This document shows positions 1-32,396 of a DNA stretch of 32,396 nt, in pieces. The position numbers and the translations under genes were made by a program. The number at the start of each line of letters is the position of its first letter. Position 1 is the first letter of the stretch. Origin of the DNA: a virus (taxonomy: Duplodnaviria > Caudoviricetes); the IMG/VR virus record IMGVR_UViG_3300016649_000049, positions 1 through 32,396 of that record; one strand, given 5' to 3'. A model generated the notes under the pieces. It did not search any database and had not been told where the DNA came from. It was given only the letters and a program-made list of their open reading frames with translations.

Positions 1-595
1 AAAACTATGGGACTATTCTATTGTGTGTTTATTCTTATTTTTGGTTTTTGTGTGTGGCACATTCTTTCCGAACACTAGCACCAAAGAAAAAATAAGACAA
101 AACACTATTGAAGAAATAAGGAAGATAGGTTTCTTTGAACCTAAAGTTGATAACACATCAAGCGATAAGTTTATTCAAAGTATGGTTAAGTGTATTGCTT
201 ACCATAATTTAAACTTAGAAAAAAACGAGCAAGTTCCAACTGTTCTAATAATTGCACAAGCGATTGTAGAATCTAATTATGGAACAAGTAGATTTGCTGT
301 GGAAGGCAACAACTTATTTGGAATAAGAGTTTGGGGTACAACTCATGGAATGTTGCCATTAAAACAAGACCCATCAATCAAATGGAGAGTTAAAATCTAC
401 AAGACTAAATGCCATTCAGTAAAAGGTTATATAGACACATTAAACCATAATCATCACTACGCAGAATTTAGACAATTAAGACAAAGAACTAAAAACCCTA
501 TTAAATTAGTAGAAACATTAGATAATTATTCTACTTCACAAACTTACCAAACTGAGATAATCGCCATGATAAACAAGATTAAAAACAAAATATAA
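1..595 (+). CDS. GH73 glucosaminidase (Bax/FlgJ-like peptidoglycan hydrolase) with N-terminal hydrophobic anchor; 3' part of a gene that starts at 32374
   Basis: Motif AQAIVESNYGTSRFAVEGNNLFGI and a YST..Y motif near the C-terminus. The frame is open back to position 2 and continues from ATG 32374 across the junction (MNSKILSIKLWDYSIVCLFLFLVFVCG...). Confidence 0.85.
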   Translation, partial: KLWDYSIVCLFLFLVFVCGTFFPNTSTKEKIRQNTIEEIRKIGFFEPKVDNTSSDKFIQSMVKCIAYHNLNLEKNEQVPTVLIIAQAIVESNYGTSRFAVEGNNLFGIRVWGTTHGMLPLKQDPSIKWRVKIYKTKCHSVKGYIDTLNHNHHYAEFRQLRQRTKNPIKLVETLDNYSTSQTYQTEIIAMINKIKNKI

Positions 596-711
596 TGGCT
601 AACGAGACTACATCATCATCACTAAGCAAACTTTATACAAACAAAGTTAAAGTTAAAGGAACTTACAAAGTCTTTAAACCAAAGCCATTAAAAATGCCTA
701 AAAAGAAATGA
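595..711 (+). CDS. 38-aa basic peptide whose N-terminus copies the major capsid protein N-terminus
   Basis: MANETTSSSLSKLYTNKVKVKGTYKVFKPKPLKMPKKK*. TAATG overlap with the upstream stop and ATGA overlap with the next ORF. 13/16 identity to MCP residues 1-16. Confidence 0.85.
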   Translation: MANETTSSSLSKLYTNKVKVKGTYKVFKPKPLKMPKKK

Positions 712-875
712 AAAAACCTATTTGGAAAACCAAAAGACCAGCAAGACTTGGTAAACCAAAACCATTTAATACTAAATCAAAAGCTTATAAAAAAGCTAGA
801 CGTTCAGCAGGTCAAAAGTTCGGCAAAAAAAACAGCTTTGTTAAGAACCTTTATATCGCCAAGAAACTTAAATGA
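708..875 (+). CDS. 55-aa highly basic protein
   Basis: MKKPIWKTKRPARLGKPKPFNTKSKAYKKARRSAGQKFGKKNSFVKNLYIAKKLK*. ATGA overlaps at both ends; no acidic residues. Confidence 0.8.
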   Translation: MKKPIWKTKRPARLGKPKPFNTKSKAYKKARRSAGQKFGKKNSFVKNLYIAKKLK

Positions 876-1195
876 ACTTAGACAAATTATTCTTTGGAAG
901 CAGGGTAATTAAAGTTGATTACATAGACAAGGAAGTTGCCGACAAGAAAAAAATCTTCGGTGAGTTCTGCTCTAACAAAAACATTCTCACAATAGACAAA
1001 ACACTAGAACCTATTGAAATGACCAACACTATAATCCACGAGATATTCCATATGCTAAACGAAGAATACAAAACAGATTTATCAGCAAAAGCAGAAGAAT
1101 TAGTATGTAACTCACTAGCTAATGGTCTTTGTCATACCCTTTACCAGAACCAAGAATTATTAGACTTTCTTTACAAATCTCTAAAAAGAGATTAA
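872..1195 (+). CDS. HExxH metallopeptidase-like protein (ImmA/IrrE-like fold)
   Basis: NTIIHEIFHML motif with a downstream EELVC Glu; FGEF...I.ID segment upstream. Confidence 0.65.
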   Translation: MNLDKLFFGSRVIKVDYIDKEVADKKKIFGEFCSNKNILTIDKTLEPIEMTNTIIHEIFHMLNEEYKTDLSAKAEELVCNSLANGLCHTLYQNQELLDFLYKSLKRD

Positions 1196-1198
1196 TAG
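1170..1198 (+). promoter_or_regulatory. Candidate sigma70-type promoter upstream of terS, with an inverted repeat in the spacer
   Basis: TTTACA(1170-75)-17 nt-TAATAG(1193-98); AATCTCT-AAAA-AGAGATT at 1176-1193. Confidence 0.35.
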
Positions 1199-1225
1199 AA
1201 CATTTAACGAACATAATCGGTTAAT

Positions 1226-1654
1226 ATGGGTAAAGACATACTAGTAATAGACAATAATAAACCTATTGGTAGACCAACTTTTGCGTTTACACCAGAAGTT
1301 TTAGATAAAATAGAAAAACTAGCTTCAATTATGTGTACCTTACAAGAAATAGGCGACATTATTGGTTGTTCACACGACACAATTCAAAGAAATCAAAAAG
1401 CCAAAGAAGCAATTAAACGTGGAGTTGCTAACGCAAAACAAACCATTAGAAAAACTCAATTTGATATAGCTACTAAACTCAATTCAAGCATAATGGCTAT
1501 GTGGCTAGGCAAAGTTTATCTTGGTCAAACTGACAAAGTACAAAATACTGATGATAATGTACCACTACCAATCTATGACATTGTTGATGACCAAAAAGAA
1601 GTTATTGAATTAAAGGAAGTGCAAAATGATACCATTCCCAAACAAGAAATATAA
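1226..1654 (+). CDS. terS: Terminase small subunit (HTH DNA-packaging protein)
   Basis: GRP motif, HTH (CTLQEIGDIIGCSHDTIQR) and MAMWLGKVYLGQ motif; lies upstream of terL. Confidence 0.7.
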   Translation: MGKDILVIDNNKPIGRPTFAFTPEVLDKIEKLASIMCTLQEIGDIIGCSHDTIQRNQKAKEAIKRGVANAKQTIRKTQFDIATKLNSSIMAMWLGKVYLGQTDKVQNTDDNVPLPIYDIVDDQKEVIELKEVQNDTIPKQEI

Positions 1655-2165
1655 TATCATCTATGCTGACCCTGCTTGGTATTTTAAAAGCTATTCTGTT
1701 AAAGGCGAAGGACGCAATCCTATTCAGCATTACGATTGTATGTCTATTGACGATATTTGTAATTTACCTATTAGGAGTTTATGCAGTAATGATTGTGTTT
1801 TATTTATTTGGGTTATTGACCCTATGTTACCAGAAGCTTTTAAAGTTATTGAGTCTTGGGGCTTCAAATACAAGACAGTAGCTTTTACTTGGGTTAAACA
1901 AAATAAAAAATCAGAAGGTTATTTTACAGGACTCGGTTATTGGACAAGAGCAAATCCTGAGATGTGTTTACTTGCAACAAAAGGCAAACCAAAAAGATTA
2001 TCTAAATCTGTTAAACAATTAGTTATAGATAAACGCAGGGAACATAGTAGGAAGCCAGATCGCATAAGAAATGATATAGTTGAATTATGTGGCGACTTAC
2101 CAAGAATTGAATTATTTGCTAGACAAAAAGCAAAAGGTTGGGATAGTTGGGGTAATGAATTATGA
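1626..2165 (+). CDS. MT-A70 family N6-adenine methyltransferase
   Basis: KYNIIYADPAW (DPPW-type), LFIWV, WGFKYKT..FTWVK, GLGYWTRANPE, EHSRKP and RIELFARQ...GWDSWGNE. Confidence 0.92.
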   Translation: MIPFPNKKYNIIYADPAWYFKSYSVKGEGRNPIQHYDCMSIDDICNLPIRSLCSNDCVLFIWVIDPMLPEAFKVIESWGFKYKTVAFTWVKQNKKSEGYFTGLGYWTRANPEMCLLATKGKPKRLSKSVKQLVIDKRREHSRKPDRIRNDIVELCGDLPRIELFARQKAKGWDSWGNEL

Positions 2166-2326
2166 GTAAATGTATATTTTGTAAACGAGTTATGATAAAC
2201 AAACTAGAACAGCATATAAAAGCTTGTCATAAGTGTATTGTTGATTTGCTAATGAAAAGGCATAACCTAAAAGTTAAGAAACAAGCACCAGTAACATTGA
2301 ACTTAAAAAAGTATGAAAAGATTTAG
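2162..2326 (+). CDS. 54-aa CxxC...CxxC zinc-finger protein
   Basis: MSKCIFCKRVMINKLEQHIKACHKCIVDLL...; ATGA overlap with the methyltransferase stop. Confidence 0.7.
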   Translation: MSKCIFCKRVMINKLEQHIKACHKCIVDLLMKRHNLKVKKQAPVTLNLKKYEKI

Positions 2327-2636
2327 TCTTAGAAAATCAGATAAGAACCCAAGAGGTGGTTTAACTGCATCTGGTAGAGCAAGATATAATAGAAGATTCG
2401 GTGCTAATCTAAGACCACCTGTAAAAGGGAGACCAAGCACATCTACTCAACTAAGACGTAAAGGTTCATTCCTAGTTAGAATGGGAAGTTCAAGAGGAAG
2501 ATTGTTTGATGAAAAAGGTCGTAAGACTAGACTAAAACTATCTTTAGAAGCTTGGGGTTATAGAGGTAAAAGTAAATCTGAAGCAGTTGCTTTGGGCAGA
2601 AGATATTTGAGGGCATATCAGAATAAGAAAAAGTAG
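2313..2636 (+). CDS. Highly basic phage protein (DUF6321-like)
   Basis: KNPRGGLTASGRARYNR..GANLRPPVK..RRKGSFLVRM..LSLEAWG; very Arg/Lys-rich. Confidence 0.7.
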   Translation: MKRFSLRKSDKNPRGGLTASGRARYNRRFGANLRPPVKGRPSTSTQLRRKGSFLVRMGSSRGRLFDEKGRKTRLKLSLEAWGYRGKSKSEAVALGRRYLRAYQNKKK

Positions 2637-2858
2637 GTGGAATATTTTTTAATATTCTTCGTAATGATTTCTAATGGTTACGAGTTTAGACCAATCTTTT
2701 TAAAGATGGAAGATAACAGAACTTTTAAGACCATAGAAGAATGTTATAATTTTGGCGATAAACAAGCCGATTTAATTATAGAAACTTTAAACGAACAAGG
2801 TATATTATTTAAGGAGTTAATGTTCAAATGTGTGGAAGAAAAAAGCCAAAAAGTATGA
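2637..2858 (+). CDS. Small protein with hydrophobic N-terminus and two Cys (FxTxEEC motif)
   Basis: GTG start directly after the upstream stop; YFLIFFVMIS leader. Confidence 0.6.
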   Translation: MEYFLIFFVMISNGYEFRPIFLKMEDNRTFKTIEECYNFGDKQADLIIETLNEQGILFKELMFKCVEEKSQKV

Positions 2859-3010
2859 TTGATAAAAAAATGCGTGGAAGCCATGATCTTGAAGTTAGAT
2901 TATATGAAGCATTAAAACAAAATGATCTTAACCAAGAAGAAATACAAAGACTAAACTTAATCATTGAAAAACTAGAAAAAGAGTTAGAAAAAGATTTAAG
3001 CAAAGCTTAA
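2828..3010 (+). CDS. Hypothetical coiled-coil protein
   Basis: Heptad pattern EIQRLNLIIEKLEKELEK; fills the operon gap. Confidence 0.6.
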   Translation: MCGRKKPKSMIDKKMRGSHDLEVRLYEALKQNDLNQEEIQRLNLIIEKLEKELEKDLSKA

Positions 3011-3011
3011 A

Positions 3012-3617
3012 ATGATTAAAGCTTTTGTAACTGGTTGTGATTCTAATTTTACTGACATCTTAGATTGGTTTTTAAATGGCTACCATAAGCATATTAAGAT
3101 TCCATTATATATAGCCAACTTCGGCTTCTTAAAACAATATCCTAATTCATTCTTAGTTGCATCTGATGGAAGGACTTGGTTTTATAAACCTAAAGCTATT
3201 GAGAAAGTTCCTGCAACACAAATCATCTGGTTAGATTGCGATATAGAGATCAAAGAAGATATATCTGATTTATTTGATATGCTTAATGATTGCGATTATC
3301 TTATGAGTAAAGACCATGCAGTAAGAAGCGATAGATGGCAAACAGGAATAGTCGGCATAAACAATAAACAAGTTTTAACTAAATGGTTTGATAGATGCGA
3401 AATGAGACAAGAACGATCAGATCAAGAAGCATTTGCCAAAGTAGCACATGAGTTTAAAATTAACAGAATACCTGACAACTATCATGGTTTAAGATTAGGT
3501 AAGAATAATGATATAGCTAAAACAATACATTGGACTGGAGAAGATGGAAAAAAAATCATTAGAGAGAAGATTCGTAAGCAAGAACAGGAATCCAAACATA
3601 ATTTCAGCACCAATTAA
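3012..3617 (+). CDS. GT-A fold glycosyltransferase (nucleotide-diphospho-sugar transferase, GT8/GT77-like)
   Basis: FVTGCD start, WFYKP, IIWLDCD (DxD), QTGIV, SDQEAF and IHWTG motifs. Confidence 0.8.
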   Translation: MIKAFVTGCDSNFTDILDWFLNGYHKHIKIPLYIANFGFLKQYPNSFLVASDGRTWFYKPKAIEKVPATQIIWLDCDIEIKEDISDLFDMLNDCDYLMSKDHAVRSDRWQTGIVGINNKQVLTKWFDRCEMRQERSDQEAFAKVAHEFKINRIPDNYHGLRLGKNNDIAKTIHWTGEDGKKIIREKIRKQEQESKHNFSTN

Positions 3618-4452
3618 ATACATCAAGTATTCAAATCAGTTTAATAATTGGTTACATTTAAAAGTTAGATCAGAACGAGATAACTTATACCTGAATGACA
3701 ATCTAGCAAATCGGCGATTAAAAACATTACCTGATATTGATAATTTATTTAACCCATTAATCGTATGGGCTAGTGATAGTTTAATTTGTATCTTTGGTAA
3801 TAAGCGATTAAAGACAGCTATTGATAAAGGATATACGCATATTGATTGTTTAGTTTATGAGAACTTTAATCAAGCAGTTAGAATAGGAACTTCTATTTGG
3901 AATACATTTAAAGAACATGGATTATCTAAAGTTGATTATTTATTAACAACTGATAATCAAGCCACTACAAATATAAATAGATTTATGGTGGAAGAAAAAC
4001 AACTCATTGAAGAATACGCAACACACCAACAAGTCTTAATCCAAGAAGCTTTAAAATGTAATGAAGATATAATGGAAACTGGTTGTGGTTATTATTCAAC
4101 ACCATTATTAGTTGAGATAGCAAAGTCTAAAGGAATTAAGTTAATAGGATTTGTTCAGGATATAAACTGGGCTAGAAGATTTGACTATTTAATAGGTTCA
4201 CATTATCAGCAAATACAAATAGACTTTAAACAAGAAATACCATTAACACAAAGATTTGGAATGTGCTTCTTAGATCACGAGCAATTTGTTAAAGATAGAA
4301 TCAAACATCTAAACAATATATTAGAACATACCAACACAGTTGTAGTACATGATGCTGATAAAGTTGAATCTTTTGCGTTGCTACACAAACCTTATACGAT
4401 TGAAATGCACAAACACTTAATACCTAATACAGCAGTAATTAGAAATGTTTAA
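3544..4452 (+). CDS. ParB/Srx-like domain fused to a class I SAM-methyltransferase-like domain
   Basis: N-half: FNPLIV...FGNKRLKTAIDKGYTHIDCLV (ParB-like). C-half: YATHQQVL..IMETGCGYYSTP..CFLDH..VVVHD (motif I-like ExGxG). Confidence 0.65.
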   Translation: MEKKSLERRFVSKNRNPNIISAPIKYIKYSNQFNNWLHLKVRSERDNLYLNDNLANRRLKTLPDIDNLFNPLIVWASDSLICIFGNKRLKTAIDKGYTHIDCLVYENFNQAVRIGTSIWNTFKEHGLSKVDYLLTTDNQATTNINRFMVEEKQLIEEYATHQQVLIQEALKCNEDIMETGCGYYSTPLLVEIAKSKGIKLIGFVQDINWARRFDYLIGSHYQQIQIDFKQEIPLTQRFGMCFLDHEQFVKDRIKHLNNILEHTNTVVVHDADKVESFALLHKPYTIEMHKHLIPNTAVIRNV

Positions 4453-4990
4453 TCCATACGAATACTTTAAAGGCAAGAATGTTTTACTCATAGGTAATGG
4501 TGAGAAATTAGGAACTATTGATTATAGCAAGTTCAATTCAATCGTAAGAATGAATCTTGGAGTTCAAGACAAACCCTGTGATGTTTGGATTAACAATCTA
4601 GTACACGAGGGACATAATATGCTTAAAGAGATTCCACAGATACGTTGCATTGTAAGACTCAACTTTGAAAAAGACGGCAAGAGAGCAGAACGTATGCCTG
4701 ATTGGGTTAAGAAAAAAGCTTGGTTATGGAACAAAGAAGAATTTAACTTAATGACACAAAGATATAACTATCAAAGACCAACGACTGGTTTTGTATCAAT
4801 CTATTGGCTACTCAATCATTGTCAATGCAAAGTAACAATTACAGGATTTGATTTCTTTAAAACCAAGAATAGATATACAATGGAAGAAGTACATCATATT
4901 GGAACTAGTAAAGGTTATAATCACGACATGGAACTAGAACAAAATGTTATTACTAAACTTATTCAAAGAGGAATAATTAATGCCATTTAG
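4445..4990 (+). CDS. GT29/sialyltransferase-like Rossmann protein
   Basis: KNVLLIGNG..IDYSKFNSIVRMN (sialylmotif L-like), RPTTGFVSI..VTITGFDFF (motif S-like), H...E (HDMELE, motif VS-like). Confidence 0.7.
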   Translation: MFNPYEYFKGKNVLLIGNGEKLGTIDYSKFNSIVRMNLGVQDKPCDVWINNLVHEGHNMLKEIPQIRCIVRLNFEKDGKRAERMPDWVKKKAWLWNKEEFNLMTQRYNYQRPTTGFVSIYWLLNHCQCKVTITGFDFFKTKNRYTMEEVHHIGTSKGYNHDMELEQNVITKLIQRGIINAI

Positions 4991-6212
4991 CAAACCACAA
5001 TTAGAAGTTTATAAATGTCCAAAAAGATTTAGAGTTCTTATTACAGGAAGAAGGTTCGGCAAGACTCACTTAGCCATGTATGAACTATTAAGATTTGCAA
5101 GTCGTAAACCTAACTCAAAGATATTCTATGTAGCACCAACTTATAGAATGTCTAAAGAGATTATGTGGAAACAAATCAAGAAACTTACTACTGAAAAAAG
5201 ATGGATTAAATATGCTAATGAAACAGAACTAACATTAATACTTAGAAATGGTAGCCAGATAAGTTTAAAAGGTGCTGACAAATCTCCTGATAATTTACGA
5301 GGAGTTGGATTAGACTTTTTACTACTAGACGAATACGCAGATATACCAGTAGAGGCTTGGACAGAAGTTCTTAGACCAACTATTTCAGATAAACACGTAA
5401 CAGGTAATGTTTTGTTCATAGGAACACCAAGAGGATTTGGTAACTGGTCTTATGAGATTTACCAGAAGGGTTTAGGAGATGATAACGAATGGAAGTCATT
5501 TAAGTATACTACATTAGATGGTGGTCAAGTTGATGCAGAAGAAATAGAACAAGCTAAAAAAGATTTAGACGAGAGAACTTTTAGACAAGAGTATTTAGCT
5601 TCATTTGAAACATACTCAGGAGTTGTTTATTATAACTTTGATAGAGAACAAAATGTCAAAGAATGTAGCTATGATAAAGATGCTATTATTCATATTGGCT
5701 TAGACTTTAACATAGACCCAATGTCAGCTTGTTTATTTCATGTTAAGAATAACATAGCTTATATCTTTGATGAGATAGTTATTTATAGTTCTAATACTGA
5801 TGAATTTGTTGATGAACTGTTAAGCAGATACCTTAAAAATAAAATGATTGTTTATCCTGACCCAGCTTCAAGACAACGCAAAACTTCTGCTGGGGGAAGA
5901 ACCGATCTTACCATCTTGCAAAATGCTGGTTTAAATGTTAAAGCTAAGAATACTCATGCTTTGGTAAGAGACAGGATTAATGCTGTTAATAGTAAGCTGA
6001 AGTCATTTGATGGAAAAAGAAGTATTTTTATTAATCCTTCTTGCAAAACACTAATTAATAGCTTAATGAAACAAGTTTATAAAGAAGGTACAAATCAACC
6101 TGAGAAAAATAATGGATATGACCACATGACTGATGCACTAGGTTACGCAATAGAGTACATATTCCCAATCACATCAAACTTACCAAAATCAGAACCTAAG
6201 AGATTTTCATAA
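4980..6212 (+). CDS. terL: Terminase large subunit
   Basis: Walker A GRRFGKT, YVAPT, LRG..LDFLLLDE Walker B, GTPRG, and nuclease motifs GLDFN..P and DHMTDALGY. Confidence 0.97.
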   Translation: MPFSKPQLEVYKCPKRFRVLITGRRFGKTHLAMYELLRFASRKPNSKIFYVAPTYRMSKEIMWKQIKKLTTEKRWIKYANETELTLILRNGSQISLKGADKSPDNLRGVGLDFLLLDEYADIPVEAWTEVLRPTISDKHVTGNVLFIGTPRGFGNWSYEIYQKGLGDDNEWKSFKYTTLDGGQVDAEEIEQAKKDLDERTFRQEYLASFETYSGVVYYNFDREQNVKECSYDKDAIIHIGLDFNIDPMSACLFHVKNNIAYIFDEIVIYSSNTDEFVDELLSRYLKNKMIVYPDPASRQRKTSAGGRTDLTILQNAGLNVKAKNTHALVRDRINAVNSKLKSFDGKRSIFINPSCKTLINSLMKQVYKEGTNQPEKNNGYDHMTDALGYAIEYIFPITSNLPKSEPKRFS

Positions 6213-7609
6213 TGGCTTACACAAGAAAAGATATAGAACAACAGCACTCACAATACAAAGGTATGATGCCAAGATGGGAATACTACATCAGATCATATTT
6301 AGGTGGCAAAGAATACCAAGACGGAAAGTTCCTACAAGAATATCAACTAGAATTAGAATCAGAATATTTTAAAAGACTTGCATACACACCACTAGATAAT
6401 CATGCAAGAAACGTAATAGACATTTACTCATCATTTTTATTTAGAGTATTACCAACTAGAGAATTAGGTTCTTTAGCTGATGATATGTCAGTAGAACAAT
6501 TTTTAGATGATGCAGATTTAGAAGGTAGATCATTTAATGCTTTGATGAGAGAAGCACAAAACTACGCATCTGTGTATGGACATTGTTGGATTATGGTAGA
6601 TAAACCATCTGTCAATGTTATGACACGTGGAGAAGAACTAGAACAAGGAATTAGACCATACCTAAACATCTATACACCTGAGAATATCTTAGACTGGAAA
6701 TACACAAGAGCAGAAACAGGTTATTATTATTTAGAATATTTAAAAATTAGAGAATGTATTGAAGATGATGGCGAATACTACAAGATTTGGTATTTAGATA
6801 AAGTTGATACAGTATTCTTACCAACTGCAAATAGAGATGAACCTAAACTTATTGAATCATTACCTAATCCACTTGGAAAAATACCTGCTGTTATTCTTTA
6901 CAATCAAAGAAGTCCAATGCGAGGTATTGGAGTATCTGATTTAACTGACATAGCTGACTTACAAAAATCTATTTACAATGAACTATCTGAGATTGAACAA
7001 ATTATAAGATTATCTAATCACCCATCATTAGTTAAAACTAGAGATACTGAAGCTGTTGGTGGTGCAGGTTCTATTATAGAAATTCCTGACAACATAGATG
7101 CAAACTTAAAACCTTATATCTTACAACCAAGTGGAAGTAATTTAGATGGAGTTATTAAATCTATTATGCACAAAGTAGATGCAATCAATAGACTATCTCA
7201 TGTTGGTGCTATTAGAGCAACAGGAGAGAGAATACAATCTGGTATAGCACTTAGAACTGAGTTCCAATTACTTAATGCTAGACTTGCACAAAAAGCAAAA
7301 CTAATGGAACACGCAGAAGAACAAATTTGGAGACTATTTGCATTATGGCAAGAAACAATATTTGATGGAGAAGTAGAATATCCTGATACATTTGACATTA
7401 GAGATTGGGCTACTGATTTAGAATTATTACAACAAGCAAAAGCTTCTAATATTAAATCTACAACTTTTAACAAAGAACTAGATAAACAAATTGCAAGAAC
7501 AGTAATTGAAGAAGATGATATGTTAGAAGTAATAGATCAAGAGATTGATACCAATACACAAGCTTTAGGTGAGTTTGCACAACAACCAATAACTTTACCG
7601 ACAGTTTAA
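6212..7609 (+). CDS. Portal protein (SPP1-like)
   Basis: Follows terL; 465 aa; YGHCWIMVD, PNPLGKIPAV and QSGIALR motifs. Confidence 0.9.
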   Translation: MAYTRKDIEQQHSQYKGMMPRWEYYIRSYLGGKEYQDGKFLQEYQLELESEYFKRLAYTPLDNHARNVIDIYSSFLFRVLPTRELGSLADDMSVEQFLDDADLEGRSFNALMREAQNYASVYGHCWIMVDKPSVNVMTRGEELEQGIRPYLNIYTPENILDWKYTRAETGYYYLEYLKIRECIEDDGEYYKIWYLDKVDTVFLPTANRDEPKLIESLPNPLGKIPAVILYNQRSPMRGIGVSDLTDIADLQKSIYNELSEIEQIIRLSNHPSLVKTRDTEAVGGAGSIIEIPDNIDANLKPYILQPSGSNLDGVIKSIMHKVDAINRLSHVGAIRATGERIQSGIALRTEFQLLNARLAQKAKLMEHAEEQIWRLFALWQETIFDGEVEYPDTFDIRDWATDLELLQQAKASNIKSTTFNKELDKQIARTVIEEDDMLEVIDQEIDTNTQALGEFAQQPITLPTV

Positions 7610-7610
7610 T

Positions 7611-8588
7611 GTGGCACAAGATTTATTACAACAGCTACAAAGCATAAGAGCAAAAGCTGTAAACAATTTAGAATCTCAACATCAAAAACTTTTAATAGAT
7701 ACTTTACAGAACTTAGAAAAAGAAGTTGTTAAAATAGTATCAGAACTTCCAATACAAGAAGGTGCTTTATTCAATACAAGACTTGCAATAGAGATTAGAC
7801 CAAAATTACAACAAGCTATTGAAGAACTATATCTTACTAAAGTTCAAACATTCATAAATGATTATGATAAGATAGCAGGAACGATTGTAGCAACTTATGG
7901 AAAGCTTCCAATTCCAAATGAATTTAAACAAATAACAGAAGCAGATTTAGTTACTATCCAACAATTAAAGAAAATAGCATTTAGTCAATTTCAAAACTTA
8001 GCTACTGAATTTACTAACACATTAGCACAAGAAGTTTATCAATCTACTTTAGTAGGCAAACCTTTTGCAGATGTCGTGCAAACAATTAGAGATAAAATAA
8101 ATGGTATCTACCAACAAGCAGATACTAGAAAGCAACAAGAACTTGTGGACTTTATTCAAGCACAAAAGATTGCTGGAAAGACTAATACTGAAGATTTTAA
8201 AACAGCAGTAGATGAACTAAAACAAACTTATGGTTCTACTGTTACTGGTGCTAACCTAGCCGTCTATTCTTCTCAAATAGTACAAGATGCTTTAATGGGA
8301 TTTGATGGACAGTTTGCAAAGTATAGAGCAGATGAATTGGGTTTAACTAGTTATATTTATTATGGTTCAATTATTAGAGATAGTAGAGATTTTTGCGTAG
8401 AACACGTAAACCAAGTTTTTACTGAAGAACAAGCTAGAGAATTATGGCAAAAAGATTGGCAAGGTAAATCAGGAAGCGACCCATTTTTAGATAGAGGTGG
8501 ATATAATTGTCGTCATCATTGGCAACCAGTAGATACTGATTGGGGTACTATCAAAGAAGATGGTACATTTGAATACACAGCAGAATAA
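7611..8588 (+). CDS. Minor capsid/head morphogenesis protein (gp7/gpF-like)
   Basis: Follows the portal; C-terminal SRDFC...GGYNCRHHW. Confidence 0.85.
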   Translation: MAQDLLQQLQSIRAKAVNNLESQHQKLLIDTLQNLEKEVVKIVSELPIQEGALFNTRLAIEIRPKLQQAIEELYLTKVQTFINDYDKIAGTIVATYGKLPIPNEFKQITEADLVTIQQLKKIAFSQFQNLATEFTNTLAQEVYQSTLVGKPFADVVQTIRDKINGIYQQADTRKQQELVDFIQAQKIAGKTNTEDFKTAVDELKQTYGSTVTGANLAVYSSQIVQDALMGFDGQFAKYRADELGLTSYIYYGSIIRDSRDFCVEHVNQVFTEEQARELWQKDWQGKSGSDPFLDRGGYNCRHHWQPVDTDWGTIKEDGTFEYTAE

Positions 8589-8610
8589 AACAAGAACATC
8601 ATTGATTTAA

Positions 8611-8626
8611 TATCAATATATTGATA
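8611..8626. promoter_or_regulatory. Perfect 16-bp palindrome upstream of the scaffold/MCP genes (candidate operator)
   Basis: TATCAATATATTGATA in the 8589-8662 intergenic gap, next to TTGATT (8602-07); AAGGAG SD precedes ATG 8663. Confidence 0.45.
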
Positions 8627-8662
8627 AATCACAAATATTAACATATAGAAGGAGAACAAAGT

Positions 8663-9397
8663 ATGAACGACACAGTAAACAAGTCGGTTGAGAATACAGC
8701 ATCTCAGGAAAATGCTGGAGTAAACGAAGTTTCTGAAACAACTTCAACTGAGAACAAAGTTTTTACTGCCGAGCAGTTAGAACAAATAGTTCAAAGAAGA
8801 TTAGAAAGATATAAAAAATCTGTATCTAATAAACTTGATGGCATAGATATTGAAGAAGCCAAAAAGTTAATTGAAGAAAAGAAACTTAAAGAACTAGAAA
8901 TCGCTAAACAACGTGGCGAGTTTGATAAAGTTCTGAAGGAGACAGTATCAAAAAAGGATTCAAAAATTCAATCGTTGGAGACTGAATTAAAAAGGATTCG
9001 TATAGACGAAACTTTAGTCAATGTAGCTAGTGGAATGAAAGCTGTTAAACCAGCAGAAGTGAAACAGTTACTAAGATCAAATGTTAGACTTAACGATCAA
9101 GGTTCTGTTGAAGTTATCAACGAAGATGGAACTCCTAGATATTCAGATAAAGGCGAACCAATGAGTGTAAACGAATTAGTTGCCGAATATTTAAAAAACA
9201 ATCCACACCATGTTTTATCTACACCATCAGGTGCAGGTAGCAAGGGTCAGATTGGTGGTGCTACTCCAAAGCAAATAAATATTGGTGATCTTGACTTGAA
9301 TAATCCTAATGACAGAAAATTATATGCTGACATGAGGAAACAAAGAGATCAAGGTGTGTTTAAAATGAAAATAACTAACAACAACAACAAACTATAA
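8663..9397 (+). CDS. Capsid scaffolding protein
   Basis: Acidic N-terminus, FTAEQLEQIVQRRLER, coiled coil and GAGS tail; directly before the MCP. Confidence 0.85.
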   Translation: MNDTVNKSVENTASQENAGVNEVSETTSTENKVFTAEQLEQIVQRRLERYKKSVSNKLDGIDIEEAKKLIEEKKLKELEIAKQRGEFDKVLKETVSKKDSKIQSLETELKRIRIDETLVNVASGMKAVKPAEVKQLLRSNVRLNDQGSVEVINEDGTPRYSDKGEPMSVNELVAEYLKNNPHHVLSTPSGAGSKGQIGGATPKQINIGDLDLNNPNDRKLYADMRKQRDQGVFKMKITNNNNKL

Positions 9398-9403
9398 AAA
9401 ACT

Positions 9404-10261
9404 ATGGCAAATGAAACAACAAGTTCAACATTAAGTGAACTTTTTACGAATATAACTCAAGAAGCTATATTCACATTCCAAGAAACTTCAGTTATGAGAC
9501 CACTTGTGACTACTTACCCAATAAGTGGTTCTGGTAAAACTATTGAAGTTCCTGTGTACCCAACAATTAGTGCATCAGCAGTAAACGAAGCTTCTGATTT
9601 ATCTAATACAGCAGTAAACCCTACTTCAGCTACTATCACAGCTTCAGAAGTTGGTGTTATGACAACTTTAACTGACTTAGCTAGAGATTCAGCTAGTCGT
9701 AATGTTGGTGCTGATATTGGAAAATTGTTTGGTGAAGCAATCGCTAAAAAAGTTGATACAGATTTAACTGCATTACTTGATGACTTTGCATCTGCAAACG
9801 ATCAAGGTGGTGCTGGAACTGAATTAACTGCTGACTTGCTTTTCAAAGCACAAGCAATATTAAGAACTGCAAATGTACCTGCACCTTACTATGCTGTGTT
9901 TCACCCTAAAGCAACTTTCAATTTAAAGAAAACTTTGACTCAACCAGCTTACACAACTACAAGTTCTGGTTATTCAATTTCTGAAATTGGAAATGAAGCT
10001 TTAAGAAATGGATATATCGGTAGAATTGCTGGTATTGATATTTTTGAAAACGCAAACATTTCTATTGATGCTTATGATGATTCTTGGGGTGGTGTATTTC
10101 ACCCTCAATCTTTAGGTCTTGCTCTTAAAGAGGACTTTAAAGTTGAATCACAACGTGACGCAAGTTTACGAGCAACAGAAATAGTTAGTAGCATAACTTA
10201 CGGAGTAGGTGTTCTTAAAGATACTTATGGTGTAAGTGTTAAAACTGATACTGCTCTTTAA
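9404..10261 (+). CDS. Major capsid protein (HK97 fold)
   Basis: GKTIEVP, E.SDL, GEAIAKKVD, FHP and G.IGRIAGIDIFE motifs; follows the scaffold. Confidence 0.93.
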   Translation: MANETTSSTLSELFTNITQEAIFTFQETSVMRPLVTTYPISGSGKTIEVPVYPTISASAVNEASDLSNTAVNPTSATITASEVGVMTTLTDLARDSASRNVGADIGKLFGEAIAKKVDTDLTALLDDFASANDQGGAGTELTADLLFKAQAILRTANVPAPYYAVFHPKATFNLKKTLTQPAYTTTSSGYSISEIGNEALRNGYIGRIAGIDIFENANISIDAYDDSWGGVFHPQSLGLALKEDFKVESQRDASLRATEIVSSITYGVGVLKDTYGVSVKTDTAL

Positions 10262-10271
10262 TTAATAAATC

Positions 10272-10293
10272 GGTGGGGTGTAAAAACCCCACC
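10272..10293 (+). terminator. GC-rich hairpin after the MCP (terminator or mRNA stabiliser)
   Basis: GGTGGGGT-GTAAAA-ACCCCACC; no U-tract on the + strand. Confidence 0.65.
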
Positions 10294-10307
10294 AACAAAA
10301 TATAACT

Positions 10308-10772
10308 ATGGCAAATTTTTCTACTGACACAGATTTATCATTCTACCAACCAGATATTTTAACTTTTGGAATAGCAAATTTTACATCTCCAAACGATTAT
10401 CATGCACAAGCACGAGCAGATATTGAAAGAGAATTAAGAATTAAATGGTTTCCAGTTTATGCAAAGGAAACTTATAGAGATATAGCAATTTTAAACACAA
10501 CAGAAATGGACGCAACATTATTAACTGATGCACAATTTAAAAGAGCAAGTGTATTTAGAGTCATAGGTTTTTATTGCTGTCCACAATTAACTAAATTCAA
10601 TTCAAACGACAATCCTGACAGATTCCAAGTTATGATGAAACACTATCAACAAATGTATGCTGACGAAATGGAACAGATACTTAGAGATGGTGTTGAATAT
10701 GATGCTGATGATTCTAATACAATCGCTGACGCAGAAAAAGCACCATATCATAGACTTAAACTAATTAGATGA
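10308..10772 (+). CDS. Head-tail adaptor/connector protein
   Basis: Position after the MCP, 154 aa, helical; YDADDSNTIADAE near the C-terminus. Confidence 0.65.
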   Translation: MANFSTDTDLSFYQPDILTFGIANFTSPNDYHAQARADIERELRIKWFPVYAKETYRDIAILNTTEMDATLLTDAQFKRASVFRVIGFYCCPQLTKFNSNDNPDRFQVMMKHYQQMYADEMEQILRDGVEYDADDSNTIADAEKAPYHRLKLIR

Positions 10773-11209
10773 AAATAACTGTTAGTGATAACTCTTTACA
10801 AGTTGCTAAGAACTTTGAAAAACAAGTAAGAGAACAACCACAAATAGTTAAAACAGCTTTAGGAAGAACTGCTGAGTTCTTAATGGGTTTAATAAAACAA
10901 AGAACAGCAAAAGGCATAAGTGCAGATGGCAATTCATTCCCACCATACACAGAAGCATATAAAACATTTAGACAAAATGCTGGGAGACAAACACAATATC
11001 CTGATCTTAATTTCTCAGGTCAAATGTTATCAAACATAACACAAAGATCAGAACCTAGTTATGCTATTATTTACTTTGCTAACAAATTCCAAAATGTTAA
11101 AGCACTAGGCAATCAAAAGAAACGTAAATTCTTTGCTATTGGTTCAAGAGAAATACAACCAGTAATGAATGTATTTATGCAAACATATAACAAACTTAGC
11201 AAGATATGA
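10769..11209 (+). CDS. Neck/virion morphogenesis protein
   Basis: G.SADG..F.PY..Y, DLNFSGQML and RKFFAI motifs; ATGA coupling. Confidence 0.65.
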   Translation: MKITVSDNSLQVAKNFEKQVREQPQIVKTALGRTAEFLMGLIKQRTAKGISADGNSFPPYTEAYKTFRQNAGRQTQYPDLNFSGQMLSNITQRSEPSYAIIYFANKFQNVKALGNQKKRKFFAIGSREIQPVMNVFMQTYNKLSKI

Positions 11210-11646
11210 GTAAACGAGAAGATATAGCATCTAATATAGTTACAGCAATTTCTACTGGCACATCTCCAATAACTTTAAAGAAAGTTACTAGAGAACCATT
11301 TAATGTTGATGAATTATCTGAACAACAATATCCAGCTTGTTTTGTTCAATCTGGTAATGAAGTAAGATCAGATGAAACAATGACATCAAGCACAATCACA
11401 AGACAAGCAACTGCTGATTTTGTAATTGTTGGATATGTAAAAGGAACTTCAACAAATATTGACACAAAAAGAAACGAGTTAATAACTACGATTGAAACTA
11501 GATTAAATTCTGATAGAACACGAGGTGGGTATGCAAAACAAACTCAGGTAGTAGAAGTTTCTACTGATGAAGGAGTTTTATTCCCAATAGGTGGTATCAG
11601 AATGGTGGTGCGAGTTATGTACCAATACACATCTGGCACACCTTAA
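11206..11646 (+). CDS. Tail terminator/completion protein
   Basis: MSKREDIA..I start and YPA motif; directly before the tail tube. Confidence 0.65.
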   Translation: MSKREDIASNIVTAISTGTSPITLKKVTREPFNVDELSEQQYPACFVQSGNEVRSDETMTSSTITRQATADFVIVGYVKGTSTNIDTKRNELITTIETRLNSDRTRGGYAKQTQVVEVSTDEGVLFPIGGIRMVVRVMYQYTSGTP

Positions 11647-11669
11647 TATAAACAAACAAGGAGAACAAC

Positions 11670-12056
11670 ATGGCAACTCATACTGGTTCAGAAGGAACGA
11701 TCAAAGTTAGCACTACAACAGTAGGCGAACTTAGAAGTTATACTTTAGACCAATCTGCTGACACTATTGAAGATACTTCAATGGGGGATTCAGTAAGAAC
11801 TTATAAAGCTGGTTTAAAAGCTTGGTCAGGTTCGGCTTCATTATTTTTTGATGAGACTGATGCTGGTCAATTACTTTTAGTTTTAGGAACTGAAATAGCA
11901 TTAAAAGTTTACCCTGAAGGTGCTTCATCTGGTGATAAATATTACTATGGTCAAGCAATCATTACTGGTAGCAATATATCTGCATCTTTTGATGGAATGG
12001 TAGAAGCAGAAATTACATTTACTGGAACAGGTGCATTAACTTTAGGAACTGCATAA
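11670..12056 (+). CDS. Major tail tube protein
   Basis: EDTSMGD..RTYKAGLKAWSGS and FTGTGAL; AGGAG SD. Confidence 0.85.
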   Translation: MATHTGSEGTIKVSTTTVGELRSYTLDQSADTIEDTSMGDSVRTYKAGLKAWSGSASLFFDETDAGQLLLVLGTEIALKVYPEGASSGDKYYYGQAIITGSNISASFDGMVEAEITFTGTGALTLGTA

Positions 12057-12082
12057 TTAATTATTAATTAGAAAAGGAAGAT

Positions 12083-12418
12083 ATGAACGTAATAGATAGG
12101 GTTAAAAGTCAATTTGAATCTTTAGGTATTAAAAAGATTGAGGTAGCTGAATGGGGCGAGGAAGGCAAACCTTTAACAATATATTCATCACCAATAACTT
12201 TAGCTGAAAAAAGAAACTTATTTAAAGGTGCTAAGAATGATGATCTAGGAGTATTAGTAGATGTTATTGTTCTTAAAGCAAAAGATTCAGAAGGAAATAA
12301 AATTTTTAAATTAGATGATAAGCAAGTTTTATTGAATAATGCTGATACTAATGTTATAGCTAGAGTAGCAACAGAAATTTTATCTGGTGTTTCTTATGAG
12401 GAAGCTGAAAAAAAGTAA
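12083..12418 (+). CDS. Tail assembly chaperone (gpG-like)
   Basis: Between tube and tape measure; IEVAEWG motif; ends GAA AAA AAG TAA. Confidence 0.85.
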   Translation: MNVIDRVKSQFESLGIKKIEVAEWGEEGKPLTIYSSPITLAEKRNLFKGAKNDDLGVLVDVIVLKAKDSEGNKIFKLDDKQVLLNNADTNVIARVATEILSGVSYEEAEKK

Positions 12419-12594
12419 GATCTGATTCTGAGTTATATTCTATACTTGCTCTAGGTCAGGAATTAAAAAAAAGTATGGAAGAAATTTGTCTTATGACACA
12501 AGATGAATTTAATTATTGGATAGCTTATTTTAAAGTGAAGGCAGAACGAGAAAAACTACACTATGGCAGATCAGCAGTTAAAAATAAGAATTGA
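12409..12594 (+). CDS. -1 frameshift extension of the tail chaperone (gpGT-like)
   Basis: Slippery A AAA AAG at 12409-15. The -1 frame reads KKVRSDSELYSILALGQELKKSMEEICLMTQDEFNYWIAYFKVKAERE...KNKN*, with the typical EF..W.AYF motif. Confidence 0.85.
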   Translation, partial: KKVRSDSELYSILALGQELKKSMEEICLMTQDEFNYWIAYFKVKAEREKLHYGRSAVKNKN

Positions 12595-14353
12595 TGCAAT
12601 AGATAATGCTTCAAAAGCTTTAATAGAAGTTAAAAATCAATTAAAGGGATTAGGAAAAACAACAGATGATATTTCAACAAGTTTCTTTACACTTAAAAAT
12701 GCAATATTAGCATTTGCTACTGGTGCAACTATTAATGGTGTAATAAATCAAACAAAAAAATTTCAAGATTTACAAACTACTTTATCAAGAGTTACTGGTT
12801 CTGTTGAAAATGGAACACAAGTATTAAATTTTCTAATTGATACAACTAGAAAATCAACATTTAATGTTCAAGATTTAGCCAACGCATATATAACATTATC
12901 AACTGCTGGAATAGCACCTACTGAAAGACTTTTAAAAATATTTACTGATACTGCTTCTGCTTCAACAGATCAAATAGATACTTTAAATGATTTAACAAGA
13001 TTATTTGCTAAAGGTGTTCAAGGTGGATTAGGAATACAAGCATTAACACAATTAGTTTCAAAAGGAATACCAGCATTTAAAATATTAGAAAATGAATTAG
13101 GATTATCAAGAGATGGTATAGAAAAATTTGCAGAAACAACAAGAGGTGCAAATAGAATATTAGAAGCTTTATTAAATGGTTTAGAAAAATCATTTTCTGG
13201 TGCTACTGAAGCTAGAGCAGGTAATTTATCAACTGCAATTTCAAGATTAGGAAAAGAAACAGATTTAGTATTATTGAAGATTGGAGATCAAGGTTTAACT
13301 AAATCTGTAAATGATTTAGCTGATGCTTTTGCTTCATTAACAAAAGAAGGTGATCCTTTATTACAATTCTTAGGTAGTCTTACAAGTTTTTTTGCTGATG
13401 CAACTACTGGATTTATTAAATTCTCACAAGATGTCGCTAAAGCAATTAAACAAACAATAGGAGAAGAAATAAGAGATGTTAATAGAGCATTTGATTTGTT
13501 ATTAGGAAAAACTAGTAAAGCAAAAACAAGTGTATCTGGTACATTTACTTCACCAACAGAAATAACAGGTATATCTACTGGACTTCCAAAAACAGAAGCA
13601 CAACCACAACCATTATTAGATTTACAAGTTGTTTTAAAAAGAGTTATTGAAGATAATCAAAATAAAATAGATAGAATTAACGATTCATTTTCTACTACAA
13701 AAGGATTAACAAAAACAATAACTGAAACTTTAAATGCTGGTATAGGAGACTTTTCTCAAAAATTAGCTGAATCTATTGTATTAGGAAAAGAACTTTCAGA
13801 TGTATTTAGATCACTAACACAAAGTTTATTAGTATCTATTTTAAAACAAGCCATTGAATTAATTGCTAGAGAAACATTATTGTACTTTTGGAAACAATTA
13901 CAAACATCAGAACTATTTAAACAATTAGCTGTTGAAAAACAAATAACAGCAGAAAAAATACAACAAGCATCTATAACTTCTGCTTCTGGTGGTGGTGGGT
14001 TTTTAAGTACATTATTTAATATTGGTGCAAGTTTATTTACTGGTGGTGCAGGTGGTGGTTTTAATCCTGACATAGGTGGAATACCAGATACTTATGTTGG
14101 AATGGCAGAAGGTGGTGCTGTTAGAGGTGGTATGCCAATCACAGTTGGAGAACGAGGTAGAGAATTATTTATACCATCTACTAATGGAACTATTATTCCT
14201 AATCATAGTTTAGGTGGTGGAACAAATATTACATTTAATATTCAAGCAAATGATGTTAGAGGTATTAGAGAATTATTAATTGATAATAGAGCAACTATAA
14301 TTAACTTAGTTAATCAAGGTGCTAATGCAAAAGGAAAGTCTAATATAGTATGA
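12563..14353 (+). CDS. Tape measure protein
   Basis: IRIDAID start, tape-measure domain (L..L...GIPAF.IL) and C-terminal AEGG...VGERGRELFIP. Confidence 0.92.
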   Translation: MADQQLKIRIDAIDNASKALIEVKNQLKGLGKTTDDISTSFFTLKNAILAFATGATINGVINQTKKFQDLQTTLSRVTGSVENGTQVLNFLIDTTRKSTFNVQDLANAYITLSTAGIAPTERLLKIFTDTASASTDQIDTLNDLTRLFAKGVQGGLGIQALTQLVSKGIPAFKILENELGLSRDGIEKFAETTRGANRILEALLNGLEKSFSGATEARAGNLSTAISRLGKETDLVLLKIGDQGLTKSVNDLADAFASLTKEGDPLLQFLGSLTSFFADATTGFIKFSQDVAKAIKQTIGEEIRDVNRAFDLLLGKTSKAKTSVSGTFTSPTEITGISTGLPKTEAQPQPLLDLQVVLKRVIEDNQNKIDRINDSFSTTKGLTKTITETLNAGIGDFSQKLAESIVLGKELSDVFRSLTQSLLVSILKQAIELIARETLLYFWKQLQTSELFKQLAVEKQITAEKIQQASITSASGGGGFLSTLFNIGASLFTGGAGGGFNPDIGGIPDTYVGMAEGGAVRGGMPITVGERGRELFIPSTNGTIIPNHSLGGGTNITFNIQANDVRGIRELLIDNRATIINLVNQGANAKGKSNIV

Positions 14354-14952
14354 GTGGAACATTCCCATCTAGTCCAGCACCAAGTGGTGTAGCAATATCT
14401 TCTAATCAAAACACTATTGTTACAACAACTGCTTCTGGGAGACGTCAAGCAAGACAAATTGATGGACAAAAATTTAGATTAAGAGTTAGATTTCCAATTA
14501 TGACTAGAGCAGAATTTGCACCTATAAATGCTTTTATAATGAAACAAAGAAGCCAAATGGAATCATTCCAATTTACTCCACCGACAGTAGATGACACTTT
14601 AGGTTCTGCTAGTACAGTTATATCAGTTAATGGTGCTATAAGTGCTGGTGCTACTTCTTGTTCTATTGATGGAATGTCAAATAGTACAAATGGAGTTTTA
14701 AAAGCAGGAGATTACATTAGATTTACTGGACAGAATAAAGTTTATATGTGTGTAGCAGATGTGAACTCTAATGGTTCTGGTGCAGGAACATTAACTTTTG
14801 AACCACCATTAAGAACTGCTGTATCTGATAATACTGTATTAATTTATAACAATGTAGATTTTACAGTTGGACTTACAGGAGATATTCAAGAATTTAATAT
14901 TAGCACAGAAAATTACTTTCAATACGAAGTTGATCTTATAGAGGTGTTGTAA
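14350..14952 (+). CDS. Distal tail protein-like
   Basis: Follows the TMP; SGRRQAR, LKAGDYIRF..KVYM and FEPPLR motifs. Confidence 0.7.
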   Translation: MSGTFPSSPAPSGVAISSNQNTIVTTTASGRRQARQIDGQKFRLRVRFPIMTRAEFAPINAFIMKQRSQMESFQFTPPTVDDTLGSASTVISVNGAISAGATSCSIDGMSNSTNGVLKAGDYIRFTGQNKVYMCVADVNSNGSGAGTLTFEPPLRTAVSDNTVLIYNNVDFTVGLTGDIQEFNISTENYFQYEVDLIEVL

Positions 14953-15506
14953 TGCCTAGATCGTTAAGTGCTTCAGTCATAACAGAACTTGCAACAAATA
15001 AACTAAACCCAGTAGAGTTAGTTTATTTAGGAATTGGTGCAGGAACTTATTACACAGATCATTATAAAAATTTAACTTATGATGGAAACACTTATACAGC
15101 TTCATCATTATTTTTAGGAAGTTCAGAAGTACAAGAAACTGCTGATGTTTCTGTAAATAATCTTACTTTAAAATTCTCAGGTGCAGATACAACAATAATC
15201 TCTTTGCTTTTAAACAATGACTATATGAACAAACAAGCAAAAGTTTATAGAGGTTTTTTAGATGATTCTCAGGCATTAATAGCTGACCCATTTCTTTTGT
15301 TTGATGGAAGAATATCTAATTTTTCATTAGAAGAAAACGCAACTACATCATCAATTAATATTGTTATAGCATCACATTGGGCAGATTTTGAAAAAGTTTC
15401 AGGAAGAAGAACAGCAATTAACTCACAAAAGATTTATTTTCCAACAGATGAAGGAATGGAATTTGCATCTAAGACTGCACAGAAGATTAAATGGGGAGTA
15501 GCTTAA
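14952..15506 (+). CDS. Tail tip/baseplate hub protein (DUF2163/gpL-like)
   Basis: YTDH..L.YDGNTY, LFDGRI, SHWADFE and GRRT..SQ...FP.D.G.EF motifs. Confidence 0.75.
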   Translation: MPRSLSASVITELATNKLNPVELVYLGIGAGTYYTDHYKNLTYDGNTYTASSLFLGSSEVQETADVSVNNLTLKFSGADTTIISLLLNNDYMNKQAKVYRGFLDDSQALIADPFLLFDGRISNFSLEENATTSSINIVIASHWADFEKVSGRRTAINSQKIYFPTDEGMEFASKTAQKIKWGVA

Positions 15507-15925
15507 TGACTGACTTATACAGAATAGTTCATTTGTATAGACAATTTCCTAAATATGATAAATTTACATACGAGCAATTAGTAACAATGATAACTCCATC
15601 TTTAAACTTAGATCAATACCAAATTCATAGAGTTAAAAACGAAGATGTTGGTTATACTAATTGGGCATACTTAAATGATATTGTTGAACACAGATATAAA
15701 CTAACTGGCAAATTAAAAGCTAATGAATGGAATTGTGGTAAAAATATTTGGGTTATTGGAGTTATAGCTAAAAGCCATACATTCCAAATAATGTCTTGGG
15801 TTAAAGAATATTTCAAACCAAAATTAGAAATTAATCAATCTATTAAATGGATTAGAGCAGATAATGATTTAAACATTTATAGAAGATCAGAAAAATACAA
15901 AAGACAATTTCATATACACGCATGA
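15506..15925 (+). CDS. HlyC/RtxC-like toxin-activating lysine acyltransferase homolog
   Basis: P..LDQY..VGYTNWAYL...E..Y...L...EWNCGKNIWVIGVIA..IRAD is collinear with HlyC P...NQY..VAYCSWANL...E..Y...L...DWTSGDRKWFIDWIA..IRVD (HlyC recalled from memory). Start set at the TAATG overlap, 15506. Confidence 0.8.
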   Translation: MTDLYRIVHLYRQFPKYDKFTYEQLVTMITPSLNLDQYQIHRVKNEDVGYTNWAYLNDIVEHRYKLTGKLKANEWNCGKNIWVIGVIAKSHTFQIMSWVKEYFKPKLEINQSIKWIRADNDLNIYRRSEKYKRQFHIHA

Positions 15926-18813
15926 AAAAAATACTTGCAAGTACAATTTTAGTATCAGCTTTAATATTTGATTTTGTTAATAATCTTTTTATTAATCCAA
16001 TAAGCCAAGAAGTTATATCTTTATACAAAGCAGAACCAGCTACAATTACTGCAATCATTACTACAATTATAGTAACTGCAATTAGTTATATTATTGCACC
16101 AAGTCCAAAGAAACCAAGATTTGGTTCAACAGATGAAACAAAAGGAATATTAGTTAATAAAGATTCTAACAATAATCCAATACCAGTTGTTTATGGACAA
16201 AGACAAGTTGGATTAACTAGAGTTTATGTTGAAAGTTCAGGAACAGATAATCAATATCTTTATATCGCTGGTGTTCTTTGTGAAGGTGGTGGAAAAGGAA
16301 TTGAATCCATAGATGAAATTTATGTTGATGATAAACTTGTAACTTGGTCAGGTGCATTAACAGATGGCACAGTAAGAACAGTAGATAGTTCTGATACAAA
16401 TTTTTATAAAGACAGCACAAGTTTAATATCAGTACAAGGGTTTTATGGTTTAGATAATCAATCAGCTTCTTCATTATTACAAGAACAAGCTAACTGGACA
16501 TCAAATCATAAATTATCAGGATTAGCTTATTTGGCTTTAAGATTTAAGTGGAATCAAGATGCTTTTAGTGGTGTTCCTGAAGTTAGAGTTACATTAAAAG
16601 GTAAAAAGATTTATGACCCAAGATTAGATTCAACAAAAGGTGGTTCTGGTTCTCATAGAGAAGATGACGCAACTACTTGGGCTTATTCTGCAAACTCATC
16701 ATTAGTTCTTTTAGATTATCTAAGAAATAGTAGATATGGAAAAGGATTACCTAATTCTGCTTTTGAAACTAATTATGATTCATTTAAAACTTCTGCAAAC
16801 ACTTGCGATACACAAGTAACTCCTTATTCTGGTGGTTCTAATATAAATTTATTTGAAACAAATGCAGTTATAGATAGTGAGAAAAAAGTAATTGAAAATG
16901 TAAGAGAACTATTAGTTCCAATGCGTTGTATATTTAATTACACACAAGGAAAATACAAAGTTATTATTGAAGGAACTGGAAGTTCACAATTATTATTAAC
17001 AAAAGATAATGTTGTAAGCGAAGTTAAATTACAAGGAGAAAATAAATCTGAAAAATATAATAGAGTTGTAGGAACATTTACTAACCCAGATAAAGATTAT
17101 CAAGCTGATACAGTTTCTTATCCACCCTATGATGATTCTGCATTAGCACCAGCAGATCAACACGCAACAATGTTAGCTGAAGATAATGGAACTTTATTAG
17201 AAAGAAGTTTTGATATGATTCATGTTACTTCACCTTATCAAGCTGAAGAAATATGCGAGAACATATTAAAAAGATCAAGAAACAATTTAAAAGCAGAAGT
17301 TACAGTAACATCAGAAGCATTAAATTTATCTATTGGCGACATTGTAACAGCAACTTATGAAACTGCTGGATTTGTTGCTAAACCATTTAGAGTTATGTCT
17401 TTATCAATTAATTCAGATAGTACAGTTAATCTTGGATTAGAAGAACATCAAGACAATTTTTACACTTGGGAACAAAAAAGCGAAGCACCTACTATTCCTG
17501 ATACTGATTTACCTAATCCTTTTTCTGTTTCTGCACCTGCTTCAGTTACTTTAGATGACCAACTAATTGAATACTCAGATGGAGTTGTTATTACTGCTCT
17601 TGATGTAACGATTGGTGCTTCTCCTGATAATTTTGTGGATTATTACCAAGTGGAATACAAACTAAGCACCGATACTGATTACATTGTATCTGGTCAAGTT
17701 AGAGGATTAAATCATAGAATACTAAATGTTGTAGATGGATTAATTTATAATGTAAGAGTAAAAGCATTTAACACATTAGGAGTACAATCTACTTATACTT
17801 CAGCTTCAAGAACTATTGTTGGTGGAACAGCATTACCAAGTGATGTTGAAGATTTTGCTTGTAACATTGTTGGACAAGACGCACACTTATCTTGGAAACA
17901 AATACCTGACTTAGACTTGGCATATTATCAAGTAAGATATTCAACAGTAACAAGTGGTGCTACTTGGATTAATTCGGTTTCATTAGTTGAAAAAGTTGCA
18001 AGACCAGCTACTTCAGTTACAGTTCCAGCTAGGGTAGGATCGTATCTTATTAAAGCCGTAGATAAAGCAGGAAATTTATCTGTTAATGAAACTATTATTT
18101 CTACAAATCTTTTAAGTGTTGGAAATTTTAATGCAGTTACTACTCAAACTGAATCTCCATCATTTTCAGGAACAAAAACTAATTTAACAGTTTCAGGTGG
18201 AGAATTAAAACTTACATCTACATCTAGTGAAGGAATTTATTTATTTTCTGCACCAATAAATTTGGGTGGAGTTTTTACTTCTAGAATAACAGCTTCAATT
18301 ACTCAATACGCAGAAAATACAACTGATTTATTTGATAGTGGTAGAGGATTTACACTTTTTGATGACGCAACTGGTTCATTTGATGGAGACGCATCAACAT
18401 ATACAAATGCACATTTAGAAATAGCTTTATCTGATGATAATGTAACATATTCATCATTTAGAAATTTTGTAATTGGAGATTACACAGCAAGATATTATAA
18501 GTTTAGATTAAGGTTATATTCTTTAGATGGAGTTTCTACTCCAGTTATTACTGCTTTATCAGTTACAGTAGATATGCCAGATAGAATATTTAGTGGTAAT
18601 GATATTATTTCAGGAACTGGAACTAAATCTATAACATTTACTTTACCTTTTTATTCTGCTAATTATGCAGTTGGTATTACAGCACAAGGAATGGCTACTG
18701 GAGACTATTTCTTATTAACAAACAAAACTACAACAGGTTTTGATGTAGCATTTAAAAATAGTTCAGGAACTGGAATATCAAAGACATTTGATTATATGGC
18801 AAAAGGTTACTAG
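15922..18813 (+). CDS. Central tail tip/host-specificity protein (gpJ-like hub with FN3 domains)
   Basis: PIPVVYG, GLAYLALRF, KGKKIYDPR, LLDYLRN.RYG.G and FN3-like YQVEYK..YNVRVKAFN motifs. Confidence 0.88.
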   Translation: MKKILASTILVSALIFDFVNNLFINPISQEVISLYKAEPATITAIITTIIVTAISYIIAPSPKKPRFGSTDETKGILVNKDSNNNPIPVVYGQRQVGLTRVYVESSGTDNQYLYIAGVLCEGGGKGIESIDEIYVDDKLVTWSGALTDGTVRTVDSSDTNFYKDSTSLISVQGFYGLDNQSASSLLQEQANWTSNHKLSGLAYLALRFKWNQDAFSGVPEVRVTLKGKKIYDPRLDSTKGGSGSHREDDATTWAYSANSSLVLLDYLRNSRYGKGLPNSAFETNYDSFKTSANTCDTQVTPYSGGSNINLFETNAVIDSEKKVIENVRELLVPMRCIFNYTQGKYKVIIEGTGSSQLLLTKDNVVSEVKLQGENKSEKYNRVVGTFTNPDKDYQADTVSYPPYDDSALAPADQHATMLAEDNGTLLERSFDMIHVTSPYQAEEICENILKRSRNNLKAEVTVTSEALNLSIGDIVTATYETAGFVAKPFRVMSLSINSDSTVNLGLEEHQDNFYTWEQKSEAPTIPDTDLPNPFSVSAPASVTLDDQLIEYSDGVVITALDVTIGASPDNFVDYYQVEYKLSTDTDYIVSGQVRGLNHRILNVVDGLIYNVRVKAFNTLGVQSTYTSASRTIVGGTALPSDVEDFACNIVGQDAHLSWKQIPDLDLAYYQVRYSTVTSGATWINSVSLVEKVARPATSVTVPARVGSYLIKAVDKAGNLSVNETIISTNLLSVGNFNAVTTQTESPSFSGTKTNLTVSGGELKLTSTSSEGIYLFSAPINLGGVFTSRITASITQYAENTTDLFDSGRGFTLFDDATGSFDGDASTYTNAHLEIALSDDNVTYSSFRNFVIGDYTARYYKFRLRLYSLDGVSTPVITALSVTVDMPDRIFSGNDIISGTGTKSITFTLPFYSANYAVGITAQGMATGDYFLLTNKTTTGFDVAFKNSSGTGISKTFDYMAKGY

Positions 18814-20835
18814 ATGGCACAACACGATTTTAATATAGCTAATGCAACATTTCCTTCAGTTCGTTCTGATATTAATTCAGCTTTATCTGCTATTAATTCA
18901 AGTCAATCAGGAACATCAAGACCAAGTTCTGCTGTTGCAGGAACTATTTGGCTAGACACTACAAACGCAACTTCTCCAACTTTAAAATTTTATGATGGTG
19001 CTGATGATATTTCTTTAGCAACAATTAATTACACAGCTAACACAGTTGATTGGTTAGATTCATCAATTACAATTACTGGACTTTCTACGACTGCAACTGG
19101 AACTGTTTTAAGTTTATCAGATTCAGCAAATACAACTTCTGTTAATCTAATTATAGATAATCAAAAAGAAGTAAGATTTAGAGAAACGACTGCAAATGGA
19201 ACAAATTACATAGGATTAAAAGCACCTGCTTCTGTAACTTCCGATTTAACTTTTACATTACCAGTAGCACCTACTGCAAACAATCAAGCATTAGTTTCTT
19301 CTACTGCTGGTGTTATGTCTTTTACTCCTTATACATTTCCTTCTTCAGATGGAACAAATGGTCAAGCATTAGTAACAAATGGTTCTGGTGCATTGTCTTT
19401 TGGTTCTTCTGTTCCTGAACAATTAGTTAAATCTGTACCACTTGCAAGTGGTGTTTCTGTTACAGCAGGAAAACTTGCTTCTATTGGACCTGCTGGAACA
19501 GTTGTTGCACTTCCAACTTTAAATACTTTTGGAACGGCAAGAACAAATTCAACAACTACTGCTTATACTAATATTTCATTTACTGGTGAAACAGCAATTA
19601 GAGGTGGTGTATCAGGTTCAAACACAACATGGAATGGTGTTGCAATTTCAAATTCTGCAAATCCAACAAATGGTACAGTTCAAGTTACTGATAGTGGTCC
19701 TTGGGGTGCTGGTAATCGTTTTGCTTATCCACTTGGAACAAATAAATTTTTATGCGGTCATTATAATTCTTATACTGTTCCTTGTGGTCCACAAGGTTAT
19801 GGAATAAATCTTTTTATTGTAGCAGTTGATTCAACAACAGGAAACTGCACAAAGGGAAATGTTATAGGATATAATCCATCTGGTCCAGGTGGTGGTCCAG
19901 GTCCAAGCGTTGGTACAGTTTCAATAGGACAAATAACAAAAGATTTATTTACTATAACTTTTACTGGTTCAAATCCAAATTCACAAAATTATGGTATAAT
20001 TAGAAACACAACTGCAAATACATTAACTTTAACTTCAGATGCAGATGCTAATGATTGGTCAACAACAAGTATGGGTTCAGGTTTATTAACAACAAATAAT
20101 ATTTTAGGTAGAGGTACTGGTGCTACTTGGAGAACAGCGACATATACAACGACACCTTCTGTAACAATAGGAACAAAAACAGATACAACTCAAGTTGCAG
20201 ATTATTTAAGTAATGGTTCTTGGGCAAAAATGGGACTTGCTACAACAGATAGTGCTGATTATGTTATAACAACTTATACTAATACAAGTGGTGTTGGTAG
20301 ATACATAACTTATTCTGTAAATCAAACAACTGGTGCATTAACACAAGTTGAAACTGGATTACAAACAGCTCTAAATAGTAATGACGCTTCATCTTTTGTT
20401 TTTAAAGATAAAAATAGTTTTATAGGAAGTAATGCTTCATTTGCTTTTACAAATGGTGCAATAAATACTCCAGCTTATAACGCATCATATTCTCTTGGAA
20501 CAATGAGATATAATAGTGGAGATTTATTTTATTCATTTGGTACTTCTTTAACTGGTTATCCAACTAATACTGGATTTACAGTTAATGCTTATGGTACAAA
20601 TACATTTAGTTATCTTGGAGTTGTAAAAACTACAACAAGTGTATCTCCAGCATCAATAGTAACAGATGGAGTTGCTAATGGATTTTCAAGTTTATCAATA
20701 GGAAGTCCATATTGGGCAACTCTACCAATAGATGGTACAGTTAGTGCCACTCCTGCATCAGGACCTTCTGCTGTATATGTTGGAAAAGCTATATCGGCTA
20801 CTGAAATATTATTAAAAAGGAGTGATAATAATTAA
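18814..20835 (+). CDS. Tail fibre/receptor-binding protein
   Basis: MAQHDFNIAN..FPSVRSDIN.AL N-terminus, LP..DG..GQAL.T.G.G.LSF repeats, and Ser/Thr/Gly-rich beta composition. Confidence 0.85.
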   Translation: MAQHDFNIANATFPSVRSDINSALSAINSSQSGTSRPSSAVAGTIWLDTTNATSPTLKFYDGADDISLATINYTANTVDWLDSSITITGLSTTATGTVLSLSDSANTTSVNLIIDNQKEVRFRETTANGTNYIGLKAPASVTSDLTFTLPVAPTANNQALVSSTAGVMSFTPYTFPSSDGTNGQALVTNGSGALSFGSSVPEQLVKSVPLASGVSVTAGKLASIGPAGTVVALPTLNTFGTARTNSTTTAYTNISFTGETAIRGGVSGSNTTWNGVAISNSANPTNGTVQVTDSGPWGAGNRFAYPLGTNKFLCGHYNSYTVPCGPQGYGINLFIVAVDSTTGNCTKGNVIGYNPSGPGGGPGPSVGTVSIGQITKDLFTITFTGSNPNSQNYGIIRNTTANTLTLTSDADANDWSTTSMGSGLLTTNNILGRGTGATWRTATYTTTPSVTIGTKTDTTQVADYLSNGSWAKMGLATTDSADYVITTYTNTSGVGRYITYSVNQTTGALTQVETGLQTALNSNDASSFVFKDKNSFIGSNASFAFTNGAINTPAYNASYSLGTMRYNSGDLFYSFGTSLTGYPTNTGFTVNAYGTNTFSYLGVVKTTTSVSPASIVTDGVANGFSSLSIGSPYWATLPIDGTVSATPASGPSAVYVGKAISATEILLKRSDNN

Positions 20836-21086
20836 TGAAACAATTTTATACTTTAGAAGAAGTTAAGGCTTATGCAAAAAAATTGTTAGAAGAAACAGAT
20901 TATAGCGTTTTGCCAGATGTAAATTTATCTAATAAAAATGAATTTATAAACTTTAGAATACTTATTAGAAATGTTTATTTTAATCCAAGTTTAAGTTTTC
21001 AATTTCCTGATAATCCTTCTCCAATTTGGTCTAAAAATTCTCAAATTATTAATGAACAACCAAATACTGATTTACCAACAGAATAA
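20835..21086 (+). CDS. Tail fibre assembly chaperone
   Basis: LLEETDYSVLPD...FINFR..IRN...FP..P..IW motif; follows the fibre gene. Confidence 0.75.
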   Translation: MKQFYTLEEVKAYAKKLLEETDYSVLPDVNLSNKNEFINFRILIRNVYFNPSLSFQFPDNPSPIWSKNSQIINEQPNTDLPTE

Positions 21087-21367
21087 TGACAATACGTATT
21101 GAACCAAAATACTCATTTAATTATGAAGGTGCTACTATAAATATTTATCACGCAAATAAAGGAGAAGGATTACCGAAACACGAACATTTATATTCTCATG
21201 CAACTATGTGTCATTCAGGCAGTTGTATTGTAAGAAAAGAAAATAAAGAAATTATTTTAAACAAAGAACACAACCCTATTAATCTAAAACAAAAAGAATG
21301 GCACGAAATAGAGTCTTTAGAAGATAATACAGTATTTGTTAATATATTTAAAACTGGTAATAATTAA
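21086..21367 (+). CDS. Cupin-fold protein
   Basis: GLPKHEHLYSHATMCHSGS ... WHEIESLEDNTVFVNIF. Confidence 0.8.
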   Translation: MTIRIEPKYSFNYEGATINIYHANKGEGLPKHEHLYSHATMCHSGSCIVRKENKEIILNKEHNPINLKQKEWHEIESLEDNTVFVNIFKTGNN

Positions 21368-21370
21368 TAC

Positions 21371-21399
21371 TTTACAATACTTAATAAAATACATATAAA
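21371..21399 (+). promoter_or_regulatory. Candidate promoter for a leaderless oxygenase mRNA
   Basis: TTTACA-17-TATAAA; ATG follows after 7 nt (21407); no SD. Confidence 0.5.
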
Positions 21400-21406
21400 T
21401 TAATAA

Positions 21407-22039
21407 ATGGACTATTTGAAGGCACAACCAGAAATAATTGGTATATTTCCTACACCAATTTATATTGAAAATATAAATAGAGAATTAACAGCAAAAGAAA
21501 AAAATTTTTTTTTGAAAATAAAAGAAAAGGATTTTCCAAATACTGGTAATACTACTAGTATAGATAATTACATATTAGAAAATAAAGAATTAACAAATTT
21601 AAAAAAAGATCTTTTACAGTCTTTAAATAATTATTATGAAAAAATAATTTGTCCAAGACATGAAATTAAACCTTATATTACTCAATCTTGGTTAAATTGG
21701 ACAAAAAAACAACAATTTCATCATCAACACAATCACCCTAATTCTATCATATCTGGTGTATTTTATGTAGATATTGATGAAAAAGTTGATACAATAGATT
21801 TTTTTAAAACTGATTATATTAATATAAAAATAGAACCTGATTTAAAAAAAACAAATATGTTAAATTCAAATAATGTTAAATTAAATTTAAAAAAAGGAAT
21901 GATAATTTTATTTCCTTCTCATTTAAGTCATGCTGTAAGTCAAAAACAAGACGATAATTTAAGAACTAGTTTGGCATTTAATACTTTTGCAAATGGTATT
22001 TTTGGCGAGAATAGAGAACTTACTGAATTAAAACTTTAA
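21407..22039 (+). CDS. 2OG-Fe(II) oxygenase (TIGR02466-like)
   Basis: FPTPIY, ITQSWLN, HHQHNHPNSIISGVFY, LFPSHLSHAV and RTSLAFN motifs. Confidence 0.9.
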   Translation: MDYLKAQPEIIGIFPTPIYIENINRELTAKEKNFFLKIKEKDFPNTGNTTSIDNYILENKELTNLKKDLLQSLNNYYEKIICPRHEIKPYITQSWLNWTKKQQFHHQHNHPNSIISGVFYVDIDEKVDTIDFFKTDYINIKIEPDLKKTNMLNSNNVKLNLKKGMIILFPSHLSHAVSQKQDDNLRTSLAFNTFANGIFGENRELTELKL

Positions 22040-22045
22040 AATAAT

Positions 22046-22153
22046 ATGATTATATTTATACTTGGAATAATATTAGGTTTGTATCTTGAATGGAAATTTG
22101 AGATCGCTAAATATATTATTGAATCGGTCAAAGAACATTTAAACATCAAATAG
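22046..22153 (+). CDS. 35-aa membrane micropeptide
   Basis: MIIFILGIILGLYLEWKFEIAKYIIESVKEHLNIK*. Confidence 0.6.
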   Translation: MIIFILGIILGLYLEWKFEIAKYIIESVKEHLNIK

Positions 22154-22155
22154 AC

Positions 22156-22190
22156 TTGTAATTTTGTTGCAACGCACCATATATGTTGCA
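22156..22190 (+). promoter_or_regulatory. Promoter overlapped by a PhaR-box-like operator
   Basis: TTGTAA(22156-61)...CATATA(22178-83); TGTTGC-AAC-GCACCA at 22165-79 and a second TGTTGCA at 22184-90. Confidence 0.55.
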
Positions 22191-22237
22191 TGATATACAC
22201 GACAGAAGAAAATAACTTTTACTCAAAGGAGAATAAT

Positions 22238-22357
22238 ATGTTGAACTATTCCGACATAAAGAACTATTGGTCTAAATTCTACGCAGATGCTTTTGAAGAT
22301 GCAAAATCATACTGGAAGAACTATTTTGATTTGGTTCAAAATATCTATAAAAAATAA
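22238..22357 (+). CDS. 39-aa aromatic amphipathic peptide (phasin/apolipoprotein-like)
   Basis: AAGGAG SD; MLNYSDIKNYWSKFYADAFEDAKSYWKNYFDLVQNIYKK*; an in-frame upstream ATG also exists at 22190. Confidence 0.75.
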   Translation: MLNYSDIKNYWSKFYADAFEDAKSYWKNYFDLVQNIYKK

Positions 22358-22386
22358 CTTTATTAAACCATAATAGTTTGATATTA

Positions 22387-22527
22387 ATGCACAAAAATTT
22401 AATGTGCATTTACAGATTAGCTAATGGCAGTTGTGTCTTGCTAAAGTCTTGCAAATGCTTAAACGACAATGGCAAGAACACAATCAGAAGAACTAATATC
22501 ATTAAAGGGACATATCACAGGAGTTAA
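22387..22527 (+). CDS. Possible Cys-rich micropeptide
   Basis: MHKNLMCIYRLANGSCVLLKSCKCLND...; overlaps the next gene by 59 nt; no SD. Confidence 0.35.
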   Translation: MHKNLMCIYRLANGSCVLLKSCKCLNDNGKNTIRRTNIIKGTYHRS

Positions 22528-22657
22528 AAATTCAGTTAAGGTACTATCGGTATCTGTTTATAAACTAGAAAAAAAGGTAGAGAACCTTTACTGGTCTATA
22601 CTTTGTGGAATTGGTGCGTTGGCTTTAGCTTTGATTACGATATTTCTTGCCAAGTAA
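22469..22657 (+). CDS. Coiled-coil protein with C-terminal TM (XhlA-like, possible lysis accessory)
   Basis: LEKKVENLYW followed by SILCGIGALALALITIFL. Confidence 0.6.
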   Translation: MARTQSEELISLKGHITGVKNSVKVLSVSVYKLEKKVENLYWSILCGIGALALALITIFLAK

Positions 22658-22675
22658 GACGAATACAACTACTAG
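22647..22675 (+). promoter_or_regulatory. Candidate promoter for a leaderless phosphoesterase mRNA
   Basis: TTGCCA-17-TACTAG; ATG follows after 6 nt (22682); near-identical to TTGCTA-17-TACTAG at 30615. Confidence 0.55.
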
Positions 22676-22681
22676 GAAGTA

Positions 22682-23380
22682 ATGAATAAAAGAATCTTAG
22701 TCATATCTGATTTGCATATTCCATATCATAGACCTGATAGCTTTGAATTTTTAAAAGAAATTAAAAAAGAATATAAACCTGATTGTGTGGTAAATATCGG
22801 TGATGAGATTGATTGCCACGCATTAAGTTTCCATGACCACAATCCTGACTTGGCTTCTGCTGGACATGAACTTATTAGAGCAAAAGATTTTATAAAAGAA
22901 CTAGAATCAATATTCCCAGTTATGACTTTGCTAGACTCAAATCATTCTAGCTTAGTTTATCGTAGAGCAATTAAATCAGGAATACCTAAAGGTTATCTAA
23001 GAGACTATAACGATTTCTTAAATGTTAAAAAATGGAACTGGCAAGATAATCTAACTCTTACTCTACCAAATAAACAAAGATGTTTTTTTACTCATGGTAT
23101 TTCTGCTGATGTTACTAAAGTATCTCAAATCAATGGAATGAGTTGTGTGCAGGGACATTTTCATTCTAAGTTCAAAATTGAATACTGGGCTAATCCTGAT
23201 GCTTTATTTTTTGCTATGCAAGTAGGTTGTTTGATACAACAAACTAATATGGCTTTTACTTATTCTAAAAACTTTAAAACAAAATTCATCATGGGTTGTG
23301 GAATGATTATAGATTCTACTCCTAGACTTATGCCAATGGTACTTAATAAGGAAGGTAAATGGATAGGGAAGTTAGTTTAA
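22682..23380 (+). CDS. Calcineurin-like metallophosphoesterase
   Basis: SDLH, GDEID, SNH, THG and GHFH motifs. Confidence 0.92.
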   Translation: MNKRILVISDLHIPYHRPDSFEFLKEIKKEYKPDCVVNIGDEIDCHALSFHDHNPDLASAGHELIRAKDFIKELESIFPVMTLLDSNHSSLVYRRAIKSGIPKGYLRDYNDFLNVKKWNWQDNLTLTLPNKQRCFFTHGISADVTKVSQINGMSCVQGHFHSKFKIEYWANPDALFFAMQVGCLIQQTNMAFTYSKNFKTKFIMGCGMIIDSTPRLMPMVLNKEGKWIGKLV

Positions 23381-23802
23381 AAGAATTACTTTTTTCTGAG
23401 ACTGCAACAAGACTTGGAATAGACAACACTCCAACTGACCAAATACTAATTAATTTACAAACATTAATTTACGAAATTATCAATCCAATCATAAATCAAT
23501 TTAATTCTATTAAAATAACTTCTGGCTATCGTTCTCCTGCATTATGCAAAGCCATAGGAAGTTCTGTAACTAGCCAACATACCAAAGGTGAAGCCGTAGA
23601 TTTTGTCATTCCTAATATTTCTAATCAAGAAGTAAGTTTATGGATTGTTAAGAACTTAGAATTTGACCAATGTATCTTAGAATTTTGGAAACCTGAAACT
23701 AACTCAGGGTGGGTTCACATTTCTTATAACAAAGGCAACAATAGAAAAATGTATTTAAGAGCATATAAATCTAATGGAAGAACAGTTTATGAAGTCTTAT
23801 AA
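23359..23802 (+). CDS. Peptidase M15 endolysin
   Basis: SETATRLGIDNTP, ITSGYRS..L..AIG....SQH..GEAVD, FDQCILE and WVHIS motifs. Confidence 0.9.
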   Translation: MDREVSLKELLFSETATRLGIDNTPTDQILINLQTLIYEIINPIINQFNSIKITSGYRSPALCKAIGSSVTSQHTKGEAVDFVIPNISNQEVSLWIVKNLEFDQCILEFWKPETNSGWVHISYNKGNNRKMYLRAYKSNGRTVYEVL

Positions 23803-23998
23803 AAAACAAGTTGGTGGTAACCACTATAAAAAATATAAGATTCAACCTGTTGAATTTATTATAAAAAATAATATTGGATTTTGTGAAGGTAATATCATAA
23901 AGTACATTTTAAGATTTAAAGAGAAGGGTGGTGTAGCCGACTTAGAAAAGGCAAAACACTATATAGAACTACTAATAGATTCAACTAAAAGTAGATAA
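23789..23998 (+). CDS. DUF3310 (SaV-like/T7 gp1.7-like nucleotide kinase domain)
   Basis: QVGGNHYK..IQP.EFI..GFCEGNIIKYILR..KGG..DLEKAKHY; start at 23789 or 23774. Confidence 0.88.
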   Translation: MKSYKKQVGGNHYKKYKIQPVEFIIKNNIGFCEGNIIKYILRFKEKGGVADLEKAKHYIELLIDSTKSR

Positions 23999-24022
23999 TA
24001 TCATTTAATCTAATATAAGCGA

Positions 24023-24100
24023 TTTTAAGGCATTGTGGCTTTAAAAATACGATATACGACAAACAAACCTATAATATCAAAAAAAATGGGTAATTTGTCG
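24023..24100 (+). other. Two predicted stem-loops in an intergenic gap
   Basis: TTTTAAGGC/GCTTTAAAA (24023-46); CGACAAA..ACCTA/TGGGT..TTTGTCG (24057-100). Confidence 0.45.
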
Positions 24101-24130
24101 GTTTAAATAGGCAAATTTAAGGAGTTTTAT

Positions 24131-24424
24131 ATGTCAAATTACATAGTAACTAAGATAGACCCAGATTTTACTCCATTAGTTTATACTGTTGGAACATCAT
24201 CTGCACAATCTGCTACAATAGTAACTGGTTCAGGATTGGTAAGAATAGCTACAAAAGGTTGTGAAGCACATATTAAGTTTGGCAGTAATCCAACTGCAAC
24301 AACTTCAGATGTTTTATTACCACCTGACCATGTAGAAATATTCGCTTTTAAATCAGGCGATAAGATTGCGTTCATTCGTTCTTCTAGTTCTACTGGCGAT
24401 ATTTCAATTTGTGCAGTAGATTAA
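24131..24424 (+). CDS. Small beta-rich protein, possibly virion decoration
   Basis: AAGGAG SD; SAQS..VRIA..HIKFG.NPTAT..GDKIAFI pattern. Confidence 0.6.
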   Translation: MSNYIVTKIDPDFTPLVYTVGTSSAQSATIVTGSGLVRIATKGCEAHIKFGSNPTATTSDVLLPPDHVEIFAFKSGDKIAFIRSSSSTGDISICAVD

Positions 24425-24425
24425 T

Positions 24426-24803
24426 ATGTGGTGGAATCTAATACCAACTGTTTTTAAGATTGGTGCTGACATCTATAAGAACAGAAAAGAATCTGAGTTA
24501 TTAGAGTCCCAAGCCGAAAAACTTTTCTACGAAAAGATGGCTAGAGGAGAAATTGAATATCAAAAAGAAGTCGGAGACCAACAAGATAAATCATGGAAAG
24601 ATGAATTTGTTTTAATTGTAGTTTGTATTCCTATTCTAGTTCTTGCTTGGAGTTTATTTACAGGAGACCCAAAAGCACATGAGAAGTTAGAAATATTTTT
24701 TGAAATGTTTAATAAGTTTCCTGAGTTTTATAAATGGCTAGTTGTTGGAATATTCGGTGCTATTTATGGATTAAAACCAACATTAGACATCTTTAAAAAA
24801 TGA
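24426..24803 (+). CDS. Holin (GTA 3TM-holin-like)
   Basis: SWKDEF followed by two hydrophobic helices (VLIVVCIPILVLAW; WLVVGIFGAIYG) and a basic C-terminus. Confidence 0.7.
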   Translation: MWWNLIPTVFKIGADIYKNRKESELLESQAEKLFYEKMARGEIEYQKEVGDQQDKSWKDEFVLIVVCIPILVLAWSLFTGDPKAHEKLEIFFEMFNKFPEFYKWLVVGIFGAIYGLKPTLDIFKK

Positions 24804-24910
24804 TTGAATGGATATTAAAACTATTTGGTATCAAGATTTGTAAATGTAAACCTACTAATACTAATCATTGTGTTGTAAATGATTGCACACATGATTGGGG
24901 TGGTCAATGA
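24800..24910 (+). CDS. 36-aa Cys/His micropeptide
   Basis: MIEWILKLFGIKICKCKPTNTNHCVVNDCTHDWGGQ*; ATGA overlaps at both ends. Confidence 0.6.
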   Translation: MIEWILKLFGIKICKCKPTNTNHCVVNDCTHDWGGQ

Positions 24911-25140
24911 ACTTCTATCTAGTTACTTATGCAATTAGCTTTGTAAAAGTAAATGACGAAAATATAAAAGAAAGTATAACCTATTGCAGATTCTTTGATA
25001 CTAATTCTTTTGTTAATTCAAATTCATTTCTGGCTTCATTAAAGCAAGTTAAAAAACTTAGAATCACAGGAGTTGAGTTTGAAGTAGAGGAATGTAATTG
25101 GCACGACTATTATGAAGATATTTCAAATACTATTCACTAA
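24907..25140 (+). CDS. Hypothetical protein, last gene of the rightward arm
   Basis: ATGA-coupled start MNFYLVTY; its stop overlaps the convergent gene. Confidence 0.65.
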   Translation: MNFYLVTYAISFVKVNDENIKESITYCRFFDTNSFVNSNSFLASLKQVKKLRITGVEFEVEECNWHDYYEDISNTIH

Positions 25141-25619
25141 ATCGGCAACAGATAATATTCTATACCATCATTCCAAGTTTGAATCTTTGATTGTGGCAGT
25201 AACCTTAATATTTGATCTACTGATTTAAACTTTAAACCATCTTTAAAAGCAAAACAAATTGTATATTGAGTAAACCTGTTATCGCAGAACATTTGCGAAA
25301 ACGTAATATATTTTTTTAAATCTTTTAGTTTAAGTTTGTTGGAAGCTTTGACTTCCACGAAGAATTGACTTTTACGTTGTTCTGTTTCTTTGGAGTAAAC
25401 AAAGTAATCAGGCATAGCACTAAGTATGCCAAGTTTATGATAATAAGGAATAGGGGAAGCACTAAAATCAGAATCATCATTAAACAAAAGCTTTTTAAAA
25501 TGAAAAGATTTACTTTTGCAATATTCTTCAAACCTTTGTTCTGCAAAGTCAATGTAGTTTTCAGTTCGTTCTTTATATCCCAGTTCATTTAATGTTCCTT
25601 TTGGTTGAATTGTTTTCAT
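25137..25619 (-). CDS. PD-(D/E)XK nuclease
   Basis: AE..F, MPDYFV and FFVEVK motifs. Confidence 0.75.
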   Translation of the reverse strand: MKTIQPKGTLNELGYKERTENYIDFAEQRFEEYCKSKSFHFKKLLFNDDSDFSASPIPYYHKLGILSAMPDYFVYSKETEQRKSQFFVEVKASNKLKLKDLKKYITFSQMFCDNRFTQYTICFAFKDGLKFKSVDQILRLLPQSKIQTWNDGIEYYLLPI

Positions 25620-25954
25620 TTAATCATTTCTTTTTGAAAAGATAACCAGCTTCTATAACAGTCTAAAAAAGTAATCATATTTGCATACTTACTTTTTGCA
25701 AGAGTATATTTTTTTTCTGCAACGATTAAACCTTCAACAAGAGTTTTGTAATTATCATCTGCCATAGCCCATTTTTCTGCTTCTGTAACAGAACAATTTT
25801 TTTCTAGTTTCTTAGTTAGAGTTATTTGACTAAATGTAATCTTTTTAAACTCCTCTAGCCTTCTAAAGTGATAGAGTTCTTCTGCCATCAATTCAGAAAT
25901 AGCATCAAGTTCTTGTTTTATTTCTTGTGGGTTTTTTTGGACAAAATCTTCCAT
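25616..25954 (-). CDS. Helical phage protein (UvsY-like coiled coil)
   Basis: SVTEAEKWAMADDNY..L..AE pattern; GGAAGGA SD. Confidence 0.6.
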   Translation of the reverse strand: MEDFVQKNPQEIKQELDAISELMAEELYHFRRLEEFKKITFSQITLTKKLEKNCSVTEAEKWAMADDNYKTLVEGLIVAEKKYTLAKSKYANMITFLDCYRSWLSFQKEMIK

Positions 25955-25986
25955 ATCCTTCCTTTACAGTTTATAGTTGTACTAGA

Positions 25987-26148
25987 CTAAGCTAGTAATT
26001 CTTCAAATTTCAAAACTACTTTTGTTTCTAAAGCATCTTTAAGTCTTTTTGCCTTTTCCATTTTATGCTTTAGTTCAAAATATTTCATAGAGACTCTATG
26101 ATGCCTGTCTCTTAAGTTCTGAACTTGATTTTTGGTTTTCTCCATCAT
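25987..26148 (-). CDS. 53-aa basic coiled-coil protein
   Basis: MMEKTKNQVQNLRDRHHRVSMKYFELKHKMEKAKRLKDALETKVVLKFEELLA*. Confidence 0.65.
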   Translation of the reverse strand: MMEKTKNQVQNLRDRHHRVSMKYFELKHKMEKAKRLKDALETKVVLKFEELLA

Positions 26149-26302
26149 GTTCTAATTTAACTTTAGTAGAGATTAATTTTGTAGCTACAATTTTAACATC
26201 TACTAGAGTGCCTTCTTTTTTGTTTAAAGCTTCTTGTGCATCTGCAAATCGTTCAAATACACTTACAGTTAAATCAAGTAGCTTTTCACGAATTACTGAC
26301 AT
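26096..26302 (-). CDS. Hypothetical protein
   Basis: ATG start MSVIREKLL chosen over the upstream TTG. Confidence 0.6.
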   Translation of the reverse strand: MSVIREKLLDLTVSVFERFADAQEALNKKEGTLVDVKIVATKLISTKVKLEHDGENQKSSSELKRQAS

Positions 26303-26332
26303 TATATATATTTTATAACAAAATTGCAAGGA

Positions 26333-26389
26333 TATGGCGAGGGAAAATTAAGGGAATTAACTTTGATTAGATCAAAAACCCTCGCCATA
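26333..26389 (-). ncRNA. Candidate structured RNA / 3' UTR element downstream of the SSB-like gene
   Basis: 11-bp perfect IR TATGGCGAGGG/CCCTCGCCATA enclosing an inner TTTGAT-TAG-ATCAAA hairpin and an AGGGAA repeat. Confidence 0.5.
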
Positions 26390-26395
26390 AAAATC

Positions 26396-26893
26396 TTAGT
26401 TATGGAAATTCATCTGAAATAAAAACTTAAATTCTTTTATTTTCAAATCAATTTCTTCCTTTGTAACATCTATTTTGCCAGATTCAATACCTGATTTAAG
26501 CAAACTCATACAAAAAATCATTTCATCTTTAGAAAATGGCTTTTTAGTAGTTTCAACTGTTAATTCAGCATCAAAATCTTTAGCTGTTTGTACCAGTTGC
26601 TTTTCAAGTTCTACTGGGTCAAAGCTGGTATCAGGTTTTGACTCGCTAGGCAGTTCTTGAATCATTGGACTTTTATCTTCTTTTGTTTGCACAAATAAAG
26701 ACCCATTCTTTTTAGAAGCTTGGCATATAACAGAAACCTTTTTGCCTTTTTCTAAGAAGCTTGGCTTAATCGCACTCCATAAAACAATCTCCTGATCTCC
26801 AACTTTGAATTTAAAGTTAGGAAATTTGTTAGGAGTACCTTCTTTGGTAAGTCTATTATCATAGACATACTTTACTATTCCTGCGACTTGCAT
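26396..26893 (-). CDS. Putative ssDNA-binding/annealing partner protein (OB-fold-like N-terminus)
   Basis: Beta-rich N-terminal domain, DTSFDP.EL linker; abuts the exonuclease gene. Confidence 0.5.
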   Translation of the reverse strand: MQVAGIVKYVYDNRLTKEGTPNKFPNFKFKVGDQEIVLWSAIKPSFLEKGKKVSVICQASKKNGSLFVQTKEDKSPMIQELPSESKPDTSFDPVELEKQLVQTAKDFDAELTVETTKKPFSKDEMIFCMSLLKSGIESGKIDVTKEEIDLKIKEFKFLFQMNFHN

Positions 26894-27628
26894 TTATTTC
26901 TCCTTGTTGTTTAGGTAGCGATACATTTTTAGACAAGCTATCGCTACATCAGCTTGTTCATCTCCTATTGGAAATTCCTTAATATTTAATTTACCTTCTT
27001 TGGTGCAATTAACTATAATTCCTTTTTTTACATCAATTCCAAGTTCTTCTAAGATGCAAATTTTATAAAGATAAATCTGCACCAACATAGAATCTCTTAT
27101 TCCTGATGATGACTTCCAATCATAGATAATATGCTCTCCTGTTTTAGTTTTAAATAAAGCATCAAGAGTTCCAGTAAATTTATGAATACGACTAAGAACC
27201 TTACGTTCAGTAAAAACAATTTCTAAACCTTCTTGCTTGTCGTACCATTCTTTAAATTTACCAAATGATTTTTTAATTTGTGGATTTATAATCTCAGGAA
27301 CAGTTCCTTTATGAATATAATCTTCAATTAAATTATGAACCTGAGTACCAACTAAACCAGCATCTCCCATACTTTGATTAGGTGCTTTTTTAATCTGATC
27401 TGCAATCTTAGCTAATTCAATTTCATCATAGCTAACACCTGCTCTAATAAGCTTTTTAAATTCTTCAGAACATATTTTAGCTGACCACAAACCAATTACG
27501 TTTGCAGGAGTTAAAAGTTTAGTGATTGTAGTTGCACTTGGTATTTGTTCATCATTCCAAAAATATTGATGAGGAACTGGGTCAAAGAATAAAGTTTCTT
27601 GACCATTGTATAGTTTTATTTCTTCCAT
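26894..27628 (-). CDS. Cas4/RecB-like PD-(D/E)XK exonuclease
   Basis: HQY, PSATTI, GTQVH..IE, E..V, GTLD, YDWKSS and Q..LY motifs. Confidence 0.88.
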   Translation of the reverse strand: MEEIKLYNGQETLFFDPVPHQYFWNDEQIPSATTITKLLTPANVIGLWSAKICSEEFKKLIRAGVSYDEIELAKIADQIKKAPNQSMGDAGLVGTQVHNLIEDYIHKGTVPEIINPQIKKSFGKFKEWYDKQEGLEIVFTERKVLSRIHKFTGTLDALFKTKTGEHIIYDWKSSSGIRDSMLVQIYLYKICILEELGIDVKKGIIVNCTKEGKLNIKEFPIGDEQADVAIACLKMYRYLNNKEK

Positions 27629-27644
27629 TTTATATTCCCTTTTT

Positions 27645-27713
27645 TTAGTTAATCTTATTTATTACCCATAACAAAGCAATAAATATTAAAACAATTATAA
27701 TTACATTAAGCAT
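27645..27713 (-). CDS. 22-aa single-TM micropeptide
   Basis: MLNVIIIVLIFIALLWVINKIN*; start overlaps the XRE stop and the ORF fills the gap. Confidence 0.5.
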   Translation of the reverse strand: MLNVIIIVLIFIALLWVINKIN

Positions 27714-28003
27714 AAATCATTTTTAATAGTCTTGCTATATTGTGATTTGGGTAAATTTTCATCAAATAATTTATCAACTGGTACATCAAACAATCTAGCA
27801 ATTCTATAAAGCTGACTCGCTGATAATTGATTTGTACCAAGTTCAAACTTACTTATTTGCTGAGTATGAGAACCAATAAACTCAGCTAAATGTCTTTGGG
27901 ACATATATCTAACTTTACCTAATGGTTCTTCAACCTTTGTATTGATTCGCAAAAATCTTAAATTACTTGCTAATCGTTCATTTATACTTTGTTTTGTTTC
28001 CAT
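27701..28003 (-). CDS. XRE-family HTH transcriptional regulator
   Basis: NLRFLR..MSQRHLAEFIG...QQISKFELGTN.LS...L..IA..FDV. Confidence 0.92.
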   Translation of the reverse strand: METKQSINERLASNLRFLRINTKVEEPLGKVRYMSQRHLAEFIGSHTQQISKFELGTNQLSASQLYRIARLFDVPVDKLFDENLPKSQYSKTIKNDLCLM

Positions 28004-28206
28004 TATAATTTTCCTTTTTTATATTTTTCAACTAATCTATTCCAAAAGATTTTGTCTATTGAAATTCCAAGTTCTAAAAATACATGAGACATAATTGAAT
28101 GATTAGATTGATAAATTATATCTTTGTTATTTTCTTCAACAGCAAGTTCAATATCTGCTTGAACTTTTGCTAATTTTTCTATTAAAGTTATTTCTTCTAT
28201 TTCCAT
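28003..28206 (-). CDS. Hypothetical protein
   Basis: Start MEIEEIT preceded by GGAAGG; stop coupled to the XRE start. Confidence 0.6.
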   Translation of the reverse strand: MEIEEITLIEKLAKVQADIELAVEENNKDIIYQSNHSIMSHVFLELGISIDKIFWNRLVEKYKKGKL

Positions 28207-28418
28207 AGTGCCTTCCATCTTTTTTGTTGGGTTTGCCAATATTCTGAATTCATATCAGGATTGTAATAAGGAAATAATTTGTAGAATTCATCTAATGATA
28301 TTTCTTTATTCTCAACCTTACATAAATCATAATAGTATGGTGCTTCGTTTGAGACAATATAAGGATTAGTTTTTGATTCCAAATACAGTCTATCTATTTC
28401 TTGTTGTACTGTTTTCAT
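28197..28418 (-). CDS. Hypothetical aromatic-rich protein
   Basis: GAGGA SD; in the operon. Confidence 0.7.
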   Translation of the reverse strand: MKTVQQEIDRLYLESKTNPYIVSNEAPYYYDLCKVENKEISLDEFYKLFPYYNPDMNSEYWQTQQKRWKALWK

Positions 28419-28426
28419 ATTATCCT

Positions 28427-28732
28427 CTAGTTCAAGATTTTATGACCACGACCAGTTAAGCAATTACGCATATAAGTTTCTCTATTATATGTTGCTTCTG
28501 GACTAAGCCATAGTGTTTGTGGTCTTATAAAAATATTATAAAACCCTTTACCAGCTTCTACTGCTTTGTTTGTATGTTCTTCAGCAATCAGTTCACAGAT
28601 TTTTATATCATCTGATAATTGTTCTGCTGTGGAACTTGGGTGGCTACCTGATCTTCCTTTTGTATCTACTATTGGCTTCCAAGCACAATTAGCTATTAAG
28701 CTGAGTAGCACTAAACTTAATAATGTTCGCAT
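28427..28732 (-). CDS. Lipoprotein
   Basis: MRTLLSLVLLSLIANC lipobox-like signal; D...C and NCLTGRGH motifs. Confidence 0.75.
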   Translation of the reverse strand: MRTLLSLVLLSLIANCAWKPIVDTKGRSGSHPSSTAEQLSDDIKICELIAEEHTNKAVEAGKGFYNIFIRPQTLWLSPEATYNRETYMRNCLTGRGHKILN

Positions 28733-28922
28733 TTTTTTTCCCTTTGTTTTTGTTTAGATACTCAATGGTTATTGCATTAAGTATTTCTCGTTTTTTTAAA
28801 TGATTCGGAGAGTTCTTCCAAGCCAGTAGAATATAATCTACTAGTGTTTCCCATCTCGCATTATCAATTAAATCTTTTAATATTACTGATGCGTAATACT
28901 TATCCTTTTTTAACTTTCTCAT
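28689..28922 (-). CDS. Hypothetical protein
   Basis: GGAG upstream; in the operon. Confidence 0.6.
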   Translation of the reverse strand: MRKLKKDKYYASVILKDLIDNARWETLVDYILLAWKNSPNHLKKREILNAITIEYLNKNKGKKNANIIKFSATQLNS

Positions 28923-29046
28923 TTGCCTTCTCCAGTTTTTGTTTTTCTAATCGTTCTTGGTACTTCTTTAAAGCTTCTTCCATTTTAACACGCATAACAG
29001 AATCGCCTAAAGCTTTACTAAGTTTTTCTTTATTCAAAAAGTTCAT
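28900..29046 (-). CDS. 48-aa coiled-coil protein
   Basis: MNFLNKEKLSKALGDSVMRVKMEEALKKYQERLEKQKLEKANEKVKKG*. Confidence 0.65.
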   Translation of the reverse strand: MNFLNKEKLSKALGDSVMRVKMEEALKKYQERLEKQKLEKANEKVKKG

Positions 29047-29200
29047 TTTTCTTACCTTTATTTATAACTTTTTTTAATGCGTTGTAAATTGCTTTATCAT
29101 AACTACTAATCTTAGTTCCTTGAAATTCAAGAAACAAAAAGTAATTAGTCAATAACTTTTCACAACATTTTAGAATATCAATGTCCACAGATTTTTTCAT
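29030..29200 (-). CDS. 56-aa hypothetical protein
   Basis: MKKSVDIDILKCCEKLLTNYFLFLEFQGTKISSYDKAIYNALKKVINKGKKNELFE*; abuts the upstream stop. Confidence 0.65.
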   Translation of the reverse strand: MKKSVDIDILKCCEKLLTNYFLFLEFQGTKISSYDKAIYNALKKVINKGKKNELFE

Positions 29201-29293
29201 CTAATATAATAACCAGTACATTAATATAATATTTGCAATTCCAATAATAAATGTTACCAAGAAAAGCAAACCATCTTTTGTTTCTCTACTCAT
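29201..29293 (-). CDS. 30-aa single-TM micropeptide
   Basis: AGGAG SD; MSRETKDGLLFLVTFIIGIANIILMYWLLY*. Confidence 0.7.
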   Translation of the reverse strand: MSRETKDGLLFLVTFIIGIANIILMYWLLY

Positions 29294-29373
29294 TTTATAA
29301 CTCCTACAATTAAGGTTAATAATACTGCACAAACAAACCAATAGAACCCAACATCATTTAAAAGTTCTAGCAT
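29290..29373 (-). CDS. 27-aa single-TM micropeptide
   Basis: MLELLNDVGFYWFVCAVLLTLIVGVIK*; overlaps neighbours at both ends. Confidence 0.65.
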   Translation of the reverse strand: MLELLNDVGFYWFVCAVLLTLIVGVIK

Positions 29374-29534
29374 TGTTTGCTCATCATATTGTTTAGCTTA
29401 CCTAGTAAAGTATAAATTCTTTTCTTGGTATGCTCTCCTCGCACTTCATTGTCCAATAAGATTCTTGAAAGAACTGCTGTCATCAATTTCATTTCATAGT
29501 AACTCATTGAACAAATAACTCCTGTGTTTCTCAT
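29367..29534 (-). CDS. 55-aa hypothetical protein
   Basis: MRNTGVICSMSYYEMKLMTAVLSRILLDNEVRGEHTKKRIYTLLGKLNNMMSKQC*; AAGGA SD and ATGA overlap. Confidence 0.65.
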   Translation of the reverse strand: MRNTGVICSMSYYEMKLMTAVLSRILLDNEVRGEHTKKRIYTLLGKLNNMMSKQC

Positions 29535-29614
29535 TTTCTTTTCCTTCTTTTATTACCAAAGCAATCCCATTTCTTATGGTATGATTTGAGTAATTTGGCT
29601 AGTTCTTTTTTCAT
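29531..29614 (-). CDS. 27-aa basic micropeptide
   Basis: MKKELAKLLKSYHKKWDCFGNKRRKRK*; ATGA overlaps at both ends; AAGGA SD. Confidence 0.65.
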   Translation of the reverse strand: MKKELAKLLKSYHKKWDCFGNKRRKRK

Positions 29615-30117
29615 GCTATTTTCCTTTGTCCAGCTTTGTTTAAACCACCTTCTAGTTCTTCGCAAACAACACTTCTCTCAGTCCAACCAAAAGGAATAAT
29701 ATAATCTTTTGGAAAAACAAATAGATGATATTGATTTGCTGTGTCCATTAATCTTTTCTCACTTGGATAAAGTTCAATGGCTTCTCTTGTTTCACTTACC
29801 AATTCGTTTTTAATTAATTGAAAGTGTCTCCAGTCATGGATAGATTTTTTATCTAATCTTTTAATTGATAGATAATCAATCATACCATACCAACTTTTTT
29901 CATGTACTAACCAATCGGCTTGGCTTCCACGAAAAACTCTAACTTCGTAAGTATCATTTCTGAATACTTCGCAATTATACATTTCATTGTAATACTGCTT
30001 TGACTGTTCATACGTAAGATTTAAACCAAAACTTTTAGCTTCTGATTTGCAATATTCAAATCTAGCTTTGATTGGCAAATCCCAAATAGGAAAATGTGCT
30101 TTTCTAAATGGAGTCAT
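29611..30117 (-). CDS. Conserved phage protein of unknown function
   Basis: LSIKR.DK..IHDWRHFQ.IKNEL....EAIELYP.E.RL.D.ANQYHL, a motif I recognise from phage DUF proteins; AAGGAG SD. Confidence 0.8.
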   Translation of the reverse strand: MTPFRKAHFPIWDLPIKARFEYCKSEAKSFGLNLTYEQSKQYYNEMYNCEVFRNDTYEVRVFRGSQADWLVHEKSWYGMIDYLSIKRLDKKSIHDWRHFQLIKNELVSETREAIELYPSEKRLMDTANQYHLFVFPKDYIIPFGWTERSVVCEELEGGLNKAGQRKIA

Positions 30118-30497
30118 TTAATCTCCTTTACGTAAGTGTTCCAGTATTGACCCTTAATCAAAAGCTTTTTAGTTTTTGTTTGATGATGCAGTTCTAAGAT
30201 TTGCATTTGCAAACATTTATTAATTGCTCTTGAGATTCTGCCTGAATTAATTTCAGGAAGTTTATCTTTGATTAATCCAATTATTACTCTACGACCAATA
30301 CCTTTAACTCTTTTAGAGTCATTAGAATAATTTTCTTGAATTAATTTTATTGCTTCAGGATAGACAACAGAAAAAGAATTACGAGATTCTTTTTTATATC
30401 TATTCGCAAAAGCTAAGAACCACTTATCCCAACCATGTGGGTCAGCAGTCCAACAAGGTGCATTTTCTTCACCTGTGTATTTTATTTTGTCAGTCAT
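30114..30497 (-). CDS. First leftward gene; possible winged-helix protein
   Basis: AGGGA SD; GRISRAINKCLQMQILE followed by a beta hairpin. Confidence 0.65.
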   Translation of the reverse strand: MTDKIKYTGEENAPCWTADPHGWDKWFLAFANRYKKESRNSFSVVYPEAIKLIQENYSNDSKRVKGIGRRVIIGLIKDKLPEINSGRISRAINKCLQMQILELHHQTKTKKLLIKGQYWNTYVKEIK

Positions 30498-30530
30498 ATT
30501 TTCCCTTTTGTTTTTTGTTTATATAAAAGA

Positions 30531-30593
30531 AATATAATTATGAAAATTCTAATATCAACTATAAAATGATAAATTATATAAGAAATATATCAA
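30531..30593 (-). promoter_or_regulatory. Tandem leftward promoter candidates
   Basis: TTGATA-16-TATATT (30558-30531) and TTGATA-16-TATCAT (30593-30566) on the minus strand. Confidence 0.5.
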
Positions 30594-30614
30594 TATAATC
30601 AATGACTTAAATCG

Positions 30615-30676
30615 TTGCTATTTTGTTCTATATTTGGTACTAGGTATTGTGGTGTGTATGCCTTCCTACACACCAC
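30615..30676 (+). promoter_or_regulatory. Rightward promoter with a 5'-terminal hairpin
   Basis: TTGCTA-17-(TGn)TACTAG at 30615-43; GTGGTGTGTA-TGCCTTCC-TACACACCAC at 30649-76. Confidence 0.6.
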
Positions 30677-30694
30677 GTATAAACAGGAGATAAT

Positions 30695-30838
30695 ATGCCA
30701 CTAAAGTTTGGATATAGTAAAAAAAGCATTTCTAAGAATATTGGTACTGAAATTAAACATGGCAAACCACAAAAACAAGCTGTGGCTATTGCTTTGAGTA
30801 TCGCTAGAGAAGCTAGAAAAAAAGCCAAGAAAAAATAG
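30695..30838 (+). CDS. 47-aa basic phage protein (MPLK..S...IS.NI..E...[11 protein letters not shown] family)
   Basis: AGGAG SD; [47 protein letters not shown]. Confidence 0.85.
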
Positions 30839-31224
30839 TGCAAATTCGGAAGGCAAATATAATTGATTCGGTTAAGCATCAAAAGTTTGTTGCTTCGTTT
30901 CCATGTGTTGTTTGTGGGAATAATACTGAAGTTCAATGCTGTCATATAAGATCAATTCCTAAACTTGGTAATGTTGGCAAAGGCATAAGAGATGATCGCT
31001 TCTGTATTCCAATGTGCTTTCAACATCATACTGAACAACATCTAATAGGTGAATTACAGTTCTTTGAAAAATATAATATAAATCCTATATTGATTTCTAT
31101 GAAGTTAGCTAGTATATCTCCATGTAAGAAAATTAACCAATCTAAACAGGAAGGTGCTTATAATGGAAAACTTAACTATCAAGAACATATCCGAAACAAC
31201 AAAAAAAATACTTTGCAATCATAA
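30838..31224 (+). CDS. Zn-binding HNH-like nuclease (DUF968/Ref-like)
   Basis: H..FVAS.PCVVCG...CHIR...G.G...D.FCIPMC..HH.EQH. Confidence 0.8.
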   Translation: MQIRKANIIDSVKHQKFVASFPCVVCGNNTEVQCCHIRSIPKLGNVGKGIRDDRFCIPMCFQHHTEQHLIGELQFFEKYNINPILISMKLASISPCKKINQSKQEGAYNGKLNYQEHIRNNKKNTLQS

Positions 31225-31438
31225 ACTCTATAAAGAAATAGATTTCTACCAAGTTCCACATAATAAAGTTTGTCTAGCAGTCATAAGAGAAGTTTTAGAT
31301 TTTTCTTATAATGATATTGGTAAAGCTTATGGCAAATCTTGGTTTAGTATTTATGCGTCAGTTAAAGATGCTTACAAAGGAAACCTAAAACCTTTTACAA
31401 ATAAAGTTATAGAACTTGTTAAGGCAGAAGTTAAATGA
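31163..31438 (+). CDS. HTH protein resembling the DnaA C-terminal domain
   Basis: FSYNDIGKAYGKSWFSIYASVK; AGGAAGGT upstream of ATG 31163. Confidence 0.55.
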   Translation: MENLTIKNISETTKKILCNHKLYKEIDFYQVPHNKVCLAVIREVLDFSYNDIGKAYGKSWFSIYASVKDAYKGNLKPFTNKVIELVKAEVK

Positions 31439-32010
31439 ATGAAGGTTGGATAGCATTACACAGAAAGATTTATAACTCATCTGATTTTAATAATCAGTTA
31501 GAAGTTGCTGTGTTTTTATATTTGGTTGCTATGGCTTCGCATAAGCCAACACAGGTAGTTTATAGAAAAAAGAAAATAACTTTAAATCGTGGTCAAATTT
31601 CTATTGCTTATAGAGATTTAGCTAAGAAGTTTAACTTATCCACACAGAATATTAAAACAATCATTAAACACCTAAAGAAGTCATGTAACCTTAACCAAAC
31701 TCTAACCAAAAATTTAAGCATATATACCATTGTAAAATATAGCAAATATCAAGATATAGAACCTGCAAGTAACCAAAAACTAACAAACAGAACAACAACT
31801 ATTACTACTATTACTACTAGTAAGGATAATAATAGTATAGAGTCTAGCAGTATGACTAATAAACCTAAGAAAATTGAGATACCACTACTGCAAAGCTTAA
31901 ACAAAAAGCTAATTACTAAACCAAAAGAAAAAAACGAATGGGAAATTATGCGTGAAAAACTTGACGCACAAGATTATGAAAAATGGGTTCTCAGCAAACT
32001 AAACTCTTGA
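31435..32010 (+). CDS. Phage replication initiator (wHTH, lambda O/DnaD-like organisation)
   Basis: GWIALHRKI, FLYLV.MA.HK, ITLNRGQ...YRDLAKKF, TIVKYSKYQ, then a low-complexity linker. Confidence 0.82.
   Translation: MNEGWIALHRKIYNSSDFNNQLEVAVFLYLVAMASHKPTQVVYRKKKITLNRGQISIAYRDLAKKFNLSTQNIKTIIKHLKKSCNLNQTLTKNLSIYTIVKYSKYQDIEPASNQKLTNRTTTITTITTSKDNNSIESSSMTNKPKKIEIPLLQSLNKKLITKPKEKNEWEIMREKLDAQDYEKWVLSKLNS
31686..31821 (+). repeat. Iteron-like repeats inside the initiator gene (candidate origin)
   Basis: TAACCAAA at 31692, 31703 and 31770; TAACC at 31686; TAACAAA at 31781; tandem ACTATTACT x2 at 31798-815. Confidence 0.5.
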
Positions 32011-32034
32011 AATAAAAGAACAAATCTTTATAAT
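32007..32034 (+). promoter_or_regulatory. Near-consensus sigma70 promoter
   Basis: TTGAAA-16-TATAAT. Confidence 0.55.
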
Positions 32035-32059
32035 ACGCAATACTAGCTAGGATATATCT

Positions 32060-32082
32060 GGGTGGGCTTTGTCCCACCCTTT
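32060..32082 (+). terminator. Intrinsic terminator-like hairpin
   Basis: GGGTGGG-CTTTGT-CCCACCC-TTT. Confidence 0.7.
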
Positions 32083-32152
32083 AAAATTTATATATTTACT
32101 TAATCATAAAATATCATTACTGATTCGCCATTAACTAACAGGAGAAATAGTT

Positions 32153-32326
32153 ATGGAAAAAACAATAGAAAAAACTCTAAAACAACTTGATAAAATTCAA
32201 GATATGTTGGACAAGGTTAGAGACCAACTAGAATCTGCCATTGACGATTACGCAGAAGATGATTCTTATGATGATTCTGATGACGAATCGTATGATGATG
32301 ACGAAGAAGATTCTGACGAAGAATAA
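32153..32326 (+). CDS. 57-aa protein: N-terminal helix plus very acidic tail
   Basis: AGGAG SD; MEKTIEKTLKQLDKIQDMLDKVRDQLESAIDDYAEDDSYDDSDDESYDDDEEDSDEE*. Confidence 0.8.
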   Translation: MEKTIEKTLKQLDKIQDMLDKVRDQLESAIDDYAEDDSYDDSDDESYDDDEEDSDEE

Positions 32327-32373
32327 CAATCACAGATAAGCTGAAAAGCTGGAAGGTTATCTAACCTTTAAAA

Positions 32374-32396
32374 ATGAACTCAAAAATACTTAGTAT
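32374..32396 (+). CDS. 5' end of the GH73 glucosaminidase gene (continues at position 1)
   Basis: ATG AAC TCA AAA ATA CTT AGT AT|A AAA CTA TGG is in frame with ORF 23..595. Confidence 0.8.

What the first reader, a model, noticed from the sequence alone, without database searches (positions are those of the whole stretch)
595..711. A 38-aa peptide that mimics the major capsid protein N-arm and carries a polybasic tail
Seen: this uncalled, translationally coupled ORF starts MANETTSSSLSKLYTN, while the MCP 8.8 kb away starts MANETTSSTLSELFTN (13/16 identical). At the DNA level 9 of the 12 identical non-Met codons differ synonymously, including a TCA/AGT serine swap. The match therefore looks maintained at the protein level rather than being a recent duplication. 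After residue 16 it becomes KVKVKGTYKVFKPKPLKMPKKK. Established: the HK97-fold N-arm makes inter-subunit and scaffold contacts. Inference, three options: (a) a free N-arm that fills vacant arm sites, for example at the portal vertex, and tethers DNA by its basic tail; (b) a capsid-addressing tag for loading a DNA-condensing peptide; (c) a decoy for a host capsid-sensing defence protein or an assembly regulator. I know of no described system like this.
Basis: partly seen in the sequence, partly recalled or inferred. Interest (0 to 1): 0.88.

Follow-up and report, generated by a model that had tools for sequence, protein, structure and literature searches.

The report
Phage peptide copies its capsid's arm
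Relatives of phages that infect the abundant SAR11 bacteria carry a conserved tiny gene whose product starts with a copy of the first 16 residues of their major capsid protein and ends in a lysine-rich tail; it likely plugs into a vacant capsid-arm site of the head and would grip the packaged DNA, but no function has been tested.

Summary
In detail: ORF 595-711 matches the capsid protein (MCP) start at 13 of 16 residues, the next best six-frame match is 6 of 16, and 9 of 12 identical non-Met codons differ synonymously. It is a real gene. It was found in 70 of 80 terminase-anchored relatives (all 10 misses are truncated upstream) and in 4 of 4 near-complete genomes reached through the MCP. It is under purifying selection, and peptide-MCP silent sites are saturated. 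Marine relatives keep the arm core but have unrelated basic tails. T4 gp61.1 (hypothetical) shows the same design on an unalignable capsid N-terminus; this scan noted that design before on other DNA, and I confirmed the T4 likeness. Best reading (0.4): a minor head peptide that fills N-arm sites left empty at the portal vertex and tethers DNA. Main rival (0.3): a scaffold-addressed internal DNA-binding cargo. No binding or expression was shown. My ten literature searches found no description of it.

The parts
595..711 (+). N-arm-copy peptide gene, 38 aa, 11 K/R and 1 D/E
   Evidence: family; no PHROG or Pfam match
595..642 (+). Codons 1-16: copy of the MCP N-arm
   Evidence: 13 of 16 identical; the peptide-family profile also hits the MCP start, E 2.7e-6
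643..708 (+). Basic tail, with a KG[TS]Y[RK]V block (655-672) conserved in the freshwater clade and replaced in marine relatives
   Evidence: block pN/pS 0.08 (pattern-selected sample); other tails
9404..10261 (+). Major capsid protein, HK97 fold, no leader or delta domain
   Evidence: PHROG major head; AlphaFold2 model pLDDT 84; Foldseek hits to phage capsids
9404..9451 (+). MCP N-arm residues 1-16 (1-6 low confidence, 7-28 helix in the monomer model)
2..595 (+). Upstream glucosaminidase-domain gene, stop overlapping the peptide's start
   Evidence: PF01832
708..875 (+). Downstream 55-aa basic ORF of the same small-basic-gene cluster, ATGA overlap
   Evidence: overlap at -4 in 52 of the 52 resolved contexts among 59 distinct ones
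872..1195 (+). 107-aa HExxH (M78-like) gene; neighbour, does not co-occur obligately with the peptide
1226..1654 (+). Terminase small subunit (anchor for unbiased sampling)
   Evidence: phrog_309
6212..7609 (+). Portal protein (context for the favoured mechanism)
   Evidence: phrog_145, PF05133
8663..9397 (+). Separately encoded scaffolding protein (candidate partner in the rival reading)
   Evidence: phrog_206

Best explanation
The ORF is a conserved accessory gene whose first 16 codons encode a selected copy of the capsid protein's N-terminal arm; the peptide likely binds a capsid-arm pocket left vacant in the head lattice, most plausibly the five sites around the portal where the penton is missing, and its lysine-rich tail would contact packaged DNA. 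Shown: conservation, purifying selection, saturated silent sites against the MCP, arm core kept while tails are replaced, absence from some viable relatives. Inferred from solved capsids of other phages: that MCP residues 1-16 dock on neighbouring subunits after expansion and that five such docks lack a donor at the portal vertex. Untested: expression, presence in virions, binding to MCP, copy number, DNA contact.
For: (1) Gene status: 70 of 80 terminase-anchored loci carry it; the 10 misses hold only 1-710 bases upstream of the anchor, while the gene lies 469-2014 bases upstream (two of the 70 are a variant the script missed and I read from its listing). 201 protein clusters match the family profile. 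(2) The arm is the conserved part. In near-complete G015, G018 and G022, reached through their MCP, it is the top short ORF against the genome's own MCP arm (scores 40, 35, 35; next best 26, 28, 28, among 339-438 ORFs), with three tails unlike the window's. (3) Selection is strongest on the distal codons 2-7 (pN/pS 0.06, against 0.58 for codons 8-16). Leu13 is present in all 70 listed peptides (by inspection) and is invariant in 74 MCPs. (4) In solved phages the distal arm is ordered only in the mature shell: SaPI1 procapsid arm modelled from residue 26, virion arm from 16 (10.1101/2023.09.18.557803, passages); SPP1 arms unfold on scaffold release and pair antiparallel with the arm of the adjacent capsomer (PMC6813328, passages). 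(5) Gap-filling at the portal vertex is known: SaPI1 portal N-termini replace parts of the five missing subunits, and the P74-26 portal vertex protein threads an N-arm onto the MCP P-domain with Lys2 in the DNA minor groove (PMC12407722, passages). (6) T4 gp61.1 aligns to gp23 residues 57-93 at 17 of 37 and then runs into lysines, so the design recurs on an unalignable N-terminus.
Against: No cognate tracking: 10.4 vs 10.6 of 16 (14 cognate, 182 non-cognate pairs). Absent from cultured HTVC026P, HTVC111P and HTVC112P, doubtful in HTVC202P, and absent from DSL-LC06 and complete G044, so heads of this family can be built without it. The T4 portal-vertex paper reports the five portal-facing N-fists as disordered, and the passages I saw name no extra chain (PMC7136217). 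'61.1' does not occur in the main text of two 2026 T4 portal-neck papers. Mature N-arms lie on the outer surface while DNA is inside, so the tail would have to thread through the vertex. Marine peptides have lost residues 2-4 although their MCPs keep them. The position-by-position conservation of peptide and MCP correlates only weakly (rho 0.48, p 0.12, 12 positions). The 0.06 ratio is biased low because my pattern left out the shorter-start variants.
Confidence: 0.4

Rival explanations
1. The arm copy is an address label: it binds the scaffold (or the inner procapsid face) as the MCP arm does, and so loads a basic DNA-condensing or ejected peptide into the head in many copies, like T4 internal proteins.
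For: MCP N-termini bind scaffold in SPP1, P22, T7 and 80alpha procapsids (PMC6813328, passages). The copy includes the first turns of the predicted helix 7-28. The gene sits among other tiny basic ORFs. Being dispensable fits cargo: T4 IPI-III are non-essential (PMC9958956, passages). T4 gp61.1 starts with a leader like the T4 capsid targeting sequence (the CTS consensus is recalled).
Against: The strongest constraint lies on distal codons 2-7, outside the scaffold-binding helix of solved procapsids. The MCP's acidic residue 12 is Val or Lys in 109 of 119 listed peptides. No other small basic ORF of the window carries the label, unlike a shared targeting sequence.
Confidence: 0.3
2. The peptide is a transient assembly or expansion regulator: it occupies arm pockets on free MCP or procapsids and is pulled off by incoming DNA through its basic tail, timing nucleation or expansion.
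For: Arm unfolding and relocation drive expansion in SPP1 and T4. An arm copy joined to a DNA-binding tail has the parts needed to couple the two.
Against: No direct evidence. Patchy presence in close relatives argues against a central timing role.
Confidence: 0.12
3. It is an ordinary small basic DNA-binding peptide that arose from a duplicated MCP 5' end; the arm-like start is kept for its own stability or processing and no longer binds a capsid site.
For: No cognate tracking. The peptide consensus differs from the MCP at positions 8, 9 and 12. Many unrelated basic ORFs occupy the same clusters.
Against: The arm core survives saturated silent sites and complete tail replacement. All 19 peptides tested score higher on average against arms of their own clade than against distant MCPs (confounded by ancestry). 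The same design recurs in T4.
Confidence: 0.1
4. It is a decoy that titrates a host defence sensor or protease recognising the capsid N-terminus.
For: Capsid-sensing defences such as CapRel and Lit exist (recalled, no call). Patchy distribution would fit.
Against: A decoy does not need a basic tail, yet every variant seen has one. The gene is near-fixed in its clade, and its distal codons are conserved rather than diversifying. The host is not identified.
Confidence: 0.08

Closest known systems
T4 gene 61.1 product (54 aa, 'hypothetical protein', AF158101)
   Same: Separate small gene far from the head module, holding a copy of the MCP's mature N-terminal segment followed by lysines (17 of 37 identical to gp23 57-93).
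   Different: It has a leader and the gp23 cleavage region, and copies the T4 N-fist. The peptide here has no leader, its phage shows no prohead protease among the head genes scanned, and by inspection the two peptides share no motif. gp61.1 itself has no described function in my searches.
T4 internal proteins IPI-III with the capsid targeting sequence
   Same: Small, non-essential proteins brought into the head by an N-terminal signal (PMC9958956, passages and a reference title; their basic character is recalled).
   Different: The T4 signal is shared by several cargo proteins and is cleaved (recalled). Here the signal is the MCP's own uncleaved arm and sits on one peptide only.
Portal vertex protein (PVP) of Thermus phage P74-26
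   Same: Accessory chain at the portal vertex whose N-arm joins an MCP beta-sheet and touches DNA with a lysine (PMC12407722, passages).
   Different: PVP has a globular domain and is not described as an MCP sequence copy in the passages seen.
HTVC111P-type pelagiphages (HTVC026P, 111P, 112P, 202P)
   Same: Closest cultured relatives: MCP 52-55% identical, same head gene order, clusters of tiny basic ORFs.
   Different: Three lack the peptide; HTVC202P gp54 is only a weak candidate.

Membership tests
T4 gp61.1-like (phrog_1823/2086 as named by earlier scan notes) | Sequence match to the family profile | tested here: not met
   No PHROG hit at E 0.01
T4 gp61.1-like (phrog_1823/2086 as named by earlier scan notes) | Copy of own MCP's mature N-terminus followed by a basic tail (design) | tested here: met
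T4 gp61.1-like (phrog_1823/2086 as named by earlier scan notes) | Leader and protease site before the copy | tested here: not met
   The copy starts at Met1; only 4 in-frame codons lie upstream (open frame 42 aa)
T4 internal proteins with capsid targeting sequence | N-terminal signal shared by several cargo proteins | tested here: not met
   Only the MCP and this peptide carry the motif in the window
T4 internal proteins with capsid targeting sequence | Non-essential for head assembly | tested here: inconclusive
   Absent from 3 of 4 cultured relatives, but near-fixed in its own clade
T4 internal proteins with capsid targeting sequence | Packaged inside the virion in many copies | not testable with these tools
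   Needs virion mass spectrometry
Portal vertex accessory proteins (P74-26 PVP-like) | Ordered at the portal vertex in five copies, bound to MCP | not testable with these tools
   Needs cryo-EM; no solved relative of the peptide family
Portal vertex accessory proteins (P74-26 PVP-like) | Globular domain outside the aperture | tested here: not met
   Members are 32-42 aa with low-complexity tails
HK97-fold major capsid proteins (for gene 9404-10261) | HK97 fold with an N-terminal arm | tested here: met

The most novel reading that the evidence does not exclude
Tailed phages have repeatedly evolved a stand-alone copy of their capsid protein's N-arm fused to a polybasic tail. It is an overlooked class of head component that caps the arm sites orphaned by the portal and clamps or senses the packaged DNA there, present from SAR11-type phages to T4 (gp61.1) and missed because it is tiny, low-copy and lost in symmetry averaging.
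Probability: 0.3. Interest if true: 0.88.

Novelty: new variant of a known kind. Interest (0 to 1): 0.66.

Why it matters
How a 12-fold portal is sealed into a 5-fold vertex, and how small cargo proteins are addressed to a head, are open questions in phage assembly. A free copy of the capsid arm, seen here and in T4 on unalignable N-termini, points to a reusable docking site on HK97-fold shells. If it binds, a 16-residue tag would load cargo into phage heads, existing portal-vertex maps could be re-examined for an unmodelled chain, and the idea can be tested at the bench in T4 through gene 61.1.

Tried and rejected
Complex prediction, three copies of MCP 17-285 with the peptide: no verdict, score 0.00, controls not folded; this says nothing for or against binding. 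First AlphaFold2 model of the MCP from 30 sequences: too poor to use (pLDDT 53). RNA evidence: 8 runs held 5-8% of the words; four laid runs gave only short contigs of relatives and cannot show transcription. Functional link to the neighbouring HExxH gene: rejected, absent in G018 and G022 (which have the peptide) and present in HTVC112P (which lacks it). An arm-like stretch in the scaffold N-terminus: rejected as chance, 4 of 38 scaffold starts. Recent duplication or gene conversion: rejected, identical residues share a codon in 45 of 132 cognate and 654 of 1746 non-cognate cases. HTVC202P gp54 as a member: unresolved; second of 365 short ORFs (score 28, top 30), missed by both profiles, and a DNA pattern for it found one unrelated stretch. 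Host from genomes: 2 MAG contigs of unrelated taxa, uninformative. ESM Atlas: no hit at 0.8 or above. Promoter scan: 12 sites vs 9.2 +/- 3.2 expected. Metagenome pattern scan: 17 of 82 loci held a short ORF, 16 of them basic family members, none with an MCP on the locus, so no new pairs. Possible precedents read and set aside as not arm copies in the passages seen: Patience gp4 (PMC11965321), PhiM1 alpha-claw (PMC11440229), Douge cement protein (PMC13033339), phi24B, phi29 (PMC11922011). The search of 1.84 billion representatives and the wide structure search were not obtained, so more distant relatives of the peptide remain unexplored.

Full report
Observation. The 38-codon ORF at 595-711 is as described. 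It matches the start of the capsid gene at 9404 at 13 of 16 residues, 9 of the 12 identical non-Met residues use different codons, and Ser7 is TCA against AGT. The next best match to the MCP's first 16 residues anywhere in the six frames is 6 of 16, and the next best among 19,900 ORF-start pairs is 8 of 16. It overlaps both neighbours and has no PHROG, Pfam or PDB family.

Context. The window is a 32.4-kb virus record rated complete, 31% G+C, with terminase, portal, scaffold, MCP, tail tube and tape-measure genes. Its closest cultured relatives are HTVC026P, 111P, 112P and 202P (MCP 52-55% identical), called the HTVC111P-type group in 10.1101/2019.12.14.876532 (passages). Partial matches came from lake-water runs (small shares), so a freshwater SAR11 host is my inference; the host was not identified. 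The MCP is an HK97-fold protein without a leader. The AlphaFold2 model (pLDDT 84) has residues 1-6 unresolved and a helix at 7-28, and Foldseek places it among phage capsids.

It is a real gene. To avoid selecting on the peptide, I anchored on the terminase small subunit. Of 80 loci, 70 carry the peptide (68 flagged by the script, 2 variants read from its listing). The other 10 hold 1-710 bases upstream of the anchor, while the gene lies 469-2014 bases upstream, so two of them (681 and 710 bases) are ambiguous. These loci are related, not independent: they give 42 distinct 16-codon haplotypes once the shorter-start variants are dropped. Among those, pN/pS is 0.38 for codons 2-16, 0.06 for codons 2-7 and 0.58 for codons 8-16 (uncorrected, and the 2-7 figure is biased low by that exclusion). 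Lengths run from 32 to 42 residues. A profile search found 201 clusters among 2,877 candidates; the 120 listed carry no Pfam domain and no name beyond 'hypothetical protein'.

The likeness is kept at the protein level. In 14 same-contig pairs pS between peptide and MCP is 0.76 (saturated) and pN 0.32; identical residues share a codon in 45 of 132 cases, no more than in non-cognate pairs (654 of 1746). All four near-complete genomes reached through the MCP search (G003, G015, G018, G022) carry the gene. In G015, G018 and G022 it is the best short-ORF match to the genome's own arm, with tails unrelated to the window's, and it lies in other neighbourhoods. The lasting part is the Thr-Ser...Leu-x-x-Leu core plus a basic tail of any sequence.

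Results against the simple picture. Copies do not track their own MCP: 10.4 of 16 cognate against 10.6 non-cognate. The MCP arm is nearly invariant in this clade, so the test is weak, but it is not passed. Peptides do score higher against arms of their own clade than of distant MCPs in 19 of 19 cases, which ancestry alone could explain. The gene was not found in HTVC026P, HTVC111P, HTVC112P, DSL-LC06 or the complete G044, and HTVC202P gp54 is only a weak candidate. It is therefore an accessory gene. The peptide also departs from the MCP: positions 8-9 are mostly swapped and acidic residue 12 is mostly Val or Lys.

A parallel. Earlier notes of this scan described the same design in T4-like and other phages. 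I tested one claim: T4 gp61.1 aligns to gp23 residues 57-93 at 17 of 37 identities (pairwise E 6e-9) and continues into lysines. That spans the gp23 cleavage region and the N-fist (65 residues removed, N-fist 66-91, PMC7136217, passages). By inspection the T4 and SAR11-type peptides share no motif, so the design looks convergent (inference). I did not test the other notes.

Mechanism. In SPP1 the scaffold binds the N-terminal helix; on release the arm unfolds, moves outward and pairs with the arm of the adjacent capsomer (PMC6813328, passages). In SaPI1 the distal arm is ordered only in the virion, and portal N-termini stand in for parts of the five missing subunits (10.1101/2023.09.18.557803, passages). 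In P74-26 a portal vertex protein threads an arm onto the MCP and contacts DNA with a lysine (PMC12407722, passages). Because selection on the peptide is strongest in the distal residues, which by this analogy have a partner only in the expanded lattice, I favour docking in vacant arm sites, most simply the five at the portal, with the tail on DNA (0.4). The rival is a scaffold-addressed internal cargo like T4's internal proteins (0.3; PMC9958956, passages), which fits dispensability and the surrounding small basic genes. A transient regulator (0.12), a relic start on an ordinary basic peptide (0.1) and a defence decoy (0.08) follow. Against vertex filling, the T4 vertex passages mention disordered N-fists and no added chain, and mature arms face outward. 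None of expression, virion presence or binding is shown.

Novelty. Ten literature searches gave no paper describing a separately encoded capsid-arm copy. One listed paper holds the term gp61.1 once (PMC3468402, search listing only), and two 2026 T4 portal-neck papers do not contain '61.1' in the main text. The library lacks most subscription papers and I read no supplements, where virion proteome tables might list such peptides. It works like a minor head peptide addressed by its N-terminus, a known kind, but fails the membership tests for T4 internal proteins, gp61.1 and PVP, so I file it as a new variant. Interest 0.66: a surprising, recurring design that can be tested in T4, with the function still open.

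Noticed in passing
L206:29931-30216; L208:28828-28905; L209:29606-29674: Cultured HTVC111P-type genomes carry runs of coupled 22-36 aa ORFs with 44-59% Lys/Arg right after the lysin, not in their annotation. Candidate protamine-like head proteins.
   Followed up: no
window 708-875, 2313-2636, 30695-30838: Further small basic ORFs (55 aa, DUF6321, 47 aa) with patchy presence in relatives.
   Followed up: partly
L206:7040-7189 and equivalents after the terminase small subunit in L207-L209, L070, L074: A 49-52 aa basic ORF of marine relatives, some copies with a Val-Leu-Tyr...Lys-Gly-Thr stretch like the middle of the freshwater peptide; not seen among the window's basic ORFs. May be chance.
   Followed up: no
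window 872-1195: 107-aa HExxH gene with weak M78 peptidase and 'minor head/DNA pilot' hits, often directly downstream of the peptide but not co-distributed with it.
   Followed up: yes
window 11670-14353: Tail tube and 596-aa tape-measure genes, although the isolation paper classed these pelagiphages as podoviruses by microscopy; suggests a short non-contractile tail.
   Followed up: no
L106:17318-18079: A 254-aa MCP that jumps from residue 11 to about residue 41, deleting the N-terminal helix; probably an assembly artefact.
   Followed up: no
L287:2970-3131 vs L288:3946-5508: The gp61.1 leader aligns with gp23 residues 57-65 just before the cleavage site, hinting that T4's targeting leader is itself like a capsid-protein segment.
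   Followed up: partly
window 3012-4990: Glycosyltransferase-like genes (weak GT8, GT29) between the two terminase genes.
   Followed up: no
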